DNA from: Escherichia coli
GTDB lineage: Bacteria > Pseudomonadota > Gammaproteobacteria > Enterobacterales > Enterobacteriaceae
DNA: 64,000 nucleotides
Reading direction: 5' to 3' (one strand)
NCBI RefSeq assembly: GCF_044647545.1
Contig: NZ_CP172818.1
Notes under the pieces: model-generated
Told to the model about the DNA's origin: nothing
The model's input: the letters and a program-made list of their open reading frames with translations, nothing else
The model's database searches: none
Translations under genes and position numbers: made by a program
Part shown: one piece after another, positions 1-64,000 of the stretch
Layout of the letters: the number at the start of each line of letters is the position of its first letter
Numbering within the stretch: the stretch's first letter is position 1

Positions 1-824
<824 letters not shown>

Positions 825-833
825 TCAACCCCT

Positions 834-1784
<951 letters not shown>

Positions 1785-2240
1785 ACGACCTCAATTCCAC
1801 GGGATCTGGTGGCGTTTAAAGTGTGTGGGCATTTTACGGGAAGGTTACATTACTGTAAACATGATTAAATTCCTGTTACTTGGATTTGGCTTCCAGGTCA
1901 CATATGTTGCAAAACATATCGGATTGATTTTAAGAAGCTGTTGCAAAAGGGCGTTATAACAAAAGGGGAGTGCAGAAGGAGTCTGGGCGGGCAATTGGTA
2001 TAACCAATGCGAAATAAAACAATTATTTAACAAATAATTATCATTAAGGTGACAACTTGGTAGTGAGAAAATAAAGACTCATTAGCTGAATCGTGTAAGA
2101 AAAATAGAATTCATAAATGGCGTCAATAATTTCCAGACGCTAAGCCGCACAAAAGAACAAATATTAATAAGCGATGCTGATGTTTATTTAGCCGTAATAA
2201 TTACGGCGAGTGATTACTACAGCTAAATAATATTTACAGA

Positions 2241-3716
2241 TTACGTCAGATGCGTTTTTCGTAGCGCCAGATAATCCAGTAAACCACCAAGCACGACGCC
2301 AGAAAGGGCGACTAAAACCCCGACTTCCAGCAGAGCAGGCAGGAAAGAGAAGTGCGTCAAATCCAGCGCGTCCATCGTCAACAGCAGTAACCACACGGCC
2401 AACAGGCTGACGCCCGCCGCCAGTGTCCACATGGCAAAGGCATAACCTGCCGGATATTCGGTACGGGAGATAAAGTTGTCATTTACTCGTGTATATTCAA
2501 GCGTCTGGCGACAAATCAGCAGTAAAATAAGCCCTGGTACGGCAGCGGCGACGGAGAACAGATAGAATGTCGACCAGCCGTGTGCTTCAACAAACCAACC
2601 CGCCACGGGGCCGACATAAACTCGCCCTACAGCAGAAAGCGCTGAGAGCAGGGCAAATTGAGTAGCGGAAAATGACTTATTACACAGCGTCATTAACAGC
2701 GCGACAAAGGCTGATGTACCCATCCCGCCACAGAGGTTTTCGAAAAAGACGGCTGCACCCATGCTGTAGAGATGCTTATCAGTAATCGACAGCAGCCAGT
2801 AACCGGCGTTAGATGCACCTTGTAAAATGCCGAAAATCAGCAGTGCACGGAACAGCGACAGGCGCTGCATCAAAATCCCACCGTACAATGCGCCAACAAT
2901 GGTCGCCAGTAAGCCAAGCGTTTTGTTAACCACGCCTACTTCACCCGCATCAAACCCGACGCCGCGAATCAAAAACGTGGTTGTCAGGCTCATAGCGAAT
3001 GCGTCGCCCAGCTTATACAGCACGATAAGAAGCAAAATAAGCCAGGCATTATTGCGACCAAAGAAATCGCGCAGAGGTGCAACAACCGCTTGTTCCAGCG
3101 TTTTGGGCACAGGAATGGTGTCGGTGGGTTCTGGTGCAAGCAACGTCGCGATAATACAGGGGATCAACAGCGCCGCCATCAACCAGTACATGCCCTGCCA
3201 GCCCAGCCATTTATCTGCCAGCCACAGGGCTAAGCCGCCGGAAACCAGCATCCCTAAACGGTAACCCAGCACGCTGATTGCCGCGCCCGCACCACGTTCT
3301 TCTGCCGGGAGCACATCGGTTTTCCATGCATCGAAGACAATATCCTGGGAGGCAGAGCAAAAAGCGATCACCACCGCCAGTGCCGCCATCCAGCGGAGCT
3401 GGGTGCCTGGTTCGAGAAAACCCATCGCCGCAATGGCGACTAATAACAGAATTTGCGTGGCGAGCAGCCAACCGCGCCGCCGCCCGAAAAATGGGGGCGT
3501 GTAGCGGTCCATCAGTGGTGACCAGAGGAATTTAAAAACGTAAGCCTGGCCTACCAGAGAGAAGAAACCAATGGTTTTAAGATCGATATTCTCGACCGTC
3601 ATCCAGGCCTGTAAGGTGCCGGACGTCAGGGCGAGCGGTAGCCCGGAAGCAAAACCCAGAATCAGCAATATGGCTGAACGTGGCTGTTGAAAAATACGTA
3701 AATATTGACTGGACAT
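2241..3716 (-). CDS. ampG: Muropeptide (anhydromuropeptide) permease, MFS
   Basis: 491 aa polytopic membrane ORF recognised as AmpG. Confidence 0.95.
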   Translation of the reverse strand: MSSQYLRIFQQPRSAILLILGFASGLPLALTSGTLQAWMTVENIDLKTIGFFSLVGQAYVFKFLWSPLMDRYTPPFFGRRRGWLLATQILLLVAIAAMGFLEPGTQLRWMAALAVVIAFCSASQDIVFDAWKTDVLPAEERGAGAAISVLGYRLGMLVSGGLALWLADKWLGWQGMYWLMAALLIPCIIATLLAPEPTDTIPVPKTLEQAVVAPLRDFFGRNNAWLILLLIVLYKLGDAFAMSLTTTFLIRGVGFDAGEVGVVNKTLGLLATIVGALYGGILMQRLSLFRALLIFGILQGASNAGYWLLSITDKHLYSMGAAVFFENLCGGMGTSAFVALLMTLCNKSFSATQFALLSALSAVGRVYVGPVAGWFVEAHGWSTFYLFSVAAAVPGLILLLICRQTLEYTRVNDNFISRTEYPAGYAFAMWTLAAGVSLLAVWLLLLTMDALDLTHFSFLPALLEVGVLVALSGVVLGGLLDYLALRKTHLT

Positions 3717-3759
3717 GGGCGTCTACAGGCCCGGCTTGCACCGGGCCAGAGGGCAGAAA

Positions 3760-4338
3760 TTAACGCGCGTTCTGCTTGATGAATTCGTGGATGCTGGTGT
3801 CCTGAGACATATCAGCGATGGTATCGGTCAGCACACTGTTAACCGCATCGGCGATATTTTTGTTGGAGGCCTGGAACGCACCTTCAACGTTGTAGCTGGC
3901 ACGATAGTTTTTGGTCATTTTGTTGCCATTCTGCGCGGTAGCGATGATAGCGATATCCGCTTTGGTGGCGATGTTATAGCGCACGTTGCCCTGGGACACG
4001 TCAGCATACAGTTGGCTAACGATGATTTGCAGATTAACCGGGCCATTCGGACCAACCATGTAACCACGCGCGGTCATCTGTTTTTCCAGCACTTCTTGCA
4101 GCAGGAAACGCAGATCGCGGGAGGCGGTCAGGGTAACGATTTGATTATCGCGGGTGACTTTTGCCAGCGCCTGATCGGTACGCTGATCGGCACCATTAAT
4201 GCTTACGGTGACGCCCATCAGGCTTGGATCCTGCTGTGGCAGTGTTATCGTCGGTGAAACTTCAATAGTTGTTGGCGGTTTTGCGCATCCTGCAAGCATA
4301 AACAGAGCAACTAACGGGAAGAGGATTTTTTTGAACAT
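3760..4338 (-). CDS. yajG: Lipoprotein YajG
   Basis: Track ORF 3760..4497 is 5'-extended; real start taken at internal ATG giving MFKKILFPLVALFMLAGC (lipobox), 192 aa. Confidence 0.88.
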   Translation of the reverse strand: MFKKILFPLVALFMLAGCAKPPTTIEVSPTITLPQQDPSLMGVTVSINGADQRTDQALAKVTRDNQIVTLTASRDLRFLLQEVLEKQMTARGYMVGPNGPVNLQIIVSQLYADVSQGNVRYNIATKADIAIIATAQNGNKMTKNYRASYNVEGAFQASNKNIADAVNSVLTDTIADMSQDTSIHEFIKQNAR

Positions 4339-4642
4339 GTTCGGGCTCTCAGAGACTCTTAAGCGTGTTTGGTAAAAATTCCCGCCATCATAACATTGCC
4401 AACGGCGAGGGGAAGTGGGTAAGGCATGTAAATTCATCATGTTGACGAAATAATCGCCCCTGGTAAAAGAAACGCTGATGCGAGGCCTGTGTTTCAATCT
4501 TTAAATCAGTAAACTTCATACGCTTGACGGAAAAACCAGGACGAAACCTAAATATTTGTTGTTAAGCTGCAATGGAAACGGTAAAAGCGGCTAGTATTTA
4601 AAGGGATGGATGACATCTCAGCGTTGTCGGAGGAGATATTTC

Positions 4643-4960
4643 ATGATGATACGTGAGCGGATAGAAGAAAAATTAAGGGCGGCGTTCCAACCCGTATTCC
4701 TCGAAGTAGTGGATGAAAGCTATCGTCACAATGTCCCAGCCGGCTCTGAAAGCCATTTTAAAGTTGTGCTGGTCAGCGATCGTTTTACGGGTGAACGTTT
4801 TCTGAATCGTCATCGAATGATTTACAGTACTTTAGCGGAGGAACTCTCTACTACCGTTCATGCGCTGGCTCTGCATACTTACACTATTAAGGAGTGGGAA
4901 GGGTTGCAGGATACCGTCTTTGCCTCTCCTCCCTGTCGTGGAGCAGGAAGCATCGCGTAA
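4643..4960 (+). CDS. bolA: BolA family transcriptional regulator / morphogene
   Basis: 105 aa from [11 protein letters not shown]; track ORF begins 11 codons upstream. Confidence 0.9.
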
Positions 4961-5017
4961 AAACGCATTTGCAACTGTCGGCGCTTTTCCAGTATGTTGC
5001 TAAAGATTTTATGAAAA

Positions 5018-5043
5018 ACGGCCTGCGGGCCGTTTTGTTTTGT
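5018..5043 (+). terminator. Rho-independent terminator after bolA
   Basis: Hairpin ACGGCC-TGC-GGGCCGT followed by TTTTGTTTTGT. Confidence 0.7.
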
Positions 5044-5294
5044 CTGGATTTTGCGCTTTTTGCCCAGCATTCAGACGAAAATTGCCCGGGAATTGTGAAA
5101 AAATACGCGACAGCGCGCAATAACCGTTCTCGACTCATAAAAGTGATGCCGCTATAATGCCGCGTCCTATTTGAATGCTTTCGGGATGATTCTGGTAACA
5201 GGGAATGTGATTGATTATAAGAACATCCCGGTTCCGCGAAGCCAACAACCTGTGCTTGCGGGGTAAGAGTTGACCGAGCACTGTGATTTTTTGA

Positions 5295-6602
<1,308 letters not shown>

Positions 6603-6635
6603 TTTACGCAGCATAACGCGCTAAATTCGCACAAA

Positions 6636-6668
6636 GGCCCGTCACCGCCAGGTGGTGGGCTTTTTTTT
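6636..6668 (+). terminator. Rho-independent terminator after tig
   Basis: GC-rich imperfect hairpin (GGCCCGTCACC...GGTGGTGGGC) followed by T8 run. Confidence 0.7.
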
Positions 6669-6739
6669 GTCATGAATTTTGCATGGAACCGTGCGAAAAG
6701 CCTCTTTCGGTGTTAGCGTAACAACAAAAGATTGTTATG

Positions 6740-6769
6740 CTTGAAATATGGTGATGCCGTACCCATAAC
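6740..6769 (+). promoter_or_regulatory. sigma32 (heat-shock) type promoter upstream of clpP
   Basis: CTTGAAA at 6740-6746 and CCCATAAC at 6762-6769, matching sigma32 consensus CTTGAAA / CCCCATnT spacing. Confidence 0.65.
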
Positions 6770-6847
6770 ACAGGGACTAGCTGATAATCCGTCCATAAGG
6801 TTACAATCGGTACAGCAGGTTTTTTCAATTTTATCCAGGAGACGGAA

Positions 6848-7471
6848 ATGTCATACAGCGGCGAACGAGATAACTTTGCACCCCATATGGCGCTGGTGCC
6901 GATGGTCATTGAACAGACCTCACGAGGTGAGCGCTCTTTTGATATCTATTCTCGTCTACTTAAGGAACGCGTCATTTTTCTGACTGGCCAGGTTGAAGAC
7001 CACATGGCTAACCTGATTGTGGCGCAGATGCTGTTCCTGGAAGCAGAAAACCCAGAAAAAGATATCTATCTGTACATTAACTCTCCAGGCGGGGTGATTA
7101 CTGCCGGGATGTCTATCTATGACACCATGCAGTTTATCAAGCCTGATGTCAGCACCATCTGTATGGGCCAGGCGGCCTCGATGGGCGCTTTCTTGCTGAC
7201 TGCAGGGGCAAAAGGTAAACGTTTCTGCCTGCCGAATTCGCGCGTGATGATTCACCAGCCGTTGGGCGGCTACCAGGGCCAGGCGACCGATATCGAAATT
7301 CATGCCCGTGAAATTCTGAAAGTTAAAGGGCGCATGAATGAACTTATGGCGCTTCATACGGGTCAATCATTAGAACAGATTGAACGTGATACCGAGCGCG
7401 ATCGCTTCCTTTCCGCCCCTGAAGCGGTGGAATACGGTCTGGTCGATTCGATTCTGACCCATCGTAATTGA
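6848..7471 (+). CDS. clpP: ATP-dependent Clp protease proteolytic subunit
   Basis: 207 aa ORF recognised as ClpP (catalytic Ser in GQAASMGAF motif). Confidence 0.97.
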
Positions 7472-7596
7472 TGCCAGAGGCGCAACTGTGCCGCTATACT
7501 TATCCAGGGCGGCACAACGCTGTAAGCGGCTTGCGCCTGAGAATGGCATTTGCGTCGTCGTGTGCGGCACAAAGAACAAAGAAGAGGTTTTGACCC

Positions 7597-8871
7597 ATGA
7601 CAGATAAACGCAAAGATGGCTCAGGCAAATTGCTGTATTGCTCTTTTTGCGGCAAAAGCCAGCATGAAGTGCGCAAGCTGATTGCCGGTCCATCCGTGTA
7701 TATCTGCGACGAATGTGTTGATTTATGTAACGACATCATTCGCGAAGAGATTAAAGAAGTTGCACCGCATCGTGAACGCAGTGCGCTACCAACGCCGCAT
7801 GAAATTCGCAACCACCTGGACGATTACGTTATCGGTCAGGAACAGGCGAAAAAAGTGCTGGCGGTCGCGGTATACAACCACTACAAACGTCTGCGCAACG
7901 GAGATACCAGCAATGGCGTCGAGTTGGGCAAAAGTAACATTCTGCTGATCGGTCCGACCGGTTCCGGTAAAACGCTGCTGGCCGAAACGCTGGCGCGCCT
8001 GCTGGACGTTCCGTTCACCATGGCTGACGCAACCACGCTGACCGAAGCCGGTTATGTGGGCGAAGACGTTGAAAACATCATTCAGAAGCTGTTGCAGAAG
8101 TGCGATTACGACGTACAGAAAGCGCAGCGCGGGATTGTCTACATCGATGAAATCGACAAGATTTCTCGTAAGTCAGACAACCCGTCCATTACCCGAGACG
8201 TTTCCGGTGAAGGCGTACAGCAGGCACTGTTAAAACTGATCGAAGGTACGGTAGCTGCTGTTCCGCCGCAAGGTGGGCGTAAACATCCGCAACAGGAATT
8301 CTTGCAGGTTGATACCTCTAAGATCCTGTTTATCTGTGGCGGTGCGTTTGCCGGTCTGGATAAAGTGATTTCCCATCGTGTAGAAACCGGTTCCGGCATT
8401 GGTTTTGGCGCGACGGTAAAAGCGAAGTCCGACAAAGCAAGCGAAGGTGAACTGCTGGCGCAGGTTGAACCGGAAGATCTGATCAAGTTTGGTCTGATCC
8501 CTGAGTTCATTGGTCGTCTGCCGGTTGTCGCAACGTTGAATGAACTGAGCGAAGAAGCTCTGATTCAGATCCTCAAAGAGCCGAAAAACGCCCTGACCAA
8601 GCAGTATCAGGCACTGTTTAATCTGGAAGGCGTGGATCTGGAATTCCGTGACGAGGCGCTGGATGCTATCGCTAAGAAAGCGATGGCGCGTAAAACCGGT
8701 GCCCGTGGCCTGCGTTCCATCGTAGAAGCCGCACTGCTCGATACCATGTACGATCTGCCGTCCATGGAAGACGTCGAAAAAGTGGTTATCGACGAATCGG
8801 TAATTGATGGTCAAAGCAAGCCGTTGCTGATTTATGGCAAGCCGGAAGCGCAACAGGCATCTGGTGAATAA
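7597..8871 (+). CDS. clpX: ATP-dependent Clp protease ATP-binding subunit ClpX
   Basis: 424 aa; N-terminal C4 zinc-binding (CSFCGK...CDEC), Walker A GPTGSGKT. Confidence 0.97.
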
Positions 8872-8901
8872 TTAACCATTCCCATACAATTAGTTAACCA
8901 A

Positions 8902-8934
8902 AAAGGGGGGATTTTATCTCCCCTTTAATTTTTC
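8902..8934 (+). terminator. Rho-independent terminator after clpX
   Basis: AAGGGGGGA...TCCCCTT hairpin followed by T-rich tract. Confidence 0.65.
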
Positions 8935-8948
8935 CTCTATTCTCGGCG

Positions 8949-8976
8949 TTGAATGTGGGGGAAACATCCCCATATA
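8949..8976 (+). promoter_or_regulatory. sigma32 heat-shock promoter of lon
   Basis: GTTGAATG (-35 like) ... CCCCATATA (-10 like) with correct spacing; matches sigma32 consensus. Confidence 0.7.
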
Positions 8977-9058
8977 CTGACGTACATGTTAATAGATGGC
9001 GTGAAGCACAGTCGTGTCATCTGATTACCTGGCGGAAATTAAACTAAGAGAGAGCTCT

Positions 9059-11413
9059 ATGAATCCTGAGCGTTCTGAACGCATTGAAATCCCCGTATTG
9101 CCGCTGCGCGATGTGGTGGTTTATCCGCACATGGTCATCCCCTTATTTGTCGGGCGGGAAAAATCTATCCGTTGTCTGGAAGCGGCGATGGACCATGATA
9201 AAAAAATTATGCTGGTCGCGCAGAAAGAAGCTTCAACGGATGAGCCGGGTGTAAACGATCTTTTCACCGTCGGGACCGTGGCCTCTATATTGCAGATGCT
9301 GAAACTGCCTGACGGCACCGTCAAAGTGCTGGTCGAGGGGTTACAGCGCGCGCGTATTTCTGCGCTCTCTGACAATGGCGAACACTTTTCTGCGAAGGCG
9401 GAGTATCTGGAGTCGCCGACCATTGATGAGCGGGAACAGGAAGTGCTGGTGCGTACTGCAATCAGCCAGTTCGAAGGCTACATCAAGCTGAACAAAAAAA
9501 TTCCACCAGAAGTGCTGACGTCGCTGAATAGCATCGACGATCCGGCGCGTCTGGCGGATACCATTGCTGCACATATGCCGCTGAAACTGGCTGACAAACA
9601 GTCCGTTCTGGAGATGTCCGACGTTAACGAACGTCTGGAATATCTGATGGCAATGATGGAATCGGAAATCGATCTGCTGCAGGTTGAGAAACGCATTCGC
9701 AACCGTGTTAAAAAGCAGATGGAGAAATCCCAGCGTGAGTACTATCTGAACGAGCAAATGAAAGCTATTCAGAAAGAACTCGGTGAAATGGACGACGCGC
9801 CGGACGAAAACGAAGCCCTGAAGCGCAAAATCGACGCGGCGAAAATGCCGAAAGAGGCAAAAGAGAAAGCGGAAGCAGAGTTGCAGAAGCTGAAAATGAT
9901 GTCTCCGATGTCGGCAGAAGCGACCGTAGTGCGTGGTTATATCGACTGGATGGTACAGGTACCGTGGAATGCGCGTAGCAAGGTCAAAAAAGACCTGCGT
10001 CAGGCGCAGGAAATCCTTGATACCGACCATTATGGTCTGGAGCGCGTGAAAGATCGCATCCTTGAGTATCTTGCGGTTCAAAGCCGTGTCAACAAAATCA
10101 AGGGACCGATCCTCTGCCTGGTAGGGCCACCGGGGGTAGGTAAAACGTCCCTGGGGCAGTCCATCGCCAAAGCCACCGGGCGTAAATATGTCCGTATGGC
10201 GCTGGGCGGCGTGCGTGATGAAGCGGAAATCCGTGGTCACCGCCGTACTTACATCGGTTCTATGCCGGGTAAACTGATCCAGAAAATGGCGAAAGTGGGC
10301 GTGAAAAACCCGCTGTTCCTGCTCGATGAGATCGACAAAATGTCTTCTGACATGCGAGGCGATCCGGCTTCCGCACTGCTTGAAGTGCTGGATCCAGAGC
10401 AGAACGTAGCGTTCAGCGACCACTACCTGGAAGTGGATTACGACCTTAGCGACGTGATGTTTGTCGCGACGTCGAACTCCATGAACATTCCGGCACCGCT
10501 GCTGGATCGTATGGAAGTGATTCGCCTCTCCGGTTATACCGAAGATGAAAAACTGAACATCGCCAAACGTCACCTGCTGCCGAAGCAGATTGAACGTAAT
10601 GCACTGAAAAAAGGTGAGCTGACCGTCGACGATAGCGCCATTATCGGCATTATTCGTTACTACACCCGTGAGGCGGGCGTGCGTGGTCTGGAGCGTGAAA
10701 TCTCCAAACTGTGTCGCAAAGCGGTTAAGCAGTTACTGCTCGATAAGTCATTAAAACATATCGAAATTAACGGCGATAACCTGCATGACTATCTCGGTGT
10801 TCAGCGTTTCGACTATGGTCGCGCGGATAACGAAAACCGTGTCGGTCAGGTAACTGGTCTGGCGTGGACGGAAGTGGGCGGTGACTTGCTGACCATTGAA
10901 ACCGCGTGCGTTCCGGGTAAAGGCAAACTGACCTATACCGGATCGCTTGGCGAAGTGATGCAGGAGTCCATTCAGGCGGCGTTAACGGTGGTTCGTGCGC
11001 GTGCGGAAAAACTGGGGATCAACCCTGATTTTTATGAAAAACGCGACATCCACGTCCACGTACCGGAAGGTGCGACGCCGAAAGATGGTCCGAGTGCCGG
11101 TATTGCTATGTGCACCGCGCTGGTTTCTTGCCTGACCGGTAACCCGGTTCGTGCCGATGTGGCAATGACCGGTGAGATCACTCTGCGTGGTCAGGTACTG
11201 CCTATCGGTGGTTTGAAAGAAAAACTACTGGCAGCGCATCGCGGCGGGATTAAAACAGTGTTAATTCCGTTCGAAAATAAACGCGATCTGGAAGAGATTC
11301 CTGACAACGTAATTGCCGATCTGGATATTCATCCTGTGAAACGCATTGAGGAAGTTCTGACTCTGGCGCTGCAAAATGAACCGTCTGGCATGCAGGTTGT
11401 GACTGCAAAATAG
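9059..11413 (+). CDS. lon: Lon protease (ATP-dependent serine protease La)
   Basis: 784 aa from [18 protein letters not shown]; Walker A GPPGVGKT; track ORF starts 15 codons upstream. Confidence 0.95.
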
Positions 11414-11445
11414 TGACCTCGCGCAAAATGCACTAATAAAAACAG

Positions 11446-11482
11446 GGCTGGCAGGCTAATTCGGACTTGCCAGCCTTTTTTT
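11446..11482 (+). terminator. Rho-independent terminator after lon
   Basis: Stem GGCTGGCA / TGCCAGCC followed by T7 run. Confidence 0.75.
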
Positions 11483-11621
11483 GTCTCGCTAAGTTAGATG
11501 GCGGATTGGGCTTGCCCTTATTAAGGGGTGTTGTAAGGGGATGGCTGGCCTGATATAACTGCTGCGCGTTCGTACCTTGAAGGATTCAAGTGCGATATAA
11601 ATTATAAAGAGGAAGAGAAGA

Positions 11622-11894
11622 GTGAATAAATCTCAATTGATCGACAAGATTGCTGCAGGGGCTGATATCTCTAAAGCTGCGGCTGGCCGTGCGTTAGATG
11701 CTATTATTGCTTCCGTAACTGAATCTCTGAAAGAAGGGGATGATGTAGCACTGGTAGGTTTTGGTACTTTTGCCGTTAAAGAGCGTGCTGCCCGTACTGG
11801 CCGCAACCCGCAGACCGGTAAAGAGATCACCATCGCTGCCGCTAAAGTACCGAGCTTCCGTGCAGGTAAAGCACTGAAAGACGCGGTAAACTAA
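11622..11894 (+). CDS. hupB: DNA-binding protein HU-beta
   Basis: 90 aa ORF recognised as HU beta subunit. Confidence 0.97.
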
Positions 11895-11928
11895 GCGTTG
11901 TCCCCAGTGGGGATGTGACGAAGTTCAA

Positions 11929-11956
11929 GGGCGCATCTACTGATGTGCCTTTTTTA
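11929..11956 (+). terminator. Rho-independent terminator after hupB
   Basis: Hairpin GGCGCATC...GATGTGCC followed by TTTTTT. Confidence 0.65.
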
Positions 11957-12085
11957 TTTGTAATCGGTGACTTTCTGCGTCTTGTGGGCTGACAATTGCC
12001 CCCGTTTCTTGTCACAATAGGCCTTTGCGCGCATCGATACGTTGCGTGAGGTACACAGTCATCTACAGCGGAGTGTTGTTACACC

Positions 12086-14531
<2,446 letters not shown>

Positions 14532-14584
14532 TGACCTCTGTACTTATAACAGTTCTTATAACAACAACGTAAGGTTATTGCGCT

Positions 14585-14983
14585 ATGCAAACACAAATCA
14601 AAGTTCGTGGATATCATCTCGACGTTTACCAGCACGTAAACAACGCCCGCTACCTTGAATTTCTCGAAGAAGCCCGCTGGGATGGGTTGGAAAATAGCGA
14701 CAGTTTTCAGTGGATGACGGCCCATAACATCGCCTTCGTCGTGGTCAATATCAATATTAACTATCGTCGCCCGGCGGTATTAAGCGACCTGTTAACTATT
14801 ACCAGTCAGTTGCAGCAATTAAACGGTAAAAGTGGCATCTTAAGCCAGGTCATTACACTGGAGCCGGAAGGGCAGGTAGTAGCGGATGCGCTTATTACGT
14901 TTGTTTGTATTGATCTTAAAACGCAGAAAGCATTAGCTCTGGAAGGGGAATTGCGCGAAAAGCTGGAGCAGATGGTTAAGTAA
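14585..14983 (+). CDS. fadM: Long-chain acyl-CoA thioesterase III (hotdog fold)
   Basis: 132 aa ORF recognised as FadM/TesC (YbaW). Confidence 0.92.
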   Translation: MQTQIKVRGYHLDVYQHVNNARYLEFLEEARWDGLENSDSFQWMTAHNIAFVVVNININYRRPAVLSDLLTITSQLQQLNGKSGILSQVITLEPEGQVVADALITFVCIDLKTQKALALEGELREKLEQMVK

Positions 14984-14990
14984 ACGTTTT

Positions 14991-15022
14991 GTGGTGCCGG
15001 ATGCTCAAGCCGCATCCGGCGA
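14991..15022. repeat. REP-like palindromic element / terminator hairpin between fadM and queC
   Basis: GCCGGATGC ... GCATCCGGC inverted repeat typical of REP sequences. Confidence 0.65.
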
Positions 15023-15034
15023 CACCCGGAATAA

Positions 15035-15730
15035 TTAATTCAACCCGGTTTTCTGCTTCATCGCTGCCATCACCGTCGGTTTATCGGCCAGATAATGATT
15101 CAAACCGTTGGCGCGTAAATTACATGCCGCACAATGACCGCAACCGTCGCCTTTAATGCCGTTATAGCAGGTCAGCGTTTCGTTACGGACTAAATCCAGC
15201 TTGCCGTAATAATCTGCCAGCGCCCAGGTTTCCGCTTTATCAATCCACATCAGCGGCGTTTCAAAACGAATATCTTTCGCCATGCCTAAACTGACGGCAT
15301 GGTTTAGTGCTTTCACAAACTCATCGCGGCAATCCGGGTAGCCGGAGAAATCCGTTTCGCAGACGCCGGTAATTACGGCTTCTGCTTTTACCTGATACGC
15401 ATATATTGCCGCCAGCGTCAGGAACAAAATATTACGCCCAGGGACAAACGTATTCGGGATGCCATCGGCTTCAGGTTCATAATCAGGCACCGGAATGCTG
15501 TCACGCGTCAGGCTGCTGACCGCCAGCTCGTTGAGCAGCGTTACATCAAGAACCTTATGCGCGCGTGCTCCCAGTTTCAGCGCCAGTTCGCGTGCCACGT
15601 CGATTTCTGCGCGATGTCGCTGACCGTAATCGAACGTCACGCAATGGACTTCATCATATTGTTGTAATGCCTGCACCAGACAGGTGGTGGAATCCTGGCC
15701 TCCACTGAACACAACGACAGCACGTTTCAT
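15035..15730 (-). CDS. queC: 7-cyano-7-deazaguanine synthase (queuosine biosynthesis)
   Basis: 231 aa; N-terminal SGGxDS PP-loop, C-terminal Cys cluster (CGHCAAC). Confidence 0.95.
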
Positions 15731-15794
15731 AGATAATCCTGCTTGAACAATAAAAGCGTTATGGTAACGCCTGCGATGAACCCGGACCAGCTAT

Positions 15795-17495
15795 TCATTG
15801 CGACGGCGCGGGAAGCCAGGCTTCGGTAAATTCAAACCAGCCGCGCGGTGTCAGTCGCACACCGTTCACGCCGGGAGGGGCGCTAATGCGATAGTGATAG
15901 TTGAACAGCGGCGTCAGCGTCGCATCTGCCATTAACTGGCTAAAAACCGCTTTCAGGGCATTAAATCGGTTTTCCTCATCAGGCATTACTTGCACCGCGT
16001 CCAGTGTCGATTGCAAATGTGCATATGCTGGAGCGTCGAAAACATGTGGCCACAGTGGATCGCAACGCAGCCATTGCTCCAGGGTATATTCCGGTGCTTC
16101 GCCAATTAATCTGTCGCCCATCATGAGGTCTGCGTGTGCCAGTAGGGTCGTGTCGTCCCAGTTTTTTGCGTTATGAAAAATAATTGTAAGTTCACAGCCT
16201 TCCGCTGCCAGTGTCGCCTGTAGACGTTCTGCCATGGTATGAAGTTCTATCGGTAGGTGATAAACCAGCGTCAAGGTTTTCGGTAGTTTGACCTCATCCG
16301 GTACTTGCCATTGCGGAATAGTCCAGCCTGGCAGTAATGCATGACTGGCGGTGATCAGGTTTTCTCCGACTTCTAACGTTTGTAATAAACCGGATTGATG
16401 AATAATGGAGATCACTTTTCGCGCCTGCCAGAGGGACAGTCGGGGACTTTTGCGCAACGTTAAATAGCAAAAACCTAAACTGATGCCACTACTGACCTGG
16501 CTGACCCGTTGCAGCTCCTCCGGTTTGCCGATGGTGATTTGCACGGGATGCCGACAACTGGTTCCCAAATCTTTTTCGAAAAGCGGCGGAGTTATCCAGT
16601 ACTCAACCGCTTTAAGCAGCGGATGACGTAAATGGTAATAATCATGGCTTTCCAGGCGCACCAGCTCCGCTGTGAATTGTGTTAAGCGAAAAGGACCCGT
16701 GCCGATCAGTGGGAATTGCGGATGCGCCAGATGGCTGCAATAGCTCGCCAGCCGGTGCGCAAGCCAGTAATCAGGGCGATGTAAAAAGAAGGTCAGACAC
16801 TGCGGATGGGTGACTTCAATACGCTTCACGCTAATAAATAATTGATCCACTGCTGGCAGTTGTAACAGCATCAATAATCGCTGGTGTAAGTGTGAGGCTT
16901 TTACTGCATCGCCGTTATGCCAGTGTAGGGTTGAACGAAGATAAAAGTCCCAGCGTAACCCGTCAGTAGAGGTTTCCCAGTGATGCGCTAAATCGCCAAT
17001 CGGGCGCTGGGTATTATTATCGAAGCGGGTCAGGCCGGAAAATATCTGCCCGGCCAGATGCTGCTCGGCACGGCCGGGCAAAAAGCCCGGTTGTAGCGGT
17101 TCGAGCGGGCGATAGTAGGGAATACGCAACGTGGGCGTATCGTTTTGCCATTGTCCGCCCATAAACGGCTGTAACAGAGTGCGCAGCTCACCTGGGGCCA
17201 GTTGCGCCAGCTCCAGCACATCTTGCTGCTTTCCGGTTTCCAGCGCCTGTTCCATCATCGCATTGCGTAGCGATTCTGGCGTGACCAGAAAGCGTAATTG
17301 TCCGCGCTTTCCGCGTCCTGACTGCGCCTGCCACTCCAGCCATCCCGCCTCCTGTGCCTGGCGTAACAGCGTACGAACATGGCGTTCGCTGCAAAAACAG
17401 CGTTCGGCCAGTTCGCTGACTGTGACGGTTTGCGGCTTTCCGGCGGAAGGTTGCCACAGACGTTGATACTGGTTAAGACGGTTGAGCAGTCGCAT
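15795..17495 (-). CDS. ybaE: SgrR-family protein: N-terminal winged-HTH plus C-terminal solute-binding-protein-like domain (function unknown)
   Basis: 566 aa from ATG at 17493-17495 (MRLLNRLNQYQRL...); track ORF starts 5 codons upstream at a TTG. Confidence 0.88.
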   Translation of the reverse strand: MRLLNRLNQYQRLWQPSAGKPQTVTVSELAERCFCSERHVRTLLRQAQEAGWLEWQAQSGRGKRGQLRFLVTPESLRNAMMEQALETGKQQDVLELAQLAPGELRTLLQPFMGGQWQNDTPTLRIPYYRPLEPLQPGFLPGRAEQHLAGQIFSGLTRFDNNTQRPIGDLAHHWETSTDGLRWDFYLRSTLHWHNGDAVKASHLHQRLLMLLQLPAVDQLFISVKRIEVTHPQCLTFFLHRPDYWLAHRLASYCSHLAHPQFPLIGTGPFRLTQFTAELVRLESHDYYHLRHPLLKAVEYWITPPLFEKDLGTSCRHPVQITIGKPEELQRVSQVSSGISLGFCYLTLRKSPRLSLWQARKVISIIHQSGLLQTLEVGENLITASHALLPGWTIPQWQVPDEVKLPKTLTLVYHLPIELHTMAERLQATLAAEGCELTIIFHNAKNWDDTTLLAHADLMMGDRLIGEAPEYTLEQWLRCDPLWPHVFDAPAYAHLQSTLDAVQVMPDEENRFNALKAVFSQLMADATLTPLFNYHYRISAPPGVNGVRLTPRGWFEFTEAWLPAPSQ

Positions 17496-17594
17496 ATAAA
17501 CCCGGAACAATATTATTTAACTATTCACTATTACTTCCGTATATATCAGGTGATACTCAATCACTATTAACCGTGTCACAGAGTGGAGAAAGAA

Positions 17595-18413
17595 ATGGCT
17601 CGTCTGGCAGCATTTGATATGGATGGCACTTTATTGATGCCTGACCATCATTTAGGTGAGAAAACCCTCTCTACTTTGGCGCGGCTGCGTGAACGCGACA
17701 TTACCCTCACTTTTGCCACGGGGCGTCATGCGCTGGAGATGCAGCATATTCTCGGGGCGCTATCGCTGGATGCATATTTGATTACCGGCAACGGAACGCG
17801 CGTGCATTCTCTGGAAGGTGAACTTTTACATCGTGATGATTTACCTGCGGATGTCGCGGAGCTGGTGCTGTATCAGCAATGGGATACCCGAGCCAGCATG
17901 CATATCTTCAATGACGATGGTTGGTTTACCGGGAAAGAGATCCCTGCGTTGTTGCAGGCATTTGTCTATAGCGGTTTTCGTTATCAGATAATCGATGTCA
18001 AAAAAATGCCACTCGGCAGCGTCACCAAGATCTGCTTCTGTGGCGATCACGACGATCTTACACGCTTGCAGATCCAGCTATACGAAGCATTAGGCGAGCG
18101 TGCACATTTATGTTTTTCCGCCACGGATTGCCTCGAAGTGCTGCCGGTGGGCTGCAATAAAGGCGCTGCATTGACGGTGCTGACCCAACATTTAGGTTTA
18201 TCGTTACGCGATTGCATGGCCTTTGGTGATGCGATGAACGATCGCGAAATGTTAGGCAGTGTCGGTAGCGGATTTATTATGGGCAATGCGATGCCGCAAC
18301 TGCGCGCGGAGCTCCCGCATTTACCGGTGATTGGACATTGCCGAAATCAGGCTGTCTCTCACTATTTGACGCACTGGCTGGACTATCCACATCTACCTTA
18401 TTCCCCCGAATAA
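17595..18413 (+). CDS. cof: HAD-family phosphatase Cof (HMP-PP phosphatase)
   Basis: 272 aa from [14 protein letters not shown] (HAD motif I DxDGT); track ORF begins at upstream GTG. Confidence 0.92.
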
Positions 18414-18565
18414 CGAGATCCCTTCCAGCACCGGGCAATTGCCCGGTTTTTTTTGCGTTGAATTTGTCATTTTGTGCCGTGGTGCTTAAACCGCACAGAA
18501 TAAATTGTCGCGATTTCACCTTTAAAATAGAATTAAAAGAGAAAAAAATTCTCTGTGGAAGGGCT

Positions 18566-19024
18566 ATGTTAGATAAAATTGACCGTAAGCTGCTGGCCTT
18601 GCTACAGCAGGATTGCACCCTCTCTTTGCAGGCACTGGCTGAAGCCGTTAATCTGACAACCACCCCCTGCTGGAAGCGTCTGAAACGGCTGGAGGACGAC
18701 GGTATCCTTATCGGCAAAGTCGCCCTGCTGGATCCGGAAAAAATAGGCCTCGGCCTGACCGCCTTTGTGCTGATAAAAACGCAACATCACAGCAGCGAAT
18801 GGTATTGCCGCTTTGTCACGGTGGTTACCGAAATGCCAGAAGTGCTGGGGTTCTGGCGCATGGCCGGTGAATACGATTATCTGATGCGCGTCCAGGTTGC
18901 CGACATGAAACGCTACGACGAGTTTTATAAGCGTCTGGTAAACAGCGTGCCGGGGCTGTCGGACGTCACTTCCAGCTTCGCGATGGAACAGATTAAATAC
19001 ACCACTTCTTTACCCATCGAATAA
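18566..19024 (+). CDS. decR: Lrp/AsnC-family transcriptional regulator
   Basis: 152 aa from [16 protein letters not shown]; track ORF is 5'-extended by 76 codons. Also known as ybaO. Confidence 0.9.
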
Positions 19025-19053
19025 ATATCCAGAATCAGGTCAGGACACAACGC

Positions 19054-22600
<3,547 letters not shown>

Positions 22601-22712
22601 ATAGCGCAATATTTCATCGTTGGTGCAAAAATGTAACGCACTGTGCACTGTCATAGTGCGTTTTCATTTTCAATCTTCTTAACTTCCTGCTCTCTTTCTC
22701 GTTTTTCATTTC

Positions 22713-22728
22713 TGGCACACCGCTTGCA
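22713..22728 (+). promoter_or_regulatory. sigma54 (-24/-12) promoter of glnK-amtB
   Basis: TGGCAC-N5-TTGCA at 22713-22728, about 50 nt upstream of glnK; TGGTGCA / GCAC...GTGC NtrC-like half-sites upstream at about 22620-22665. Confidence 0.75.
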
Positions 22729-22780
22729 ATACCTTCTTCGTGTAGCAGAACCATTACCGAATTCTGACCGGAGGGGATCT

Positions 22781-23119
22781 ATGAAGCTGGTGACCGTGAT
22801 AATCAAACCATTCAAGCTGGAAGACGTTCGTGAAGCGTTATCTTCCATTGGTATTCAGGGCCTGACCGTCACCGAAGTGAAAGGTTTCGGGCGTCAGAAA
22901 GGACATGCCGAGCTGTACCGGGGGGCGGAATACAGCGTCAATTTCCTGCCAAAAGTAAAAATTGATGTGGCGATTGCTGATGACCAACTCGATGAAGTGA
23001 TCGATATCGTCAGTAAGGCGGCTTACACCGGAAAAATTGGCGACGGCAAAATCTTCGTCGCTGAATTGCAACGCGTCATTCGTATTCGTACCGGCGAAGC
23101 CGACGAAGCGGCGCTGTAA
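22781..23119 (+). CDS. glnK: Nitrogen regulatory protein PII-2
   Basis: 112 aa from MKLVTVIIKPFKLEDVREAL; track ORF is 5'-extended. Confidence 0.95.
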   Translation: MKLVTVIIKPFKLEDVREALSSIGIQGLTVTEVKGFGRQKGHAELYRGAEYSVNFLPKVKIDVAIADDQLDEVIDIVSKAAYTGKIGDGKIFVAELQRVIRIRTGEADEAAL

Positions 23120-23148
23120 TCTCTGGCACACAGCAACAGGAACGAAAA

Positions 23149-24435
23149 ATGAAGATAGCGACGATAAAAACTGGGCTTGCTTCACTGGCGATGCTGCCGG
23201 GACTGGTAATGGCTGCACCTGCGGTGGCCGATAAAGCCGACAATGCGTTTATGATGATTTGTACTGCGCTGGTGCTGTTTATGACTATTCCGGGGATTGC
23301 CCTGTTTTACGGTGGGTTGATTCGCGGCAAAAACGTGCTGTCGATGCTGACGCAGGTGACGGTGACGTTTGCACTGGTCTGTATTCTCTGGGTGGTTTAC
23401 GGTTACTCGCTGGCGTTTGGTGAGGGAAACAACTTCTTCGGCAACATTAACTGGTTGATGCTGAAAAATATCGAACTGACGGCGGTGATGGGCAGCATTT
23501 ATCAGTATATCCACGTAGCGTTTCAGGGATCGTTTGCCTGCATTACCGTAGGCTTGATAGTTGGAGCACTGGCGGAACGAATCCGTTTCTCAGCTGTGTT
23601 GATTTTCGTGGTGGTATGGCTGACGCTCTCCTACATTCCGATTGCGCATATGGTCTGGGGCGGCGGTTTGCTGGCTTCTCACGGTGCACTGGATTTTGCG
23701 GGTGGCACTGTGGTGCACATTAACGCCGCAATCGCCGGTCTGGTGGGCGCGTATCTGATAGGCAAACGCGTGGGCTTCGGCAAAGAGGCGTTTAAACCGC
23801 ACAACCTGCCGATGGTCTTCACCGGGACTGCCATTCTCTATATCGGTTGGTTTGGCTTTAACGCCGGGTCAGCGGGCACGGCGAATGAAATCGCAGCACT
23901 GGCATTTGTGAATACTGTGGTCGCAACGGCGGCGGCAATTCTTGGCTGGATCTTCGGTGAATGGGCGCTGCGTGGTAAGCCTTCACTGCTGGGAGCGTGT
24001 TCAGGCGCGATTGCCGGTCTGGTCGGCGTGACGCCAGCGTGTGGCTACATTGGTGTTGGCGGCGCGTTGATTATCGGCGTGGTAGCTGGTCTGGCGGGCT
24101 TGTGGGGCGTTACCATGCTCAAACGCTTGCTGCGGGTGGATGATCCCTGCGATGTCTTCGGTGTGCACGGCGTTTGTGGCATTGTCGGCTGTATCATGAC
24201 CGGGATTTTTGCCGCCAGTTCGCTGGGTGGCGTGGGCTTCGCTGAAGGTGTGACGATGGGCCATCAGTTGCTGGTACAGCTGGAAAGCATCGCCATTACG
24301 ATCGTCTGGTCCGGTGTGGTGGCATTTATTGGCTACAAACTGGCGGATCTGACGGTTGGCCTGCGTGTGCCGGAAGAACAAGAGCGAGAAGGGCTGGACG
24401 TCAACAGCCACGGCGAGAATGCCTATAACGCGTAA
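23149..24435 (+). CDS. amtB: Ammonium transporter
   Basis: 428 aa with signal peptide and Amt-family membrane domain; recognised as AmtB. Confidence 0.96.
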   Translation: MKIATIKTGLASLAMLPGLVMAAPAVADKADNAFMMICTALVLFMTIPGIALFYGGLIRGKNVLSMLTQVTVTFALVCILWVVYGYSLAFGEGNNFFGNINWLMLKNIELTAVMGSIYQYIHVAFQGSFACITVGLIVGALAERIRFSAVLIFVVVWLTLSYIPIAHMVWGGGLLASHGALDFAGGTVVHINAAIAGLVGAYLIGKRVGFGKEAFKPHNLPMVFTGTAILYIGWFGFNAGSAGTANEIAALAFVNTVVATAAAILGWIFGEWALRGKPSLLGACSGAIAGLVGVTPACGYIGVGGALIIGVVAGLAGLWGVTMLKRLLRVDDPCDVFGVHGVCGIVGCIMTGIFAASSLGGVGFAEGVTMGHQLLVQLESIAITIVWSGVVAFIGYKLADLTVGLRVPEEQEREGLDVNSHGENAYNA

Positions 24436-24444
24436 CAAGCACTG

Positions 24445-24485
24445 CAAAAAACAGCCGGACGGTTTTCACCTCCGGCTATTTTTTT
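24445..24485. terminator. Bidirectional terminator between amtB (+) and tesB (-)
   Basis: A-run, hairpin AGCCGGA...TCCGGCT, then T-run; overlaps tesB stop codon. Confidence 0.75.
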
Positions 24486-25344
24486 AATTGTGATTACGCA
24501 TTACCCCTTCCTGAACGGTCGAGGCAACCAGCACGCCGTCCTGAGTATAAAACTCACCGCGCACAAAGCCGCGTGCGCTGGACGCCGAGGTGCTTTCCAC
24601 GCTATACAGCAGCCATTCATTCAAATTAAACGGGCGATGGAACCACATGGAATGGTCAATGGTGGCAATCTGAATCCCTGGTTCGAGAAAACCGATGCCG
24701 TGCGGCTGTAGAGCTACCGGCAGGAAGTTAAGATCAGAAGCGTAACCGAGCAGATACTGATGAACGCGCAGATCATCCGGCACGCTACCATTTGCGCGGA
24801 TCCACACCTGACGATGCGGTTCTGCGACGTGCCCTTTCAGTGGGTTATGAAACTCCACCGGACGGACTTCAAGCGGACGATCGCAGATGAATTTATCTTT
24901 CAGCACTGGCGGCAGCAGGTGCGCCAGCGATTGGGCGATTTGCGTTTCCGAAGGCAGGCCATCAGGCGCTGGCGCGGACGGCATTGTTTTTTGATGTTCG
25001 AAACCCGCTTCTGGTGCCTGGAAAGAGGCAGTCATATAAAAAATCGGTTTGCCGTTTTGAATAGCAGCAACCCGGCGGGCGCTGAAGCTGTTACCGTCAC
25101 GCAGCGTTTCGACATCATAAATAATCGGTTTCTTACTATCGCCTGGGCGAAGAAAGTAGCTGTGAAACGAATGTACCAGCCGCTCTTCAGGGACGGTCTC
25201 TTTTGCAGCATACAAGGCCTGACCCACGACCTGGCCGCCAAACACCTGGCGTAAACCTAAATCTTCACTCTGGCCGCGAAAGAGTCCTTCCTCAATTTTT
25301 TCCAGATTTAACAATGTCAGTAAATTTTTTAGCGCCTGACTCAT
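24484..25344 (-). CDS. tesB: Acyl-CoA thioesterase II
   Basis: 286 aa from [20 protein letters not shown]; track ORF is 5'-extended by 28 codons. Confidence 0.93.
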
Positions 25345-25561
25345 ATAACTCTCCAGTAACAAAGCTGCCGCAGCAAGCCAAAGTGAGTTGAGTATAACGC
25401 AAATTTGCCACTGGTCCGATGGGTGCAATGGTCTGAATTACGGGCTAATTACAGGCAGAAATGCGTGATGTGTGCCACACTTGTTGACGTTACTATTTTG
25501 TTAACCACTCTTCCGGCGAGGAAAGTTAGCCCGCTGGTGCATTGATAATAAGGAGAAGTGA

Positions 25562-26134
25562 ATGAAACTCGTGCACATGGCCAGTGGTTTAGCGGTTGCG
25601 ATTGCGTTGGCGGCTTGCGCAGATAAAAGCGCGGATATTCAGACGCCAGCACCGGCTGCAAATACGTCTATTTCAGCAACACAACAACCTGCTATCCAGC
25701 AACCGAATGTCTCCGGTACCGTCTGGATCCGTCAGAAAGTCGCACTGCCGCCTGATGCTGTGCTGACCGTGACACTTTCTGACGCGTCTTTAGCCGATGC
25801 GCCGTCGAAAGTGCTGGCGCAGAAAGCGGTGCGTACCGAAGGTAAACAGTCACCATTCAGCTTTGTTCTGCCATTTAACCCGGCAGATGTTCAGCCGAAT
25901 GCGCGTATTCTGTTGAGTGCGGCGATTACCGTGAATGACAAACTGGTATTTATTACCGATACCGTTCAGCCGGTGATCAACCAGGGCGGAACTAAAGCCG
26001 ACCTGACATTGGTGCCGGTGCAGCAAACCGCCGTGCCGGTTCAGGCCAGCGGTGGCGCAACGACTACCGTACCTTCGACTTCACCAACTCAGGTGAATCC
26101 GTCTTCGGCAGTTCCAGCTCCTACGCAATATTAA
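25562..26134 (+). CDS. ybaY: Lipoprotein YbaY (function unknown)
   Basis: 190 aa, signal peptide with lipobox (LAAC), low-complexity Pro/Ala/Thr-rich tail. Confidence 0.9.
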   Translation: MKLVHMASGLAVAIALAACADKSADIQTPAPAANTSISATQQPAIQQPNVSGTVWIRQKVALPPDAVLTVTLSDASLADAPSKVLAQKAVRTEGKQSPFSFVLPFNPADVQPNARILLSAAITVNDKLVFITDTVQPVINQGGTKADLTLVPVQQTAVPVQASGGATTTVPSTSPTQVNPSSAVPAPTQY

Positions 26135-26141
26135 GCGCAGT

Positions 26142-26168
26142 TAACCCTCTCCGCCCGGAGAGGGTTAG
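26142..26168. terminator. Perfect hairpin between convergent ybaY and atl
   Basis: TAACCCTCTCC-GCCC-GGAGAGGGTTA, 11-bp perfect stem; no adjacent U-tract; overlaps atl stop codon. Confidence 0.55.
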
Positions 26169-26554
26169 TAGTTCCAGCGATAACGCTGCAAGTCGATTTG
26201 CCCGCTTCCCGATACCATCACACCTTCTGCCAGTAATGCCTGTCGTTGACGCTGTAAATCCGGTCCGGTTAGCGAAATTGTGCCGTGGCGATTAACCACC
26301 CGGTGCCAGGGCAAGGTGCTGCCTTCAGGGAGACGCTTTAACACACCGCCCACCTGGCGCGCGGCGCGGGGCGATCCTGCCAGTTTCGCCACATCACCGT
26401 AAGTGGTGACATAGCCTTCGGGAATAGCGGCGACGATTTGCCAGACGCGTTGGGGAAATGAATCTTCTTTTTCCATCTTTTCTTCCTGAGGTAATTTTTC
26501 AGCATAATCTGGAAAAACGCCCGAGTGAAGCCGCATTGCGCAAGAAACCAGCAT
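26165..26554 (-). CDS. atl: Alkyltransferase-like protein (MGMT-like DNA-binding domain lacking the active-site Cys)
   Basis: 129 aa from MLVSCAMRLHSGVFPDYAEK; contains PWHRVV in place of PCHRV. Also known as ybaZ. Confidence 0.9.
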   Translation of the reverse strand: MLVSCAMRLHSGVFPDYAEKLPQEEKMEKEDSFPQRVWQIVAAIPEGYVTTYGDVAKLAGSPRAARQVGGVLKRLPEGSTLPWHRVVNRHGTISLTGPDLQRQRQALLAEGVMVSGSGQIDLQRYRWNY

Positions 26555-26630
26555 CTGGCACGCAATGGGTTGCAATTAGCCGGGGCAGCAGTGATAATGC
26601 GCCTGCGCGTTGGTTCTCAACGCTCTCAAT

Positions 26631-26744
26631 GGGGGCTCTGTTGGTTCTCCCGCAACGCTACTCTGTTTACCAGGTCAGGTCCGGAAGGAAGCAGCCAAGG
26701 CAGATGACGCGTGTGCCGGGATGTAGCTGGCAGGGCCCCCACCC
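26631..26744 (+). ncRNA. ffs: 4.5S RNA (signal recognition particle RNA)
   Basis: 114 nt GGGGGCTCTGTTGGTTCTCCCGCAACGC...GGCAGGGCCCCCACCC matches the E. coli SRP RNA as I recall it; lies in the atl-ybaA intergenic region. Confidence 0.93.
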
Positions 26745-26854
26745 ATTTCTGCCTCCCCCCGTTTCGTCAAAAAATCCCAATATGGCTAAACTTTAACCAC
26801 AACTGACGTCGCAAGAATTGTCTGGCTGCGCAGTACGCTTCGGAGGTATGTCTG

Positions 26855-27208
26855 ATGAAGTATGTTGATGGTTTTGTGGTTGCCGTTCCTGCCGATAAAA
26901 AGGATGCCTATCGGGAAATGGCTGCTAAGGCTGCGCCATTGTTTAAAGAGTTTGGCGCGCTTCGTATTGTCGAATGCTGGGCCAGCGATGTACCGGATGG
27001 TAAAGTGACCGATTTTCGTATGGCGGTGAAAGCGGAAGAGAATGAAGAGGTTGTCTTTAGCTGGATTGAATACCCTTCAAAAGAGGTCCGCGACGCTGCT
27101 AATCAAAAGATGATGTCGGACCCACGGATGAAAGAGTTCGGCGAGTCCATGCCGTTTGATGGCAAGCGAATGATCTATGGCGGATTCGAGTCAATCATCG
27201 ACGAATAG
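26855..27208 (+). CDS. ybaA: DUF1428 family protein
   Basis: 117 aa ORF recognised as YbaA. Confidence 0.9.
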   Translation: MKYVDGFVVAVPADKKDAYREMAAKAAPLFKEFGALRIVECWASDVPDGKVTDFRMAVKAEENEEVVFSWIEYPSKEVRDAANQKMMSDPRMKEFGESMPFDGKRMIYGGFESIIDE

Positions 27209-27214
27209 GTAGCG

Positions 27215-27248
27215 TGACGGGCTGTGCGGCGTGCCGTCAGCCCAAAAA
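27215..27248 (-). terminator. Putative terminator downstream of pdeB (minus strand)
   Basis: Hairpin TGACGG...CCGTCA with A-run on plus strand (U-run on minus strand). Confidence 0.5.
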
Positions 27249-27249
27249 T

Positions 27250-28800
27250 TCACAAATGTTGCTCGGCCCAGCGTAAGAAATCCTCTTTCGGTAATGCCTT
27301 GCTGTAGAGCCAGCCCTGGCCGTAGTGCACGCCATGCTGGCGTAGCCACTCTTCTTGTTTACTGGTTTCGATTCCCTCCGCTACCATTTTCAGTTTCAGT
27401 GTTTTTGCCATTTCGATGATATGTGGCGTGACATTTTTATATTCCAGCGCATCAACGAAAGATTTATCGATCTTCAGAATGTCGACATCCAGATCCTGTA
27501 AATAGCTTAAACTTGAATACCCCGTACCAAAATCATCGAGATAAATTTCATGGCCCGCCTCCCGGTAGCGAGAAATTATCGGGGCGCTGGTTTTCGGATC
27601 GGCAAACTCGCGTTCAGTGAGTTCAAGCGCGATCTGTCTGGGATTAACCTGATAGTGATTGATCATTTCACGCAGCAATTGCGGGATTTTTTCCGAGGTG
27701 AGCACGGTGGATTCAAGATTGATCGAAATATGCTGCTGCGGATGCTGACGCAGCCAGTCGCCCATATCTTCAAAGACACTTTTTATAATCAGTAGCGTCA
27801 ACGGCTCAGAAAGCCCCGTTTGCTGTGCCAGCGGAATAAAACTATCTGGTGACAACCAACTACCGTCTGTCTGCGGCCAGCGCGCCAGTGCCTCAGCACC
27901 GACAATTTTGCCATTGGCTAAGGAGACAATCGGCTGATAGTGCACGCAAATATCACGATTTTCGATAGCATCCTGCAGCCGATGATGCGGTGACTGGATA
28001 CGGCGCAAAATACGCAGCACAAACATCGCTGCCAGCAGGCCAATCACCAACCCGAGCGGTAACCAAATAAAGACTTGCCGATGCCAGCCTTTCTGCAACA
28101 TTTTCGTTGAAGCCCAGGTGATGATCGAAATATTCATCTCCGGTAAGGGCAGGATATCGTAAATGATTCCATTATTTTCGATATGCTCACCGGGTGTTTT
28201 TTGTAGTCTGGTAATAATTCCCTGAGCAATTTCATCGCTGCTGGTTATCACAACGTTATGGGCATTGCCAATAATGGCGGCATCAATTTGCCATGAGCTA
28301 TAGGGAATGACATCAATAAAGGAAGCGGGGTCGATCATGACGACATAATGTGCCGTTCCCATGGCGACCATGTAACGGATAATGCCTAAATCGTTATGCG
28401 ATGTTAACCAGACACGATAACCATCTTTCGAAATTTTACCTGGCTCGGGGAAGGCATCGGGTGGGCTTTCATGCTCCAGAGACGAACACAGGGGAACGTT
28501 GTTATCGATATAAACCACTTCCTGAATATAGCGATAACTGTAAGATACCCGACGCATTTCCATGAGATGGGCTGCGCTACAGGCAGCGCCTTGCCATCTT
28601 TCCAGCTCTTGCAGCGCATCTTTCCCTTGTGTCGCCACCTTATTGGCCCGAATAGCGACGCGGGAGGAATACGTATTCAGCTCTTCAATAAATGATGTTT
28701 CTACCTGCTGATGGGCCAGCCAGATGCTTAAGCCGACAGGCAGCAATACTGAAAGAATCAGTACTCCCGAAATAAGGCCGACCAGATGTCGTGTTCTCAC
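27250..28800 (-). CDS. pdeB: c-di-GMP phosphodiesterase (CSS periplasmic domain + EAL domain)
   Basis: EAL motifs present (EALARW, DDFGTGYSS); start chosen at GTG 28798-28800 (516 aa); an in-frame ATG two codons upstream (28806) is the track start. Also known as ylaB. Confidence 0.88.
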   Translation of the reverse strand: MRTRHLVGLISGVLILSVLLPVGLSIWLAHQQVETSFIEELNTYSSRVAIRANKVATQGKDALQELERWQGAACSAAHLMEMRRVSYSYRYIQEVVYIDNNVPLCSSLEHESPPDAFPEPGKISKDGYRVWLTSHNDLGIIRYMVAMGTAHYVVMIDPASFIDVIPYSSWQIDAAIIGNAHNVVITSSDEIAQGIITRLQKTPGEHIENNGIIYDILPLPEMNISIITWASTKMLQKGWHRQVFIWLPLGLVIGLLAAMFVLRILRRIQSPHHRLQDAIENRDICVHYQPIVSLANGKIVGAEALARWPQTDGSWLSPDSFIPLAQQTGLSEPLTLLIIKSVFEDMGDWLRQHPQQHISINLESTVLTSEKIPQLLREMINHYQVNPRQIALELTEREFADPKTSAPIISRYREAGHEIYLDDFGTGYSSLSYLQDLDVDILKIDKSFVDALEYKNVTPHIIEMAKTLKLKMVAEGIETSKQEEWLRQHGVHYGQGWLYSKALPKEDFLRWAEQHL

Positions 28801-28963
28801 CAGCATATCCTTATTAACACAGTGTAGGGAAAGTATATCTGATTGTGGAAAAAGGCTGGCAGGAGATAAGGAGGTAGAGCCGGGATTTCATGAAGTGATG
28901 GGTGGAAACGAACGTTGTCATTTGACCAGGCGCAGAGCTTTACGCCTGGTATGTAACCCTAAC

Positions 28964-29434
28964 TTAAGATGTTGATTCGGCGCGAGCGAGGGTAAAAATA
29001 TCGTAAAAAGACAGTTCACCTTTACGGACGAGCATTTTTTGCAGTTGTTCTTTATGAACATCCGCGACACGCGGAGAGTTCAAGATGGCTTCAACCAGCG
29101 CGGCAGGTACAAAGCGCGTGTTGTACCATTCGCCGTTATAGCAAACGCGGAAATCCAGCACGTCGATATCTTCATAGCGGTAGCGTGGGTAGACATCGAA
29201 AAAGAAGAAACCATTCAGCAGGATAAATAATACAACCAGTAGCCAGACAGAGCCTGAAAGCGTTTCGGACTGCAACATCACCGCCAGGGTGGCAAAAAAA
29301 GCAACGTACATACCGATAAACAGCCCCGGATGTTTACGGATAAAACTGATACTAAAGCGGGGTTTGTTGTCGCGTTTTTCGCGGGTATTCAGAGACTCAA
29401 TCGTTTCGGTCAGCAGGCGTTGTATTTCGGTCAT
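28964..29434 (-). CDS. ylaC: Inner membrane protein YlaC
   Basis: 156 aa from [15 protein letters not shown]; two predicted TM helices; track ORF is 5'-extended. Confidence 0.88.
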
Positions 29435-29549
29435 CGTTTGCCTTCGTGGTATCTGCAACTTTCCAGGGAACACCCTATTTTAACGTGGGAATAGTAGAGG
29501 GAAAGTAACAGATTTGCCACGATTTTGCATAACAGTTGCGAAAAACTGG

Positions 29550-30101
29550 TTACAATTTTTTAATTATTCTGGCTGGATTACCGCCCACGACAACGTTGTC
29601 CGGGACATCTTTTGTGACAACTGCACCTGAGGCTACCACGACGTTATCACCAATGGTCACACCAGGGTTAATGATCGCGCGTCCGCCAATCCAGACGTTA
29701 TTACCGATGGTGACGGGTTTCCCCAGTTCAGCACCGCTATTACGTGCTACAGGGTCGATGGGATGTGTTGCCGTGTAGATATGAACGCCTGGTGCCAACA
29801 TACAGTTATCACCGATGCGAATAGGGCAGACATCAAGCATCACGCAATCGAAGTTGGCGAAAAAATTATTGCCGAGAAAAATGTTATAGCCATAATCACA
29901 GCGAAACGTTGGCTCAATATAAGCCTCTGTCACCTGACCGAATAATTCAGCGAGAATTTGCTGGCGTAATGTGTGCTCTTCCGCCAGGGAATGATTGTAT
30001 CGGTGAATAAGCTGACGAGCGCGCAGGCGATCGCGAGATAACGTCTCATCTGCCGAGCGATACAACTCACCAGCAATCATCTTTTCTTTTTCTGTGCTCA
30101 T
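29550..30101 (-). CDS. maa: Maltose O-acetyltransferase (hexapeptide-repeat family)
   Basis: 183 aa with left-handed beta-helix hexapeptide repeats; recognised as Maa. Confidence 0.94.
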
Positions 30102-30272
30102 TACTGACCTCCGGTTGCTGAAAATGCGGCAACACAGTAAGACGAAAAGTCAGTGAAGAGAACGTTCCCATTACGTCTGTGTGATGAAGATCACATAGGG
30201 TATGCCTTCATGGCGATAAAGTATAAAATTCTTAATAAACAGCTGGTTATAGCTCCGAAAGCCAATTATTTA

Positions 30273-30491
30273 TTAGCGAATAAATTTCCATACTGAGGAA
30301 GGGATCTTGTCGTACAGTTTATTCATAGTCAATTCGGCGAGGCGGTGATCTGCGGCTGAGTAAAATACCGCCAGTTCATTATCTGATAATTCGTATTTAT
30401 TTTTCTCGATAACACGCTCCAGCGTGTCAATTGTCTGGCAACGACGTAAACGCATTAAATAATCGGTTTTCGTTAAAGGTTTTTCGGACAT
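30273..30491 (-). CDS. hha: Haemolysin expression modulating protein Hha (H-NS co-regulator)
   Basis: 72 aa from [20 protein letters not shown]; track ORF 30273..30737 is a 5'-extended read-through. Confidence 0.93.
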
Positions 30492-30516
30492 ACTTCTACC
30501 CATGGTTGTAATAATT

Positions 30517-30891
30517 CTAACAAGATAAACTCGCAGGATTCTCTTTCGTCGCATTGACAAAACAACGGAATAGTCGATTACCTGACTTCCGCCATTTCTG
30601 AAGATCCTGCATATTAATACCATAACTGCTGAACAACATAAAGGTGTCATCCAGATATTCGTCGATCTGCTCAATGAGCTTATTGTCTTCATTATACTTA
30701 ATTTTGTAATTAAGTGCGAAGGTCGCAATATGCTCAATCAGTTCATTCAACTGGAGGTTGATCGCCGAGGTTGGGTCGTTAACCCAGCCATGATTGCTTT
30801 CTTCAAGGTTTGCAAGACAGTCATGATACAGGGTTTCACAGAGAAACTTAAGCTGTGCGATATCATGTCTTTTGGGTGAGTATTCATCCAT
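30517..30891 (-). CDS. tomB: Hha toxicity modulator TomB
   Basis: 124 aa ORF immediately upstream of hha on the same strand. Also known as ybaJ. Confidence 0.92.
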
Positions 30892-31394
30892 AACGCGTCC
30901 CCTTCTTAGCGGTTGAACTAACGGACACCTTTCGGGATGGAAAAAACTTACTGACCTGGACTTGCCCTCTCGTTTGTTAGCTTAACTATAAGCCACTCTT
31001 TGCAGGTTTTCATCGCATTATTACGAAAAATTACAATTAGGAAGGAAGCGGGACAGGACTTACTTTTTCATACTAGCACTAACCCGCAGCAGGTAAAAGC
31101 AGTTTGCTCGAACTGTTCATAACATTTCAGGATTATCGCCAGATGAAATTGGTAACACTAATACCAGGATTGCTCTGAATATGACGTAATAACCGAGGAA
31201 TGAATAAAGAATTACCGCAAATAATTAAGAATAGCCTCTAAATGATTATGGATTATTAAATCTATTAGCGCTACTTAATATAAATTAACTAACAATCAGT
31301 ATTTTTTATGAATTTTATACGTGTTTAATACTGGTTTTCGTATGAGATCCTGAGTTGGTGGTTCAATGACTCCTTAATGTTCGTAGGTTATGCA

Positions 31395-31419
31395 TAAAAA
31401 AGGCCGCTTGCGCGGCCTT
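31395..31419 (-). terminator. Rho-independent terminator of acrAB
   Basis: Hairpin AGGCCGC-TTGC-GCGGCCT with A5 on plus strand (U-run on minus-strand transcript), 18 nt downstream of acrB stop. Confidence 0.8.
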
Positions 31420-31436
31420 AGTGATTACACGTTGTA

Positions 31437-34589
<3,153 letters not shown>

Positions 34590-34608
34590 TTAACGGCTCC
34601 TGTTTAAG

Positions 34609-35802
34609 TTAAGACTTGGACTGTTCAGGCTGAGCACCGCTTGCGGCTTGCTGGTTATTATCAGCGGTAACTTCTTGTGCTTTTACCTGGACACCAGGAC
34701 GCACTTTCTGCAGCCCACTTATTACTACGCGATCGCCTGCTTTCAGACCTTCTGTCACCAGCCACTTATCGCCGATAGCCTGGCTTGCAACGATCGGACG
34801 GGTTTCCACTTTGTCATCCGCGCCAACCACCAGTACGGTGGCATCGCCACGCGGCGTACGGGTTACGCCCTGTTGCGGGACTAAAATAGCGTTTGGATTA
34901 AGCCCTTCTTCCAGACGTGCACGTACGAACATACCCGGCAGCAGAGTGTGATCCGGGTTCGGGAAGATAGCGCGTAGGGTGATAGACCCGGTGGTCTGAT
35001 CAACGGTAACGTCAGAGAATTCCAGCGTACCGTCCTGCGGGAACTTAATGCCGTCACTGGTGATCAGCGACACTTTGGCTTTGCCGTTCTCTTGTTTCAG
35101 CGTGCCATTTGCCAGTTCCTGTTTCAGGCGCAGGAAGTCGTTGCTGGACTGGGTCACATCAACGTAGATCGGATCAAGTTGCTGCACGGTTGCCAGCGCA
35201 GTCGCCTGACCGTTCTGTACCAATGCGCCTTCTGTCACGTTCGACTTACCAATGCGACCGCTAATCGGAGAGGTGACTTTGGTGTAAGCCAGATTGATCC
35301 GCGCAGTTTCAACGGCAGCTTTCGCCGCAGTGACCGCAGCATTCGCCTGTTGCGCATCAGCCAGAGCCTGATCGTACTCTTGTTTACTGATGTACTGAGT
35401 ACCGAGCAGTTTCTGATAACGATTCACCGTCAATTGCGCGATATTTGCTGCAGCCTGGGCTTTCGCCAGATCACCTTTCGCACTGTCGTATGCCGCCTGA
35501 TAGGTCGCAGGATCAATCTGATAGAGAGAGACACCTGCTTCGATGTCGCTACCTTCTTTGAAATTACGCTTCAGGATAATCCCGCTAACTTGAGGACGAA
35601 CTTCTGCGATCCGGTAGGCACTGGTGCGACCCGGAAGCTCGGTTGTGATCTGCAGAGGTTCAGTTTTGACTGTTACTACGCCAACGGCGGGCATCTGCTG
35701 GCCACCTTGTTGGGCCTGTTTGTCGTCACATCCTGTTAGGGCTAAGCTGCCTGAGAGCATCAGAACGACCGCCAGAGGCGTAAACCCTCTGTTTTTGTTC
35801 AT
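34609..35802 (-). CDS. acrA: RND efflux periplasmic adaptor (membrane fusion) lipoprotein
   Basis: 397 aa from MNKNRGFTPLAVVLMLSGSLALTGC; track ORF is 5'-extended by 12 codons. Confidence 0.96.
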   Translation of the reverse strand: MNKNRGFTPLAVVLMLSGSLALTGCDDKQAQQGGQQMPAVGVVTVKTEPLQITTELPGRTSAYRIAEVRPQVSGIILKRNFKEGSDIEAGVSLYQIDPATYQAAYDSAKGDLAKAQAAANIAQLTVNRYQKLLGTQYISKQEYDQALADAQQANAAVTAAKAAVETARINLAYTKVTSPISGRIGKSNVTEGALVQNGQATALATVQQLDPIYVDVTQSSNDFLRLKQELANGTLKQENGKAKVSLITSDGIKFPQDGTLEFSDVTVDQTTGSITLRAIFPNPDHTLLPGMFVRARLEEGLNPNAILVPQQGVTRTPRGDATVLVVGADDKVETRPIVASQAIGDKWLVTEGLKAGDRVVISGLQKVRPGVQVKAQEVTADNNQQAASGAQPEQSKS

Positions 35803-35891
35803 ATGTAAACCTCGAGTGTCCGATTTCAAATTGGTCAATGGTCAAAAGTTAATAAACCCATTGCTGCGTTTATATTATCGTCGTGCTATGG

Positions 35892-35915
35892 TACATACAT
35901 TCACAAATGTATGTA
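35892..35915. promoter_or_regulatory. AcrR operator (24-bp palindrome) in acrA-acrR divergent promoter region
   Basis: TACATACATT-CACA-AATGTATGTA, perfect 10-bp inverted arms, between the acrA and acrR starts. Confidence 0.85.
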
Positions 35916-35943
35916 AATCTAACGCCTGTAAATTCACGAACAT

Positions 35944-36591
35944 ATGGCACGAAAAACCAAACAAGAAGCGCAAGAAACGCGCCAACACATCCTCGATGTG
36001 GCTCTACGTCTTTTCTCACAGCAGGGGGTATCATCCACCTCGCTGGGTGAGATTGCAAAAGCAGCTGGCGTTACGCGCGGTGCAATCTACTGGCATTTTA
36101 AAGACAAGTCGGATTTGTTCAGTGAGATCTGGGAACTGTCAGAATCCAATATTGGTGAACTAGAGCTTGAGTATCAGGCAAAATTCCCTGGCGATCCACT
36201 CTCAGTATTAAGAGAGATATTAATTCATGTTCTTGAATCCACGGTGACAGAAGAACGGCGTCGATTATTGATGGAGATTATATTCTACAAATGCGAATTT
36301 GTCGGAGAAATGGCTGTTGTGCAACAGGCACAACGTAATCTCTGTCTGGAAAGTTATGACCGTATAGAACAAACGTTAAAACATTGTATTGAAGCGAAAA
36401 TGTTGCCTGCGGATTTAATGACGCGTCGCGCAGCAATTATTATGCGCGGCTATATTTCCGGCCTGATGGAAAACTGGCTCTTTGCCCCGCAATCTTTTGA
36501 TCTTAAAAAAGAAGCCCGCGATTACGTCGCCATCTTACTGGAGATGTATCTCCTGTGCCCCACGCTTCGTAATCCTGCCACTAACGAATAA
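35944..36591 (+). CDS. acrR: TetR-family repressor of acrAB
   Basis: 215 aa with N-terminal TetR HTH; recognised as AcrR. Confidence 0.97.
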
Positions 36592-36718
36592 CCCTGAATC
36601 TAACTCCAGGATTTTTCCTGGACATTTTCGTCGTTGCTATTCTGGTTCACTGCGTCGTGATATTCTTGCGGTTTGACTTTTTCAGGTCGTTCTTCAGGTT
36701 CAGAAACCTTCATTCATC

Positions 36719-39700
36719 ATGACTATGTTCCAGTATTACAAACGATCACGGCATTTTGTTTTTTCAGCATTTATTGCTTTTGTTTTTGTCTTGTTATGCC
36801 AGAACACGGCGTTTGCGCGGGCGTCATCGAATGGTGATCTGCCGACAAAAGCGGACCTGCAGGCACAACTTGACTCACTGAATAAACAAAAAGATCTTTC
36901 TGCTCAGGACAAACTGGTGCAGCAGGATCTGACAGATACATTAGCCACCCTCGATAAAATCGATCGCGTAAAAGAAGAGACAGTTCAGCTACGGCAAAAA
37001 GTCGCTGAAGCGCCGGAAAAAATGCGCCAGGCGACCGCGGCGTTAACAGCACTTAGCGATGTCGATAACGACGAAGAAACGCGCAAAATTCTGAGCACGC
37101 TTTCGTTGCGCCAGCTGGAAACTCGCGTTGCCCAGGCGCTGGACGATTTGCAAAACGCACAAAACGATCTGGCGTCTTATAACAGCCAGCTGGTTTCGTT
37201 ACAGACGCAGCCCGAACGCGTGCAAAATGCGATGTATAACGCTTCGCAGCAGCTGCAACAAATTCGCAGTCGTCTGGACGGGACTGATGTCGGCGAGACT
37301 GCCTTACGTCCCAGCCAGAAAGTGTTAATGCAGGCTCAGCAGGCTTTGCTGAATGCCGAGATTGACCAGCAGCGTAAAAGCCTGGAAGGGAACACCGTCT
37401 TGCAGGATACCTTGCAAAAGCAACGTGATTACGTGACGGCGAACAGCGCCCGTCTGGAGCACCAGTTGCAGCTGTTGCAAGAAGCAGTAAACAGCAAGCG
37501 TCTGACTTTAACCGAAAAAACGGCGCAGGAAGCCGTCTCCCCGGATGAAGCCGCGCGTATTCAGGCTAATCCGCTGGTGAAGCAGGAACTGGAAATTAAC
37601 CAGCAGTTAAGTCAGCGTCTGATTACCGCGACTGAAAACGGTAATCAGTTGATGCAGCAAAACATTAAAGTCAAAAACTGGCTGGAGCGGGCGCTGCAAT
37701 CGGAACGCAATATTAAAGAGCAGATTGCCGTCCTGAAGGGCAGCCTGCTGTTGTCTCGTATCCTTTACCAGCAACAACAAACGCTGCCCTCGGCGGATGA
37801 ACTGGAAAACATGACCAACCGCATCGCGGATTTGCGTCTCGAACAGTTTGAAGTTAACCAGCAGCGTGATGCACTCTTCCAGAGCGATGCGTTCGTCAAC
37901 AAACTGGAAGAAGGTCACACCAACGAAGTCAACAGCGAAGTTCACGATGCGTTATTGCAAGTAGTTGATATGCGTCGCGAATTGCTGGATCAGCTTAACA
38001 AACAGTTGGGTAACCAGCTGATGATGGCCATTAACCTGCAAATCAACCAGCAGCAGTTAATGAGTGTGTCGAAAAACCTGAAATCCATCCTGACTCAGCA
38101 AATCTTTTGGGTGAACAGTAACCGTCCAATGGACTGGGACTGGATCAAAGCGTTCCCGCAAAGCCTGAAAGATGAATTTAAGTCGATGAAAATCACGGTG
38201 AACTGGGAAAAAGCCTGGCCTGCCGTTTTTATCGCTTTCCTCGCCGGTTTGCCGCTGCTGTTGATTGCCGGGCTGATCCACTGGCGTCTGGGCTGGCTGA
38301 AAGCGTATCAACAAAAACTGGCTTCCGCTGTGGGTTCCCTGCGTAACGACAGCCAGCTCAACACACCAAAAGCGATCCTTATCGACCTGATCCGTGCGCT
38401 GCCGGTGTGCCTGATTATTCTCGCGGTTGGCCTGATTCTGTTGACCATGCAGCTCAACATCAGCGAACTGCTATGGTCGTTCAGTAAAAAACTGGCGATT
38501 TTCTGGCTGGTGTTTGGCCTGTGCTGGAAAGTGTTGGAGAAAAACGGCGTTGCCGTGCGTCACTTCGGCATGCCGGAACAGCAGACCAGCCACTGGCGTC
38601 GGCAAATTGTCCGCATCAGTCTCGCATTGCTGCCTATCCATTTCTGGTCTGTGGTGGCAGAACTTTCCCCGCTGCATCTGATGGATGATGTGCTGGGGCA
38701 GGCGATGATTTTCTTCAACTTGCTGCTGATTGCCTTCCTGGTGTGGCCGATGTGCCGCGAAAGCTGGCGTGATAAAGAGTCGCACACCATGCGACTGGTC
38801 ACCATTACCGTACTGTCGATTATCCCGATTGCGTTGATGGTGCTGACCGCCACGGGTTATTTCTACACCACGCTGCGCCTCTCCGGGCGTTGGATTGAAA
38901 CCGTTTATTTGGTGATCATCTGGAACCTGCTGTACCAGACGGTATTGCGCGGCTTAAGCGTAGCGGCGCGGCGTATCGCCTGGCGTCGTGCGCTGGCGCG
39001 TCGGCAGAATCTGGTGAAAGAGGGCGCAGAAGGTGCCGAACCGCCGGAAGAACCCACCATTGCACTGGAGCAAGTTAACCAGCAGACGCTGCGTATTACC
39101 ATGTTGCTGATGTTTGCGCTGTTCGGTGTCATGTTCTGGGCAATTTGGTCCGATTTGATCACCGTGTTCAGCTATCTCGACAGCATTACGCTCTGGCATT
39201 ACAACGGTACTGAAGCTGGTGCTGCGGTGGTGAAAAACGTCACCATGGGCAGTCTGTTGTTTGCGATTATCGCCTCAATGGTGGCCTGGGCGTTGATTCG
39301 CAACCTGCCTGGTTTGCTGGAAGTGCTGGTGCTCTCGCGACTGAATATGCGCCAGGGCGCGTCGTATGCCATTACTACCATCCTTAACTACATCATTATT
39401 GCCGTTGGTGCGATGACGGTGTTCGGATCGCTGGGCGTCTCTTGGGATAAACTCCAGTGGCTGGCAGCAGCATTATCCGTAGGTCTTGGTTTTGGTTTAC
39501 AAGAAATTTTCGGTAACTTCGTCTCCGGTTTGATCATTCTGTTCGAACGTCCGGTGCGCATTGGCGATACGGTAACCATTGGTAGCTTCTCGGGGACGGT
39601 AAGTAAGATCCGTATTCGTGCGACAACGATTACCGATTTCGATCGCAAAGAAGTGATCATCCCGAACAAAGCGTTTGTTACCGAGCGTCTGATCAACTGG

Positions 39701-40081
39701 TCGTTGACTGACACGACTACGCGTCTGGTGATCCGTCTCGGCGTGGCCTATGGCTCCGATCTGGAAAAAGTGCGTAAAGTGTTACTGAAGGCGGCGACTG
39801 AGCACCCAAGGGTGATGCACGAACCAATGCCGGAAGTCTTCTTTACGGCGTTTGGTGCCAGCACGTTGGATCATGAGCTGCGTCTGTATGTGCGTGAACT
39901 GCGTGACCGTAGCCGTACTGTCGATGAGCTGAACCGTACTATCGATCAGCTGTGCCGTGAAAACGACATCAACATTGCCTTTAACCAGCTTGAAGTGCAT
40001 CTGCACAACGAGAAGGGCGATGAGGTGACGGAAGTCAAACGCGACTACAAAGGCGACGATCCGACACCAGCGGTAGGGTAA
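36719..40081 (+). CDS. mscK: Potassium-dependent mechanosensitive channel MscK
   Basis: 1120 aa: signal peptide, long coiled-coil periplasmic domain, multi-TM region, C-terminal MscS-like channel domain. Also known as kefA. Confidence 0.95.
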   Translation: MTMFQYYKRSRHFVFSAFIAFVFVLLCQNTAFARASSNGDLPTKADLQAQLDSLNKQKDLSAQDKLVQQDLTDTLATLDKIDRVKEETVQLRQKVAEAPEKMRQATAALTALSDVDNDEETRKILSTLSLRQLETRVAQALDDLQNAQNDLASYNSQLVSLQTQPERVQNAMYNASQQLQQIRSRLDGTDVGETALRPSQKVLMQAQQALLNAEIDQQRKSLEGNTVLQDTLQKQRDYVTANSARLEHQLQLLQEAVNSKRLTLTEKTAQEAVSPDEAARIQANPLVKQELEINQQLSQRLITATENGNQLMQQNIKVKNWLERALQSERNIKEQIAVLKGSLLLSRILYQQQQTLPSADELENMTNRIADLRLEQFEVNQQRDALFQSDAFVNKLEEGHTNEVNSEVHDALLQVVDMRRELLDQLNKQLGNQLMMAINLQINQQQLMSVSKNLKSILTQQIFWVNSNRPMDWDWIKAFPQSLKDEFKSMKITVNWEKAWPAVFIAFLAGLPLLLIAGLIHWRLGWLKAYQQKLASAVGSLRNDSQLNTPKAILIDLIRALPVCLIILAVGLILLTMQLNISELLWSFSKKLAIFWLVFGLCWKVLEKNGVAVRHFGMPEQQTSHWRRQIVRISLALLPIHFWSVVAELSPLHLMDDVLGQAMIFFNLLLIAFLVWPMCRESWRDKESHTMRLVTITVLSIIPIALMVLTATGYFYTTLRLSGRWIETVYLVIIWNLLYQTVLRGLSVAARRIAWRRALARRQNLVKEGAEGAEPPEEPTIALEQVNQQTLRITMLLMFALFGVMFWAIWSDLITVFSYLDSITLWHYNGTEAGAAVVKNVTMGSLLFAIIASMVAWALIRNLPGLLEVLVLSRLNMRQGASYAITTILNYIIIAVGAMTVFGSLGVSWDKLQWLAAALSVGLGFGLQEIFGNFVSGLIILFERPVRIGDTVTIGSFSGTVSKIRIRATTITDFDRKEVIIPNKAFVTERLINWSLTDTTTRLVIRLGVAYGSDLEKVRKVLLKAATEHPRVMHEPMPEVFFTAFGASTLDHELRLYVRELRDRSRTVDELNRTIDQLCRENDINIAFNQLEVHLHNEKGDEVTEVKRDYKGDDPTPAVG

Positions 40082-40088
40082 GGACAAT

Positions 40089-40120
40089 AAAGGGCGACAT
40101 GATGCGCCCTTTATTTTTTA
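40089..40120. terminator. Bidirectional terminator between mscK (+) and ybaM (-)
   Basis: Hairpin AAGGGCG...CGCCCTT flanked by A-run and T-run; overlaps ybaM stop codon. Confidence 0.75.
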
Positions 40121-40282
40121 CTCGCTTTGTGAAGTCTCATCGCTCTGTAACTTCTTTTCATAATCGCGTTTTACAATATCCAGCGCGCGCAGCACGGTGC
40201 GGGCTGGGATCTGATTTTCTTCCAGCAGCACAATTAAATCGACGGCCAGTTTGACATCGTCGGGGGCATTTTCCAGTGACAT
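40118..40282 (-). CDS. ybaM: Small protein YbaM (DUF2496-like), 54 codons
   Basis: Hand-translated minus-strand [57 protein letters not shown]; below the track's length cutoff; occupies the mscK-priC gap. Confidence 0.75.
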
Positions 40283-40295
40283 ACTCTCTCCATTG

Positions 40296-40823
40296 CTAGC
40301 GGGTTAAACGCGCTAACCTGTTTTCGATTTTTTCCAGCGCATGGCGACACCGCGCCAGGCGCGCTTCATAGGCTTCCACTTCACGATGCAGCGTTTGCTG
40401 TTCCACGAGATCGGTCACCCGCGCCAGGCGGGCTCGACGTTCGGCTACCATCTCACGTAGCCGCCGCTCAAAATCCTGATGCTGAATACGTTTACGCTGC
40501 CAGCGGGCAATTTTCGGTGGTGCGCTATCCCACTCGCGTAGCGACCAGGCTGTGGCTTCACGCGCTATAGCCTCCAGTTGCGCCGCCAGATGTTCTGCCA
40601 GCCAGGCGGCTTGCGGCAGCTGTTGCTGCTCAACCGCATGACGAAGCGCAGCCAGGTTATCGCCTGCCTCATCGAGACAAGCCTGCAGTGTTGTCGCACG
40701 GGTCTGAAAAAGGTGCCTGTCAAAACGGGCACTTAGCGTGGCAAATTGCGCTACCGGGGCACAACGCTGACGCAGCGTGGCGAGCTGTCCTTCCAGTTTT
40801 TCCAGCAGCAGGGTGGTTTTCAC
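40296..40823 (-). CDS. priC: Primosomal replication protein N''
   Basis: 175 aa ORF recognised as PriC. Confidence 0.93.
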
Positions 40824-40892
40824 GATAAGACCTCAATGAAAATGATAATTGTTATGCTAAAGTAGCCACTCTGTAAGCTGACAACACTCAAT

Positions 40893-41270
40893 ATGCAACG
40901 AATCATTTTAATCATCATTGGCTGGCTGGCGGTAGTGCTGGGTACGCTGGGCGTGGTATTACCGGTATTACCGACGACGCCGTTTATCCTGCTGGCGGCC
41001 TGGTGCTTTGCCCGTTCTTCCCCGCGCTTTCACGCCTGGTTGCTGTACCGCTCATGGTTTGGCAGCTATCTACGTTTCTGGCAGAAACATCATGCGATGC
41101 CGCGCGGCGTCAAACCGCGGGCGATTATGCTTATTTTGCTCACGTTTGCCATTTCTCTGTGGTTCGTCCAGATGCCATGGGTGCGCATCATGTTGCTGGT
41201 AATTCTCGCCTGTTTGCTTTTTTATATGTGGCGAATTCCGGTGATTGATGAAAAGCAAGAAAAGCACTGA
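40893..41270 (+). CDS. ybaN: DUF454 family inner membrane protein
   Basis: 125 aa, hydrophobic; recognised as YbaN. Confidence 0.9.
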
Positions 41271-41422
41271 AGCACAACAATCGCAGTTGCAATTATTGCG
41301 TACAGCCAGTACATTCTGGCGTTTTCGAGCACAGGCGCAGGCGGTCAAAGGTTAAACAACTGTTACTTTTGATACGTTTAAAACGCGCCGTGAGTACCAC
41401 CGTAACAAGCAGGCATACACTT

Positions 41423-41974
41423 ATGACCGCGACTGCACAGCAGCTTGAGTATCTCAAAAATAGCATCAAAAGCATTCAGGACTACCCAAAACCCGGCATT
41501 CTTTTCCGCGATGTCACCAGCTTACTGGAAGACCCGAAAGCTTACGCTCTCAGCATCGACTTGCTGGTTGAGCGTTACAAAAATGCGGGCATTACCAAAG
41601 TGGTCGGCACCGAAGCGCGTGGCTTCTTGTTTGGCGCTCCGGTAGCTCTGGGTCTGGGCGTTGGCTTTGTACCGGTCCGTAAACCGGGCAAACTGCCGCG
41701 TGAAACCATCAGTGAAACTTACGACCTGGAATACGGCACCGATCAGCTGGAAATCCACGTTGATGCCATCAAACCGGGCGACAAAGTTCTGGTGGTGGAC
41801 GACCTGCTGGCAACCGGCGGCACTATCGAAGCGACCGTTAAACTGATCCGTCGTCTGGGTGGTGAAGTGGCTGATGCTGCGTTCATTATCAACCTGTTCG
41901 ATCTCGGCGGCGAACAGCGTCTCGAAAAACAGGGCATTACCAGCTACAGCCTTGTTCCGTTCCCGGGCCATTAA
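41423..41974 (+). CDS. apt: Adenine phosphoribosyltransferase
   Basis: 183 aa from [30 protein letters not shown]; PRPP-binding motif [13 protein letters not shown]; track ORF is 5'-extended. Confidence 0.95.
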
Positions 41975-42102
41975 TTATCGCCAGTCTTGTGCTGCCCACG
42001 CTACGGACAGCACAAGATGTGCATTCAGCCTCGCCGTTCTGACGGGGCTGTGTTAGCATTACCCCTTCGTGAATCCACCTTCCAGCGTTTCAGAGCCTGC
42101 CA

Positions 42103-44034
42103 ATGAGTTATCAGGTCTTAGCCCGAAAATGGCGCCCACAAACCTTTGCTGACGTCGTCGGCCAGGAACATGTGCTGACCGCACTGGCGAACGGCTTGTC
42201 GTTAGGGCGTATTCATCATGCTTATCTTTTTTCCGGTACCCGTGGCGTCGGAAAAACCTCTATCGCCCGACTGCTGGCGAAGGGGCTAAACTGCGAAACC
42301 GGCATTACCGCGACGCCGTGCGGCGTGTGCGATAACTGTCGTGAAATCGAGCAGGGGCGCTTTGTCGATCTGATTGAAATCGACGCCGCCTCGCGTACCA
42401 AAGTCGAAGATACCCGCGACCTGCTGGATAACGTCCAGTACGCTCCGGCGCGTGGTCGTTTCAAAGTTTATCTCATCGACGAAGTGCATATGCTGTCGCG
42501 TCACAGCTTTAACGCACTGTTAAAAACCCTTGAAGAGCCGCCAGAGCACGTTAAGTTTTTGCTGGCGACGACCGATCCACAGAAATTGCCGGTGACGATT
42601 TTGTCACGCTGTTTGCAATTTCATCTCAAGGCGCTGGATGTCGAGCAAATTCGCCATCAGCTTGAGCACATCCTCAACGAAGAACATATCGCTCACGAGC
42701 CGCGGGCGTTGCAATTACTGGCGCGCGCCGCTGAAGGCAGCCTGCGAGATGCCTTAAGTCTGACCGACCAGGCGATTGCCAGCGGTGACGGCCAGGTTTC
42801 AACCCAGGCGGTCAGTGCGATGCTGGGTACGCTTGACGACGATCAGGCGCTGTCGCTGGTTGAAGCGATGGTCGAGGCCAACGGCGAGCGCGTAATGGCG
42901 CTGATTAATGAAGCCGCTGCCCGTGGTATCGAGTGGGAAGCGTTGCTGGTGGAAATGCTCGGCCTGTTGCATCGTATTGCGATGGTACAACTTTCGCCTG
43001 CTGCACTTGGCAACGACATGGCCGCCATCGAGCTGCGGATGCGTGAACTGGCGCGCACCATACCGCCGACGGATATTCAGCTTTACTATCAGACGCTGTT
43101 GATTGGTCGCAAAGAATTACCGTATGCGCCGGACCGCCGTATGGGCGTTGAGATGACGCTTCTGCGCGCGCTGGCGTTCCATCCACGTATGCCGCTGCCT
43201 GAGCCAGAAGTGCCACGCCAGTCCTTTGCGCCCGTCGCGCCAACGGCAGTAATGACGCCAACCCAGGTGCCGCCGCAACCGCAATCAGCGCCGCAGCAGG
43301 CACCGACTGTACCGCTCCCGGAAACCACCAGCCAGGTGCTGGCGGCGCGCAAGCAGTTGCAGCGCGTGCAGGGAGCAACCAAAGCAAAAAAGAGTGAACC
43401 GGCAGCCGCTACCCGCGCGCGGCCGGTGAATAACGCTGCGCTGGAAAGACTGGCTTCGGTCACCGATCGCGTTCAGGCGCGCCCGGTGCCATCGGCGCTG
43501 GAAAAAGCGCCAGCCAAAAAAGAAGCGTATCGCTGGAAGGCGACCACTCCAGTGATGCAGCAAAAAGAAGTGGTCGCCACGCCGAAGGCGCTGAAAAAAG
43601 CGCTGGAACATGAAAAAACGCCGGAACTGGCGGCGAAGCTGGCGGCAGAAGCCATTGAGCGCGACCCGTGGGCGGCTCAGGTGAGTCAACTTTCGCTACC
43701 AAAACTGGTCGAACAGGTGGCGTTAAATGCCTGGAAAGAGGAGAGCGACAACGCAGTATGTCTGCATTTGCGCTCCTCTCAGCGGCATTTGAACAACCGC
43801 GGCGCACAGCAAAAACTGGCTGAAGCGTTGAGCACGTTAAAAGGTTCAACGGTTGAACTGACTATCGTTGAAGATGATAATCCCGCGGTGCGTACGCCGC
43901 TGGAATGGCGTCAGGCGATATACGAAGAAAAACTTGCGCAGGCGCGCGAGTCCATTATTGCGGATAATAATATTCAGACCCTGCGTCGATTCTTCGATGC
44001 GGAGCTGGATGAAGAAAGTATCCGCCCCATTTGA
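42103..44034 (+). CDS. dnaX: DNA polymerase III subunits tau (full length) and gamma (via -1 frameshift)
   Basis: 643 aa; AAA+ clamp-loader motifs (GTRGVGKTS); the slippery heptamer inside the ORF is listed separately. Confidence 0.97.
   Translation: MSYQVLARKWRPQTFADVVGQEHVLTALANGLSLGRIHHAYLFSGTRGVGKTSIARLLAKGLNCETGITATPCGVCDNCREIEQGRFVDLIEIDAASRTKVEDTRDLLDNVQYAPARGRFKVYLIDEVHMLSRHSFNALLKTLEEPPEHVKFLLATTDPQKLPVTILSRCLQFHLKALDVEQIRHQLEHILNEEHIAHEPRALQLLARAAEGSLRDALSLTDQAIASGDGQVSTQAVSAMLGTLDDDQALSLVEAMVEANGERVMALINEAAARGIEWEALLVEMLGLLHRIAMVQLSPAALGNDMAAIELRMRELARTIPPTDIQLYYQTLLIGRKELPYAPDRRMGVEMTLLRALAFHPRMPLPEPEVPRQSFAPVAPTAVMTPTQVPPQPQSAPQQAPTVPLPETTSQVLAARKQLQRVQGATKAKKSEPAAATRARPVNNAALERLASVTDRVQARPVPSALEKAPAKKEAYRWKATTPVMQQKEVVATPKALKKALEHEKTPELAAKLAAEAIERDPWAAQVSQLSLPKLVEQVALNAWKEESDNAVCLHLRSSQRHLNNRGAQQKLAEALSTLKGSTVELTIVEDDNPAVRTPLEWRQAIYEEKLAQARESIIADNNIQTLRRFFDAELDEESIRPI
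43386..43397 (+). promoter_or_regulatory. dnaX programmed -1 ribosomal frameshift site (A AAA AAG) with -1 frame stop
   Basis: A_AAA_AAG at 43386-43392 in the correct register of the dnaX frame (codons GCA AAA AAG); -1 frame reads AAA AAA GAG TGA; GC-rich structured region immediately downstream. Confidence 0.85.
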
Positions 44035-44071
44035 TCGTAAGCACAGCTTACGTTCGTCATCCTTAACGTGA

Positions 44072-44415
<344 letters not shown>

Positions 44416-44416
<1 letters not shown>

Positions 44417-45021
44417 TGCAAACCAGCCCGCTGTTAACACAGCTTATGGAAGCACTGCGCTGTCTGCCGGGCGTTGGCCCGAAGTCGGCGCAGCGTATGG
44501 CGTTCACGCTGCTTCAGCGCGATCGTAGCGGCGGGATGCGTCTGGCGCAGGCGCTCACCCGGGCGATGTCGGAAATCGGCCACTGCGCCGATTGCCGCAC
44601 TTTCACCGAACAGGAAGTCTGTAACATCTGTTCGAATCCGCGTCGTCAGGAAAACGGTCAAATCTGCGTGGTGGAGAGTCCGGCGGACATTTACGCCATT
44701 GAGCAGACGGGGCAGTTTTCAGGTCGTTATTTTGTGTTGATGGGGCACCTGTCGCCGCTGGACGGCATCGGTCCGGATGACATCGGCCTTGATCGCCTGG
44801 AACAGCGTCTGGCAGAGGAAAAAATCACTGAAGTGATCCTCGCCACCAACCCCACGGTTGAAGGTGAAGCTACCGCTAACTACATTGCCGAGCTTTGTGC
44901 GCAATATGACGTGGAAGCCAGCCGAATCGCTCATGGCGTACCGGTTGGCGGCGAACTGGAAATGGTCGATGGCACCACGCTGTCACATTCCCTTGCCGGG
45001 CGTCATAAGATTCGTTTTTAA
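44416..45021 (+). CDS. recR: Recombination protein RecR
   Basis: 201 aa with C4 zinc finger (CADC...CNIC) and Toprim domain; start overlaps ybaB stop (TGATG). Confidence 0.96.
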
Positions 45022-45050
45022 GCAAACGAGAGCAGGATCACCTGCTCTCG

Positions 45051-45079
45051 CTTGAAATTATTCTCCCTTGTCCCCATCT
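45051..45079 (+). promoter_or_regulatory. sigma32 heat-shock promoter of htpG
   Basis: CTTGAAA (45051-45057), 14-bp spacer, CCCCATCT (45072-45079); matches sigma32 consensus. Confidence 0.75.
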
Positions 45080-45130
45080 CTCCCTCATCCTGTTTTTAAC
45101 CTTAAAATGGCATTATTGAGGTAGACCTAC

Positions 45131-47005
45131 ATGAAAGGACAAGAAACTCGTGGTTTTCAGTCAGAAGTGAAGCAGCTTCTGCACCTGATGATCCATTCTC
45201 TCTATTCCAATAAAGAAATCTTCCTGCGTGAGCTTATCTCTAACGCCTCCGATGCGGCGGACAAGCTGCGTTTCCGCGCGCTTTCTAACCCGGACCTGTA
45301 CGAAGGTGATGGCGAACTGCGCGTTCGTGTCTCTTTCGATAAAGACAAGCGCACGCTGACCATCTCCGATAACGGCGTGGGGATGACCCGCGACGAAGTG
45401 ATTGACCATCTGGGGACTATCGCTAAATCCGGCACCAAATCATTCCTCGAATCCCTGGGTTCTGACCAGGCGAAAGACAGCCAGCTGATCGGTCAGTTTG
45501 GTGTTGGTTTCTACTCTGCGTTTATCGTGGCCGACAAAGTGACCGTGCGTACTCGCGCGGCAGGCGAAAAACCAGAAAACGGTGTTTTCTGGGAATCGGC
45601 TGGTGAAGGTGAATACACCGTTGCCGACATCACCAAAGAAGATCGTGGTACTGAAATCACCCTGCATCTGCGTGAAGGCGAAGACGAGTTCCTCGATGAC
45701 TGGCGCGTGCGTTCCATCATCAGCAAATACTCCGACCATATCGCGCTGCCGGTAGAGATCGAAAAACGCGAAGAGAAAGACGGCGAAACCGTTATCTCCT
45801 GGGAGAAAATCAACAAAGCGCAGGCGCTGTGGACTCGTAACAAGTCGGAAATCACCGATGAAGAGTACAAAGAGTTCTATAAACACATCGCCCACGACTT
45901 TAACGATCCGCTGACCTGGAGCCACAACCGCGTTGAAGGTAAGCAGGAGTACACCAGCCTGCTGTACATTCCGTCTCAGGCACCGTGGGATATGCGGAAC
46001 CGCGATCATAAACACGGTCTGAAACTGTATGTTCAGCGTGTGTTCATCATGGACGACGCAGAACAGTTCATGCCGAATTATCTGCGCTTCGTGCGTGGTC
46101 TGATTGACTCCAGCGATCTGCCGCTGAACGTTTCCCGTGAAATCCTCCAGGACAGCACGGTAACGCGTAACCTGCGCAATGCGCTGACCAAGCGTGTGCT
46201 GCAAATGCTGGAAAAACTGGCGAAAGACGACGCGGAAAAATACCAGACCTTCTGGCAACAGTTTGGCCTGGTACTGAAAGAAGGTCCGGCGGAAGATTTC
46301 GCTAACCAGGAAGCGATCGCCAAACTGCTGCGTTTTGCTTCTACCCATACCGATTCTTCTGCGCAGACCGTATCTCTGGAAGACTACGTTTCCCGCATGA
46401 AAGAAGGGCAGGAGAAAATCTACTACATCACCGCAGACAGCTATGCGGCAGCGAAGAGCAGCCCGCACCTGGAACTGCTGCGTAAGAAAGGCATCGAAGT
46501 TCTGCTGCTTTCCGACCGCATCGATGAGTGGATGATGAACTATCTGACTGAGTTCGACGGTAAACCGTTCCAGTCGGTGTCTAAAGTTGACGAGTCGCTG
46601 GAAAAACTGGCTGACGAAGTTGATGAGAGCGCGAAAGAAGCGGAGAAAGCACTGACTCCGTTCATCGACCGTGTGAAAGCCCTGCTCGGCGAGCGCGTGA
46701 AAGATGTCCGTCTGACTCACCGTCTGACCGATACGCCAGCGATTGTCTCTACCGACGCGGACGAAATGAGCACCCAGATGGCGAAACTGTTTGCCGCAGC
46801 GGGCCAGAAAGTGCCGGAAGTGAAATACATCTTCGAACTGAACCCGGATCACGTACTGGTGAAACGTGCGGCAGATACTGAAGATGAAGCCAAGTTCAGC
46901 GAGTGGGTAGAACTGCTGCTGGATCAGGCGCTGCTGGCAGAACGCGGCACGCTGGAAGATCCGAACCTGTTTATTCGTCGTATGAACCAGCTGCTGGTTT
47001 CCTGA
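45131..47005 (+). CDS. htpG: Chaperone HtpG (Hsp90 family)
   Basis: 624 aa ORF recognised as HtpG. Confidence 0.97.
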
Positions 47006-47009
47006 TGTC

Positions 47010-47049
47010 ATGCCGGATGACCTTTTTGTCATCCGGCATTTTTCTTTTC
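47010..47049 (+). terminator. Rho-independent terminator after htpG
   Basis: 12-bp stem ATGCCGGATGAC / GTCATCCGGCAT followed by TTTTCTTTTC. Confidence 0.85.
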
Positions 47050-47113
47050 ATCATCTGCACTTTCCGCAAATTATCTCGCCATTAACCGTTTCAGCCCCAG
47101 GTGCCTTTCTTGA

Positions 47114-47830
<717 letters not shown>

Positions 47831-47958
47831 TCAAGCCGCAGCAGATCTCTCGGGCAGGTCTGCTCATCCTCCTCAGGCAATACCTCTTACAGCAATTAGT
47901 TCTTCTTCTTCACTTTTCCGCTACAATTATCAACAAGTTGAATCGATAAGAGGCGGTA

Positions 47959-48921
47959 ATGCGTCAAACAAAAACCGGTATCCTGCTGGCAAACCTGGGT
48001 ACGCCCGATGCCCCCACACCTGAAGCGGTAAAACGCTATCTGAAACAATTTTTAAGCGACAGACGTGTGGTTGATACCTCACGGTTGTTATGGTGGCCAT
48101 TGCTGCGCGGCGTGATTTTGCCGCTGCGTTCGCCGCGTGTGGCGAAGCTGTATGCTTCTGTCTGGATGGAAGGTGGCTCGCCACTGATGGTTTACAGCCG
48201 CCAGCAACAGCAGGCGCTGGCGCAACGTTTACCGGAGACGCCCGTGGCGCTGGGAATGAGCTACGGCTCGCCATCACTGGAAAGCGCCGTAGATGAACTT
48301 CTGGCAGAGCATGTAGATCATATTGTGGTGCTGCCGCTTTATCCGCAATACTCCTGTTCAACGGTCGGTGCGGTATGGGATGAACTGGCACGCATTCTGG
48401 CGCGCAAACGTAGCATTCCGGGGATATCGTTTATTCGTGATTACGCCGATAACCACGATTATATTAATGCACTGGCGAACAGCGTACGTGCTTCTTTTGC
48501 CAAACATGGCGAACCGGATCTGCTGTTGCTCTCTTATCATGGCATTCCCCAGCGTTATGCAGATGAAGGCGATGATTACCCGCAACGTTGTCGCACAACG
48601 ACTCGCGAACTGGCTTCCGCACTGGGGATGGCACCGGAAAAAGTGATGATGACCTTTCAGTCGCGCTTTGGGCGGGAACCCTGGCTGATGCCTTATACCG
48701 ACGAAACGCTGAAAATGCTCGGAGAAAAAGGTGTAGGTCATATTCAGGTGATGTGCCCGGGCTTTGCTGCGGATTGTCTGGAGACGCTGGAAGAGATTGC
48801 CGAGCAAAACCGTGAGGTCTTCCTCGGTGCGGGCGGGAAAAAATACGAATATATTCCGGCACTTAATGCCACGCCGGAACATATTGAAATGATGGCTAAT
48901 CTTGTTGCCGCGTATCGCTAA
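47959..48921 (+). CDS. hemH: Ferrochelatase
   Basis: 320 aa ORF recognised as HemH. Confidence 0.95.
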
Positions 48922-49877
48922 AGCTGAGCGGTAAAGAACTGAGCGCCGTCGCGAAGAGCCTCGTCGGCGGTTTTCATCATCCGTGAATAATGCAAAAAGG
49001 CGTGCAGCGTGCCTGGGTAGAGTTTGAACTCACAGGGCTGCTGATGCGCCGCTAACGTCTGGTAAAGCAGACGGCTGTCATCCAGCAGCGGATCGAACTC
49101 CGCCCCGGCAATAAAACAGGGCGGAACTTCGCGAGTGAGATCATTATTAAACAGGCAGTAATACGGCGACTCGCGGTCCGCGTCGTTGCTTAAATACGCC
49201 TCTTCATACATCTGTAAATCCTGTTGCGTTAAGCCATCCCAGACACCGCCCAACAGACGACGAGTCACGGAATCCCGTAATCCGTAAAGCCCATACCACA
49301 GCAAAACGCCCGCAACTTTACCGCAATCGATCTGTTTATCACGCAACCACAACGCACTGGCGAGCGCCAACATGGCACCTGCGGAATCACCGGCAAAGCC
49401 AATGCGGGACATATTGATTTGATAATCTTCCGCCTGCTGGTGGAAATAACAACAGGCAGCCACAATTTCCTCTATCGCTTGCGGAAAACACGCTTCAGGT
49501 GAAAGGGTGTAATCAATGCCAATCACCGTACATTGGCTGTAGCTTGCCAGCAGGCGCATGATGCGATCGTGGGTATCAAGATTGCCGAGAATAAAACCGC
49601 CGCCATGCAAATAAAATAGCGTCGCCGGGCTATCTGGCTGCGGACAAAAGAGACGTGTTTCCACCTGCCCATATTTTGTTGGAACCATGTAAGCTCTGGT
49701 TGCCATTTCTGGAGCGCCCGCATTCCAGAATCGGCGCTCAAGCGTGTAATGCTGTCGTTGCTCAGCAATCGTTCCCGTTGCGGGCCAGGGCGGTAAATCC
49801 GGCTGAAGAGTATTCACAACGGTCTTCATTTCAGCAGAAATAAGGTCCAGAACGGGTAATTTGTTTTCCGGCTTCAT
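48918..49877 (-). CDS. aes: Acetyl esterase (HSL-family alpha/beta hydrolase)
   Basis: 319 aa with HGGGF oxyanion motif and GDSAG nucleophile motif; 3' end overlaps hemH stop by 4 nt. Confidence 0.95.
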
Positions 49878-50028
49878 GCAAAAACTCCTTTCAAATTACG
49901 TCATTGTAAGGAACCACTGCCATGAAAATGCGATCCCGCCTGCTGATATTGAAACTGGCTGCGTCTCGCGCGCTCCCGTCAGATTGTGTTAACATTCGCC
50001 GCTCAGTTAACCACCCGTAAAAACAACC

Positions 50029-51333
50029 ATGAAATTTCCCGGCAAACGTAAATCCAAACATTATTTTCCCGTAAACGCACGCGATCCGCTGCTTCAGCAA
50101 TTCCAGCCAGAAAACGAAACCAGCGCTGCCTGGGTAGTGGGTATCGATCAAACGCTGGTCGATATTGAAGCGAAAGTGGATGATGAATTTATTGAGCGTT
50201 ATGGATTAAGCGCCGGGCATTCACTGGTGATTGAGGATGACGTAGCCGAAGCGCTTTATCAGGAACTAAAACAGAAAAACCTGATTACCCATCAGTTTGC
50301 GGGTGGCACCATTGGTAACACCATGCACAACTACTCGGTGCTCGCGGACGACCGTTCGGTGCTGCTGGGCGTCATGTGCAGCAATATTGAAATTGGCAGC
50401 TATGCCTATCGTTACCTGTGTAACACTTCCAGCCGTACCGATCTTAACTATCTACAAGGCGTGGATGGCCCGATTGGTCGTTGCTTTACGCTGATTGGCG
50501 AGTCCGGGGAACGTACCTTTGCTATCAGCCCCGGCCACATGAACCAGCTGCGGGCTGAAAGTATTCCGGAAGATGTGATTGCCGGAGCCTCGGCTCTGGT
50601 TCTCACCTCTTATCTGGTGCGTTGCAAGCCGGGTGAACCCATGCCGGAAGCAACCATGAAAGCTATTGAGTACGCGAAGAAATATAACGTACCGGTGGTG
50701 CTGACGCTGGGCACCAAGTTTGTCATTGCCGAGAATCCGCAGTGGTGGCAGCAATTCCTCAAAGACCACGTCTCTATCCTTGCGATGAACGAAGATGAAG
50801 CCGAAGCGTTGACCGGAGAAAGCGATCCGTTGTTGGCATCTGACAAGGCGCTGGACTGGGTTGATCTGGTGCTGTGTACCGCAGGGCCAATCGGCTTGTA
50901 TATGGCGGGCTTTACCGAAGACGAAGCGAAACGTAAAACCCAGCATCCGCTGCTGCCGGGTGCTATAGCGGAATTTAACCAGTATGAGTTTAGCCGCGCC
51001 ATGCGCCACAAGGATTGCCAGAATCCGTTGCGTGTCTATTCGCACATTGCGCCGTACATGGGCGGGCCGGAAAAAATTATGAATACCAACGGAGCAGGGG
51101 ATGGCGCACTGGCAGCGTTGCTGCATGACATTACCGCCAACAGCTACCACCGTAGCAACGTACCAAACTCCAGCAAACATAAATTCACCTGGTTAACTTA
51201 TTCATCGTTAGCGCAGGTGTGTAAATATGCTAACCGTGTGAGCTATCAGGTACTGAACCAGCATTCACCTCGTTTAACGCGCGGCTTGCCGGAGCGTGAA
51301 GACAGCCTGGAAGAGTCTTACTGGGATCGTTAA
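50029..51333 (+). CDS. gsk: Inosine-guanosine kinase
   Basis: 434 aa PfkB-like ribokinase-family ORF recognised as Gsk. Confidence 0.95.
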   Translation: MKFPGKRKSKHYFPVNARDPLLQQFQPENETSAAWVVGIDQTLVDIEAKVDDEFIERYGLSAGHSLVIEDDVAEALYQELKQKNLITHQFAGGTIGNTMHNYSVLADDRSVLLGVMCSNIEIGSYAYRYLCNTSSRTDLNYLQGVDGPIGRCFTLIGESGERTFAISPGHMNQLRAESIPEDVIAGASALVLTSYLVRCKPGEPMPEATMKAIEYAKKYNVPVVLTLGTKFVIAENPQWWQQFLKDHVSILAMNEDEAEALTGESDPLLASDKALDWVDLVLCTAGPIGLYMAGFTEDEAKRKTQHPLLPGAIAEFNQYEFSRAMRHKDCQNPLRVYSHIAPYMGGPEKIMNTNGAGDGALAALLHDITANSYHRSNVPNSSKHKFTWLTYSSLAQVCKYANRVSYQVLNQHSPRLTRGLPEREDSLEESYWDR

Positions 51334-51353
51334 GTTATCGACAACCAGAATGG

Positions 51354-51396
51354 CATCCGTAGGCCGGATAAGATGCGTCAGCATCGCATCCGGCAA
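51354..51396. repeat. REP (repetitive extragenic palindromic) element between gsk and ybaL
   Basis: GCATCCGTAGGCCGGATAAGATGCGTCAGCATCGCATCCGGCAATG; typical REP motif GCCGGATAAG...GCATCCGGC. Confidence 0.8.
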
Positions 51397-51409
51397 TGGA
51401 ATCAATGTT

Positions 51410-53086
51410 TTACCCCGTCACCACCTCACCCGCCGGTGGCGTTTCCAGCAGTTCCAGCATAGTACGGGCAATTTCACGCTCACCCATCACTACCTGATTC
51501 GCACCACGTTCGGTGATATACGCCACTTCATCGTCATAATGGGCGCGGGCAATAATCTCAATATCCGGATTTTTCGCGCGGGCAGATGCCACAATCTCGC
51601 CCGCTTCATAACCGTTGGGAATCGTCAGGATCAGCCATTTTGCACATTCCAGATGCGCCAGTTGCATAATTTCTTCGTTCGCCGCATTGCCCAATACTGC
51701 GCGGACCCCGCGCTCTCGCAGTTCATCAACACGGGTTCGTGACGTCTCAATCACCACCAGCGGAATATCAGAGGCGAGCAATTTCTCCCCCAGCAGGCTG
51801 CCTACACGACCGTAACCTACCAGTAGCGCATGGTTGCAAATATCCACTGGGATCTGCTTCTCTTCTTCGATAGCCTCTTCCAGCGTCTGCTCTTCCAGCG
51901 TTTCGGTCTTCGCCAGATATTTCTCCAGCAGCGCAAACAGGACCGGGTTGAGCATAATCGACAAAATCGCCCCTGCCAGTACCAGGTTCTGCCCGGCTTG
52001 CGGCAATAGATCCAGCGCCATGCCCAGTCCCGCCAGGATAAACGCGAACTCACCAATTTGCGCCAGGCTGGCGGCGATAGTTAATGCCGTACGTTGGGAG
52101 TGACCAAACAGTCGCACCAGGAAAAACGCGGCTAACGACTTACCAAACAGAATAATCGCCAGCGTCGCCAGCACTGCCAGCGGTTGCTGAATCAGAATTA
52201 ACGGATCAAACAACATCCCGACGGAGACAAAAAACAGCACCGCAAACGCGTCGCGCAATGGCAGCGTATCGTGGGCGGCACGGTGACTCAGTTCAGACTC
52301 GTTCAGTACCATCCCGGCAAAGAACGCACCGAGTGCAAAGGAGACATCAAACAGCTCCACCGCACCAAAGGCAATCCCTAACGCCAGCGCCAGCACCGAC
52401 AGGGTAAACAGCTCGCGGGAACCGGTTGCTGCGCTACGTGCCATAATCCACGGCACCAGACGGCGACCTACCAGCATCATAATGGCGATAAATGCGATCA
52501 CCTTGCCGATGGTGATCCCCATATCGACAGCAAGAGTGGCAAAGCCCACATCGCCTTGTTCCATCATTCCTGCCACTGCGGGCAGCAACACCAGCGTCAG
52601 AACCATGACCAGGTCTTCCACAATCAACCAACCGATGGCGATTTGCCCACGCTGACTGTCAATTAATTGCCGTTCTTCAAGTGCGCGCAGTAACACCACG
52701 GTACTGGCGGTGGAAAGGCATAAGCCGAACACGATACCGGTCATTAACGACCAGCCCAGCACGGCGGAGAGCGCCATACCCAGCAGCGTAGCCACGGCTA
52801 TCTGGGCGATCGCGCCGGGAATGGCGATGGCCTTTACCGCCATCAAATCCTTGAGCGAAAAGTGCAAACCGACGCCAAACATCAACAGAATGACGCCCAG
52901 TTCAGCCAGTTCCGGCGCAAGCTTGGTATCGGCAACAAAGCCCGGAGTGAATGGTCCTGCCAGCACACCCGCTAACAGATATCCCACCAGAGGAGAAATA
53001 CGTAGTTTATTGGCCAGCATGCCGAGGATAAAGGCGAGCACAAGGCCGCCAACAATGGTGGTGATAAGCGGGGTGGCGTGATGCAT
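51410..53086 (-). CDS. ybaL: CPA2-family monovalent cation:proton antiporter with C-terminal RCK/TrkA-N domain
   Basis: 558 aa; 12-13 TM segments followed by Rossmann-type GYGRVG motif. Confidence 0.93.
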   Translation of the reverse strand: MHHATPLITTIVGGLVLAFILGMLANKLRISPLVGYLLAGVLAGPFTPGFVADTKLAPELAELGVILLMFGVGLHFSLKDLMAVKAIAIPGAIAQIAVATLLGMALSAVLGWSLMTGIVFGLCLSTASTVVLLRALEERQLIDSQRGQIAIGWLIVEDLVMVLTLVLLPAVAGMMEQGDVGFATLAVDMGITIGKVIAFIAIMMLVGRRLVPWIMARSAATGSRELFTLSVLALALGIAFGAVELFDVSFALGAFFAGMVLNESELSHRAAHDTLPLRDAFAVLFFVSVGMLFDPLILIQQPLAVLATLAIILFGKSLAAFFLVRLFGHSQRTALTIAASLAQIGEFAFILAGLGMALDLLPQAGQNLVLAGAILSIMLNPVLFALLEKYLAKTETLEEQTLEEAIEEEKQIPVDICNHALLVGYGRVGSLLGEKLLASDIPLVVIETSRTRVDELRERGVRAVLGNAANEEIMQLAHLECAKWLILTIPNGYEAGEIVASARAKNPDIEIIARAHYDDEVAYITERGANQVVMGEREIARTMLELLETPPAGEVVTG

Positions 53087-53323
53087 TCCGTCTCCTTTTC
53101 CTGGTGGTTATTGTCCATTTTTGGCCGGGAAAACCAAAATTACAGGTAATAGTTTATGACAATTTCATTGATGATGTTTATGAATAATTGTTGAATTTTG
53201 CAGAAAAATGGAATTAGCTGCAAAAAAAGCACGGATCGGAAAACAGAAGGCGGTTTAACAGAGGAAAGGCTTATGGCGACTGTAAAACGATGCAGCCAAA
53301 GTTTGCCTTTGGCTGCAATGAAA

Positions 53324-54544
53324 TCAGTCTTTATGCCGGTTATCAGGCAGGAATATGGTCAACATCCCCAATAGTGGCAGGAAAGCACAGATTTTATAGA
53401 CTAACTCGATGCTGGTGTGATCGGCGATAAGCCCCAGAACTGCCGCTCCCAGACCTCCCATGCCAAAAGCAAAACCGAAAAAGAATCCAGAAACCATACC
53501 GATACGTCCCGGAAGTAGCTCCTGAGCGTAGACCAGAATGGCAGAGAATGCCGAAGCGAGGATAAATCCAATAATCACCGTTAAAACCCCCGTCCAGTGC
53601 AGGCTGGCGTAGGGTAAAATCAGCGTAAACGGCGCAACGCCGAGGATAGAGCCCCAAATCACATATTTCCGTCCAATTTTATCCCCTACAGGCCCGCCGA
53701 TCACCGTACCTGCCGCAACGGCAAACAGGAAGGCAAACAGATGAAGCTGGGCATTCTGGATAGATAATCCGAATTTTTGCATCAGATAAAAGGTGTAATA
53801 GCTGCTGATGCTCGCCATATAGAAATATTTCGAGAAAATGAGGATTAACAGAATGCTGACCGCCAGTACCACTTTGTTGCGCGGCAGTGGATTGATAATC
53901 GTCGCTTTGGGTTTTCCTTTATTCATTCGGTGCTGTGCCGAGTACCAACGGCTGATTTGCGCCAGCACCACGATCGCCAGCAGTGCCGCAAGCACAAACC
54001 AGGCAACGTTGCCTTTGCCATAAGGCGCGATAATCACCGCCGCCAGCAAGGGTCCCAGGGAACTGCCAAAGTTGCCGCCGACCTGAAAGATAGATTGTGC
54101 CAGGCCATGCCGCCCGCCGGACGCCATACGGGCCACGCGAGAAGATTCCGGATGAAAGACCGATGAACCGGTACCGACCAGCGCCGCCGCCAGCAGAACT
54201 GCGCCAAAACTGCCCGCCAGCGCCAGCAGCACCAGACCACTTAAGGTAAAGCACATGCCAATTGGCAACGACCACGGCATCGGATATTTATCGGTCCAGT
54301 AGCCGACAACTGGTTGCAGTAGCGAAGAGGCGAGCTGGAAGGTGAGGGTTATCATGCCAATCTGCATAAATGTCAGAGAAAACTCTGACTGAAGCAGCGG
54401 ATAAATCGCCAGAATCAGCGATTGGATCATGTCGTTCAGCAGATGTGAGAGGCTGATAGCACCTAAAATACCAAACGATGTTCGGGCCTTGGTCGTTGAC
54501 GCAGCCGCGCCCGCCACAGGCTGGGTTTGTTCACTCATTGCCAT
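53324..54544 (-). CDS. fsr: MFS transporter, fosmidomycin resistance protein
   Basis: 406 aa MFS ORF recognised as Fsr. Confidence 0.93.
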   Translation of the reverse strand: MAMSEQTQPVAGAAASTTKARTSFGILGAISLSHLLNDMIQSLILAIYPLLQSEFSLTFMQIGMITLTFQLASSLLQPVVGYWTDKYPMPWSLPIGMCFTLSGLVLLALAGSFGAVLLAAALVGTGSSVFHPESSRVARMASGGRHGLAQSIFQVGGNFGSSLGPLLAAVIIAPYGKGNVAWFVLAALLAIVVLAQISRWYSAQHRMNKGKPKATIINPLPRNKVVLAVSILLILIFSKYFYMASISSYYTFYLMQKFGLSIQNAQLHLFAFLFAVAAGTVIGGPVGDKIGRKYVIWGSILGVAPFTLILPYASLHWTGVLTVIIGFILASAFSAILVYAQELLPGRIGMVSGFFFGFAFGMGGLGAAVLGLIADHTSIELVYKICAFLPLLGMLTIFLPDNRHKD

Positions 54545-54761
54545 AGGAAAGTCACTTTTTCAGGGTTGCGATGTAAAGAATGATCTTATTTGTGATTATT
54601 ACCCGACTAACATACCTGTATGCGCCGCCTGAAGGAAGTCTCAACGCTGAATACAGAATTTCTAATCTGGATGCAGATTTATCTTCACCGGACGCAGACT
54701 TGTCTATGATGTCGCGTCATACTATTTTTCAACACGTTGAAATCAGGTCAGGGAGAGAAGT

Positions 54762-56414
54762 ATGAAATTATTGCAGCGGGGCGTGGCGTTAGCACTGTTA
54801 ACCACATTTACACTGGCGAGTGAAACTGCTCTGGCGTACGAGCAGGATAAAACCTACAAAATTACAGTTCTGCACACCAATGATCATCATGGGCATTTTT
54901 GGCGCAATGAATATGGTGAATATGGTCTGGCGGCGCAAAAAACGCTGGTGGATGGTATCCGCAAAGAGGTTGCGGCTGAAGGCGGTAGCGTGCTGCTACT
55001 TTCCGGTGGCGACATTAACACTGGCGTGCCCGAGTCCGACTTACAGGATGCCGAACCTGATTTTCGCGGTATGAATCTGGTGGGCTATGACGCGATGGCG
55101 ATCGGTAATCATGAATTTGATAACCCGCTCACCGTATTACGCCAGCAGGAAAAGTGGGCTAAGTTCCCGTTGCTTTCCGCCAATATCTACCAGAAAAGTA
55201 CCGGCGAGCGCCTGTTTAAACCATGGGCGCTGTTTAAGCGTCAGGATCTGAAAATTGCCGTTATTGGCCTGACGACGGATGACACAGCCAAAATTGGTAA
55301 TCCGGAATATTTCACTGATATCGAATTTCGTAAGCCCGCTGATGAAGCGAAGCTGGTGATTCAGGAGCTGCAACAGACAGAAAAGCCAGACATTATTATC
55401 GCGGCGACCCATATGGGGCATTACGACAATGGTGAGCACGGCTCTAACGCACCGGGCGATGTGGAGATGGCACGCGCGCTGCCTGCCGGATCGCTGGCGA
55501 TGATCGTCGGTGGTCACTCGCAAGATCCGGTCTGTATGGCGGCAGAAAACAAAAAACAGGTCGATTACGTGCCGGGTACGCCATGCAAACCGGATCAACA
55601 AAACGGCATCTGGATTGTGCAGGCGCATGAGTGGGGCAAATACGTGGGACGGGCTGATTTTGAGTTTCGTAATGGCGAAATGAAAATGGTTAACTACCAG
55701 CTGATTCCGGTGAACCTGAAGAAGAAAGTGACCTGGGAAGACGGGAAAAGCGAGCGCGTGCTGTACACCCCTGAAATCGCTGAAAACCAGCAAATGATCT
55801 CGCTGTTATCACCGTTCCAGAACAAAGGCAAAGCGCAGCTGGAAGTGAAAATAGGCGAAACCAATGGTCGTCTGGAAGGCGATCGTGACAAAGTGCGTTT
55901 TGTACAGACCAATATGGGGCGGTTGATTCTGGCAGCACAAATGGATCGCACTGGTGCCGACTTTGCGGTGATGAGCGGAGGCGGAATTCGTGATTCTATC
56001 GAAGCAGGTGATATCAGCTATAAAAACGTACTGAAAGTGCAGCCATTCGGCAATGTGGTGGTGTATGCCGACATGACCGGTAAAGAGGTGATTGATTACT
56101 TGACCGCCGTCGCGCAGATGAAGCCAGATTCAGGTGCCTACCCGCAATTTGCCAACGTTAGCTTTGTGGCGAAAGACGGTAAACTGAACGACCTGAAAAT
56201 CAAAGGCGAACCGGTCGATCCGGCGAAAACTTACCGCATGGCGACATTAAACTTCAATGCCACCGGCGGGGATGGCTATCCGCGCCTTGATAACAAACCG
56301 GGCTATGTGAATACCGGCTTTATTGATGCCGAAGTGCTGAAAGCGTATATCCAGAAAAGCTCGCCGCTGGATGTGAGTGTTTATGAACCGAAAGGTGAGG
56401 TGAGCTGGCAGTAA
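54762..56414 (+). CDS. ushA: Periplasmic UDP-sugar hydrolase / 5'-nucleotidase
   Basis: 550 aa with signal peptide and metallophosphatase motifs (DHHG, GNHEFD); recognised as UshA. Confidence 0.96.
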   Translation: MKLLQRGVALALLTTFTLASETALAYEQDKTYKITVLHTNDHHGHFWRNEYGEYGLAAQKTLVDGIRKEVAAEGGSVLLLSGGDINTGVPESDLQDAEPDFRGMNLVGYDAMAIGNHEFDNPLTVLRQQEKWAKFPLLSANIYQKSTGERLFKPWALFKRQDLKIAVIGLTTDDTAKIGNPEYFTDIEFRKPADEAKLVIQELQQTEKPDIIIAATHMGHYDNGEHGSNAPGDVEMARALPAGSLAMIVGGHSQDPVCMAAENKKQVDYVPGTPCKPDQQNGIWIVQAHEWGKYVGRADFEFRNGEMKMVNYQLIPVNLKKKVTWEDGKSERVLYTPEIAENQQMISLLSPFQNKGKAQLEVKIGETNGRLEGDRDKVRFVQTNMGRLILAAQMDRTGADFAVMSGGGIRDSIEAGDISYKNVLKVQPFGNVVVYADMTGKEVIDYLTAVAQMKPDSGAYPQFANVSFVAKDGKLNDLKIKGEPVDPAKTYRMATLNFNATGGDGYPRLDNKPGYVNTGFIDAEVLKAYIQKSSPLDVSVYEPKGEVSWQ

Positions 56415-56422
56415 TCCGAAAG

Positions 56423-56446
56423 TGCCGGATGTTCGCATCCGGCACA
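56423..56446. repeat. REP-like hairpin / bidirectional terminator between ushA and ybaK
   Basis: GTGCCGGATG-TTC-GCATCCGGCAC perfect inverted repeat. Confidence 0.7.
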
Positions 56447-56450
56447 ATGC

Positions 56451-56930
56451 TTAATCGCGACGGGCGATATCAGCAAATTTGGCATCGAGTATCTTTGCCA
56501 GGTCGCTTGCCGCCAGTTCGATATCCAGACCGCGCTTGCCGCCGGAAACATAAATAGTGGCAAATTCTTGTGCGGGGGTGTCGATAATCGTTGGCAGACG
56601 TTTTTTCTGCCCCAGTGGGCTAATCCCTCCAACCAGATATCCCGTCGAACGCTGCGCGACCATCGGATCGGCCATCTCAACTTTCTTGGCACCCAGCGCT
56701 TTTGCTACTTTTTTAAGATCCAGTTGACCTGCGACCGGCGTAACGGCCACGGCAAGGTGTTTCATATCACCGTTCACTGCGACCAGCAGCGTTTTGTAGA
56801 CCTGATCCGGATTCAAACCTAATTTTTTGACGACTTCATCGCCAAAATTGGTTTCAGCCGGATCGTGCTCGTAGGTGTGGATTTGAAACGAAATCTTGTT
56901 TTTTTCGAGTAATTTAACTGCGGGTGTCAT
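56451..56930 (-). CDS. ybaK: Cys-tRNA(Pro)/Cys-tRNA(Cys) deacylase (YbaK/ProX editing domain)
   Basis: 159 aa ORF recognised as YbaK. Confidence 0.94.
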
Positions 56931-57051
56931 GGTAATTTTCCTGCCTTAAACAAAAAAACGAAGCAAGCATACGCCTGATGGCGGTCCAAAAAAAAGAGTC
57001 ATCTTGCCTAAGAGTATTGGCAGGATGGTGAGATTGAGCGACAATCGAGTT

Positions 57052-57135
57052 ACACCGTCGCTTAAAGTGACGGCATAATAATAAAAAAATGAAATTCCTC
57101 TTTGACGGGCCAATAGCGATATTGGCCATTTTTTT
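57052..57135 (+). ncRNA. chiX: ChiX small regulatory RNA (Hfq-dependent; MicM/SroB)
   Basis: 84 nt ACACCGTCGCTTAAAGTGACGGCATAATAATAAAAAAATGAAATTCCTCTTTGACGGGCCAATAGCGATATTGGCCATTTTTTT, 5' hairpin plus intrinsic terminator; matches ChiX as I recall it; in the ybaK-ybaP gap. Confidence 0.88.
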
Positions 57136-57928
57136 AGCGCAACATCTGCGGCAAATTCCCTTCTCCATACAGGTGTAGTGCACCAACCGCGACCACATAT
57201 CGCCCCGGCGGCATGGCGCGTAATTTGTCCCGCCAGGCGAGATTTCGCTGATGCATCAGCACATCGTACAGCGACTGACTGAACGTATTAGGCAGCGTTA
57301 TTTCATTATTTTGTGGCGGTGTATTCAGCCACCAGCTCATCATTTGTTGCAGCAACCGTGCGTTGGTGTGCCAGTGGGTCAGCGTATCGTCCAGCAGCGC
57401 CAGTCCGTTGTCAGGGAGCTGGAGCAACATGGCAATCTGGTTTTCTGCCCCTTCCAGTTCAATCACGGGTTTATGTTGTTGCTTCGCCGCCTGCAATAGC
57501 TGGTAATCGATACCGTATTCTGCCCGCAGCCCCAGTTTTTGTGCCTGCGTCGCCTGAAGAACCATCGCGATTTGCCACAGCGGTTGGGTAGAAAAGAGTG
57601 AGGTAGAAATGCCCATCTCCTGGCTAATGTGCTGCAGGTTTTGTAATTGCTCCTCGCTAATGCGCTCTTCCAGCGCCTCGCAGGCAGGCAAATTAGCAAA
57701 AGGCGTATCGCTGGTGGAAACATCCGCCTCGACGATCAGCGCATCGGCGTTTTTGAGCTTTTTGAGCAAACGGGTGGGCAGGGGAGCCATATCGTGGCTA
57801 CCCATATGAATACTGCCGAGCAGATGAAAATGGCGATTGCCGGGAAGAGAGATATCGATAGCAGGCCAGGTGTAATGATTACCGCGCAGCGCGGCCCAAA
57901 GCGTTTTTACCCGATACAACAGATCCAT
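57134..57928 (-). CDS. ybaP: TraB/GumN family protein
   Basis: 264 aa ORF recognised as YbaP; its stop codon overlaps the chiX terminator T-tract by 2 nt. Confidence 0.9.
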   Translation of the reverse strand: MDLLYRVKTLWAALRGNHYTWPAIDISLPGNRHFHLLGSIHMGSHDMAPLPTRLLKKLKNADALIVEADVSTSDTPFANLPACEALEERISEEQLQNLQHISQEMGISTSLFSTQPLWQIAMVLQATQAQKLGLRAEYGIDYQLLQAAKQQHKPVIELEGAENQIAMLLQLPDNGLALLDDTLTHWHTNARLLQQMMSWWLNTPPQNNEITLPNTFSQSLYDVLMHQRNLAWRDKLRAMPPGRYVVAVGALHLYGEGNLPQMLR

Positions 57929-58186
57929 ACGACCTCCCTTTGTGAAATATCATGCTAGCGCGCGGGGAGGGATGGCGCAAATGGAGTTGTTGTCGCACTT
58001 GTGCACAGTGCTTGTGTGCATTACAATAATTAAACAATGGACAAGGAGATGAGAATGGAATGGCTCAAAAGAATAATATAAGGAGTTTTCGTGATCCTGC
58101 TGGCTGATTTTTTTTTCCATTCAACCCCACATCAAAAAATCCCTCTAAAATCCATACCACTTATCACAAAAGTGGACATCATTAAT

Positions 58187-58346
58187 CCCCCCCCTTCTCT
58201 CCGTTTTCCCCCCCCCCCGAAACGAAAAAAAAAGTTTTGGAAAAAAAAAGAAATTTCCCCAAAAAAAAAAAAAAAAAAAAAAAAAAATAAAAAAGGGAAA
58301 AAAAAAAAGGAAAAAAAATTTTTTTAAAAAAAAAAAAAAAAAAAAA
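58187..58346. repeat. Homopolymer-rich low-complexity block (C8, C11, A9, A9, A27, A11, A8, T7, A21) upstream of ybaQ
   Basis: Directly visible in the sequence; composition unlike any other part of the window. See findings. Confidence 0.95.
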
Positions 58347-58379
58347 CATAGCTGTCGTATTGACGAGAAAGGTAAAACC

Positions 58380-58751
58380 ATGAAACAGGCAACAAGAAAA
58401 CCGACGACACCCGGAGATATTCTTCTCTATGAATATCTGGAACCGCTCGATTTGAAAATCAATGAGTTAGCAGAGTTACTGCATGTTCATCGTAATAGCG
58501 TCAGTGCACTGATCAATAATAATCGTAAACTCACCACTGAAATGGCATTCCGTCTGGCGAAAGTTTTTGATACCACAGTCGATTTTTGGCTAAACCTCCA
58601 GGCGGCAGTTGATCTTTGGGAAGTTGAAAACAACATGCGTACCCAGGAAGAATTGGGACGGATTGAAACAGTGGCTGAATATTTGGCACGCCGTGAAGAG
58701 CGTGCAAAAAAGGTCGCGTATATGCGCCACCCTAAAGCAGTGCATCCGTAA
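58380..58751 (+). CDS. ybaQ: XRE-family HTH protein, HigA-like putative antitoxin
   Basis: 123 aa ORF with central HTH (LKINELAELLHVHRNSVSALINN); recognised as YbaQ; start taken from the track, and my recollection of the annotated length (113 aa) is not reconciled with this ORF. Confidence 0.85.
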   Translation: MKQATRKPTTPGDILLYEYLEPLDLKINELAELLHVHRNSVSALINNNRKLTTEMAFRLAKVFDTTVDFWLNLQAAVDLWEVENNMRTQEELGRIETVAEYLARREERAKKVAYMRHPKAVHP

Positions 58752-58759
58752 TGATGTAC

Positions 58760-61264
58760 TTATTCCTTCGGTTTAAATCGCAGCAATCGGTTGGCGTTAC
58801 TCACTACGGTAATCGACGAGAGCGCCATTGCCGCTCCGGCAACCACCGGGTTAAGCAGCGTACCGGTGAACGGCCACAAAATACCGGCGGCGACCGGAAT
58901 ACCAATGCTGTTGTAGATAAACGCACCGAGCAGGTTCTGCTTCATATTGCGCAGCGTTGCGCGGGAAATCGCGAGCGCATCTGCAACACCCATCAGGCTA
59001 TGGCGCATCAGGGTAATCGCCGCGGTTTCAATGGCAACATCACTGCCGCCACCCATCGCAATACCGACATCCGCCTGAGCCAGCGCTGGCGCGTCGTTAA
59101 TGCCGTCGCCCACCATTGCCACCTGACGTCCTTCACTTTGCAGACGTTTGATCGCTTCGGCTTTACCGTCCGGTAGCACCCCGGCTATCACCTCATCAAT
59201 CCCTGCTTCTTTGGCGATCGCATTGGCGGTGGTTGGGTTATCCCCGGTTAGCATCACCAGACGATATCCCGCTTTATGCAGGCGTTGCAGCGCCGCCACG
59301 CTATCACTACGCAACGGATCGCGTACAGCCAGCAGGGCTACCGCTTTCCCGTCAACCGCCAGCAGCACAGGCGTTGCCCCTTGCGATGCCTGAGCTGAAA
59401 TATCTGCCTCAATCGCTTTAGTATCAACTTGCTGGTCATTTAACAGCGCCTGATTACCCAGCAATAACGCATGACCTTCAGCTTCACCGCTCACGCCCAG
59501 CCCGCGCAATGTGCGGAAACCGTTGACCTGCGGCAGCTGCATATCACCTGCTTTATCGAGGATCGCTCGTGCCAGCGGATGGCTGGAACCTTGCTCCAGT
59601 GCCGCCGCCAGACGCAATGCCTGCGCTTCATCAACATCAGCAAACGTTTTCACTGCGACAACCTGCGGCTTCCCTTCGGTCAGCGTCCCGGTTTTATCGA
59701 ACACGACGGTGTCGAGCGTACTGGCGCGTTGCAGCGCGTCAGCGTCCCGCACCAGCACGCCAAACTCAGCCGCCCGCCCGACGCCCGAAATAATCGACAT
59801 CGGCGTCGCCAGTCCCAGCGCACACGGACAGGCAATAATCAGCACCGTGGTGGCAATCACCAGGGTATAGACAATTTGCGGTGCCGGACCAAAGAAATAC
59901 CAGATTGCCGCACTGACAAGCGCAATAACCACTACTACCGGCACAAATACGGCTGAGATTTTATCCGCCAGTTGACCGATTTCTGGCTTGCTGCTCTGGG
60001 CCTGTCGCACCATGCGAATGATCCGTGACAGCGTAGTATGGCTGCCGACCGCACTGGCGCGAAACAGCACACTGCCGTCCTGTACCACTGTCCCGGCATG
60101 GACGCTATCGCCTTCGCCTTTTTGCTGCGGGATTGGTTCGCCCGTCAGCATCGCTTCATCCAGCCACGCTTCGCCCTGGGTAATTTCACCATCTACCGGC
60201 ACCCGATCACCCGTCGTCAGGCGCAGCAACATACCTGGCTGAACATCTGCCAGCGGCACGTTTTTTTCACCTTCGTTGGTGACCAGGCGCGCCGTCGGTG
60301 GGGTTAAATCGAGTAATTTCTCCAGCGCCTTAGAAGAACGCTGACGTGCGCGCGCTTCCAGCATATGACCGAGATTAATCAGACCGATAATCATCGCACT
60401 GGCTTCATAGTAAAGATGTCGCGCTTCCATCGGGAACCACTGCGGCCACAGGTTGACGCTCATTGAATAGAGCCACGCCACGCCCGTACCCAGCGCCACC
60501 AGCGTATCCATCGTCGCTGCACCGTTCAGCAGGCTTTTCCATGCGCTGCGGTAAAAATGGCCGCCGGCGAAAACCATTACCGCCAGGGTTATCAGGCCGA
60601 TAACCAACCACAGGCTGCGGTTGTCGGCGGTGACCATCATGTTATCGCCGATCATCCCCCAGACCATCACCGGGATACCCACCGCCAGTGCGACAATCGC
60701 CTGCCAGCGGAAGCGCTTCATCGTAGCGACGGCGGTTTCTTGCTGGCGCTCGCGGCGTTTAGCGTCATCTTCAATCGCTTCCGCGCCGTAGCCCGCTTTT
60801 TCCACCGCCTGCACTAAATCTTGTGGGGAGGCACTGCCCATCACCAGCGCAGTACGCTCCGCCAGGTTTACCCGTGCCTGAGTGACGCCCGGTACGCTTT
60901 GCAACGCATTTTGTACGCGGGTGACACAGCTGGCGCAGCTCATGCCGCTCAGCAGCAACTGCTGGCTGTCATCGTCATCGGCGGTCGCTGCCGGAAGCGC
61001 CTCAGAAACCGCTGTCAGTGCTTCCGACGGGATTGATGACTCCGCCAGCGGTTTAGCCTTTGGGTGGCTTACAGATGCGTCATAACCCGCTTGTTTGATG
61101 GTTTCGATCAGCTGTTCTGCACTGGCAGTCCCGGTAACGTGCGCTTCAGTGACAGACACATCCGCCTGCTCAACATCCGGGCGCTGTTCGAGACTTTCTT
61201 TCACGCGTTTAACGCAGTGACCGCAGGACAGGCCGTCCAGGGTCAGGTCGATAGTTTGTGACAT
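58760..61264 (-). CDS. copA: Cu(I)-exporting P1B-type ATPase
   Basis: 834 aa; two N-terminal CxxC metal-binding domains (GLSCGHC, GMSCASC), CPC in TM6, DKTGT phosphorylation motif. Confidence 0.97.
61057..61063 (-). promoter_or_regulatory. Candidate copA programmed -1 frameshift heptamer (C CCA AAG) yielding the CopA(Z) chaperone
   Basis: Minus-strand CCCAAAG at codons His-Pro-Lys (HPKAKPL), about codon 69-70, directly after the first metal-binding domain; placement follows the published CopA(Z) frameshift as I recall it. Confidence 0.6.
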
Positions 61265-61303
61265 AAAACACTCCTTTTAAGACAGTTTTGACTGGCTGTG
61301 ATA

Positions 61304-61334
61304 AAGGTTAAACCTTCCAGCAAGGGGAAGGTCA
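61304..61334 (-). promoter_or_regulatory. copA promoter with CueR box (MerR-type, 19-bp spacer)
   Basis: Minus strand reads TTGACC-N19-TAACCT; the spacer contains the dyad CCTTCC-N7-GGAAGG (61312-61330). Confidence 0.85.
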
Positions 61335-61526
61335 AGAAATTAATAAACCAGGCGGGTAAAAGTACGTAAAGATTAAAAAATCGGCTCGATTTGCATCAGG
61401 ATTAGACATTTATCTCTTTGTTTTCCTGTAGTTAAGTTGCGGGTGCTAAGTTAAATCAGGATGCCTGAAAATTGGCACCGGGGTGAGGAATTACCTCCCG
61501 CATCTATAAAAAGGAGTTAACAAAAG

Positions 61527-62459
61527 ATGTTAGATGCAAACAAATTACAGCAGGCAGTGGATCAGGCTTACACCCAATTTCACTCACTTAACGGCGGACA
61601 AAATGCCGACTACATTCCCTTTCTGGCGAATGTACCTGGTCAACTGGCAGCAGTGGCTATTGTGACCTGCGATGGCAACATCTATCGCGCGGGTGATAGT
61701 GATTACCGCTTTGCGCTGGAATCCATCTCGAAAGTCTGTACGTTAGCCCTTGCGTTAGAAGATGTCGGCCCGCAGGCGGTACAGGACAAAATTGGCGCTG
61801 ACCCGACCGGATTGCCCTTTAACTCAGTTATCGCCTTAGAGTTGCATGGCGGCAAACCGCTGTCGCCACTGGTAAATGCTGGCGCTATTGCCACCACCAG
61901 CCTGATTAACGCTGAAAATACTGAACAACGCTGGCAGCGAATTTTACATATCCAACAACAACTGGCTGGTGAGCAGGTAGCGCTCTCTGACGAAGTCAAC
62001 CAGTCGGAACAAACAACCAACTTCCATAACCGGGCCATTGCCTGGCTGCTGTACTCCGCCGGATATCTCTATTGTGATGCAATGGAAGCCTGTGACGTGT
62101 ACACCCGTCAGTGCTCCACGCTCATCAATACTGTTGAACTGGCAACGCTTGGCGCGACGCTGGCGGCGGGTGGTGTGAATCCGCTGACGCATAAACGCGT
62201 TCTTCAGGCCGACAACGTGCCGTACATTCTGGCTGAAATGATGATGGAAGGGCTGTATGGTCGCTCCGGTGACTGGGCGTATCGCGTTGGTTTACCGGGC
62301 AAAAGCGGTGTAGGTGGCGGTATTCTGGCGGTCGTCCCTGGCGTGATGGGAATTGCCGCGTTCTCACCACCGCTGGACGAAGAAGGCAACAGTGTTCGCG
62401 GTCAAAAAATGGTGGCATCGGTCGCTAATCAACTCGGCTATAACGTGTTTAAGGGCTGA
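61527..62459 (+). CDS. glsA: Glutaminase 1
   Basis: 310 aa serine-dependent glutaminase ORF recognised as GlsA/YbaS. Confidence 0.95.
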   Translation: MLDANKLQQAVDQAYTQFHSLNGGQNADYIPFLANVPGQLAAVAIVTCDGNIYRAGDSDYRFALESISKVCTLALALEDVGPQAVQDKIGADPTGLPFNSVIALELHGGKPLSPLVNAGAIATTSLINAENTEQRWQRILHIQQQLAGEQVALSDEVNQSEQTTNFHNRAIAWLLYSAGYLYCDAMEACDVYTRQCSTLINTVELATLGATLAAGGVNPLTHKRVLQADNVPYILAEMMMEGLYGRSGDWAYRVGLPGKSGVGGGILAVVPGVMGIAAFSPPLDEEGNSVRGQKMVASVANQLGYNVFKG

Positions 62460-62461
62460 TC

Positions 62462-63754
62462 ATGATGAACACGGAAGGTAATAACGATAACAAACCCCTC
62501 GGTCTATGGAACGTCGTTTCCATCGGTATTGGGGCAATGGTGGGGGCGGGGATCTTCGCGCTGCTGGGGCAGGCTGCGTTGCTAATGGAAGCCTCGACCT
62601 GGGTCGCCTTTGCTTTTGGCGGTATTGTGGCGATGTTTTCCGGTTATGCCTATGCGCGCCTGGGGGCGAGCTATCCCAGCAATGGCGGTATTATCGACTT
62701 CTTTCGTCGCGGATTAGGCAACGGCGTCTTTTCGCTGGCACTCTCGTTATTGTACCTGTTGACGCTGGCGGTGAGCATCGCCATGGTCGCCCGTGCTTTT
62801 GGCGCTTATGCCGTGCAGTTTTTGCATGAAGGCAGTCAGGAGGAGCACCTTATATTGCTCTACGCGTTGGGGATCATTGCGGTGATGACGCTTTTCAACT
62901 CCTTAAGCAACCATGCGGTAGGGCGGCTGGAAGTGATCCTCGTCGGCATTAAAATGATGATCCTGTTATTGCTGATCATTGCCGGTGTCTGGTCGCTGCA
63001 ACCGGCGCATATTTCCGTCTCTGCGCCCCCCAGCTCCGGTGCGTTCTTCTCCTGTATCGGGATAACCTTCCTTGCCTATGCGGGCTTTGGCATGATGGCG
63101 AACGCGGCGGATAAAGTGAAAGATCCGCAGGTCATTATGCCACGGGCGTTTCTGGTGGCGATTGGCGTTACCACGTTGCTTTATATCTCGCTGGCGCTGG
63201 TTTTGCTTAGCGATGTATCGGCATTAGAGTTAGAAAAATATGCCGATACCGCCGTAGCGCAGGCAGCTTCTCCGCTGCTCGGGCATGTGGGTTATGTGAT
63301 CGTCGTCATCGGCGCTTTACTGGCGACGGCTTCAGCCATCAACGCGAACCTGTTCGCCGTGTTTAACATCATGGACAACATGGGCAGCGAACGCGAACTG
63401 CCGAAGCTAATGAATAAATCCCTGTGGCGGCAGAGTACCTGGGGCAACATCATTGTCGTGGTGCTGATTATGCTGATGACGGCGGCGCTGAATTTAGGCT
63501 CACTCGCCAGCGTTGCCAGCACCACCTTTTTGATCTGCTATCTGGCGGTGTTTGTGGTGGCGATCCGCCTACGTCATGATATTCACGCCTCGTTGCCGAT
63601 TCTTATCGTTGGTACGTTGGTGATGTTGTTGGTGATCGTTGGCTTTATCTACAGCCTGTGGTCCCAGGGCAGCCGTGCGTTGATATGGATTATTGGTGCA
63701 ATCTTACTCAGCCTTATTGTGGCAATGGTCATGAAGCGCAATAAAACCGTATAA
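62462..63754 (+). CDS. ybaT: APC-superfamily amino acid transporter (putative)
   Basis: 430 aa, about 12 TM segments; starts 3 nt after the glsA stop (operon). Confidence 0.92.
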   Translation: MMNTEGNNDNKPLGLWNVVSIGIGAMVGAGIFALLGQAALLMEASTWVAFAFGGIVAMFSGYAYARLGASYPSNGGIIDFFRRGLGNGVFSLALSLLYLLTLAVSIAMVARAFGAYAVQFLHEGSQEEHLILLYALGIIAVMTLFNSLSNHAVGRLEVILVGIKMMILLLLIIAGVWSLQPAHISVSAPPSSGAFFSCIGITFLAYAGFGMMANAADKVKDPQVIMPRAFLVAIGVTTLLYISLALVLLSDVSALELEKYADTAVAQAASPLLGHVGYVIVVIGALLATASAINANLFAVFNIMDNMGSERELPKLMNKSLWRQSTWGNIIVVVLIMLMTAALNLGSLASVASTTFLICYLAVFVVAIRLRHDIHASLPILIVGTLVMLLVIVGFIYSLWSQGSRALIWIIGAILLSLIVAMVMKRNKTV

Positions 63755-63878
63755 CATCTCTCTGTGCGCAGTACTTCCTGTATTATTGTGGTGGCGGTCG
63801 ATATTCGCACTGGCAAAAAAACGTGCTTGAATATTTGTTGAAACCCTTTAACAAAGCACAGGAGGCGTTGCGCGAACG

Positions 63879-64000
63879 ATGAACATTAGCGATGTAGCAA
63901 AAATTACCGGCCTGACCAGCAAAGCCATTCGCTTCTATGAAGAGAAGGGGCTGGTGACGCCGCCGATGCGCAGCGAAAACGGTTATCGCACCTACACGCA
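63879..64000 (+). CDS. cueR: MerR-family copper-responsive regulator CueR, N-terminal part (continues beyond window end)
   Basis: [40 protein letters not shown], a MerR-type HTH; truncated by the window edge. Confidence 0.9.

Follow-up and report, generated by a model that had tools for sequence, protein, structure and literature searches.

Heat or unfolded protein raises the level and the activity of sigma-32, through relief of its DnaK/DnaJ- and FtsH-mediated inactivation together with more translation of rpoH. Heat-shock promoters of clpP and lon were reportedly described by Kroh and Simon in 1990, by Gayda et al. in 1985 and by Chin et al. in 1988, and the sigma-32 promoters of both genes are said to have been catalogued by Nonaka et al. 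in 2006. The two promoters are thus already known and have reached the textbooks, and their K-12 sequences are identical to those in the DNA analysed here, with no promoter difference.

Two forms of the sigma-32 consensus have been published, CTTGAA-N13-17-CCCCATNT and CTTGAAA-13/15 bp-CCCCAT, and reviews place both Lon and ClpP in the sigma-32 regulon. The canonical promoters (those of htpG, dnaK and groE) have the same CTTGAA(A)/CCCCATNT layout with a 13-14-nt spacer as clpP and lon, and share with them an A start 7-8 nt past the -10 element and a short 5' UTR. They differ in that htpG matches at all 14 of 14 positions and has an H-only ChIP signal, whereas clpP and lon are each off at two positions and lie in a region shared with sigma-70-type initiation. 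In a re-examination of ChIP-chip data, clpP (2.0), lon (2.5) and htpG (2.8) are among the confirmed sigma-32 targets, and an independent second study (Cho et al. 2014, Table S6) records H as bound at each of them, although the 'found motif' column of that study is permissive and adds little. The main text of a Salmonella RpoH ChIP-exo study makes no mention of these genes. Heat shock reportedly raises lon transcription; in the same study the level of Lon protein was unchanged after rpoH overexpression, and any effect may thus be small at the protein level.

The tig-clpP-clpX-lon region

The window, by which we mean the whole 64-kb stretch of E. coli DNA that was analysed, has the gene order cyoA-ampG-yajG-bolA-tig-clpP-clpX-lon-hupB-ppiD … htpG … copA, as annotated in a matching strain and in K-12. 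Positions 6600-9100 occur with 100% identity in several complete E. coli chromosomes, and have a match in 5,424 of 5,426 genomes. Relative to MG1655 there are 38 differences in this interval, all of them substitutions within the coding sequences of clpP and clpX; the tig-clpP (6603-6847), clpP-clpX and clpX-lon (8872-9058) spacers have zero differences, and TSS and ChIP data from K-12 therefore transfer to the window base for base. The clpPX unit is bracketed by the tig and clpX terminators (Table 1), the first of which is kept across Enterobacterales in an alignment of the tig-clpP spacer (A1) and shields clpP from tig read-through.

Table 1. Positions in the window of the genes, promoter elements, transcription start sites (TSS) and terminators discussed in the text.
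Feature	Position	Strand	Remarks
tig	5304-6602		
tig intrinsic terminator	6633-6664	+	14-pair stem, then T-run
clpP sigma-32 -35 element CTTGAAA	6740-6746	+	7/7 to consensus
Second clpP TSS, upstream	A6748	+	from a sigma-70-type promoter that overlaps the sigma-32 -35 element
clpP sigma-32 -10 element ACCCATAA	6761-6768	+	5/7 to CCCCATNT; 14 nt after CTTGAAA
clpP TSS fitting the sigma-32 promoter	A6776	+	7 nt past the -10 element; 72-nt 5' UTR
clpP coding sequence	6848-7471	+	
sigma-E-like promoter GAACTT-N16-GTCAAT (candidate)	7340-7367	+	inside the clpP coding sequence; TSS G7373 into clpX
clpP-clpX intergenic promoter ATGCCA-N18-TATACT	7471-7507	+	-10 at 7495-7500; TSS G7507
clpX coding sequence	7597-8871	+	
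clpX terminator hairpin	8902-8926	bidirectional	+ 8902-8926, - 8923-8907; T-run after each
lon sigma-32 -35 element GTTGAAT	8948-8954	+	5/7; TTGAA core intact
lon sigma-32 -10 element CCCCATAT	8968-8975	+	7/7; 13 nt after GTTGAAT
lon TSS	8984-8986	+	A8984 in Cho 2014, A8986 in Kim 2012; 73-75-nt 5' UTR
lon coding sequence	9059-11413	+	ATG at 9059
htpG sigma-32 promoter CTTGAAA-N14-CCCCATCT	45051-45079	+	14/14; 52 nt before ATG 45131

Sigma-32 motifs and start sites at clpP and lon

An earlier note, made from the sequence alone, had placed two heat-shock promoters in this cluster, one upstream of clpP and one upstream of lon. Both strings were located where it had put them, and both match the two published consensuses. 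The span given in the note, 6740-8976, opens on the first base of the -35 element of clpP and closes on the final base of the -10 element of lon, the lon strings having been read as GTTGAATG at 8948-8955 and CCCCATATA at 8968-8976. Near clpP the string had been read as CCCATAAC at 6762-6769, and alignment with the consensus octamer gives ACCCATAA at 6761-6768 as the -10 element. The departures from consensus are at two positions of the -10 element in clpP and at two positions of the -35 element in lon, and the spacers that follow the -35 heptamers, 14 nt at clpP and 13 nt at lon, are both inside the published ranges.

The published start sites lie 7-8 nt past these -10 elements, and the inconsistency that would have counted against the promoters is absent. 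The clpP TSS at 455829 of NC_000913.2 (Cho et al. 2014, Table S6; 1303 reads, H among the ChIP sigmas) maps to A6776 of the window. The lon TSS in the same table, 458037 (1744 reads, sigma-32 among the ChIP sigmas), maps to A8984, 8 nt past the -10 element. For lon, Kim et al. 2012 report a TSS at 458039 (A8986) in exponential growth, and an orthologous lon start behind the same CCCCATATACT in Klebsiella pneumoniae.

A second clpP start at 455801, or 6748 in the window, was reported by Kim et al. 2012 and has 3166 reads in Cho et al. 2014; it is stronger than 6776 in the pooled data and is the sole clpP start in the exponential-phase data (Kim 2012). This start is located just beyond the sigma-32 -35 element and must therefore stem from an overlapping upstream promoter. 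A SELEX study of minor sigma factors places the tig/clpP spacer under RpoS only, and is uninformative as regards sigma-32.

We conclude that the motifs upstream of clpP-clpX and lon are native E. coli sigma-32 (RpoH) heat-shock promoters, with a probability of roughly 0.95. The basis for this is the motifs themselves, their rank, placement and conservation, and their match to published TSS and ChIP data, and we infer heat inducibility and sigma-32-dependent initiation from the literature. RNA polymerase containing sigma-32 would recognise CTTGAAA/ACCCATAA at clpP and start at A6776, giving the clpP-clpX mRNA a 72-nt leader, and would recognise GTTGAAT/CCCCATAT at lon and start at A8984, giving a 75-nt leader. 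Accumulation of sigma-32 would then raise transcription of ClpXP and Lon alongside that of chaperones such as HtpG. Both promoters appear to be composite, which could provide basal expression, at clpP through the sigma-70-type start at 6748 and at lon through a sigma-70-like pair of hexamers.

Sigma-70 and sigma-32 at the lon promoter

The -10 element of the lon promoter overlaps a sigma-70-like TATACT at 8973-8978, and a sigma-70 scan identifies TTGAAT-N18-TATACT at 8949-8978 with 9 of 12 matches. An alternative explanation is that the promoter is mainly a sigma-70 promoter whose likeness to sigma-32 promoters is secondary, or else that it is truly dual, with nearly the same start for both forms of polymerase. 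This agrees with the 9/12 match, with the D and H ChIP signals at lon (Cho et al. 2014, Table S6) and with the exponential-phase TSS at 8986, which is 7 nt past TATACT; sigma-32 is equally compatible with these data. The 18-nt spacer, however, is suboptimal for sigma-70, and the pattern of conservation points the other way. When the clpX-lon spacers of 13 genera are aligned (A2), TTGAA (columns T78-A82) and CCC-ATATA are invariant, the fourth C of CCCCATATA is at least 90% conserved, and the spacer between the two blocks varies freely. The CCCC tract, unnecessary for sigma-70, is therefore kept throughout these genera, whereas Arsenophonus (TATAAC) and Colwellia (TATAGA) have lost the final T of TATACT; because the tract is kept and this T is lost in some genera, we take sigma-32 recognition to be the conserved constraint at lon. 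We put the sigma-70 explanation, including its dual form, at somewhat short of an even chance. Dual use of the lon promoter by sigma-70 and sigma-32 is plausible in itself, and it adds to the reading of this site as a sigma-32 promoter without contradicting it.

Conservation of the two promoters

A ClpX scan gave 80 loci, ranging from Enterobacterales to Xanthomonadales, and nearly all have the tig-clpP-clpX-lon synteny. In these, 300 nt were scanned with a matrix independent of the sites in question (described below), using clpX coding sequence of the same length as the control, the 99th percentile of which is 11.3 bits. A lon site above the control was seen in all 15 Enterobacterales and in 47 of 61 other Gammaproteobacteria, and a clpP site in 12 of 14 Enterobacterales and in only 2 of 49 others, both of them Shewanella. 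In the footprints the hexamer blocks are invariant and are separated by a spacer that varies freely; in the tig-clpP spacers of ten Enterobacterales (A1) it is CTTGAAA and the CCC core that are near-invariant.

The predicted site upstream of lon in Shewanella oneidensis (SO1796), ATTGAAAGGGC…CCCCAATAT, is orthologous by position to the lon site of E. coli. Upstream of Shewanella clpP (SO1794) there is a weak candidate, CTTGACTTGA…GCCATTT, present both in the scanned Shewanella loci and in the published S. oneidensis table; it scores about 13 bits as compared to 17-25 bits in Enterobacterales, and is nearer to the start codon.

As judged from these predicted sites, the heat-shock promoter of lon is of ancient origin, and that of clpP is in essence a feature of one order, the Enterobacterales. 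The lon promoter may be ancestral to the Gammaproteobacteria, and ClpXP may have joined the sigma-32 regulon in the Enterobacterales lineage only. The two promoters carry little weight as a discovery, and the gain is a comparative one, with a lon promoter that appears to be Gammaproteobacteria-wide and a clpP promoter that appears to be essentially confined to Enterobacterales.

In Providencia, a candidate CTTGAAA-N12-CCCTAATT is located farther upstream of clpP, beyond the 300 nt scanned.

Overlap of the lon promoter with sraA

The Rfam model of the sRNA family sraA (RF02029) matches the minus strand at full length at 8892-8987, scoring 106.7 bits where the gathering threshold is 56. The match covers the lon promoter in antisense orientation and has its end in the clpX terminator, and the overlap between sraA and the lon promoter is acknowledged in the literature. 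Orthologous matches are present at six Enterobacteriaceae/Yersiniaceae loci and at none beyond these among the loci scanned. No minus-strand promoter for sraA passes the scan, and there is no sraA TSS in either the Cho 2014 or the Kim 2012 data set.

The lon TSS is at 8984-8986 on the plus strand and the Rfam-defined 5' end of sraA at 8987 on the minus strand, and the two starts therefore nearly coincide. The lon promoter and sraA may form a face-to-face pair in which the loading of sigma-32 polymerase (E-sigma-32) onto lon under heat and the transcription of sraA would be mutually exclusive, constituting a small transcriptional-interference switch. Taken jointly with the related reading of an Enterobacterales-only wiring of ClpXP, we consider such an interference pair to be doubtful.

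It could also be that conservation of the clpX-lon spacer is due to the antisense sraA gene and not to the lon promoter, as the Rfam model spans the promoter and matches at the six enterobacterial loci. These matches stop at Enterobacteriaceae and Yersiniaceae, however, and Photorhabdus, Providencia, Aeromonas, Vibrio, Shewanella, Pseudomonas and Xanthomonadales still have the TTGAA…CCCCATAT blocks, such that block conservation is not lost in lineages without sraA. A pair of short blocks separated by a free spacer is moreover promoter-like rather than RNA-like, and an sraA TSS is missing from both data sets. We regard sraA as a very improbable source of the conservation, and attribute it to the lon heat-shock promoter.

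Motif statistics and other sites in the window

A scan for mismatches to CTTGAAA/CCCCATNT finds three sites in the window with at least 12 of 14 matches, where dinucleotide shuffles give 2.14 on average, and the count is not significant; being uninformative, it was therefore replaced by placement statistics and an independent weight matrix. There are three occurrences of TTGAA-N13-16-CCCAT in the 64 kb with both strands considered, exactly at clpP, lon and htpG, where 0.61 occurrences are expected; three or more were seen in 3 of 100 shuffles. All three sites are on the coding strand and precede a start codon by 20-200 nt (79-83 nt for clpP and lon, 52 nt for htpG), a zone that makes up 7.6% of strand-specific positions, and the Poisson probability of this placement is about 6e-4. 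The weight matrix was built from 12 Shewanella oneidensis sites taken from a review, with the orthologues of lon, clpP and htpG excluded. Its top three matches in the 128 kb of the whole window are htpG (24.7 bits), lon (20.3 bits) and clpP (19.4 bits), and the third-best match never exceeded 16.4 bits in 30 shuffles.

The suggestion that the window carries at least three heat-shock promoters also stands, with htpG as the third: its motif is complete, and its TSS at 494300 (Cho et al. 2014, Table S6; H-only ChIP) maps to A45087, 7 nt past the -10 octamer. A very improbable explanation of the clpP and lon sites is that they are chance matches and that the real promoters are elsewhere in the intergenic regions, which would accord with a mismatch count at chance expectation (3 versus 2.14) and with the other clpP TSS at 6748, but ranks 1-3 in the independent matrix scan and the placement probability argue against it, and it is effectively refuted by the TSSs 7-8 nt downstream of the -10 elements, the presence of a sigma-32 ChIP signal and the deep conservation of the motifs. 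The analysis shows that the reader behind the earlier note can pick out promoters for alternative sigma factors in raw sequence with base-level accuracy.

Additional sites were considered within the window. The fourth-best matrix match, at 63826-63853, scores 16.0 bits and is inside the chance range. A fourth heat-shock promoter was considered at ppiD, which is reported to be a heat-shock gene, and was set aside, the best candidate matching at 10 of 14 positions (11981-12007) and being without an H ChIP signal. No motif with at least 10 of 14 matches was found in the sigma-32 ChIP regions at cyoA and ybaK/ybaP.

Starts leading into clpX

Two additional starts are associated with clpX (Table 1). 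The first, TSS 456426 in Cho 2014 (G7373; 827 reads), has H and E ChIP signals and follows the sigma-E-like motif within clpP; on the basis of motif, TSS and ChIP we consider this to be a candidate sigma-E promoter, and the main text of Rhodius 2005 contains no explicit clpX sigma-E promoter. The second, TSS 456560 (G7507), is in the clpP-clpX intergenic region and is present in both Kim 2012 and Cho 2014.

An insertion hot spot within the lon promoter

The sequence GGGGG-AAACAT-CCCC at 8957-8971 (GGGGGAAACATCCCC), comprising parts of the lon spacer and -10 element, is a published hot spot for insertion of IS186. The lon promoter is of practical importance in this respect, as the hot spot is behind the Lon deficiency of the E. 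coli B/BL21 production strains. A contiguous lon promoter region is missing in about 55 of 5,424 complete genomes, and in one of these (L085) an element of the IS421/IS186 family abuts …GGGGGAAACATCCC, with the junction at the 8957-8971 hot spot.

Additional starts upstream of clpP and clpX

The sigma-32 start of clpP is accompanied by a second TSS, A6748, which is the stronger of the two in the pooled published data. Its location just beyond the sigma-32 -35 element implies an overlapping sigma-70-type promoter upstream (6710–6748), with the sequence TATGCT at 6736–6741, inside a block conserved in the Enterobacteriaceae, as its candidate -10 element. A further conserved block is located downstream of the sigma-32 TSS (6778–6815) and contains TACAAT, which looks like a sigma-70 -10 element and reads TAGAAT in Yersinia, Rahnella, Photorhabdus and a Klebsiella sp. 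No TSS downstream of this TACAAT is reported, and the block could alternatively be a leader element.

Transcription features near clpP, clpX and lon (window positions)
Feature	Position	Strand	Remarks
Second clpP TSS	A6748	+	Published TSS data; shortly after the sigma-32 -35 element
Sigma-E-like promoter, GAACTT-N16-GTCAAT	7340–7373 (including TSS)	+	Within the clpP coding sequence
clpP–clpX intergenic promoter, ATGCCA-N18-TATACT	7471–7507	+	TSS G7507
sraA (Rfam RF02029)	8892–8987	-	Full-length match, 106.7 bits

For the sigma-E-like promoter, Cho et al. (2014, Table S6) list 827 reads at TSS G7373 together with ChIP signals for both sigma-32 and sigma-E; such a promoter would yield a clpX transcript that is independent of clpP. 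The promoter of TSS G7507 sits in a GC-rich, hairpin-like repeat.

The lon promoter and leader

The spacer of the lon promoter, GGGGG-N6-CCCC at 8957–8971, is described in the literature as a hot spot for IS186 insertion. Among 5,424 complete genomes of E. coli, about 55 have no contiguous lon promoter region, and in one example (locus L085) we find an IS421/IS186-family element inserted in this region, at 2570–2600 of the locus, with all of the sequence from lon up to entD absent downstream of the insertion. Both E. coli and E. albertii have the GGGGG run in this spacer; Citrobacter and Klebsiella lack it.

The sraA match lies antisense to the clpX terminator and to the whole core of the lon promoter, covering both its -35 and its -10 element as well as the TSS (8984–8986), which almost coincides with the sraA 5' end (8987). 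We found no convincing minus-strand promoter for sraA, and an sraA TSS is absent from both published TSS data sets (Cho et al. 2014; Kim et al. 2012).

Within the lon 5' UTR, the block CTGGCGGAA..TAAACTAAGAGAGAGCTCT (9029–9058) is nearly invariant among Enterobacterales. It is preceded by an inverted repeat of variable sequence, AGATG…CATCT in E. coli and GTGAAAC…GTTTCAC in Yersinia and Rahnella. This pattern points to a conserved leader structure or a translation signal.

Other sigma-32 candidates and htpG

Among the other genes in the window, ppiD has been reported as a heat-shock gene. Its sole candidate promoter is weak, CTTGTGG-N12-CCCCCGTT at 11981–12007, with 10/14 matches to the sigma-32 consensus, and a sigma-32 ChIP signal at ppiD is absent in Cho et al. 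The same data set includes sigma-32 ChIP signals for the TSSs of cyoA and of ybaK/ybaP. The regions upstream of these genes (~1782–2240 for cyoA, 56931–58250 for ybaK/ybaP) contain no motif with at least 10/14 matches. The sigma-32 motif of htpG is the same as in K-12, and one T/A difference from that strain is located at 45085, between the htpG -10 element and the TSS.

Follow-up and report, generated by a model that had tools for sequence, protein, structure and literature searches.

YbaE of Escherichia coli belongs to the SgrR family by its winged helix-turn-helix (wHTH), its binding-protein fold, its lack of a signal peptide and its full-length homology to SgrR. Since the promoter region that ybaE shares with the divergent gene cof contains a deeply conserved, SgrR-operator-like site, cof is the most likely target of YbaE as predicted from the DNA. 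We consider it reasonably probable that this site is bound by YbaE, which would switch on the single-gene cof unit when a small metabolite, probably a phosphorylated one, is present and would also regulate its own expression.

ybaE is a known gene, and a regulatory role of its product by annotation is not new: RefSeq names the product "SgrR family transcriptional regulator", and Horler & Vanderpool 2009 (PMC2760817) classified YbaE as an SgrR homologue of "Clade 2" with unknown function, proposing that SgrR homologues act on the genes transcribed divergently from them. Regulation of its neighbour by YbaE would be unsurprising to specialists, and the earlier expectation was vague; the new elements are base-level predictions for the conserved gap site and the sgrS-like layout. 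Our literature search returned no functional study of ybaE and no reports of binding, expression or transcription starts for ybaE/cof. The gene is among the remaining uncharacterised "y" regulators. It belongs to the E. coli core, being present in 5424 of 5426 complete genomes, and many E. coli chromosomes match the sequence of the locus at 100% identity. The following features are numbered along the window, i.e. the whole 64-kb stretch of DNA that was analysed.

15795-17495, minus strand: ybaE coding sequence (566 aa and stop), SgrR-family transcription factor, from the open reading frame, RefSeq annotation and SgrR homology
15798-17138, minus strand: C-terminal solute-binding-protein fold, residues ~120-566, cluster C, SBP_bac_5 type, cytoplasmic
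17139-17477, minus strand: SgrR_N domain, residues 7-119, made up of a MarR-like winged helix-turn-helix and then a helical linker
17498-17511, plus strand: box 1, AAACCCGGAACAAT, predicted upstream half-site of the YbaE operator
17521-17544, plus strand: central block CTATTCACTATTAC, probable -35 region, followed by box 2
17535-17544, plus strand: box 2, TTCCGTATAT, inverted partner of box 1
17552-17557, plus strand: predicted cof -10 hexamer GATACT (consensus nATACT), from conservation and sgrS alignment
17585-17588, plus strand: cof ribosome-binding site GGAG
17595-18413, plus strand: cof, HMP-PP phosphatase (Cof-type HAD-IIB hydrolase, 272 aa), predicted local target of YbaE
18430-18457, plus strand: intrinsic terminator 3' of cof, from the terminator scan (stem of 7 bp, 6 of them GC, and a following T run)

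Conserved elements between ybaE and cof

The sequence-only reading had described ybaE as divergent from cof across an AT-rich gap of about 100 bp; the gap (17496-17594) measures 99 bp and has a GC content of 33%, against 52% in the whole window. All 78 Enterobacteriaceae loci that could be assessed have the order queC-ybaE<->cof, and so does Edwardsiella (E. tarda), whose YbaE is 46% identical. The cof product scores 553 bits with the NCBIfam equivalog NF011705 (cutoff 336) and matches Pfam Hydrolase_3; YigL is its second-ranked NCBIfam model. As the intrinsic terminator comes right after cof, this gene forms a single-gene unit.

Conservation in the gap was measured over 79 distinct Enterobacteriaceae/Edwardsiella sequences, with the four-fold degenerate sites of cof and ybaE as a neutral yardstick (mean consensus frequency 0.57-0.61, about 3% of sites reaching 0.95). 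Most of 17498-17557 is conserved at 95% or above, and the segments 17498-17511, 17522-17544 and 17553-17557 stand at about 90-100%. Every position of box 1 is kept in 89-100% of the sequences. Box 1 is situated 2 nt from the ybaE start codon; relative to the predicted cof promoter it covers about -66 to -53, and its spacing to cof is unchanged where ERIC-like insertions have entered between it and the ybaE ATG. A longer, 571-aa version of ybaE with a TTG start was rejected, since the TTG falls inside the conserved box 1 and, in other genera, does not share the reading frame of the ATG. Further downstream, 17525-17544 is conserved at 86-100%, and its TTCCG at 100%. The Edwardsiella gap retains the motifs, but its left half reads TGAA.

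Boxes 1 and 2 form the inverted repeat CGGAA...TTCCG, 31 nt from start to start, an SgrR-operator-like arrangement of the kind that the sequence-only reading had suggested looking for in the gap. The half-sites, AAACC-CGGAA-C at 17498-17508 and its partner in TTCCG-TATAT at 17535-17544, are about three helical turns apart, and the predicted bipartite YbaE site can be written AAACCCGGAAC-N26-TTCCGTATAT. Across the 64-kb window, matches resembling box 1 are no more frequent than chance would give, whereas box 2 has a single copy. The composite GGAAC-N24-29-TCCSTATAT is likewise present once, and in none of 100 shuffles.

In the predicted cof -10 hexamer, ATACT is kept at 99-100% in the 79 sequences while the adjoining bases vary. 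Transcription is predicted to start at about 17563-17565, which would give cof a leader of only ~30 nt. A generic sigma-70 scan did not report this promoter because it has no good -35 hexamer, as would be expected of an activator-dependent promoter. On the minus strand of the gap we found no convincing conserved -35/-10 pair for ybaE, and neither in the gap nor in the cof leader did an Rfam search at E<=1 give a relevant riboswitch or other structured RNA. Three other candidate elements were rejected: the E. coli direct repeat TCACTATTA (17525 and 17561) as an operator, its second copy not being conserved outside Escherichia; a CRP site around the conserved TCACA (17576-17580), the partner half-site being absent at the required spacing on inspection; and a sigma-E-type promoter starting from GGAAC, for which inspection revealed no -10 hexamer at the required spacing.

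The proposal that YbaE acts on the shared gap gains in silico support from the conserved inverted repeat and its sgrS-like geometry, from which we infer regulation itself. In the mechanism that we prefer, the winged helix of YbaE, probably as a dimer, would bind the widely spaced inverted repeat and activate the weak cof promoter with the geometry of SgrR at sgrS; YbaE would probably also repress its own divergent promoter. The position of the right half-site, between the predicted -35 and -10 regions, could also suit repression or a plain core-promoter element. A protein bound between -35 and -10 usually blocks RNA polymerase, and SgrR is reported to repress its own promoter from the corresponding shared gap. 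It is possible, though unlikely, that YbaE acts as a classical local repressor of cof and of itself until a ligand releases it. Against this, the poor -35 and the nATACT -10, passed over by the generic scan, are typical of activator dependence, and the geometry is that of the sgrS promoter, which SgrR activates.

Likeness to the sgrS promoter and to other SgrR-family sites

SgrR (E. coli b0069) activates sgrS-setA and alaC in glucose-phosphate stress and, via SgrS, raises YigL, a Cof-type HAD phosphatase. We compared the cof promoter with that of sgrS, rebuilt from five loci, in which the SgrR site is a putative one. In both promoters the distance from the start of GGAA downstream to the last base of the -10 hexamer is 53 nt. 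This hexamer reads RATAMT (GATACT for cof, AATAAT for sgrS, AATACT for Kosakonia sgrS) and is located in sgrS 7 nt upstream of the annotated 5' end. sgrS carries TTCCCTATAT, and the inverted TTCC(C/G)TATAT lies 21 nt from the end of the -10 in sgrS and 22 nt in cof. An AAAnnSGGAAC box adjoins the start codon of the regulator in both ybaE and sgrR (AAAAGGGGAAC for sgrR), the base 5' of GGAA being C at ybaE-cof and G at sgrR-sgrS. The likeness has its limits: the right half of sgrS is ATCCC, not TTCCC, in Salmonella, Kosakonia and E. kobei, and the central block CTATTCACTATTAC has no sgrS counterpart. Global alignment of the two promoters gave p = 0.014 against dinucleotide shuffles, and a score as high was reached by 0.3% of the GC-matched segments of the window, a modest significance when taken alone (p about 0.01) for a pattern that was defined post hoc.

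The two loci also correspond in layout. SgrR and YbaE align over their full length and share the same two-domain architecture, an SgrR_N winged helix joined to a cytoplasmic SBP_bac_5 fold; each gene is divergent from its target (predicted in the case of cof) over a short AT-rich gap; and each circuit would end in a HAD-IIB phosphatase, YigL via SgrS for SgrR and, as predicted, Cof directly for YbaE. Unlike sgrR, however, ybaE has no sgrS, sgrT or setA beside it and no thiB/leuD synteny, its neighbours being queC and cof, while the true sgrR locus lies elsewhere in the genome. The divergent gene is protein-coding at ybaE and a small RNA at sgrR, and an Rfam search of 15000-18600 found no small RNA.

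To see the site in a wider context, we turn to the upstream regions of 12 SgrR-family regulators. An exact GGAA-N26-29-TTCC inverted repeat is present in five of them, among which two belong to the YbaE clade and two to the SgrR clade; chance would give about 1% per locus. In all five repeats the two half-sites agree in the base 5' of GGAA (G/G, C/C, A/A, A/A, A/A). Start-codon-adjoining boxes like box 1 also occur at a Yersinia paralogue (AAAAGAGGAAC) and at an SgrR-like gene of Vibrio parahaemolyticus, the presumed counterpart of dsvR, where the sequence reads CAT-AAAGAGGAAAT...GTTTCCTC; one Yersinia paralogue lacks any right half-site. If YbaE controls cof, the family-wide operator would be an inverted repeat of GGAA and TTCC, spaced by about three helical turns, with C, G or A as the specificity base.

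Several of these regulators are paralogues of YbaE. Proteins from Pantoea (P0123, 39% identical), Entomohabitans (P0124, 37%) and E. cloacae (P0127, 36%) were rejected as YbaE orthologues because their genomic contexts differ; together with P0150 of Yersinia they have the YbaE-type architecture. Their identity to YbaE is 34-39% at most, and as a group they correspond to Clades 3-7 of Horler & Vanderpool (PMC2760817). Several adjoin or diverge from sugar-metabolism or transport genes. Their neighbours differ from those of YbaE: they include genes for GFO/IDH/MocA oxidoreductases, a PTS EIICB, a TetR protein and a shikimate-dehydrogenase-like protein, and never cof. Upstream of P0124 is a perfect 11-nt repeat, AAACAGGAACA-N22-TGTTCCTGTTT, closely like box 1.

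An independent experiment concerns V. cholerae DsvR (VCA0578), described in a preprint as an SgrR homologue and activator of zapC (bioRxiv 10.64898/2026.04.01.715812). Like YbaE, DsvR is a family member without an sgrS partner, and the 11-bp box proposed for it lies directly upstream of the dsvR start codon, the position of box 1; this box recurs in PzapC and is required for activation (bioRxiv 10.64898/2026.04.01.715812). The Vibrio protein that we examined (V. parahaemolyticus) is closer to SgrR than to YbaE, and its gene has a different genomic context, with no cof nearby.

The same preprint assigns to DsvR a broad regulon of dozens of unlinked genes, among them zapC, sugar uptake and pili (bioRxiv 10.64898/2026.04.01.715812), and SgrR activates the unlinked alaC, whose upstream DNA has GAGTTCC, the reverse complement of GGAACTC. 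The behaviour reported for ybaE, namely Crp-dependent induction on carbon limitation, induction in biofilms and resistance of the knockout to the lacritin peptide, does not point to cof. These observations favour a reading in which the main targets of YbaE are elsewhere in the genome, the gap site is mainly autoregulatory and cof is a bystander. We regard this too as unlikely, since upon ERIC-like insertion the distance of box 1 is fixed to cof and not to ybaE, the conserved block reaches through the cof-oriented -10 hexamer, and the pairing of ybaE with cof is invariant; a wider regulon would in any case be compatible with cof as a target.

A further reading, that the gap blocks are core promoter or the site of another regulator, with YbaE inactive here and the likeness to sgrS due to chance or to common descent from a duplicated module of regulator and promoter, appears distinctly improbable. 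It draws on the p value of only about 0.01 for promoter similarity and its definition after the fact, on the central block without an sgrS counterpart, and on the right half-site, which varies across other clades. However, symmetric GGAA/TTCC repeats with matching flanking bases stand beside five independent family members against the ~1% expected, DsvR depends functionally on a box placed as box 1 is, and the gap contains neither a CRP match on inspection nor an Rfam family match.

The YbaE protein and its candidate ligand

The sequence-only reading had seen in YbaE an N-terminal winged HTH and a large periplasmic-binding-protein-like domain without a signal peptide, the architecture of SgrR, and each of these points is borne out. 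The annotated start is the ATG at 17495, from which the translated protein opens MRLLNRL; the peptide ELAERCFCSERHVRTLLRQAQEAGWLEW comprises residues 28-55. The HMM searches proposed by that reading recovered both domains. PF12793 (SgrR_N) matches residues 7-119 with E=3e-39 over profile positions 3-115 of 115. PF00496 (SBP_bac_5) matches residues 165-303 with E=7e-17, a partial match to the first 157 of 368 profile positions that corresponds to the N-terminal lobe alone.

The AlphaFold2 model (pLDDT 88.9, pTM 0.84) displays a winged helix at residues 1-70 (H-beta-H-H-beta-beta), a linker at 73-111 and a complete two-lobe binding-protein fold. Its N-terminal secondary structure elements are H2-14, E22-24, H26-33, H37-49, E53-56, E65-69 and H73-111, with a pLDDT above 90 across the wHTH. 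Residues C35, R38, W52 and W55 and the wing G60-R61-G62 are invariant or nearly so among 85 family members, and the recognition-helix motif C(S/T)xRHxRxLL is common to SgrR-family clades.

A full-length BLASTP alignment of YbaE with E. coli SgrR covers residues 9-565 with 28% identity (E=3e-55), and the NCBIfam SgrR model NF010149 aligns to residues 8-564. The score with this equivalog, 230.9 bits, falls below its cutoff of 476; given this and the low identity, YbaE is a paralogue of SgrR and not an orthologue.

The C-terminal ~450 residues have the cluster-C fold of NikA, DppA, OppA, MppA and CntA, at a sequence identity of 14-18%. The best Foldseek matches of the model are NikA, DppA, MppA and CntA (E~1e-26 to 1e-28), those to NikA and DppA extending over ~510 columns with target-normalised TM-scores of 0.66-0.70, and the PDB sequence matches are NikZ, DppA and OppA only. 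In contrast to the periplasmic proteins of this cluster, YbaE is fused to a DNA-binding domain and lacks both a signal peptide and transporter partners. Its N-terminus, MRLLNRLNQYQRLWQPSAGKPQ, builds the wHTH in the model, and the first 55 residues contain no hydrophobic segment or signal peptide (highest Kyte-Doolittle 11-residue mean 0.57). The older annotation of YbaE as the periplasmic substrate-binding protein of an ABC transporter, a label in use in PMC5389662 and PMC12147183 and in keeping with the fold of NikA, DppA and OppA, is hardly credible in view of this N-terminus, its high-confidence winged helix and the absence of an adjoining permease or ATPase gene, the neighbours being queC and cof.

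The C-terminal domain is presumed to be the ligand sensor. To our knowledge, SgrR-family sensors are poorly understood, no structure having been solved and even the ligand of SgrR being uncertain. In the activation mechanism that we favour, this NikA/DppA-like domain would tune YbaE activity to a small cytoplasmic metabolite, whose build-up would induce Cof, the phosphatase that removes it. By guilt by association only, candidate ligands would be phosphorylated relatives of Cof substrates, such as HMP-PP, a toxic analogue, another phospho-vitamin or a sugar phosphate. Known links of Cof are to HMP-PP turnover, to bacimethrin resistance and, in uropathogenic E. coli, to hemolysin output (PMC5989160). 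Control of cof by YbaE would establish a second, protein-only branch of the SgrR paradigm, in which phospho-metabolite stress leads to a phosphatase, and would provide Cof with a physiological trigger.

The promoter plan common to cof and sgrS suggests that regulator and promoter were duplicated together. YbaE-cof and SgrR-sgrS may then be sister copies of an ancestral module of sensor and divergent output, with YbaE sensing toxic pyrimidine pyrophosphates or another phospho-vitamin and inducing Cof, a proposal that we rate as rather unlikely in this full form. The ligand would be, for example, HMP-PP or the bacimethrin-derived 2'-methoxy analogue, and induction of Cof would serve as damage control. 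If so, enterobacteria would possess an unrecognised vitamin-antimetabolite stress response, possibly linked to the Cof-dependent hemolysin output of uropathogenic E. coli.

Genes flanking the ybaE-cof pair

No permease or ATPase genes were found beside ybaE, the flanking genes being queC, cof and decR. A ybaE-queC operon or terminator was considered and rejected: the E. coli hairpin at 15772-15754, between ybaE and queC, is not conserved in structure, and a promoter-like GCTGGTCG-N17-TACCAT is kept in this gap instead. Given the conservation of this element, queC probably has its own promoter. Further downstream, mdlAB encodes an exporter and has its own organisation.

Domain organization and family membership of YbaE

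The HMM search proposed in the sequence-only reading, run with Pfam, matched SgrR_N at residues 7-119 of YbaE (E=3e-39); SBP_bac_5 matched at residues 165-303 with its N-terminal lobe. AlphaFold2, supplied with 85 family sequences, gave a confident model (pLDDT 88.9, pTM 0.84) in which a helical linker connects a winged helix to a complete two-lobe binding-protein fold. Both approaches thus bear out the winged HTH and binding-protein-like domain that had been described, and the quoted peptide is present in the ybaE product. All of the top fold matches are periplasmic binding proteins, the closest solved structures being NikA, DppA, MppA and CntA (target-normalised TM-scores 0.66-0.70). No SgrR-family structure was found in the PDB by sequence or fold search; the sequence search with YbaE returned binding proteins only and no match for the N-terminal domain. 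The N-terminus is not hydrophobic, in agreement with the claimed lack of a signal peptide, which indicates that YbaE is a cytoplasmic protein.

YbaE aligns to E. coli SgrR over its full length with 28% identity and scores 231 bits on the NCBI SgrR equivalog model, below the cutoff of 476. These values identify it as a paralogue of SgrR and not an orthologue. It was assigned to "Clade 2" of the SgrR homologues as a protein of unknown function, and the genes divergent from SgrR homologues were proposed in general terms to be their targets (Horler & Vanderpool 2009, PMC2760817). The initial finding is real and was correctly interpreted; ybaE is an already catalogued, annotated gene, and a general version of the hypothesis appeared in print in 2009. 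This analysis adds a precise prediction of the operator and promoter, together with a directly testable site model for the whole family. A full-text literature search found no functional study of ybaE, existing mentions being incidental. Carbon limitation induces ybaE in a manner that depends on Crp, but Crp did not bind the ybaE promoter; induction is also seen in biofilms under particular flow regimes (PMC12147183), and the ybaE knockout is an unvalidated hit in a lacritin-peptide resistance screen (PMC5389662).

Gene order and constraint at the ybaE-cof gap

The window is E. coli chromosome, in which the 2 kb around ybaE-cof are 100% identical in many strains and matched in 5424 of 5426 complete genomes. 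The RefSeq gene order is fadM, queC (minus), ybaE (minus), cof (plus), decR, mdlA. The AT-rich gap of about 100 bp reported between ybaE and the divergent cof was recovered as follows.

Features of the ybaE-cof locus
17495 down to 15795, minus strand: ybaE, 566 aa
17496-17594: ybaE-cof gap, 99 bp, 33% GC versus 52% in the window
17595, plus strand: start of cof

A terminator scan placed a strong intrinsic terminator after cof, so that any local target would be cof alone. Synteny was followed in one genome per species (80 Enterobacteriaceae loci, YbaE 66-96% identical): cof is divergent from ybaE in 78/78 loci with enough flanking sequence, and queC follows ybaE in 80/80. In Edwardsiella tarda, whose YbaE is 46% identical, the order is likewise decR-cof<->ybaE-queC. 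Relatives at 34-39% identity lie in unrelated contexts (oxidoreductases, a PTS EIICB gene, a TetR gene) and are members of other paralogue clades.

We aligned 79 distinct intergenic sequences. Conservation per position is 89-100% in AAACCCGGAACAAT (17498-17511, predicted box 1), 86-100% in (C)TATTCACTATTACTTCCGTATAT (17522-17544, ending in the inverted partner, box 2) and 99-100% in ATACT (17553-17557, within the predicted cof -10 hexamer). The 10-nt spacer separating the first block from the second varies freely, as do the bases flanking ATACT. Four-fold degenerate sites of the flanking genes in the same genomes average a consensus frequency of 0.57-0.61, and only ~3% of them reach 0.95; measured on this baseline, constraint on the intergenic region is strong. 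ERIC-like insertions of 120-280 bp occur in the gap of five species (L006, L009, L018, L056 and L062, from some Citrobacter, Raoultella and Enterobacter species; gap 217-382 bp). Without exception they fall between the ybaE ATG and box 1, and the distance from the conserved block to cof is therefore unchanged; they would lengthen the ybaE leader and leave the cof-proximal block undisturbed. The Edwardsiella gap keeps AAATCCTGAACA...TTCACTATTAGTTCCG...GATACT. In E. coli, TCACTATTA is present twice, 36 bp apart (17525-17533 and 17561-17569); the downstream copy, overlapping the predicted start of cof transcription, is Escherichia-specific, and other genera have CACAAGTTAAC there.

A candidate operator shared with the SgrR family

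Scanning the gap for an SgrR-box-like inverted repeat, as had been suggested, revealed one with sgrS-like spacing. The two boxes form an inverted repeat in each promoter compared.

Inverted repeats in SgrR-family promoters
E. coli sgrS: GGGAA...TTCCC
Photorhabdus-like sgrR locus: AGGAA...TTCCT
cof: CGGAA...TTCCG
V. parahaemolyticus, upstream of SgrR-family gene: CAT-AAAGAGGAAAT-N-GTTTCCTC
P0124 (Entomohabitans paralogue, 37% identical): perfect 11-nt repeat AAACAGGAACA-N22-TGTTCCTGTTT

Of the 12 regulator upstream regions examined, two of them from the YbaE clade and two from the SgrR clade, five contain an exact GGAA-N26-29-TTCC (~1% expected per locus), and the base 5' of GGAA is identical in both half-sites in all five repeats. 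In a Chromobacterium locus the repeat takes the variant form GGAGA/TCTCC, with GATACT after it. Exceptions are the right half-site ATCCC of several sgrS promoters, a Yersinia paralogue lacking the right half-site, and the left half-site TGAA of Edwardsiella. Neither P0125 nor P0130 has a GGAA/TTCC repeat upstream; these two SgrR-family paralogues stand in tandem on a metagenomic contig (L093, 2501-4177 and 4631-6295), where they follow immediately on fimbrial usher and adhesin genes. Across the SgrR-family clades compared, both the recognition-helix motif C(S/T)xRHxRxLL and the GRG wing are retained, which is consistent with a shared GGAA core. Independent evidence comes from V. cholerae, in which the SgrR-like activator DsvR has an 11-bp box immediately upstream of its start codon, and the box also occurs in the zapC promoter, where activation requires it (2026 preprint, bioRxiv 10.64898/2026.04.01.715812). 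Predicted box 1 of ybaE occupies the same position, beside the regulator start codon.

The sgrS promoter was taken from the sgrR-sgrS gap of E. coli K-12 and four other taxa.

Promoters from the regulator start codon (CAT on the displayed strand; upper case, shared elements)
sgrS: CAT-AAAAGGGGAAC-tcctgtgcaaaagaCAGCAATTTTATT-TTCCCTATAT-taagtc-AATAAT-7 nt-+1
cof (predicted): CAT-at-AAACCCGGAAC-aatattatttaaCTATTCACTATTAC-TTCCGTATAT-atcaggt-GATACT

From the start of GGAA to the last base of the -10 hexamer there are 53 nt in both promoters, and TTCC starts 21 nt (sgrS) or 22 nt (cof) upstream of that base. The Kosakonia sgrS hexamer, AATACT, is the commonest form of the cof hexamer. Global alignment of the E. 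coli promoters scored 13.5 versus 5.4±3.3 in dinucleotide shuffles (p=0.014), a score matched by 0.3% of GC-matched window segments; taken alone, this likeness is suggestive and not decisive. The similarity coincides exactly with the blocks conserved in each family, and the composite pattern occurs once within the window.

We lean slightly towards a scheme in which YbaE would bind the repeat, activate cof, whose predicted promoter has no good -35 region, and probably regulate itself as SgrR does. A generic promoter scan made no call at this promoter. Rival schemes are that YbaE represses instead of activating, that its regulon is mainly distant, or that another factor uses the gap site. As to the ligand, a suggestive parallel is offered by SgrR, which via SgrS raises YigL, a Cof-type HAD phosphatase; YigL is also the next-best family match of Cof. 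From this parallel we infer that YbaE may sense a phosphorylated metabolite that Cof removes. Cof is described as an HMP-PP phosphatase conferring bacimethrin resistance, and uropathogenic E. coli needs it to reach full hemolysin output (PMC5989160).

Flanking genes and variant gene models

Both E. coli SgrR-family genes adjoin thiamine-related genes: sgrR immediately precedes thiBPQ, the thiamine transporter operon (E. coli K-12, L082 2517-4300, sgrR-sroA-thiBPQ), and ybaE adjoins the HMP-PP phosphatase gene cof. The common setting may be fortuitous or may hint at an ancestral link. On the other side, the ybaE-queC gap (15731-15794, 64 bp after the ybaE stop) holds a promoter-like pair, GCTGGTCG-N17-(G)TTACCATA, kept across genera, and the E. 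coli terminator-like hairpin at 15772-15754 is not conserved in structure; a separate promoter for queC is therefore probable. ybaE may lack a terminator and so allow read-through.

In Salmonella arizonae (L081, 1975-3030), a 351-aa ORF absent in Escherichia lies between cof and decR, divergent from decR; it presumably resembles the PLP-dependent cysteine desulfhydrase CdsH. Most other non-Escherichia loci have the same extra ~1 kb, and the ORF appears to have been lost from Escherichia. In E. coli SCPM-O-B-8794, a premature stop cuts ybaE short after ~447 codons. Gene calling gives a cluster of 305 sequences as a 444-aa protein that is truncated at the N-terminus and has no HTH, and one 818-aa prediction joins QueC, SgrR_N and SBP domains in a single protein. 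The altered E. coli gene models look like occasional pseudogenisation or gene-calling artefacts.

Follow-up and report, generated by a model that had tools for sequence, protein, structure and literature searches.

The glnK-amtB promoter region of Escherichia coli: a sigma-54 element, weak upstream NtrC-like sites and a terminator-like hairpin in the mdlB-glnK spacer

The DNA between mdlB and glnK in the 64-kb window (the whole stretch of Escherichia coli DNA that was analysed) is almost certainly glnKp, the known nitrogen-regulated sigma-54 promoter of the glnK-amtB operon, activated by NtrC from weak upstream sites. This promoter is already well studied, and its confirmation here brings no new biology. 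Published experiments cover sigma-54 occupancy, NtrC occupancy and NtrC dependence, and the motifs, their conservation and their helical phasing were computed here. What is added is incremental: the distance between enhancer and promoter is quantised across genera, the upstream sites are weak and composite, and mdlB probably has a terminator made of NtrC half-sites. The glnK-amtB operon is a core part of the response of enterobacteria to nitrogen starvation, its promoter serves as a standard reporter for the activity of NtrC, and the additions may help the engineering of sigma-54 promoters or studies of enhancer geometry.

The features of the region are as follows (window coordinates; positions with a minus sign are relative to the predicted transcription start).

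22598-22600, plus strand: mdlB stop codon (RefSeq annotation of an identical genome)
22611-22627, no strand assigned: putative distal NtrC-like 17-mer A, ATTTCATCGTTGGTGCA, centred at -120, whose right half TGGTGCA is perfect and whose left half is poor
22624-22640, no strand assigned: putative overlapping NtrC-like 17-mer B, TGCAAAAATGTAACGCA, centred at -107, 20 bp from C
22635-22672, plus strand: terminator-like hairpin, AACGCACTGTG/cactgt/CATAGTGCGTT (22635-22662) followed by TTCATTTTCA (terminator scan; RNA fold)
22644-22660, no strand assigned: putative proximal NtrC site C, TGCACTGTCATAGTGCG, centred at 22652, which is -87 (dyad match and conservation)
22661-22711, plus strand: T-rich and CT-rich spacer from enhancer to promoter (read from the sequence)
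22712-22728, plus strand: sigma-54 promoter glnKp, CTGGCACACCGCTTGCA (exact motif, weight matrix, naming of the 17-mer by ChIP-seq and gSELEX, conservation)
22732-22739, plus strand: CT-rich anti-Shine-Dalgarno segment, CCTTCTTC, reaching the start site from upstream (after Levy et al.)
22739, plus strand: predicted transcription start (promoter geometry)
22770-22776, plus strand: glnK Shine-Dalgarno sequence GGAGGGG (read from the sequence; conserved in the alignment)
22781-23119, plus strand: glnK, PII-2 signal protein (RefSeq annotation; NF007946)
23149-24435, plus strand: amtB, ammonium channel (RefSeq annotation; NF007947)

The locus and its sigma-54 element

The gene order that RefSeq gives for an identical E. 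coli genome is decR, mdlA, mdlB, glnK and amtB, followed by tesB on the opposite strand. GlnK reaches 236.8 bits with the NCBIfam GlnK-type equivalog NF007946 (cut-off 181) and stays below the cut-off of the GlnB model, while AmtB passes the equivalog NF007947 with 880 bits. A GlnK-type PII gene is thus directly followed by an ammonium channel gene, with a gap of 29 bp. This gap has no sigma-70-like promoter, and the scan downstream of glnK found no terminator-like site before one weak match inside amtB. Of 5426 complete E. coli genomes, 5423 have the locus (query 22400-23200) in single copy, the spacer being at least 95% identical, and several complete chromosomes, including FDAARGOS_497, are 100% identical over the 801 bases queried. 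The mdlB-glnK spacer is 180 bp long and differs from K-12 MG1655 at one base only (22674, in the T-rich spacer, which no motif includes), and results published for K-12 can therefore be applied here. A U00096.2 coordinate equals the window coordinate plus 449,041. A structured RNA or riboswitch in the spacer was considered and rejected, as an Rfam search gave no match at E <= 1. For comparison across species, one genome per species was scanned with GlnK, giving 80 loci, 15 of them from Enterobacterales; mdlB lies upstream of glnK in the same direction in all 15.

The original prediction described TGGCAC-N5-TTGCA at 22713-22728 as a near-consensus -24/-12 element, and the match proves to be exact. 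It reads TGGCAC (22713-22718), the spacer ACCGC and TTGCA (22724-22728). The GG doublet at 22714-22715 corresponds to -25/-24 and the GC doublet at 22726-22727 to -13/-12, so that the two doublets are exactly one helical turn apart, as in sigma-54 promoters. On both strands of the window, glnKp is the sole exact match to TGGCAC-N5-TTGCW (0.12 expected), and at least one such match occurred in 9 of 100 shuffles. When one mismatch is allowed, there is no enrichment (3 found, 3.7 expected). The RpoN weight-matrix scan that had been proposed as a check used the 41 intergenic ChIP-seq motifs of Bonocora et al. with glnK excluded. With this matrix CTGGCACACCGCTTGCA scores 16.46 bits, slightly above the median of the true sites used for training (15.6), and ranks third in the window.

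Could the match be a chance or non-productive sigma-54 site, with glnK transcribed from another promoter? A score at least as high as that of glnKp has a chance rate of 1.26e-6 per position, or 0.16 per window, two further window sites reach such a score, and most sigma-54 ChIP sites of E. coli are intragenic and of unknown function (PMC4591121). Within the 180-bp spacer and in the correct orientation (164 positions), however, the expectation falls to 2e-4. Across the 15 Enterobacterales the bases TGGCA and TTGC are invariant in the alignment, and the element is found in all 15 loci with 0-1 mismatch, 59-104 nt before the glnK ATG; it is also kept in most other gammaproteobacterial loci examined. 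An alternative sigma-70 promoter for glnK was sought and rejected, since no sigma-70-like promoter was found in 22300-23300, and glnK expression needs NtrC (PMC3870243, PMC4066584). A chance or non-productive match is therefore highly improbable, and CTGGCACACCGCTTGCA is read as the promoter of glnK-amtB.

This reading agrees with experiments on K-12. A ChIP-seq peak for sigma-54, OS03, with a signal 18-fold above threshold, was assigned to the same 17-mer on the plus strand upstream of glnK (PMC4591121). In gSELEX with purified proteins, the mdlB>glnK spacer gave 61% with RpoN holoenzyme, 56% with NtrC and 67% with both together, and the listing names the identical glnKp 17-mer (PMC8743547). 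The literature thus places sigma-54 holoenzyme on a K-12 17-mer that is identical to the one in the window. Despite its perfect match to the -12/-24 consensus, glnKp is among the weakest promoters tested (PMC7045595).

From the promoter geometry, transcription is predicted to start at 22739, which is 12 nt past the C of the -12 GC doublet and 19 positions past the centre of the motif. This would leave a 42-nt leader to glnK. The same start, 42 nt before glnK, was predicted in PMC4591121, where the glnK promoter is listed with the EcoCyc label 'P' for predicted. An experimentally mapped 5' end of glnK was not found in the accessible papers.

The same matrix gave further matches elsewhere in the window. 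The top one is TTGTCATGAATTTTGCA at 6667-6683 on the plus strand, which is identical to the ChIP-seq site OS02 upstream of clpP; its score is inflated because OS02 belongs to the training set. At 63191-63207 on the plus strand, CTGGCGCTGGTTTTGCT has the K-12 sequence CTGGCACTGGTTTTGCT, the intragenic ChIP-seq site IS02 in ybaT, apart from one base, where G replaces A in the -24 element. The position of IS02 expected by the glnK coordinate offset is about 300 bp away. If the two are the same site, sigma-54 may bind more weakly in this strain. On the minus strand, TTGGCGCGTTTCTTGCG at 35969-35985 is identical to the ChIP-seq site IA05 inside acrR, in antisense orientation. Also on the minus strand, CTGGCATTATTAATGCT at 14294-14310 scores as high as glnKp (16.8 bits) and is antisense inside ybaV. 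The text of PMC4591121 does not list it as a ChIP-seq motif, and it is probably a chance or unbound match.

Upstream NtrC-like sites, spacing and nitrogen control

Motifs resembling NtrC half-sites had been placed about 50-100 bp upstream of the promoter, and they do lie 53-92 bp upstream of the -24 element, with TGGTGCA at 22621-22627 and GCAC-N7-GTGC inside TGCACTGTCATAGTGCG. The motifs are present and conserved in Enterobacterales, but the E. coli copies taken alone are no better than chance. Compared with TGCACCA-N3-TGGTGCA, site C has 4 mismatches in 14 positions, B has 5 and A has 6, none of which exceeds the chance level of the window; the score of B is equalled by 0.28% of window positions. 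Sites with at most 3 mismatches to TGCACC-N5-GGTGCA number 32 in the window against 36 expected, and a claim of significance from the E. coli sequence alone was therefore rejected.

The support comes instead from other species. Orthologues of site C in the 15 Enterobacterales have 1-4 mismatches in 14 positions, with E. coli (at 4) among the weakest, and the columns GCAC and T.GTGCG are invariant. TGGTGCA is kept in 8 of 9 Enterobacteriaceae, and at the offset of site A (-33 from C) two Citrobacter loci and one Enterobacter locus have only 3 mismatches in 14 positions. Site B, whose ACGCA block is conserved in the alignment, is the best upstream candidate in 8 of the 15 loci, including Yersinia and Rahnella. 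Overall, the alignment contains four conserved islands in otherwise diverged DNA: the TGGTGCA...ACGCA block, the dyad, the promoter and the ribosome-binding site. All 15 loci carry an NtrC-like 17-mer 61-116 bp upstream of the sigma-54 element. These data support a reading in which the E. coli sites are weak copies of NtrC sites whose reality rests on phylogenetic footprinting and position. Candidate partners of C for the assembly of an NtrC oligomer are B, at a distance of 20 bp, and A, at 33 bp. Pairs of NtrC sites spaced by 33 bp are the rule in Pseudomonas loci and are clear in Citrobacter too.

The distance between dyad and promoter is quantised in steps of about 10.7 bp, which matches the prediction of looping that depends on the face of the helix. 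Measured centre to centre, site C and the promoter are 68 bp apart in E. coli, the shortest class among the Enterobacterales distances of 68, 78, 99, 111-112 and 121-123 bp. Over 53 non-redundant loci, the distances cluster at 67-69, 78-79, 89-92, 98-102, 109-115, 121-125 and 130-132 bp. The Rayleigh statistic for these 53 loci is R = 0.66-0.69 at periods of 10.5-11 bp (0.69 at about 10.7 bp) and 0.15 at 9.5 bp, with p-values that are nominal because the loci are phylogenetically related. The enhancer of E. coli is thus at a distance and in a helical phase compatible with looping. An IHF site was considered as an explanation for looping over about 68 bp and rejected, since 22660-22712 holds no IHF-like site WATCAANNNNTTR with at most one mismatch. 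Looping would therefore occur without IHF and probably relies on the T-rich DNA itself.

The 29 loci from Pseudomonas and Stutzerimonas have a longer-leader layout that differs from the enterobacterial one. Most of them carry sigma-54 elements of the TGGCAAG-N4-CTGCT type, with leaders of about 170-250 nt to the glnK homologue, and in many a pair of NtrC dyads spaced by 33 bp is found about 90 bp upstream of the promoter.

Binding of NtrC to this region and its requirement for expression are known from the literature. In nitrogen-starved cells, glnK-amtB is peak 1 of NtrC ChIP-seq (39.7-fold), and glnK mRNA was not readily detected in a glnG deletion, with complementation restoring it (PMC4066584). 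The ChIP-seq bin 471741-471821 corresponds to 22700-22780 of the window and covers the core promoter, not the dyads, which fits looping or limited resolution; at the resolution of ChIP-seq and gSELEX, the 17-mers are not singled out. Transcription from glnKp has been described as exclusively dependent on phosphorylated NtrC (NtrC~P), and NtrC had a specific activity at this promoter that was 400-fold higher in ammonium starvation than when ammonium was plentiful (PMC3870243). Synthetic enhancers also gave NtrC-induced expression from glnKp (Levy et al. 2017, bioRxiv 10.1101/086108). Dependence on the activator is thus documented by the glnG deletion and by the role of NtrC~P, and the spacer offers no sigma-70-like promoter. 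Together with the identity of glnK and amtB and the binding of sigma-54 and NtrC in K-12, these results support the proposal that nitrogen limitation controls this PII-2/ammonium channel operon.

The mechanism proposed for the region is as follows. Sigma-54 RNA polymerase binds 22712-22728 and would be held there as a closed complex. When nitrogen is low, NtrB would phosphorylate NtrC, and NtrC~P would assemble on the -87 dyad (22644-22660) together with one or two of the degenerate, overlapping sites at -107 and -120. A loop of about 68 bp of T-rich DNA would bring it to the polymerase, where it would spend ATP on promoter opening. Transcription would then start near 22739, giving a glnK-amtB transcript whose leader is 42 nt long. 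Since the E. coli sites match the consensus poorly, glnKp should need a high level of NtrC~P, and firing only at that level would make glnK a late gene of nitrogen starvation. The idea that glnKp requires high NtrC~P is credited to Ninfa's group (PMC3870243).

The terminator-like hairpin and the anti-Shine-Dalgarno segment

A stable, GC-containing stem-loop followed by a U-tract, the sequence pattern of an intrinsic terminator, lies 35 nt past the mdlB stop codon. It has an 11-bp stem, a 6-nt loop and a folding energy of -14.9 kcal/mol, followed by the tail UUCAUUUUC. The RNA fold has a z of -4.09, and none of 200 shuffles folds equally well. The hairpin overlaps sites B and C in such a way that its 5' arm is the right half of B and its 3' arm the right half of C. 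A hairpin of -12 to -18 kcal/mol with a T5-T8 tract is present in all 9 Enterobacteriaceae and a hairpin with T-tract in none of the 6 other Enterobacterales. In the alignment of the nine sequences, pairing covers 92% of cells, and covariation is seen at one pair (C-G in 5, U-A in 4), possibly as the result of a single event. Neither mdlB nor glnK appears in the 3'-end-mapping supplements of PMC7815308.

These features raise the question of whether the GCAC...GTGC dyad is only the intrinsic terminator of mdlAB and no NtrC site at all, with NtrC acting elsewhere or indirectly. The stability of the fold, its place behind mdlB, the T-tracts shared by all nine Enterobacteriaceae and the covarying pair would all be expected from a terminator. 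However, the 17-bp dyad is equally conserved where the extended stem and the T-tract are missing, in Yersinia, Rahnella, Acerihabitans and Photorhabdus. In many genera the dyad also keeps its helical phase relative to the promoter, and NtrC binds the spacer in vivo and in vitro (PMC4066584, PMC8743547). A role as terminator alone is thus very unlikely indeed; moreover, the two roles are mutually compatible, and the dyad is taken as the proximal NtrC site of glnKp, with the mdlB terminator probably built from NtrC half-sites.

A second element in the spacer concerns translation. Levy et al. (bioRxiv 10.1101/086108) mapped the silencing of read-through expression by glnKp to a CT-rich region of 7 nt centred at -4 and explained it by anti-Shine-Dalgarno pairing. 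In the window, CCTTCTT at 22732-22738 is a CT-rich 7-mer with the same centre. In silico, pairing between CCTTCTTC and the glnK ribosome-binding site is confined to RNAs begun upstream of the promoter, and the mean unpaired probability of this site is 0.44 in the native transcript versus 0.11 in upstream-begun RNAs. When the upstream 39 nt were shuffled, 15% of the sequences sequestered the ribosome-binding site equally, a control that lends weak support, since CT-rich sequences in general have a tendency to pair. Among the 15 Enterobacterales, 11 show the effect, with a varying size, and conservation is not claimed.

Taken together, the two elements suggest a wider reading, for which the chance is put a little short of even. 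The glnK enhancer of Enterobacteriaceae may have a dual use, serving at the DNA level as two adjacent NtrC half-sites (the right halves of B and C) and at the RNA level as the stem with which an intrinsic terminator would end the transcripts of mdlAB. Terminator and anti-Shine-Dalgarno segment would then shield glnK-amtB from read-through in two layers, and in the course of evolution the enhancer-to-promoter spacer would have gained and lost DNA in units of a full helical turn, with E. coli in the shortest class. No description of an overlap between terminator and enhancer was found in the literature searched.

Comparison with known systems

The closest known system is glnKp of E. coli K-12 (site OS03, Bonocora et al. 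2015), which has the same locus, the same 17-mer, the same flanking genes and the same predicted leader of 42 nt. Nothing of substance differs, and the window comes from a strain other than K-12. The glnK-amtB promoter of K-12 is said to have been studied by van Heeswijk et al. in 1996 and by Atkinson et al. in 2002.

The 'insulator' function of sigma-54 promoters described by Levy et al. in 2017 has glnKp as its founding example, and the sequestration is reproduced here by folding. The evidence in that work comes from synthetic constructs, and the native mdlB or any terminator is never mentioned there.

Similar to glnKp, E. coli glnAp2 is a sigma-54 promoter of the -24/-12 type that is activated by NtrC~P from upstream dyads by looping. 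Its two strong NtrC sites are centred at -108 and -140 (PMC1865078). In addition, glnAp2 has weaker sites and an overlapping sigma-70 promoter, glnAp1. In glnKp, a single moderate dyad at -87 has degenerate neighbours, and a sigma-70 promoter is absent. According to what Atkinson and colleagues reportedly found in 2002, glnKp needs more NtrC~P than glnAp2.

Follow-up and report, generated by a model that had tools for sequence, protein, structure and literature searches.

A hairpin shared by the convergent ybaY and atl genes of Escherichia coli: probable U-poor descendant of an ancient intrinsic terminator

What might a perfect hairpin do when it fills the gap between two convergent genes, reaches into the stop codon of one of them and is followed by no evident U-tract on either strand? 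The question is raised by the ybaY/atl locus, which was examined within a 64-kb window, this being the whole stretch of DNA analysed; the region is Escherichia coli chromosome with the gene order tesB-ybaY-atl(ybaZ)-ffs-ybaA-pdeB. An earlier note, made from the letters alone, had described a perfect 11-bp hairpin with the loop GCCC at 26142-26168, overlapping the atl stop codon, and had proposed it as a bidirectional terminator or RNA-stability element. The hairpin and its loop are present at 26142-26167, the true end lying one base before the 26168 given there, and the atl stop codon (26165-26167) falls inside the 3' arm. The identities of the two convergent genes were likewise confirmed: ybaY encodes a YbaY family lipoprotein, and atl an MGMT family protein, named 'DNA base-flipping protein' for ybaZ in K-12. 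The gap between them measures 30 nt and is occupied by the hairpin. The features of the site are the following:

25562..26134, + strand: ybaY, YbaY family lipoprotein of 190 aa; stop codon at 26132-26134, 7 nt upstream of the hairpin
26135..26141, + strand: spacer of 7 nt from the ybaY stop to the stem; E. coli strain variants GCGCAGT, GCGACGT and GCGAAGT
26142..26152: 5' hairpin arm, TAACCCTCTCC on the + strand
26153..26156: loop, GCCC in the ybaY-sense RNA and GGGC in the atl-sense RNA
26157..26167: 3' hairpin arm, GGAGAGGGTTA; the atl stop TAA, reverse-complemented, forms its final three bases (26165-26167)
26168..26182, + strand: U-poor ybaY-sense tail, GTAGTTCCAGCGATA; reverse-complementary to the atl codons for R-W-N-Y and to the last part of the Y codon before them
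26165..26476, - strand: atl (ybaZ), MGMT family, DNA base-flipping protein of 103 aa (PGAP); stop at 26165-26167, TTA on the + strand

Since the tail at 26168..26182 complements atl codons, the atl coding sequence dictates its composition. The start of atl is annotated variously, at an ATG at 26476 (103 aa, PGAP) or at 26554 (129 aa, K-12 record), with an open frame extending to a TTG at 26575 (136 aa); homologues have 103 aa in most genera, some being annotated as longer, e.g., 129 aa in Salmonella. The K-12 record holds no feature at the hairpin site (475959-475984), and a full-text literature search with the hairpin sequence returned no match; no paper describing the hairpin individually was found.

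Read as RNA, TAACCCTCTCC-GCCC-GGAGAGGGTTA forms 11 Watson-Crick pairs without mismatch around a 4-nt loop, and the G-C-closed core of the stem comprises 8 bp (CCCUCUCC/GGAGAGGG); read as double-stranded DNA, the palindrome spans 12+12 bases about a 2-base centre. The folding-energy check that the earlier note had suggested gave -18.7 kcal/mol for each strand (z = -5.4 and -4.5), a stability reached by none of 200 shuffles. The window contains four perfect hairpins whose stems reach 11 bp or more, where dinucleotide shuffles lead one to expect 0.1; of the core pattern CCCTCTCC-N2-8-GGAGAGGG there is a single instance, with an expectation of 0.00. A functionless chance palindrome might nonetheless be considered, short intergenic hairpins being very common: the non-coding regions of MG1655 contain 2163 hairpins with 9-15-nt stems and at most one mismatch (Holder et al., 2015, PMC4666352). 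The hairpin is non-random, yet part of a populous class; it is an individually undescribed example of a well-known kind, one among thousands of E. coli 3'-end hairpins.

The remaining three perfect hairpins of this stem length in the window lie at 40086-40115, 47010-47039 and 53291-53317. The GCCGGATG core typical of REP elements is found in the one at 47010-47039 and in shorter hairpins at 14996 and 56422; the ybaY/atl hairpin has no REP core of this type, and K-12 carries no repeat feature at 475959-475984 that would mark a REP or BIME. Folding is also predicted, on both strands, for a small palindrome (CAGCG-ATAA-CGCTG, 26175-26188) inside atl, eight nucleotides past the hairpin. This palindrome is kept widely, but it encodes the nearly invariant Q-R-Y-R-W of Atl, a coding constraint that is enough to explain its conservation.

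In several respects the E. coli stem is built like that of an intrinsic terminator, being G+C-rich, within the usual range of about 5-14 bp, closed by a loop within 3-8 nt and situated just past a gene. Set against the Term-seq-supported hairpins of intrinsic terminators in E. coli, its energy falls at the stable quartile (Q1 -18.3, median -15.2 kcal/mol; PMC12207403 Suppl. Table 3), and the A-U pairs at its symmetric base correspond to the usual anatomy of two-way terminators. Unlike canonical terminators, it has no U-rich tract of about 7-8 nt directly 3' of the stem on either strand. The bases that follow the 8-bp core are TTAGTAGT in the ybaY sense, with four T's of eight, and TTAACTGC in the atl sense, with three of eight, the first two T's in each tail forming the lower A-U pairs of the 11-bp stem; a consensus terminator scan made no call at the site. 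By the usual criterion, the earlier statement that no U-tract flanks the hairpin is therefore correct. Tail weights of the core, calculated in the style of d'Aubenton-Carafa and TransTermHP, were 3.27 and 3.08, compared with 4 to 5.7 for clearly canonical orthologues and about 1.5 to 2.5 for U-free ones.

The UUA and scattered U's on the two strands (UUAGUAGUU, UUAACUGCG) could act as a short U-tract, making the 8-bp core a self-sufficient bidirectional intrinsic terminator that releases both RNAs unaided. Such a device would account for the terminator-like energy and the A-U pairs at the base, would match the canonical counterparts found in other genera (see below) and is compatible with the tail weights. 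It is difficult to reconcile with the small number of T's past the core, the silent scan and the lack of a precise 3' end in the tables of Adams et al. (2021). Moreover, the stop codon of the atl mRNA is itself the start of the stem, and a ribosome terminating there would, judging from the size of its footprint, cover the 5' arm. Unaided release in both directions is accordingly regarded as unlikely.

Published transcript ends add little at this position. No 3' end of ybaY, ybaZ or atl appears, for any condition, among the Term-seq ends tabulated by Adams et al. (2021), and the bicyclomycin table of the same study has no entry at the hairpin site. These tables do span the region, with an end for ffs at 476561 (+) and one for pdeB at 477032 (-), and the missing ends could be explained by weak expression of ybaY and atl. 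The supplements of SMRT-Cappable-seq do not mention the two genes. In the ExcludonFinder listing, ybaY-ybaZ is among the 165 convergent MG1655 pairs whose transcript boundaries, placed at 50% of gene coverage, overlap in half or more of the RNA-seq samples (PMC12288877); an overlap of this sort fits a common end at the hairpin and fits read-through equally. The adjoining convergent pair ybaA/pdeB (window ~27209-27249) is likewise listed as an excludon (PMC12288877), and the primary 3' end of pdeB, mapped at K-12 477032 (-), is classed as antisense to ybaA by Adams et al. Downstream of the hairpin, the + strand shows a mild excess of C over G in the ybaY sense (GC skew of -0.13 to -0.16), a bias like that described for rut regions (Dar and Sorek, 2018, PMC6061677). 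In the atl sense, the first 100 nt of read-through RNA are G-rich, which would be unfavourable for Rho.

Within the species, the 501-nt surroundings of the hairpin were present in 5424 of 5426 complete E. coli genomes, and a 38-nt hairpin query was at least 99% identical in 4058 genomes; the variants inspected carried changes in the 7-nt spacer upstream of the stem and none in the stem. In one divergent E. coli strain the stem extends to 13 bp and the loop has 3 nt, and in E. albertii a C-to-U change converts one pair of the stem into G-U.

For the comparison across genera, Atl was aligned and 80 species loci were fetched, in 77 of which ybaY and atl are convergent neighbours. Nearly all of these have a G+C-rich hairpin between the stop codons of the two genes, and a stable hairpin fills this gap in 75 Enterobacterales species besides E. 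coli. With the window included, the best hairpin was matched by at most 1% of dinucleotide shuffles in 68 of 70 tested gaps, which are not phylogenetically independent of each other; the two failing gaps have a bulged stem that the perfect-stem finder overlooked. The stem sequence itself changes between genera, being TAACCCTCTCC in Escherichia, Citrobacter and Salmonella, GCTCCTCTCC in Kosakonia, CGCCCTCATC in Superficieibacter, CTGACCCCGG in Siccibacter and AACGCCCCC in Cedecea. A MAFFT alignment made from sequence only, anchored by the flanking coding sequence and free of structure fitting, showed the inner helix to be 91% paired, with two-sided changes at six of seven pairs. The covariation score was 0.301, compared with 0.179 in shuffles (none of 500 reached it) and at most 0.152 when the partners were slid, and RNAalifold independently predicted the same helix. 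Even the atl stop codon covaries with the 5' arm: where the stem reaches it, TAA/TTA is exchanged jointly for TGA/TCA. For the four outer pairs of the E. coli stem, pairing on this alignment was 57%, a poor score that reflects differing stem lengths and registers among genera and no loss of pairing, as the per-locus folds indicate. A hairpin that no shuffle equals in stability, that recurs significantly in 68 of 70 orthologous gaps and that changes by compensation would hardly arise without function; judged by this conservation, the chance reading is refuted, and we give it practically no credence.

The two RNAs differ in how well they fold. G-U pairs are frequent and occur mostly in the ybaY-sense RNA, and the ybaY-sense RNA is the more stable in 49 gaps against 23 (of 72), by a mean of 1.3 kcal/mol (Wilcoxon p = 5e-5, phylogeny ignored and the gaps not being independent in this respect). 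Tolerance of G-U pairs speaks for selection acting on the RNA and against a DNA cruciform or protein site as its object, and the skew in stability suggests that the ybaY mRNA is the main client.

A T-run, defined as at least five T's in the eight bases after the G-C-closed core, was sought in 76 gaps. It was found in the ybaY direction in 30, in genera such as Klebsiella (with ATGCCCCTTCCCAGGGGCATTTTTTT), Raoultella, Cedecea, Buttiauxella, Kluyvera and Atlantibacter. The atl direction has a T-run in 11 gaps and both directions have one in 10, whereas 45 gaps, that of E. coli included, have none in either. In many genera, therefore, what stands at the position of the E. coli hairpin is a textbook intrinsic terminator for ybaY, and in some it is a two-way one. 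What distinguishes the U-free forms is a stem pressed up to the atl stop codon. Read on the opposite strand, the E. coli tail TTAGTAGTTCCAGCG spells the atl codons R-W-N-Y-stop, of which R100 and W101 do not vary in the Atl alignment, and the coding sequence thus leaves little room for U's after the stem.

These comparisons bear directly on the bidirectional terminator or stability element that had been proposed. A terminator or stability role is the part best supported, on comparative grounds, by the kept position, the compensatory changes and the T-runs in 30 of 76 gaps. Bidirectionality is less secure, given the rarity of T-runs in the atl direction (11 of 76) and the greater stability of the ybaY-sense RNA in 49 of 72 gaps.

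A palindrome this perfect could also act at the level of DNA, as a protein-binding site, a cruciform or a remnant of the Box C / PIT / TMECO repeats, with its effects on RNA being incidental. Members of that family consist of a pyrimidine block and two purine blocks (CCCTCNCCC ... GGGAGAGGG ... GGGTGAGGG) and occupy 23 sites in MG1655 (PMC4666352). The core CCCTCTCC-N4-GGAGAGGG-TTA does equal type-A Box C/TMECO repeats in their opening two blocks and the linker (PMC4666352 Table 1), the likeness extending to CCCTCTCC(C)-loop-(G)GGAGAGGG followed by TTA, and the insertion sequence ISEc13 targets the hairpin as it targets Box C copies (see below). The third block GGGTGAGGG, however, is missing on both sides, here and in all orthologues; in its position the hairpin is flanked by GTAGTTCC, made of atl codons, on one side and by ACTGCGCT on the other. 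The hairpin is absent from the published list of 23 MG1655 TMECO sites (PMC4666352), and in blastn searches of E. coli the hairpin with its flanks matched its own locus only, at two places per genome, one for each strand of the palindrome; for a true Box C copy the median was 18 places per genome. No Box C copy lies within the 64-kb window. An orthologous position across the order indicates that the element was inherited, not inserted. Membership of the family was rejected for these reasons, namely the lack of a third block, the single copy and the orthologous position across genera. The likeness of the core (26145-26167) to type-A Box C is unexplained and may stem from descent, convergence or chance.

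Beyond family membership, pairing is kept while the stem sequence changes between genera, the opposite of what a sequence-specific site would show, and the common G-U pairs (G-T in DNA) would be mismatches in a cruciform. Stem turnover with pairing retained largely refutes an element acting on DNA, and we hold it to be very improbable. Two further searches concerned repeat and RNA families: in Rfam 15, a search of 25000-27500 (E <= 1) returned ffs (RF00169) as the sole match and none at the hairpin, and the single other near-match to the hairpin arm lay within a coding region and was dismissed as chance.

The hairpin is probably best understood as the U-poor local form, or descendant, of an ancient intrinsic terminator, serving as a 3'-end element common to the convergent ybaY and atl transcripts and chiefly to that of ybaY. 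This reading builds on what was observed, namely a structure that is conserved, changes by compensation and differs between the strands, and canonical terminators at the corresponding position in other genera; how polymerase, Rho, collisions and exonucleases act on it in E. coli is what we infer. An intrinsic terminator hairpin would have occupied the ybaY/atl gap throughout Enterobacterales, and in E. coli the gap would have shrunk to 30 nt, so that the stem abuts the atl coding sequence. With the place of the U-tract taken by the atl codons W-N-Y-stop, the hairpin alone would be expected to pause RNA polymerase or to terminate it weakly. Polymerases that pass it would be halted further on, either by Rho, with the untranslated antisense RNA as its substrate, or by running head-on into polymerases from the opposite gene. 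Exonucleases working from 3' to 5' would trim the RNA to the base of the hairpin, which would protect the mRNA. The main beneficiary would be the ybaY mRNA, the atl mRNA being served less well; the ribosome expected over the 5' arm at the atl stop and the weaker comparative signal make the atl half of the bidirectional proposal less certain.

Each of these modes has a precedent, since a U-poor hairpin between convergent genes may be a weak intrinsic terminator, a barrier protecting Rho-terminated RNA (PMC6061677) or a collision pause site (bioRxiv 10.1101/2022.10.23.513370); the reading preferred here joins the first two. In E. coli, the ends of Rho-dependent transcripts lie right behind stable stem-loops poor in U, at which PNPase and RNase II are blocked, and these stem-loops were described as 'essentially identical' to terminator hairpins, minus the U's (Dar and Sorek, 2018, PMC6061677). 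A switch of terminator class was argued in the same study to need just the gain or loss of U's (PMC6061677). The ybaY/atl hairpin resembles these protective stem-loops (PMC6061677) in its stability, in the absence of U's after it, in its terminator-like energy and in the mild C-over-G downstream in the ybaY sense; it differs in the G-rich sequence downstream in the atl sense. With canonical intrinsic terminators it shares a G+C-rich stem of 8-11 bp, a 4-nt loop, a position right after a stop codon, a class-typical energy and A-U pairs at the base of the stem, and it departs from them in the U-tract. The gap offers a clean natural series in which one-way terminators, two-way terminators and U-free hairpins are distributed by genus, and it illustrates how a stem may be preserved while intrinsic and factor-dependent terminators are exchanged through gain or loss of U's.

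Collisions could be given a larger part than in the reading preferred here. Ju et al. reportedly described, in 2019, collision-type bidirectional terminators of convergent genes; on this model, the hairpin would not itself release polymerase; it would pause converging polymerases at a fixed place, and head-on and trailing collisions would end both transcripts. The model demands appreciable transcription of both genes, and atl is not known to be strongly expressed. The site does have the stated properties of the class, lying between convergent genes with a non-canonical hairpin on both strands (bioRxiv 10.1101/2022.10.23.513370), and the ybaY-ybaZ transcripts overlap in RNA-seq (PMC12288877). 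In these features, the overlap in RNA-seq coverage included, it resembles the collision-dependent bidirectional terminators of Wang et al. (2022), but its evolutionary signal is skewed to the ybaY-sense RNA, unlike what would be predicted for a symmetric device. A terminator that depends chiefly on collision is thus rated as decidedly unlikely.

The hairpin is also a target of ISEc13, an IS4-like element of 1550 bp. In 14 of the 5426 complete E. coli genomes, among them that of EPEC E2348/69, a copy sits within the loop, exactly at the hairpin apex (window 26151-26158), flanked by an 8-bp target duplication, CCGCCCGG, that consists of the loop and the two closing pairs. The occurrence of 14 genomes with a split hairpin implies that the intact hairpin is dispensable for viability. 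Hairpins split by ISEc13, e.g., in EPEC E2348/69, are natural mutants for the function of the hairpin.

Copies of ISEc13 sampled elsewhere brought the number of distinct insertion sites to 13 in all, a copy on plasmid pMAR2 without target duplication being left out of the count. The duplication, present or reconstructable, is 8-9 bp long and falls at the centre of an inverted repeat that is C-rich on one side and G-rich on the other, approximately CCCY, N8-9, RGGG. A clear hairpin or palindrome was recognised at nine or ten of the 13 sites, and a short or imperfect one at the other three or four; two or three sites are Box C copies. Several lie about 24 nt past the end of a gene, and three are located between convergent genes (agp/yccJ, mog/satP and ybaY/atl). 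No description of a target preference was found for ISEc13, the mentions of the element in the literature searched being element lists. Tentatively, and with considerable doubt, the ybaY/atl hairpin may do more than mark a transcript end passively: it may be assigned to a class of G+C-rich palindromes with a CCCY-N8-RGGG apex, including the Box C/TMECO core, that ISEc13 recognises as landing sites, and, being used by both transcripts, may in addition provide a complementary overlap of 26 nt that couples the stress lipoprotein YbaY and the DNA-repair protein Atl as an 'excludon'.

Genome CP148541.1 carries a pair of ISEc13 copies that lack target duplications and have reciprocal flanks: a Box C copy is rebuilt when the left flank of one is joined to the right flank of the other, and a CCCCT-N8-AGGGG palindrome when the remaining two are joined. 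Reciprocal flanks of this kind are the signature of an inversion by recombination between two IS copies.

Follow-up and report, generated by a model that had tools for sequence, protein, structure and literature searches.

Within the 64,000-nucleotide stretch of Escherichia coli DNA analysed here (the window), the gene encoding the 4.5S RNA, ffs, lies between atl (ybaZ) and ybaA in the gene order ybaY-atl-ffs-ybaA-pdeB, as in K-12 (Table 1). A preliminary description, made from the sequence alone, had placed this RNA gene in a 300-bp gap between atl and ybaA. That length is exact if atl begins as in K-12 (390 nt, 129 aa, start at 26554), leaving a gap from 26555 to 26854. The PGAP annotation calls a shorter atl of 312 nt with a start at 26476, giving a gap of 378 bp instead; both start calls retain the Pfam domain of the atl product, which starts at residue 33 of the longer protein. 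Whether the ffs promoter region adjoins the start of atl also depends on which call is taken. From the atl stop to the ybaA stop, the window and K-12 are separated by 10 single-base differences, three of which fall in the intergenic flanks (26564, 26758 and 26781); ffs, its leader and the promoter hexamers carry none. No tRNA or tmRNA genes were found by ARAGORN in the 64-kb window.

Table 1. Features at the ffs locus, with positions in the window and the basis of each assignment
Feature	Position	Strand	Basis
ybaY	25562-26134	+	PF09619
atl/ybaZ	26165-26554 (K-12 start)	-	PF01035
Putative sigma-70-like promoter of ffs	26570-26598	+	Consensus match; function predicted
5′ leader of the 4.5S precursor	26605-26630	+	Fold; RNase P removal from the literature
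Mature 4.5S RNA (ffs), small bacterial type	26631-26744	+	Identity to K-12 b0455, Rfam, covariance model
Domain IV core	26669-26697	+	MFE and centroid fold, Rfam consensus
Putative unoccupied attB core for tyrosine-integrase islands	26724-26749	+	Last 17-21 nt of ffs and 4-5 nt downstream; comparative
ybaA	26855-27208	+	PF07237
pdeB	27250-28806	-	Gene order as in K-12

Identity and distribution of ffs

By direct comparison, the segment from 26631 to 26744 is identical at 114 of 114 nt to ffs of K-12 MG1655 (b0455; NC_000913.3, 476448-476561), so the coordinates proposed in the preliminary description are exact to the base. The segment reads GGGGGCTCTG...GGGCCCCCACCC on the positive strand, its ends being GGGGGCTCTGTTGG...GGCAGGGCCCCCACCC, and the K-12 record lists the gene as a 114-nt ncRNA, "signal recognition particle 4.5S RNA". 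The Rfam covariance-model search that had been suggested as a check was run on the whole window with release 15 at gathering thresholds, and returned a significant match to RF00169 (Bacteria_small_SRP) at 26639-26735 on the positive strand, with 68.1 bits (E 5.5e-13) against a gathering score of 40. This match spans model positions 1-97 of 97 and is not truncated, and the small type is the top member of the Rfam SRP clan for this RNA. All sequence and structure features that define RF00169 were checked in the window RNA and found to be present. Three other matches in the window score above their gathering scores, each a known E. coli feature: the sraA sRNA (8892-8987, negative strand, 106.7 bits), the DnaX programmed-frameshift element (43367-43431, positive strand, 96.8 bits) and the sroB sRNA (57052-57135, positive strand, 82.1 bits).

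It is thus virtually certain that this segment is ffs, the single-copy gene for the 4.5S RNA that forms the RNA subunit of the E. coli signal recognition particle (SRP), and no evidence contradicting this identity was found. It is K-12 ffs as carried by a different E. coli strain, an already known gene. The 4.5S RNA is among the best-studied bacterial RNAs, its gene is annotated in essentially every E. coli genome, and its biology here adds nothing new; what the case illustrates is that a small essential RNA gene was recognised and placed to the base from the sequence alone. The preliminary remark that protein-based annotation cannot see such a gene is correct by definition but points to no practical gap: RefSeq annotates ffs, and did so under the match in every record among the matches listed. 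A practical point concerns the extent of that automated annotation, since PGAP/RefSeq marks only the 97-nt Rfam extent of ffs, as opposed to the 114-nt mature RNA of the curated K-12 record, so that the annotated feature starts 8 nt too late and stops 9 nt too early relative to the mature molecule.

A search of 5,426 complete E. coli genomes located the 114-nt ffs exactly once in 5,424, with an identity of at least 99% in 5,420, and the 501 bp around the gene in the window are 100% identical to several strains, such as FDAARGOS_497. This essential gene went unmatched in two of the genomes labelled as complete, and two genomes have their match on a plasmid-labelled record. The match in strain EC77 (NZ_CP196708.1, 619299-619415) spans 117 nt at 97.4% identity, which would imply 3 extra nucleotides in an RNA that otherwise hardly varies, and could reflect either an error in sequencing or variation that is tolerated. 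Plasmid-borne copies, present in 12 PLSDB records, were considered as a sign of ffs mobility and rejected: all of these records are non-mobilizable, several are 4.8-5.4 Mb in size, and the smaller ones that were sampled carry chromosomal neighbours (ybaY, MGMT family protein), so that they are probably mislabelled or fragmentary chromosomes. The single phage-borne match, at 100% identity to the unannotated 9-kb record OR845144.1 ("Escherichia phage EC22.5-2"), is probably host DNA and was likewise set aside.

A copy of ffs could in principle be a non-functional or displaced fragment, such as the attR remnant of a mobile element, and displaced 3′ fragments of ffs do occur in genomes with an island at this site. 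The copy in the window, however, is full length and identical to that of K-12, lies in its native chromosomal context with a predicted promoter upstream, and is the sole match to the covariance model in the 64-kb window. The window also lacks an island, the stretch from atl to ybaA having the same length as in K-12. A displaced or defective copy is therefore very improbable.

Structure and covariation of the 4.5S RNA

Folded alone, the ffs RNA forms one long hairpin of 42 pairs (-57 kcal/mol) in which the centroid and minimum free energy (MFE) structures coincide, with a z-score of -3.15 and 2 of 200 shuffles folding as well. The hairpin pairs the 5′ with the 3′ end of the 114-nt molecule, has no Alu domain, and is unaltered when the leader and trailer are included (fold of 26607-26752). 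The domain IV hairpin with its GGAA tetraloop, which the preliminary description had proposed to look for by folding, is seen in the MFE structure; GGAA at 26683-26686 (nt 53-56 of the RNA) is the hairpin loop and is closed by three pairs. Two internal loops sit where domain IV expects them, one asymmetric (ACCA at 26669-26672 opposite A at 26697) and one symmetric (26676-26679 opposite 26690-26693). The domain IV segment GGUCAGGUCCGGAAGGAAGCAGCC corresponds to the most conserved stretch of the Rfam consensus (upper-case GGUCAGG.C.GGAA.G.AGCAGC), to which it is identical.

As a structural test independent of the Rfam seed, the domain IV motif GTCAGGNCNGGAANGNAGCAGC was searched against one genome per species (GTDB representatives), yielding at least 120 stretches from very diverse phyla. 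Among the matches listed, 118 segments could be extracted, and 100 of these diverged segments fold alone into the same tetraloop-capped hairpin, their arms sharing only about 27-40% ungapped identity with the window. A covariance model built from the window and three enterobacterial copies scores ffs at 136.2 bits, with no other match in the window, and was used to align 67 sequences. Across these 67 bacterial sequences, standard pairs occupy 90.1% of cells in an alignment that is itself fitted to the structure of the model, as opposed to 39-43% in controls with the 3′ partners displaced by 1-3 columns. Compensatory changes, in which both sides differ, occur in 39 of the 42 pairs, and none of 500 shuffles reaches any of the observed pairing measures. 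The homologues were chosen by a fixed 18-base motif, whose columns are uninformative by construction; the two tetraloop-stem pairs that the search pattern left free are paired in every one of the 67 sequences and each occur as four pair types. The RNA is also kept while its flanking genes vary between species, with ybaY found upstream in Providencia and an unrelated hypothetical protein downstream in an Enterobacter record.

This pattern of variation bears on whether the region might be protein-coding. Open reading frames exist here mechanically, the candidates being one of 112 aa (26458-26796, positive strand) and overlapping ones of 31-60 aa, but the preliminary view that the gap holds no credible ORF stands up well. 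The 112-aa frame runs antisense through the start and 5′ part of atl and has no Pfam family at E ≤ 0.01, while three neighbouring genes match strongly in the same scan; no RefSeq record annotates a CDS at this position, and the variation across species takes the form of compensatory base-pairing and is not codon-like. A real gene among these frames is highly unlikely, and the proposal can be considered already effectively refuted. That the structure is instead cis-acting, an upstream terminator or a ybaA leader resembling SRP RNA by chance, draws on the presence of a strong G+C-rich hairpin 110 nt upstream of ybaA, but is exceedingly improbable and equally refuted in effect by a full-model covariance match 28 bits over the curated threshold that is not explicable by chance, by identity to a biochemically characterised RNA with conserved protein-binding loops, and by retention of the RNA where the flanking genes differ.

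Expression and function of the 4.5S RNA

The reading of the locus as ffs extends to its upstream region, where a promoter-like site consists of a -35 hexamer TTGCAA (26570-26575), a 17-nt spacer and a -10 hexamer GATAAT (26593-26598), followed by the G+C-rich GCGCCT. It is the only promoter-like site between 26300 and 27000, where shuffled sequence averages 0.4 such sites. The expected start, 7 nt past the -10 hexamer, is position 26605, which coincides with the published -26 5′ ends and is predicted for the strain of the window from the consensus match and the K-12 literature. In that literature, the 5′ ends of pre-4.5S RNA determined by RNA-seq are "primarily at -26", a sigma-70 prediction also gives -26, and leader lengths of 22-26 nt are reported, with earlier estimates of 22-24 nt (PMC5499578). 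Processing of pre-4.5S RNA is carried out by RNase P (PMC7049720, PMC5499578). In the fold of 26607-26752, the leader forms a separate 6-bp hairpin (26607-26623) next to an unchanged 4.5S hairpin.

No canonical intrinsic terminator was found downstream of ffs in a scan of 26300-27000. A terminator-like site at 26622-26636, straddling the junction between leader and mature RNA, was rejected as noise, one such site being found and 1.1 being expected by chance. Short 3′ extensions of the 4.5S RNA are trimmed exonucleolytically by RNase T/PH. Taken together, ffs would have a sigma-70 promoter of its own, with transcription starting about 26 nt before the mature 5′ end, in a manner that fits the published RNA-seq; RNase P would then remove the leader and the 3′ end would be trimmed. 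The 114-nt product folds into one long hairpin, as both folding and covariation show.

The binding site for the Ffh M domain consists of the two internal loops adjoining the tetraloop. The preliminary description, which spoke of a conserved GGAA tetraloop region that binds Ffh, was right about the presence of the tetraloop and only loosely right about its partner: the tetraloop chiefly docks FtsY, and Ffh sits on the adjacent loops. The Ffh M domain would accordingly be expected near the capped end of the 4.5S hairpin, and the GGAA tetraloop may recruit the NG domain of FtsY once a ribosome displaying a signal sequence is bound. The 4.5S RNA of this strain would in this way act as both scaffold and catalyst for co-translational membrane-protein targeting and is predicted to be essential.

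These roles are described for the identical K-12 molecule. The SRP comprises 4.5S RNA and Ffh, whose M domain has picomolar affinity for the RNA; the FtsY NG domain docks on the SRP RNA tetraloop in the "early" targeting complex, and the tetraloop and the distal site of the RNA have roles in FtsY docking and GTPase activation (PMC4737761). Essentiality, which the preliminary description had also asserted, is stated in the literature for the K-12 RNA (PMC5499578, PMC6059433), and Ffh binding, stimulation of the Ffh-FtsY GTPase cycle and essentiality are all established for it (PMC4737761, PMC6059433, PMC5499578).

A putative island attachment site at the 3′ end of ffs

Matches to the 501 bp surrounding ffs are interrupted in 65 of the E. 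coli genomes, 58 of which match this query in two places. The weakest match, in the clinical strain 20220828076 (NZ_CP151161.1), breaks at window position 26748, four bases past ffs, where a 31.1-kb island lies between ffs and ybaA. This island is flanked by a 25-bp direct repeat, TAGCTGGCAGGGCCCCCACCCATTT, equal to window 26724-26748 (record extract 20325-20349), and starts with a tyrosine integrase (PF00589, Phage_integrase; E 6.9e-13). Its cargo is a multidrug-resistance region that includes floR, qnrS2, several copies of IS26, and an integron region with blaOXA-1, catB3, arr and aac(6′)-Ib-cr. Strain 730V1 (NZ_CP061764.1), which belongs to the major group, carries an island of 8.5 kb whose 22-bp flanking repeat corresponds exactly to window 26728-26749 (extract 20098-20119 and 28601-28622), likewise beginning with a PF00589 integrase adjoining ffs. 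Full-length identity between the two integrases is 46%, ffs remains complete at the left junction of both islands, and the 21-bp core of the putative attachment site is TGGCAGGGCCCCCACCCATTT.

A near-identity search with the integrase of NZ_CP151161.1 found only two genomes, and a composite query of ffs and integrase was therefore used in distant mode. With this query, the match runs past ffs into the integrase part of the query in about 64 of the 5,426 complete E. coli genomes (2 + 12 + 50; ~1.2%), strain NCTC86 included; among the matches listed, nearly all rows have a gene annotated as "site-specific integrase" immediately after ffs. The site is empty in the remaining ~98.8% of genomes, K-12 among them, and also in the window, as judged from the unchanged length of the atl-to-ybaA stretch.

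From these sequence comparisons, the last 17-21 nt of ffs together with the 4-5 nt downstream appear to act as the core of an attB site, a complete ffs being restored at the junction next to the integrase. An integration site at this position is very probably real. The wider proposal, that the 3′ end of ffs is a genuine hot spot for tyrosine-integrase islands and also one not yet described for E. coli, is offered only tentatively and is, as a whole, less likely than not; under it, the site would work like the targets in tRNA and tmRNA genes and be used by at least two diverged integrase lineages. No published account of tyrosine-integrase islands at this gene in E. coli emerged from a literature search of incomplete coverage. 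The attB reading is the only mildly new element at this locus and concerns other genomes more than the window. An island attachment site at the 3′ end of ffs, occupied in about 1% of strains and in one case by a resistance island, would matter for the use of this intergenic region as a "neutral" landmark and for the tracking of resistance islands.

Comparison with known systems places the locus closest to K-12 ffs (b0455), with which it shares all 114 nt, the neighbours ybaY, atl/ybaZ, ybaA and pdeB, the promoter hexamers and the leader. The large-type bacterial SRP RNA (Bacillus scRNA) and the eukaryotic and archaeal 7S RNA have in common with the window RNA the domain IV (helix 8) core, with a GNRA tetraloop and the internal loops that bind Ffh/SRP54, and Bacillota loci and two archaeal loci (DPANN and Poseidoniaceae) were also among the matches listed for the domain IV motif; unlike these larger RNAs, the window RNA is a single hairpin without an Alu domain. 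The putative attachment site resembles the tRNA- and tmRNA-gene (tDNA, Islander-type) sites, whose island geometry is described in PMC4383910. In the occupied genomes, too, a stable-RNA gene has received the island at its 3′ end and is restored at the junction next to the integrase, and the far junction is marked by a displaced 3′ fragment, but the target is the SRP RNA gene of E. coli and the window holds only the empty site. Other elements also have ffs as their att target, among them phage phiEf11 in Enterococcus faecalis (PMC12540744) and type I-F3b CRISPR-associated transposons (PMC11406308). The elements at E. coli ffs are tyrosine-integrase islands, however, and differ in this from both the Enterococcus siphovirus phiEf11 and a Tn7-like transposon.

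Follow-up and report, generated by a model that had tools for sequence, protein, structure and literature searches.

In E. coli, earlier work has already described tomB-hha and its promoter well; the K-12 pair (ybaJ-hha, b0461-b0460) is transcribed from the promoter ptomB. In Yersinia the orthologous pair is ymoB-ymoA (TomB of the present locus matches the YmoB structure, and Hha matches YmoA), which has two mapped transcription starts, 188 and 106 nt upstream of ymoB and thus 82 nt apart, as well as negative autoregulation and a CpxR motif 56 bp upstream of the proximal start. Homologues of hha also reside on conjugative plasmids, where they lie in the plasmid backbones and have no tomB partner. 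A further parallel is found in H-NS-silenced promoters that are countered by response regulators, such as csgD with RcsB and H-NS. In enterobacteria, Hha sharpens the silencing that H-NS exerts on virulence genes and foreign genes, so its cellular amount has consequences for pathogenesis, for the formation of biofilms and for the biology of plasmids.

We analysed a 64,000-nucleotide stretch of an E. coli chromosome (RefSeq assembly GCF_044647545.1, contig NZ_CP172818.1), hereafter the window, within which the segment 30102–31436 very probably represents the chromosomal tomB-hha operon and its upstream control region, without the 545-nt leader that an earlier note on this DNA had assigned to it. 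The coordinates and gene calls of that note were right, in that hha, tomB and a 545-bp acrB-tomB spacer were recovered, all on the minus strand; the acrB stop codon begins at 31437, hence the spacer (30892–31436) measures 545 bp. Genes, gene order, neighbours and spacer length are all the same as in K-12, from which the 1335 bp differ by 18 substitutions and no indels, with 30892–31040 identical and no substitution between the CpxR box and the tomB start codon, i.e., differences of no substance. The window derives from a non-K-12 strain and is 100% identical to NZ_CP033850.1 over 30000–31600. The segment adds no new element to the described locus, and the one item that is possibly new is a conserved RcsB-type palindrome within the spacer. 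The features are given below in the order in which they follow one another on the minus strand.

31437–34586, minus strand: acrB, RND efflux permease and upstream neighbour (1049-aa ORF; acrB is annotated in K-12 and NZ_CP033850.1).
31392–31419, minus strand: intrinsic terminator of acrB (8-bp GC-rich stem 31419–31412/31407–31400, 4-nt loop, T-tract 31399–31392).
31320–31396, no strand: hypervariable segment of ~75 bp just past the terminator, in a version specific to E. coli (alignment gaps).
31278–31297, minus strand: conserved island ATTGTTA...ATTTAT (85–95% column conservation inside a poorly conserved tract).
31040–31320, no strand: AT-rich upstream tract (33.5% GC; core 31146–31345, 27%), delimited by composition.
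31165–31178, minus strand: degenerate RcsB-type box TCAGAGCAATCCTG (from alignment columns).
31116–31120, minus strand: conserved ATGAA island (column conservation of 95% or more across the family).
31020–31034, minus strand: CpxR-type box GTAAT-N5-GTAAT, at −56 to −42 from the start site and just upstream of the −35 element.
30985–31013, minus strand: sigma-70 promoter ptomB (−35 ATGAAA 31013–31008, 17-bp spacer, −10 TATAGT 30990–30985).
30978, minus strand: probable transcription start (+1 = A, −1 = T; 7th nucleotide after the −10 element, preceded by T).
30892–30978, minus strand: 87-nt 5'UTR (near-invariant CCATCCC 30940–30934; Shine-Dalgarno AAGGGGA 30904–30898).
30517–30891, minus strand: tomB (ybaJ), 124 aa, Hha toxicity modulator (Pfam YbaJ PF10757, YmoB structure match).
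30492–30516, minus strand: tomB-hha spacer of 25 nt, read off the sequence.
30273–30491, minus strand: hha, 72 aa, H-NS co-regulator with Cys18 (Pfam HHA PF05321).
30222–30275, minus strand: weak candidate terminator, formed by an AU-rich hairpin across the hha stop codon with a U-rich run behind it (from folding).
30102–30221, minus strand: rest of the hha-maa spacer, presumed to be the maa promoter region.

The identities proposed for the two proteins are borne out by their family matches, with which the RefSeq annotation agrees. Hha scored 135.3 bits against the Pfam profile PF05321 (cut-off 25, E = 8e-40, profile positions 1–57 of 57) and TomB 220.1 bits against YbaJ PF10757 (cut-off 25, E = 1e-65, profile positions 1–117 of 118). 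At the level of structures, Hha gave an identical-length match to PDB 1JW2 and 2MW2 (residues 1–72, E = 1.2e-44), while TomB matched the solved YmoB structure 2MN2. A PDB entry related to Hha is named H-NS/StpA-binding protein 2, and the Hha encoded here may bind the N-terminal domain of H-NS. Its translation carries a cysteine at position 18, which one study identifies as the target of TomB-promoted oxidation (PMC5155140). The 25-nt distance of hha from tomB places it in the same position as in all retrieved loci.

The AT-richness that the earlier note had remarked upon is real. Sliding-window analysis returned 39.1% GC for 30102–31436 against a window mean of 51.6%; a value this low is reached by just 0.19% of stretches of equal size, the minimum being 38.6%. 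Both genes share in this composition, hha (40.2%) and tomB (40.5%) being the two lowest-GC coding sequences among the 52 annotated features tabulated, a table that runs to 57.9 kb. The acrB-tomB spacer has 37.6% GC, with 27.9% in 31140–31340 and 27.0% in 31146–31345, the latter being the second-lowest 200-bp stretch within the window. The lowest such stretch, at 58.2 kb, reflects an artefact in the sequence. Compared with other spacers, the GC content of the acrB-tomB spacer is not extreme (6th lowest of the 32 that span at least 80 bp, mean 44.1%), and this spacer stands out by its length, which is the greatest in the window. A/T runs of at least six nucleotides make up 23% of 31040–31320, the average being 6.3% (top 1.5%). 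Helical phasing of the A-tracts, used as a proxy for curvature, was weak, with only the 10.5-bp period at p ~0.02 among the four tested and no clear autocorrelation.

Judged by its composition, the AT-rich tract at 31040–31320 is a probable binding platform for H-NS and Hha, and we infer that it would act in E. coli as a nucleation platform for autoregulation. The link to H-NS drawn in the earlier note finds support in the literature: the study of Shimada et al. 2014 flags an H-NS site in the tomB-acrB spacer, second-hand, in a table that cites Oshima 2006 (PMC3946193), and deletion of ymoA in Yersinia increased ymoB 81-fold (PMC8369931). Unlike this autoregulation in Yersinia, the activity of a p922-GFP fusion in Salmonella was lower in both hha and tomB single mutants (PMC5133643). 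The high-affinity H-NS motif of Lang et al., TCGATAAATT, showed no local enrichment when up to two mismatches were allowed; its one match in the spacer (2 mismatches) overlaps the CpxR box, and another is located in the hha-maa spacer.

Low GC and H-NS binding would also be expected if the unit were a horizontally acquired island, its composition a foreign leftover and its silencing by H-NS the result, an explanation that we regard as rather unlikely. It draws on the low GC of the two genes, clearly below that of the host, and on a GC3 that in 61 species lies 17–23 points under that of acrB. Homologues of Hha, belonging to the same Pfam HHA family and 55–68% identical, occur on at least 5000 plasmids, mostly conjugative, and relatives of TomB are confined to Enterobacterales (331 matches in 100,044 species), those of Morganellaceae being 38–44% identical. 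Set against this is the stability of the locus. All 72 Enterobacteriaceae species with complete flanks have the same gene order, a spacer of 435–559 bp and a spacer GC of 35–40%, the lowest 200-bp stretch of the spacer ranging from 25 to 36% GC, at a sequence identity of only 25–70%. The order acrB-spacer-tomB-hha recurs in all 80 retrieved loci for which the flank was available, and the locus is present in 5424 of 5426 E. coli genomes, so the variable presence of xenogeneic DNA is not seen. A scan confined to the genes within 28500–33500 found none that resembles a mobility gene, so that at this level the borders show no sign of mobility. TomB is 89–100% identical across genera in the 80 retrieved loci (the best 80 of the 331 matches, all from Enterobacteriaceae), as befits a slowly evolving core gene, and it is essentially absent from true plasmids, the 14 plasmid records being for the most part chromosome-sized or mislabelled. 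Plasmid copies of hha have no tomB partner and are located in plasmid backbones, not downstream of acrB. Finally, the GC3 of tomB follows that of its host (Spearman 0.70, slope 0.53), and its composition is therefore partly equilibrated; what deficit is left may be kept because H-NS binding is selected for.

Gene order, spacer length and low GC are thus kept in 72 of 72 species, and any foreign origin would therefore predate the family. The description of the module as anciently acquired could hold only for a time before the Enterobacteriaceae arose, and selection might just as well keep the composition as it is. Throughout the family, the spacer and the two genes are low in GC, which fits a self-silencing loop at least as well as it fits the fading trace of a foreign origin.

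For the reading of the locus as a self-silencing core operon, two types of conserved boxes upstream of the start are of interest, and they offer direct targets for promoter dissection. The tandem pentamer consensus of CpxR is GTAAA-N5-GTAAA, and the variant GTAAT-N5-GTRAT is kept in 71 of the 73 aligned sequences. Both tomB and hha are RegulonDB targets of CpxR, and tomB belongs to the CpxR iModulon (PMC7657598). In Yersinia the ymoBA promoter fragment was shifted by CpxR~P in EMSA, reporter assays were also performed, and 56 bp separate the box from TSS2 downstream, just as they separate box and start in the window; CpxR activation left the level of YmoA protein unchanged there (PMC13353760). 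Inhibition of LolCDE raised tomB 5.9- to 11.2-fold.

Farther upstream, ~190 bp from the start in the window and 159–187 bp upstream of the CpxR box in most other species, the alignment contains a palindrome of the RcsB type with the columns T-N-R-G-A-N4-T-C-Y-T-R, in which GA and TC are invariant in 73/73 sequences. The family consensus at this site reads TAAGAATATTCCTA or TAGGAATATTCCTA, the former being the RcsAB consensus (PMC12388358), which 50 of the 73 sequences match at 12–14 of 14 positions in the homologous place. Salmonella, Citrobacter, Enterobacter, Klebsiella and Kluyvera are among the genera with a near-perfect site. Escherichia has 9/14, and in the window alone its 9 of 14 matches to TAAGAATATTCCTA are no better than chance, the degenerate pattern showing no enrichment. 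The literature searched contained no paper tying RcsB to tomB or ybaJ and no binding or expression data for this site. From the alignment one might tentatively suppose, although we would lean against it, that the AT-rich tract does more than offer H-NS a place to land and contains several deeply conserved islands, the clearest of them a putative RcsB palindrome that has decayed in Escherichia. If functional, it would allow Cpx and Rcs (or another partner of the NarL/FixJ family) to counter the self-silencing by H-NS and Hha jointly and so set the level of Hha, and Escherichia would have partly lost the distal input.

The combination of an H-NS-flagged AT-rich tract with candidate boxes for envelope-stress regulators recalls the csgD-type promoters. 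The differences are that the present tract belongs to the core genome and not to a recent island, that the operon encodes the partner of H-NS itself, which would create a feedback loop, and that anti-silencing at ptomB is putative. Reading along the minus strand, the arrangement would comprise the acrB terminator, ~75 bp of fast-evolving filler, ~280 bp of AT-rich tract, the CpxR-type box and ptomB, from which a bicistronic mRNA would begin at A30978 and take in the 87-nt 5'UTR, tomB, the 25-nt spacer and hha before it reaches a weak AU-rich hairpin. H-NS and its partner Hha would coat the AT-rich tract and the low-GC genes and dampen ptomB, amounting to negative autoregulation. Under envelope stress, phosphorylated CpxR would activate ptomB via its box, as the literature supports, and in stationary phase short RNA primers would, following published work, move initiation to −1 and increase tomB expression. 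Cleavage by RNase E near the tomB-hha junction has been published and could make the tomB and hha parts of the mRNA independent of each other. Between the proteins, TomB promotes oxidation of Cys18 and thereby inactivates Hha, as has also been published.

This last step touches on the toxin/antitoxin-like character that the earlier note had ascribed to the pair, and it is so described in the literature (PMC5133643, PMC5155140). It seems quite unlikely, however, that tomB-hha forms a classical addiction-type module, in which a toxin that arrests growth is bound tightly by a labile antitoxin, itself the repressor of the promoter from which it is expressed. Two small, adjacent, co-transcribed genes with the antitoxin first and a single conserved promoter, yielding a transcript from −89 to +662 (PMC4191395), have the expected layout, and TomB of Salmonella is reported to be labile, to co-precipitate with Hha and to bind p922 in EMSA (PMC5133643). 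Against such a module, Marimon et al. report only a transient interaction and an inactivation that proceeds via oxidation of the Hha cysteine. Salmonella strains deleted for hha, tomB or both grow normally, overexpression is non-toxic in standard media and the toxicity of Hha is only conditional (PMC5133643), while tomB mutants of E. coli are viable in biofilm screens. Real addiction modules travel jointly on mobile elements and are patchily distributed, whereas hha genes travel on plasmids without tomB and the chromosomal pair is syntenic in 72 species. Moreover, the established activity of Hha is that of an H-NS partner, with its solved structures and the H-NS/StpA-binding protein 2 entry in the PDB. 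As to whether TomB neutralises a growth-inhibiting Hha, the literature is mixed, with neutralisation by oxidation in one report (PMC5155140) and conditional toxicity in another (PMC5133643).

In the self-silencing operon as we read it, transcription begins close to tomB. The promoter scan returned 9/12 matches for ptomB, and genomic SELEX assigns the same hexamers, ATGAAA/TATAGT, to tomB-hha (PMC3946193). The −10 element TATAGT is found in all 65 distinct promoter-block sequences, which represent the 73 aligned sequences, and among the 73 both TATAGT and TGTAATTTTTCGTAAT vary little or not at all. A ChIP peak of sigma-S RNA polymerase is also listed for tomB (PMC4447067). A T-1/A+1 start region was mapped by 5' RNA-seq and primer extension (PMC4488433), to which 30979/30978 fits, and we infer 30978 as the exact start nucleotide. 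With this promoter (31013–30985), the mapped start and the −89 transcript boundary, the 5'UTR comprises ~87 nt and ~460 bp of the 545-bp spacer lie upstream of ptomB. Annotations should not call the spacer a "leader".

The scan returned a single terminator-like site, 31392–31419, which lies in the distal part of the spacer. Its stem pairs in 72–73 of the 73 sequences. Compensation is seen at 31418/31401, where 18 species have G-C in place of A-T, and one species has T-A in place of C-G. The unit does lie directly after the acrB terminator, as had been proposed. The ~75-bp segment that follows is gapped in ~90% of other genera, differs even between Escherichia species and is found as a single copy in 5423/5426 E. 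coli genomes. A dispersed repeat was considered for this segment and was ruled out by the single copy per genome. It includes a 13-aa ORF with a TTG start on the minus strand (31366–31325), behind a TAAGGAG motif; as this ORF is not kept in relatives of E. coli, it probably arose by chance. In most genera, the island at 31278–31297 directly follows the acrB terminator. ORFs that start at the ATG of the 31116–31120 island vary between genera in both length and sequence.

The small ORFs and sRNAs that the earlier note had suggested looking for in the leader did not emerge as conserved elements, given that none of the nine spacer ORFs of 10–40 aa on the two strands is conserved across genera and that an Rfam scan of both strands of 29500–32000 gave no match at E up to 1. 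Folding of the 5'UTR was no more stable than that of shuffled sequence (z = −0.29). CCAUCCC can pair with the Shine-Dalgarno sequence (GGGG/UGG) and the AUG in the consensus, and for the Gs of the Shine-Dalgarno the predicted pairing probability averages 0.72; none of the seven consensus pairs shows a compensatory change, and the predicted pairing partner of the Shine-Dalgarno sequence varies between genera. In Salmonella, p922, the fragment closest to tomB, was alone in driving GFP, and both candidate promoter fragments farther away were inactive (PMC5133643).

It is therefore very improbable, and already largely refuted by the short mapped 5'UTR, the strong terminator at the distal end, the hypervariable segment with its E. 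coli-confined ORF, the lack of conserved ORFs and of Rfam matches and the unremarkable UTR fold, that the whole spacer is a transcribed tomB leader or a host of sRNAs or small ORFs exerting post-transcriptional control, in spite of the great length of the spacer, its short ORFs (one of them behind TAAGGAG), the possible pairing of the Shine-Dalgarno sequence and the second, more distal start site of Yersinia (PMC13353760). By analogy with Yersinia, an additional upstream start may exist in E. coli, although only the proximal Yersinia start has a conserved counterpart here. As a candidate for a second promoter like the Yersinia TSS1, weak hexamers seen by eye at ~31097–31070 were rejected, the region being only ~25–30% identical. 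A PdhR site reported near tomB by genomic SELEX was likewise set aside, as it has only 8/14 matches and its authors place it inside an ORF.

At the other end of the operon, the hairpin at 30222–30275 has a folding energy of −12.8 kcal/mol, no better than that of shuffles, and was missed by the terminator scan; the 3' boundary of the Clarke et al. transcript, +662, falls right after it (PMC4191395). The hha-maa spacer as a whole has 40.4% GC, and maa, also on the minus strand, starts at 30101. In the neighbourhood of this spacer, Shimada 2014 reports SELEX peaks at map positions 10.30 and 10.33 (PMC3946193).

The window runs from cyoB to cueR on the E. coli chromosome, and its part at 30000–31600 was matched in 5424 of 5426 complete E. 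coli genomes, with identities of 100% in several strains and 95–99% in most. TomB gave a full-length match to Pfam YbaJ (E = 1e-65) and to the solved YmoB structure, and Hha to Pfam HHA (also full-length, E = 8e-40) and the solved Hha structure; together with the ORFs, these matches show that the coordinates and gene calls of the earlier note were correct. The observation is confirmed, and tomB-hha is a known locus that has been studied in detail before.

The description of the unit as AT-rich was borne out, since the GC content of 30102–31436 (1335 bp) is 39.1% against 51.6% for the window, and only 0.19% of same-size stretches in the window are as low. Curvature, which had been proposed as a second check, was less distinct, the phasing of A-tracts (its proxy) being only weak. 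The spacer between acrB and tomB (30892–31436) has a GC content of 37.6%, falling to 27% in its core (31146–31345), and A/T runs of at least 6 nt make up 23% of 31040–31320 versus 6.3% on average. By GC the spacer ranks only sixth lowest among the 32 intergenic spacers of at least 80 bp (mean 44.1%); it is the longest of the tabulated intergenic spacers, and among the 52 annotated features tabulated, which reach 57.9 kb, no coding sequence is lower in GC than hha (40.2%) and tomB (40.5%). The distinctness of the region is therefore one of spacer length and of low GC in both coding sequences. Promoter-bearing spacers in the window are commonly as AT-rich, as seen for cyoA-ampG (1782–2240; 459 bp, 36.2% GC, 200-bp minimum 30%) and acrA-acrR (35803–35943; 141 bp, 35.5% GC).

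Scanning one genome per species retrieved a TomB relative in 331 species, and the best 80 of these 331 loci were all from Enterobacteriaceae (TomB identity 89–100%). In all 72 loci with complete flanks, which were used to compare order, length and GC, the genes follow the order acrB, spacer, tomB, hha, and then usually maa. The spacer measures 435–559 bp at 35–40% GC, and GC ranges over 39–46% in tomB, 37–45% in hha and 51–59% in acrB. GC3 lies below that of acrB by 17 points in tomB and 23 in hha, and tomB GC3 tracks that of the host (slope 0.53). The conserved order and the low GC and GC3 across species indicate that the low GC of this core locus is ancient and has been maintained, and any acquisition of tomB-hha is older than the radiation of the family. 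The anatomy of the spacer, read from an alignment of 73 sequences, is listed with the genes.

Features of the tomB-hha locus
31437–34586, minus strand: acrB
31419–31400: stem of the acrB terminator, followed by a T-tract; paired in 72–73 of 73 sequences
31396–31320: segment of ~75 bp after the terminator; absent from ~90% of genera
31320–31040: AT-rich tract, only 25–70% identical, yet with conserved islands
31297–31278, minus strand: conserved island ATTGTTA...ATTTAT, inside the fast-evolving AT-rich tract
31178–31165, minus strand: degenerate RcsB-type site TCAGAGCAATCCTG; aligned columns T-N-R-G-A-N4-T-C-Y-T-R
31120–31116, minus strand: conserved island ATGAA, inside the same tract
31040–30985: near-invariant block, comprising the GTAAT-N5-GTAAT box TGTAATTTTTCGTAAT and, after it, ATGAAA-17-TATAGT (17-bp spacer)
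Last 87 nt of the spacer: tomB 5'UTR, moderately conserved, with Shine-Dalgarno AAGGGGA
30934–30940, minus strand: CCATCCC in the tomB 5'UTR, nearly invariant
30517–30891, minus strand: tomB, 124 aa
30273–30491, minus strand: hha, 72 aa
29550–30101, minus strand: maa

In 18 species an A-T pair of the acrB terminator stem has become G-C, a compensatory change. The adjoining segment (31320–31396) is single-copy in E. coli, whereas other Escherichia species have unrelated sequence in its place; it marks a small, terminator-proximal turnover hotspot.

The promoter scan returned ATGAAA-17-TATAGT, identical to the promoter assigned to tomB-hha by genomic SELEX (Shimada et al., PMC3946193). Using 5' RNA-seq and primer extension, Druzhinin et al. 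(PMC4488433) placed the start region of ptomB at T-1/A+1 and used this promoter as a model for stationary-phase primer-dependent initiation, which raises tomB expression; of the T-A steps, only 30979/30978 is correctly spaced from the -10 element. Because the window shows zero differences from K-12 over 30892–31040, these K-12 promoter data transfer directly. In Salmonella, GFP was driven by the tomB-proximal fragment only (PMC5133643). The mapped start, the conserved promoter and this fragment result therefore give a leader of ~87 nt, and the "545-bp leader" of the earlier note was wrong. Clarke et al. (PMC4191395) used a tomB/hha transcript spanning -89 to +662 and reported that RNase E cleaves efficiently close to where tomB and hha join, and tomB is listed with a sigma-S RNA polymerase ChIP peak (PMC4447067).

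The GTAAT-N5-GTAAT element, spanning -56 to -42, resembles a CpxR box. RegulonDB lists tomB and hha as CpxR targets, and the CpxR iModulon includes tomB (PMC7657598). CpxR~P also shifts the ymoBA promoter of Yersinia pseudotuberculosis, where the motif is 162 bp and the proximal start 106 bp upstream of ymoB (PMC13353760). The box-to-start distance is thus 56 bp both there (162 − 106) and in the window (143 − 87). Inhibition of LolCDE raised tomB 5.9- to 11.2-fold, in a listing that also contains dsrA and the colanic-acid gene wcaC (PMC5105897).

Further upstream, every one of the 73 sequences keeps the GA and TC of the RcsB-type columns. The homologous site, 159–187 bp upstream of the CpxR box and on the same strand, agrees in 50 of the 73 sequences with the RcsAB consensus TAAGAATATTCCTA (PMC12388358) at 12–14 of 14 positions; the best match also beats dinucleotide shuffles (p ≤ 0.05) in 50 of 73. 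The Escherichia site is degenerate (9 of 14 positions), and the pattern occurs at chance level within the window. A literature search for a link between RcsB and tomB/ybaJ found none, and to judge from the alignment this palindrome, which most Enterobacteriaceae retain upstream of tomB, is possibly a new detail.

Turning to the gene pair, at least 5000 plasmids carry Hha homologues (55–68% identity), and most of these plasmids are conjugative (3882 of 5000 counted Hha-family enterobacterial plasmids), versus only 14 plasmid records for TomB homologues, many of them chromosome-sized. Plasmid Hha-family genes have no tomB partner, except in a small number of records, very large or resembling chromosomes, in which tomB is present as well. 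The hha family is therefore plasmid-associated and the tomB-hha pair a fixed chromosomal unit, which is more in keeping with a regulatory pair than with an addiction module. This reading agrees with the transient, oxidation-based TomB-Hha mechanism described by Marimon et al. (PMC5155140); tomB mutants are also viable, both in Salmonella (PMC5133643) and in biofilm screens of E. coli, as this reading would have it.

Silencing by H-NS and Hha, proposed in the earlier note, draws on a published H-NS flag for the tomB-acrB spacer, in the same table row as the promoter (PMC3946193), and on Yersinia, where ymoB mRNA increased 81-fold in a mutant lacking ymoA and the authors concluded that autoregulation is negative (PMC8369931). 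The H-NS motif of Lang et al. showed no enrichment at the locus. Self-silencing by H-NS/Hha via the AT-rich tract is therefore a reasonable inference; Salmonella reporter data point differently (PMC5133643). The interpretation in the earlier note was partly right: the AT-richness, the H-NS link (through the published flag) and the gene pair stand, and the long leader does not.

Small ORFs or sRNAs, which the earlier note proposed to look for in the leader, did not emerge: the spacer holds nine small ORFs, all of them unconserved, and Rfam gave zero matches. CCATCCC is complementary to the Shine-Dalgarno GGGG and the start-region UGG, and in the consensus structure of the alignment CCAUCCC pairs with the Shine-Dalgarno and AUG; compensatory changes were seen in 0 of 7 pairs of this 5'UTR structure, the predicted partner of the Shine-Dalgarno varies between genera, and the 5'UTR fold was no more stable than shuffles (z = −0.29).

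Elsewhere, the lowest-GC stretch of the window (58130–58350, context 58060–58751) consists of long homopolymers (C8–C11, A9–A28, T7) and aligns base for base with a RelE/ParE-family toxin gene of strain FDAARGOS_497, which there precedes ybaQ (HigA-family antitoxin). Its flanks are normal (the toxin gene begins at 58060 and ybaQ at 58380), and the stretch seems to be an artefact of sequencing or assembly and not biology, as though homopolymers had taken the place of mixed bases. The toxin gene is also strain-variable, given that no more than 835 of 5426 E. coli genomes cover at least 80% of 58000–58800. Up to ~40.2 kb the window is almost identical to NZ_CP033850.1 and collinear with it, and small indels from 40213 onwards (offsets +2, +5, +12 and +13, then +31 and +50 around the artefact) mean that coordinates borrowed from that annotation drift beyond 40 kb.

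Follow-up and report, generated by a model that had tools for sequence, protein, structure and literature searches.

A 54-codon open reading frame between mscK and priC of Escherichia coli is the known gene rsmS (ybaM), whose product is a probable accessory of the CsrA pathway

The window analyzed in the present study is a stretch of 64,000 nucleotides of Escherichia coli DNA (assembly GCF_044647545.1, contig NZ_CP172818.1), in which the gap between mscK (36719-40081, plus strand, stop codon at 40079-40081) and priC (40296-40823, minus strand, GTG start) is occupied by a short open reading frame (ORF) at 40118-40282 on the minus strand, referred to hereafter as rsmS (ybaM). This ORF consists of 54 codons and a TAA stop codon (40118-40120), and begins with an ATG at 40282-40280. 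The priC gene, which encodes the primosomal replication protein N'', was found at the same length of 528 nt in the ORF listing and in the RefSeq annotation. A direct reading of the minus strand gave, in order, CGC, the priC stop codon TAG (40298-40296), CAAT, GGAG, AGAGT, and the ATG of rsmS; the two genes on this strand are thus separated by 13 nt, within which the GGAG at 40288-40291 is the Shine-Dalgarno sequence of rsmS, with a 5-nt spacer to the ATG. The mscK gene is convergent with rsmS, and the stop codons of the two are 36 nt apart. The neighboring genes according to the ORF listing and RefSeq are acrR (35944-36591, plus strand) and ybaN (40893-41270, plus strand), with apt and dnaX also nearby.

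An earlier note on this DNA had described a 54-codon ORF on the minus strand with a plausible start that fills the mscK-priC gap and falls below the length threshold of the ORF track, and the coordinates given above agree with it on each of these points. The ORF is absent from the default track because the tool applies a minimum length of 60 aa. More than 15 further ORFs of at least 54 aa in the surrounding 6.5 kb overlap real genes in the ORF listing and are not genes themselves. A length of 54 codons on its own proves little, and it is the comparative evidence described below that lifts the rsmS ORF above chance.

Regarding other parts of the window, the mechanical ORF for apt (41369-41974, plus strand) begins with a TTG and encodes 201 aa; the true start is probably an internal ATG near 41423 because RefSeq annotates apt in the closest genome as a CDS of 552 nt (183 aa). 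Rfam matches above the gathering score were obtained for the sRNA sraA (8892-8987, minus strand), the small SRP RNA (26639-26735, plus strand), the dnaX frameshifting element (43367-43431, plus strand), and the sRNA sroB (57052-57135, plus strand), which is expected for an E. coli-like chromosomal region.

Bidirectional intrinsic terminators between convergent genes of E. coli are a class known from transcript-end mapping, and the 36-nt gap between the stop codons of mscK and rsmS contains a single hairpin that resembles them, with one G+C-rich stem between an A-tract and a T-tract. This hairpin, at 40086-40115 and readable on both strands, has the sequence AATAAAGGGCG-ACATGATG-CGCCCTTTATT and lies 2 nt past the 3' end of rsmS. 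Its predicted folding energy was -22.8 kcal/mol (z -6.7) on the plus strand and -17.2 kcal/mol (z -5.7) on the minus strand, and none of 200 shuffled sequences folded as well. Past the G+C core, the plus strand continues into a T run with 7 U in 8 positions; in contrast to the typical members of the class, the minus strand continues into the interrupted U-tract UUUAUUGU, with 6 U in 8 positions, and the consensus scan called a terminator on the plus strand only. This single hairpin is likely to be an intrinsic terminator common to mscK and rsmS, as predicted from its sequence, and is plausibly a strong terminator for mscK and a weaker one for rsmS. The suggestion in the earlier note that the small ORF is flanked by a bidirectional terminator therefore needs to be narrowed: the hairpin is real and plausible in both directions, but it is one shared hairpin that adjoins only the 3' end of rsmS, and the scan supported it only in the direction of mscK. 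Another terminator-like hairpin followed by a T-run, which lies opposite the 3' end of priC at 40298-40322 on the plus strand, is probably due to chance because the scan found 2 such sites when 1.6 were expected in shuffled sequence.

The arrangement downstream of rsmS varies within E. coli. In K-12-type strains, such as NCCP15648, the region between mscK and rsmS is longer by approximately 170 bases of palindromic repeats of the REP type and contains two separate hairpins, so that the gap of 36 nt with one hairpin in the window (40082-40117) compares with one of approximately 210 nt in the K-12 type (L002:683-893). The coding sequence also differs between the two types at its end: the K-12-type rsmS has 53 codons and ends in ...KKLTRDDEAEK, while that in the window has 54 codons, the last 10 or so of which are different. 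When a 91-nt probe spanning the junction of the compact form was compared with 5426 complete E. coli genomes, 1345 of them, O157:H7 among these, gave a match, and the compact form is thus a common allele present in about a quarter of genomes. None of these 1345 genomes matched the probe exactly, and the best identity was 97.8%; in the aligned example, FDAARGOS_497, the hairpin loop is 2 bases longer than that in the window (40097-40104), and the stem is unaffected. As a separate observation, the REP region that directly follows rsmS was found, in one E. coli genome, to harbor the transposase gene of an IS621 element, a member of the IS110 family (L003:233-1213). IS621 prefers REP sequences, which fits this placement.

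The protein encoded in the window is 100% identical to RefSeq WP_000051144.1, the rsmS product of E. coli FDAARGOS_497, which is annotated as "pleiotropic regulatory protein RsmS" and encoded by a CDS of 165 nt at the same position as in the window. Both of the relevant family models were matched over their entire length. The score for Pfam PF10689 (DUF2496), all 43 positions of which were covered, was 84.6 bits (cut-off, 25), and that for the NCBIfam RsmS equivalog NF008266, with all 46 positions covered, was 94 bits (cut-off, 76). Of 5426 complete E. coli genomes, 5424 contained a match to a 601-nt query around the ORF, and in every record among the matches listed, rsmS was annotated beneath the match. 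Based on these results, we regard it as practically certain that 40118-40282 on the minus strand is a real and already known gene, rsmS, which is routinely annotated, and in this respect the finding is an ordinary one. The earlier note correctly recognized a small gene and named it ybaM; however, ybaM has since been renamed rsmS (PMC6418279) and is no longer a gene of unknown function. The gene in the window shares its family, size class, and conserved core with RsmS/YbaM of Pectobacterium atrosepticum (ECA1172), P. carotovorum, Serratia, and E. coli K-12, and, as in these relatives, it lies downstream of priC and has its own Shine-Dalgarno sequence. The gap between priC and rsmS differs, being 13 nt in the window and 37 nt in Pectobacterium (PMC6418279).

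A scan in which each species was represented by one genome confirmed 367 relatives, and the best 80 of these 367 loci were kept, which include those of Escherichia, Citrobacter, Salmonella, Klebsiella, Raoultella, Enterobacter, Trabulsiella, Morganella, Pantoea, Erwinia, and Tatumella. All 80 of these best loci had the ATG start followed by the pattern M-S/A-L-(E/Q/D/K), and nearly all of them had a GGAG or GGA motif directly upstream. Including the stop codon, the orthologs in this set were 48-64 codons long, except for one outlier of 103 codons. This outlier is the representative of Citrobacter amalonaticus (L062:2501-2812), in which the usual stop codon past the conserved core has been lost and the frame extends accordingly. 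The scan also returned a contig of 320 bp (L063), from an assembly labeled Pseudomonas yangonensis, that contains an Enterobacter-like end of priC and rsmS, and is probably a contamination of that assembly.

Selection was analyzed on an ungapped core of 44 codons in 81 distinct DNA sequences from Enterobacterales. The rsmS frame contained no stop codon in any of the 81 sequences, whereas each of the other five frames was interrupted in 67 to 81 of them. Mean pN and pS in the rsmS frame were 0.142 and 0.638, respectively, giving a ratio of 0.22, against ratios of 0.27 to 3.0 in the other five frames. The distance-corrected dN/dS between the window and other genera was 0.05-0.15 for most comparisons, with a maximum of 0.28, and column entropy at codon positions 1, 2, and 3 was 0.46, 0.25, and 1.24, respectively. 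The value of 0.27 belongs to one antisense frame (frame 2), which had stop codons in 67 of the 81 sequences and owes its low ratio to wobble positions that it has in common with the true frame. The comparison proposed in the earlier note, i.e., conservation of the reading frame and codon substitution across related genomes, thus gave a frame that is conserved throughout, and this pattern marks rsmS as a protein-coding gene under purifying selection.

Two other explanations for the ORF were considered against these data. One is that it is a chance open frame in a spacer from which no protein is made, the DNA being conserved for an RNA element or as the 3' UTR of priC; ORFs of 54 codons are indeed common by chance in the window, but a third-position entropy five times that at the second position, a low pN/pS, a frame that is open in every sequence when all others are interrupted in most, a conserved ATG and Shine-Dalgarno sequence, and family scores above curated cut-offs are all at variance with this explanation. 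A search of the rsmS region for known RNA elements gave no Rfam match at the gathering score or at E <= 1, which also argues against it, as do the clean deletions reported in Pectobacterium and their complementation by the ORF in trans (PMC6418279). We consider a chance ORF to be ruled out by the conservation of the frame and the substitution pattern, at a residual probability that is very small. The other explanation, which is even more improbable, holds that the real gene is the plus-strand ORF at 40099-40254 (51 aa), with the rsmS ORF as its shadow. This ORF is initiated by an ATG and is of similar length in the ORF listing; however, the corresponding frame (antisense frame 3) had stop codons in 79 of 81 orthologs and a pN/pS of 3.0, and the ORF begins within the terminator hairpin and has no RefSeq annotation. 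It was rejected as a shadow ORF antisense to rsmS. The present case illustrates that small genes that are real and functional are lost at a length threshold of approximately 60 codons, and that rsmS is recoverable from conservation alone.

Among the best 80 of 367 loci, the end of priC was located within 150 nt upstream of rsmS on the same strand in 65, and mscK was convergent downstream in 62, which comprise all of the Enterobacteriaceae and Morganella loci with enough flanking sequence. Two of the 15 loci without such a priC end terminate just upstream of rsmS, and the remaining 13, nearly all of which are from Erwiniaceae, have priC upstream at a greater distance. In 9 of these 13 loci, priC and rsmS are separated by a conserved ORF of 81 codons that has the same orientation and stops approximately 9 nt short of the ATG of rsmS (L075:2247-2492, with equivalent positions in L065, L070, L071, L073, L076, L077, L079, and L083). 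The product of this ORF is hydrophobic and glycine-rich, and shows sub-threshold matches to PF04226, the family of small membrane proteins of the GlsB/YeaQ/YmgE type. For Erwiniaceae, this arrangement calls for a qualification of the claim in PMC6418279 that rsmS is "always immediately downstream of priC".

RefSeq likewise annotates rsmS in E. coli downstream of priC and on its strand. An operon of priC and ybaM has been described in E. coli (PMC5778457), a priC insertion has been examined for polarity on ybaM (PMC539235), and the effects of priC insertions in Pectobacterium are due to polarity on rsmS, with only rsmS complementing them (PMC6418279). The gap of 13 nt and the separate Shine-Dalgarno sequence in the window fit co-transcription with priC and either independent or coupled translation. 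The promoter for priC-rsmS was placed upstream of priC by Hobbs (2010), as cited in PMC6418279, and rsmS may accordingly be transcribed together with priC from a promoter that would lie, in the window, in the divergent intergenic region between priC and ybaN (40824-40892, read on the minus strand). This position is put forward from the literature; a consensus scan of the minus strand gave no sigma-70-like site in the priC-ybaN region or inside priC.

The RsmS protein has a predicted mass of 6.1 kDa and a pI of 4.5; its acidic residues (12) outnumber the basic ones (7), and no hydrophobic segment is present. An alignment of 40 orthologs divides it into a conserved core (residues 1-44), with 19 invariant and 7 nearly invariant columns, and a variable acidic tail (residues 45-54), the length of which is between 4 and 18 residues across the orthologs. 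An AlphaFold2 model based on the 40 orthologs (mean pLDDT, 89.8) contained helices at residues 8-22 and 27-53, which are joined by a short turn at a conserved (I/L/V)-P motif, and pLDDT in the tail was approximately 59. The invariant residues (K11-I17, L19-E21, V30, L31, A33, L34, D40, and K44) are distributed along both predicted helices. With high confidence, RsmS is predicted to be a two-helix hairpin with a poorly ordered and fast-evolving tail. A sequence search against solved structures gave no match to RsmS at E <= 10, and neither did a Foldseek search of the model against the PDB, which is uninformative for a helical hairpin of 54 residues. The fold offers no support for a mechanism because neither a structural relative nor a solved structure was found. 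A13V, a change at one of the invariant residues, arose during evolution in the gut (PMC11406977).

Regarding the function of RsmS, the genetics reported in Pectobacterium and Serratia suggest a role in the Csr/Rsm post-transcriptional network. Transposon insertions in rsmS and its clean deletion partly suppressed an rsmB mutant in two Pectobacterium species, with a partial return of exoenzyme, quorum-signal, and carbapenem production after deletion in rsmB mutants, and the single rsmS mutant overproduced the same three products and was hypervirulent (PMC6418279). In Serratia, a mutation in rsmS increased the expression of three CRISPR-Cas systems in the same manner as a mutation in rsmA, rsmA was epistatic to rsmS, and the effect of rsmS was additive with that of pigX (csrD) and largely independent of rsmB (PMC8450108). 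On this basis, RsmS may function as an accessory factor of CsrA (RsmA), an RNA-binding repressor, and would help it to repress target mRNAs by a route bypassing the decoy RNAs CsrB/RsmB, and the loss of RsmS would weaken CsrA-dependent repression. We assign a probability of approximately 0.85 to this account as a whole, i.e., the identity of the gene as rsmS together with the role of its product as a CsrA accessory. Taken separately, the claim that RsmS acts through the CsrA pathway appears probable.

The mechanism by which RsmS may act on CsrA is a point of lower confidence, and direct physical binding to CsrA has, in our estimation, slightly less than an even chance of being correct. A match between E. 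coli YbaM and CsrA in a yeast two-hybrid analysis, as cited in PMC6418279, was a single result from a high-throughput study and was termed unvalidated by the authors who cited it in 2019. The later study in Serratia (PMC8450108) cites PMC6418279 on the interaction of RsmS with CsrA, and PMC6418279 itself contains only this unvalidated match from another study. Altered ybaM mRNA in csrA and csrD mutants of E. coli is also cited in PMC6418279. The ybaM gene was also among the matches of a curli screen of the Keio collection (PMC5745457).

A different explanation is that RsmS produces the same phenotypes through a partner other than CsrA, for example as a small stress protein that affects the cell envelope, or that it acts indirectly on the abundance or stability of CsrA instead of assisting RNA binding. 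The authors of PMC6418279 listed "affects the stability of RsmA" and "an undiscovered pathway" as alternatives, and an E. coli ybaM mutant was disadvantaged under cell-envelope stress (Hobbs, 2010, as cited in PMC6418279), which would be in keeping with a role in the envelope; the ORF of the GlsB/YeaQ/YmgE type that lies between priC and rsmS in Erwiniaceae may be a weak hint in the same direction. Furthermore, both the deletion and the overexpression of rsmS raised enzyme output in Pectobacterium (PMC6418279), and this shift in one direction strains a simple helper model because such a model does not predict that deletion and overexpression act in the same direction. On the other hand, the epistasis in Serratia puts rsmA downstream of rsmS (PMC8450108), the suppression by rsmS mutations is specific to rsmB (PMC6418279), the two-hybrid match with CsrA cited in PMC6418279 exists, and RsmS, which is acidic, soluble-looking, and devoid of a hydrophobic segment, is not itself a membrane protein. 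We therefore regard an action through another partner as rather unlikely, and the CsrA accessory role remains the preferred reading.

Protein partners of CsrA include FliW of Bacillus subtilis and other flagellated bacteria and CesT of enteropathogenic E. coli, which antagonize CsrA and are both larger than RsmS and not simple two-helix hairpins. If the two-hybrid result is correct, RsmS, similar to FliW and CesT, would modulate CsrA without decoy RNAs. In contrast to these antagonists, the genetics suggest that RsmS supports CsrA activity, and it has no detectable relation in sequence or fold to any solved structure. A more far-reaching proposal, in which RsmS is a CsrA-binding enhancer with a fold unlike that of FliW or CesT, and in which the compact and REP alleles could set different mRNA 3' ends and expression levels of rsmS, is tentative and, in our view, doubtful. 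Beyond what the authors of the 2019 study proposed, the window adds only the observation on the alleles.

CsrA/RsmA is a global regulator that, in the relatives of E. coli, governs the expression of CRISPR-Cas as well as virulence and the production of antibiotics, and rsmS would represent a conserved input to it. If RsmS directly enhances CsrA, it would constitute a new class of protein cofactor for the Csr system.

Follow-up and report, generated by a model that had tools for sequence, protein, structure and literature searches.

The canonical programmed -1 frameshift site of dnaX in an Escherichia coli genome

[quoted passage not shown] The tau/gamma frameshift has been known since 1990. 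The question raised by the locus described here is whether the dnaX copy of one more E. coli strain carries the recoding signal in full, and by which route its shorter product would be made. The DNA analysed, referred to as the window, is a stretch of 64,000 nucleotides from contig NZ_CP172818.1. An earlier note, written from the letters of the window, had proposed the classic tau/gamma recoding site at 43386-43397. That proposal is borne out: the segment 43367-43431 is almost certainly the canonical programmed -1 ribosomal frameshift site of E. coli dnaX. Its parts, and the gene that holds them, are as follows.

42103..44034, + strand: dnaX coding sequence in the zero frame, giving tau of 643 aa and 71.11 kDa (from ORF translation, RefSeq identity, Pfam and PDB)
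42103..43397, + strand: predicted reading path of gamma, in the zero frame to AAG (codon 430, ending at 43392), then a -1 shift, GAG at 43392-43394 and UGA
43367..43431, + strand: full cis-acting recoding element, the DnaX ribosomal frameshifting element RF00382 (from cmscan and the RefSeq feature)
43370..43375, + strand: AGGGAG, the Shine-Dalgarno (SD)-like upstream stimulator, read from the sequence, with a 10-nt spacer (43376-43385) before the heptamer
43386..43392, + strand: slippery heptamer A_AAA_AAG, made of the third base of codon 428 and codons 429 and 430 (register computed)
43395..43397, + strand: UGA, the -1 frame stop that ends gamma (translation in the -1 frame from 43386 gives K K E stop)
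43398..43427, + strand: downstream stimulatory stem-loop, GC-rich, 11 bp, beginning 5 nt after the heptamer (Rfam consensus structure and minimum free energy, MFE, fold)

The host gene is E. coli dnaX. The ORF list has one long frame alone across 43386-43397, on the plus strand from an ATG at 42103, and its translation starts MSYQVLARKWRPQTF. The ORF is 100% identical to the RefSeq dnaX of several complete genomes, including the ST648, MS6198 and FDAARGOS_497 records, and the matched copy bears the label 'dnaX: DNA polymerase III subunit gamma/tau'. The neighbours in FDAARGOS_497 are, in order, mscK, rsmS, priC, ybaN, apt, dnaX, ybaB, recR and htpG. A megablast search with the ORF over 5,426 complete E. 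coli genomes places dnaX once in each of 5,424, and the whole gene is 95-99% identical in 5,366 of the 5,424. Pfam finds the delta2/AAA module, the lid and gamma3 (domain III) within residues 20-358 of the product, followed by tau_4 (domain IV, 418-498) and tau_5 (domain V, 500-640). Domain IV is the DnaB-binding and domain V the alpha-binding part of tau. Among PDB chains, 8gj0_B is the 643-aa tau, and 8giy_B is a chain of 431 aa that matches dnaX residues 1-430.

The letters from 43366 to 43431 read ...GTGC AGGGAG CAACCAAAGC AAAAAAG AGTGA ACCGGCAGCCGCTACCCGCGCGCGGCCGGT GAAT..., in which 43386-43397 is AAAAAAGAGTGA. The zero frame crosses the site as GCA (43384-86), AAA (43387-89), AAG (43390-92), AGU, GAA; 43386, where the heptamer begins, is thus a third codon position, which sets the register as A_AAA_AAG, as the earlier note had stated. 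No other X_XXY_YYZ heptamer in dnaX lies in register. The site falls at codons 428-430 of 643. After a -1 shift the reading is AAA AAA GAG UGA, and the predicted gamma has 431 aa, a computed mass of 47.54 kDa and the C-terminus ...GATKAKKE, in agreement with the product of roughly 47 kDa ending in Lys-Lys-Glu that had been anticipated. The codon string had also been given correctly in the earlier note, but its placing of the UGA 'two codons later' needs amending: one sense codon (GAG) separates the slipped lysine codons from the stop, and the literature says 'one codon later' (PMC5009743).

By itself AAAAAAG is no evidence, being common: the window holds 26 copies against 14.9 expected, and four of the 26 sit in a low-complexity artefact (the 58228-58309 cluster described below). 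The weight is therefore carried by the composite motif and by the covariance model. Two other copies within dnaX, at 43516-43522 and 43594-43600 (+), both downstream of the frameshift site, were considered as additional sites and rejected. They begin at codon position 1 (AAA AAA G), which is not the -1 slippery register.

A known cassette for -1 frameshifting joins A_AAA_AAG to an SD-like sequence upstream and a stem-loop downstream (PMC6771820, PMC5389563), and both stimulators are found here. The earlier note had advised looking for the upstream one; it is AGGGAG, 10 nt from the heptamer, for which a stimulatory role has been described (PMC5389563, PMC5009743). When both strands were scanned for AGGGAG-N(6-14)-AAAAAAG, this was the single occurrence in the window. 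AGGGAG is able to pair with 3'-UUCCUC-5' in the tail of 16S rRNA, one of the pairs being G-U.

The GC-rich structured region expected after the heptamer is a stem-loop with a lower helix (43398-43403 with 43422-43427) and an upper helix (43405-43409 with 43415-43417 and 43419-43420). A43404 and G43421 face each other unpaired, and there is a bulge at C43418 and a UACCC loop. Folding of the 40 nt that follow the heptamer, the second check advised, gives an MFE of -19.7 kcal/mol, and the pairing is that of the RF00382 consensus structure. Taken alone, the fold beats GC-matched shuffles only modestly (z = -2.35; 5 of 200 shuffles fold equally well), and independent evidence was therefore sought.

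Such evidence comes from the relatives of E. coli. One genome per species (GTDB) was scanned with the pattern AGGGAG-N10-AAAAAAGAGTGA, the stem being left unconstrained, and about 70 Enterobacterales loci were returned, from Citrobacter, Enterobacter, Kluyvera, Pluralibacter, Kosakonia, Pantoea, Erwinia, Mixta, Serratia, Buttiauxella and other genera. From these, 40 distinct sequences were aligned and scored against the E. coli/Rfam structure; as the orthologues were picked by an exact SD-like element, heptamer and UGA, the alignment bears on the stem and not on the conservation of those three parts. Standard pairs fill 85.9% of the stem cells, compared with 28-53% in slid controls, in which the 3' partners are moved by 1-3 columns. 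Five stem pairs have changes on both sides, and the covariation score is reached by none of 500 shuffles. The closing pair is A-U in 23 of the 40 sequences and G-C in 15, and Mixta has exchanged G-C for A-U at pair 33-54, inside the lower helix. The stem is, as judged from this alignment, preserved by compensatory changes across 40 distinct Enterobacterales orthologues. RNAalifold, applied to the same alignment, recovers the lower helix and not the upper one, because the register of the upper helix varies between genera.

Synonymous diversity points in the same direction. Across 58 distinct full-length dnaX genes aligned by codon, whose nucleotide identity to the window is 69-95%, the stem codons 433-442 have a mean synonymous entropy of 0.475; this stretch leaves out the codons forced to be invariant by the search pattern. 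The 605 other 10-codon windows of dnaX have a mean of 1.07 and a minimum of 0.58, so that none is as low as the stem. The synonymous diversity being lowest at the stem codons, selection therefore acts on the RNA, and not on the protein alone.

The element is also recognized as a whole. With cmscan of the entire window against Rfam 15, RF00382 scores 96.8 bits, where the gathering score is 35 (E = 5.8e-20), and all 65 positions of the model are matched. Base for base the 65 nt are identical to the RF00382 consensus save at one position, which the model treats as variable. RefSeq marks a 'DnaX frameshifting element' as a sequence_feature in genomes with the identical gene, and the feature annotated in FDAARGOS_497 corresponds exactly to 43367-43431 of the window. 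The 65-nt element lies in the band of at least 99% identity, which over this length means identical, in 5,372 of 5,423 complete E. coli genomes (about 99%). It is identical in J53, a K-12 derivative, and K-12-derived genomes show no difference from it anywhere within the element; host gene, register, -1 stop, SD spacing of 10 nt and stem-loop are all the same.

The published biochemistry was done on the K-12 sequence (PMC5009743, PMC6771820, PMC5389563). A sequence identical to the element shifts about 50% of the time in vivo, a figure that rises to as much as about 80% in vitro, and in K-12, which has the identical element, gamma is made about 1:1 with tau (PMC5009743, PMC5389563). In vitro, changing A_AAA_AAG to the synonymous G_AAG_AAG lowered the shift to 2%, and a published efficiency of about 84% falls to 50% when the SD-like element is mutated (AGGGAG to AUAUCA) and to 20% when the stem is deleted (PMC5389563). 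The main route is one in which both tRNA-Lys slip during hindered translocation (PMC6771820). The single tRNA-Lys of E. coli (mnm5s2UUU) reads AAA as well as AAG, which makes AAG prone to shift (PMC5009743). A search for tRNA genes in the 64-kb window found none. Because the element is identical to that of K-12, we infer that frameshifting proceeds in this strain as in K-12, and no sequence evidence was found against the canonical reading.

The events at the site may be pictured as follows. A ribosome on dnaX that arrives at A_AAA_AAG would have the two lysine codons in its P and A sites. The 11-bp stem-loop, 5 nt downstream, would then stand at the mRNA entrance and hinder EF-G-driven translocation, while AGGGAG, 10 nt upstream, would still be base-paired to the 16S rRNA 3' terminus. 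With translocation stalled, the two tRNA-Lys would slip back by one base and re-pair with AAA AAA. Shifted ribosomes would read one glutamate codon (GAG) and meet UGA, yielding a gamma of 431 aa and 47.5 kDa that would be without the DnaB-binding and alpha-binding domains IV and V of tau. Ribosomes that do not shift would go on to make tau, of 643 aa and 71.1 kDa.

It could be argued that the heptamer is merely a chance pair of lysine codons with no recoding, and that tau is the sole product. AAAAAAG is indeed frequent: the window has 26 copies, and dnaX carries two others besides the one in question. Among the dnaX copies, however, only the one at 43386 is in the slippery register, and it comes with both stimulators at canonical spacing and with a -1 stop. 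It also lies within the 96.8-bit RF00382 match, in a region with reduced synonymous variation and with a stem that covaries between genera, and the identical sequence is the one that shifts about half the time in vivo and up to some 80% in vitro (PMC5009743, PMC5389563). The combined architecture, together with the Rfam score and the signal from evolution, excludes a chance heptamer, and we give it next to no probability. Nor is gamma at all likely to arise because RNA polymerase slips on the A-run, which is the mechanism in the dnaX of Thermus thermophilus. An A-run is present at the site, and some bacteria do make gamma in this way (PMC5009743), but the run has six consecutive A only (43386-43391), and about nine A or T are needed (PMC5009743). 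Moreover, a conserved SD-like element and stem-loop are directed at the ribosome and would be superfluous for a slipping polymerase. The chance that transcriptional slippage accounts for gamma here appears negligible. A proteolytic origin, in the style of Caulobacter, was rejected as unnecessary with the recoding cassette intact.

If the shift is ribosomal, there is still more than one way of making it. In vitro, dnaX mRNA has been shown to shift by slippage of one tRNA, instead of two during translocation (PMC6771820). [quoted passage not shown] The conservation of the stem-loop argues that selection works on the translocation route, and the one-tRNA route is correspondingly a poor candidate, very unlikely to be the one that operates here. 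A further idea is that the gamma:tau ratio is tuned by the charging or modification of tRNA-Lys or by ribosome collisions, and that remodelled upper helices set ratios specific to a lineage. We consider this improbable to much the same degree; the window holds no pointers to physiological or lineage tuning of gamma:tau, and the element is identical to that of K-12. The canonical reading, with two-tRNA slippage during translocation, is therefore kept. Public records already annotate the feature, which was known before and does not depart from the published system. Its importance is for annotation only, and its confirmation here brings no new biology.

The same outcome, tau and a shorter gamma from one gene, is reached in Thermus thermophilus and in Caulobacter by different means: transcriptional slippage in the former and proteolysis in the latter (PMC5009743). 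Compared with Thermus, the dnaX of the window has no A9 run and does have ribosome-directed stimulators. Among other Enterobacterales (Enterobacter, Pantoea, Erwinia, Serratia, Buttiauxella, Mixta) the core AGGGAG-N10-A_AAA_AAG-AGUGA is the same, having been selected by the search, and so is the lower helix, whose CCGGC/GCCGG is nearly invariant among Enterobacterales dnaX loci. The differences lie higher up and at the base of the stem. Escherichia, Citrobacter and Kosakonia have GCCGC-UACCC-GCG(C)GC as upper helix and loop, in contrast to GCGC-loop-GCGC, with loops of 4-8 nt, in Enterobacter, Serratia, Buttiauxella, Pantoea and Erwinia; the closing pair, A-U in E. coli, is G-C in the 15 sequences mentioned above. 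In Candidatus Pantoea persica (L052) the 3' arm is apparently absent from its usual place.

The pattern also occurs in a quite different setting. About 45 Collinsella loci (L002, L003, L012 and L034 among them, the last at 9769-9796 on the minus strand) match AGGGAG-N10-A_AAA_AAG-AGUGA exactly. The match falls right at the 5' end of an rpoD-like gene that follows dnaG; its heptamer is in slippery register, and 65 nt are identical in many Collinsella genomes. The AGGGAG is most simply the ribosome binding site (RBS) of a GTG 5 nt downstream, and the RNA that follows folds no better than shuffles (z = +0.44). With AGGGAG placed as an ordinary RBS and no downstream structure, these loci were rejected as dnaX-like recoding sites and left out of the 40-sequence alignment.

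Other features of the window are listed next.

61058-61064, - strand: copA -1 frameshift site C_CCA_AAG, within copA (58760..61264, -), in slippery register at offset 200 from the ATG
8892-8987, - strand: sraA sRNA, above the Rfam gathering score, between clpX and lon
26639-26735, + strand: ffs (4.5S/SRP RNA), above the Rfam gathering score
57052-57135, + strand: sroB sRNA, above the Rfam gathering score, between ybaK and ybaP

The copA site is the published recoding site for the CopA(Z) copper chaperone (Meydan et al. 2017, cited in PMC7558416). Its -1 frame reads CCC AAA GGC UAA. As in dnaX, a -1 shift truncates the protein at a nearby -1 stop. The heptamers differ (C_CCA_AAG in copA, A_AAA_AAG in dnaX), and so do the stimulators, the literature giving a downstream pseudoknot for copA (Meydan et al. 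2017, cited in PMC7558416), in place of the simple stem-loop and SD-like element of dnaX. The MFE fold of the 73 nt downstream of the copA heptamer is unremarkable (z = -1.28), the published stimulator being that pseudoknot. Together, dnaX and copA bring the programmed -1 frameshift sites of the window to two.

At 58096-58346 (+), a gene for a RelE/ParE (HigB-like) toxin upstream of ybaQ/higA decays progressively into runs of A, C and T, and has flanks identical to E. coli FDAARGOS_497. This degraded version is absent from the complete RefSeq E. coli genomes, the best match over 57700-58900 being 91.8-93.2%. The stretch looks like a sequencing or assembly artefact, probably of low-quality read sequence, and it is the source of the spurious AAAAAAG cluster at 58228-58309. 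Nearby, at about 58744-58760 (+), some 19 nt (GAATAATTTCCCTATAACG) at the ybaQ/higA stop codon are missing relative to FDAARGOS_497. The ybaQ ORF runs here from 58380 to 58751 and has 123 aa, compared with 113 aa as annotated; 9 nt separate its end from the stop of copA, which lies on the opposite strand.

The three small RNA genes, sraA, ffs and sroB, are all at the positions expected for E. coli. The ffs gene is offset by 2 nt from the FDAARGOS_497 projection, and there are therefore small indels relative to FDAARGOS_497 upstream of dnaX.
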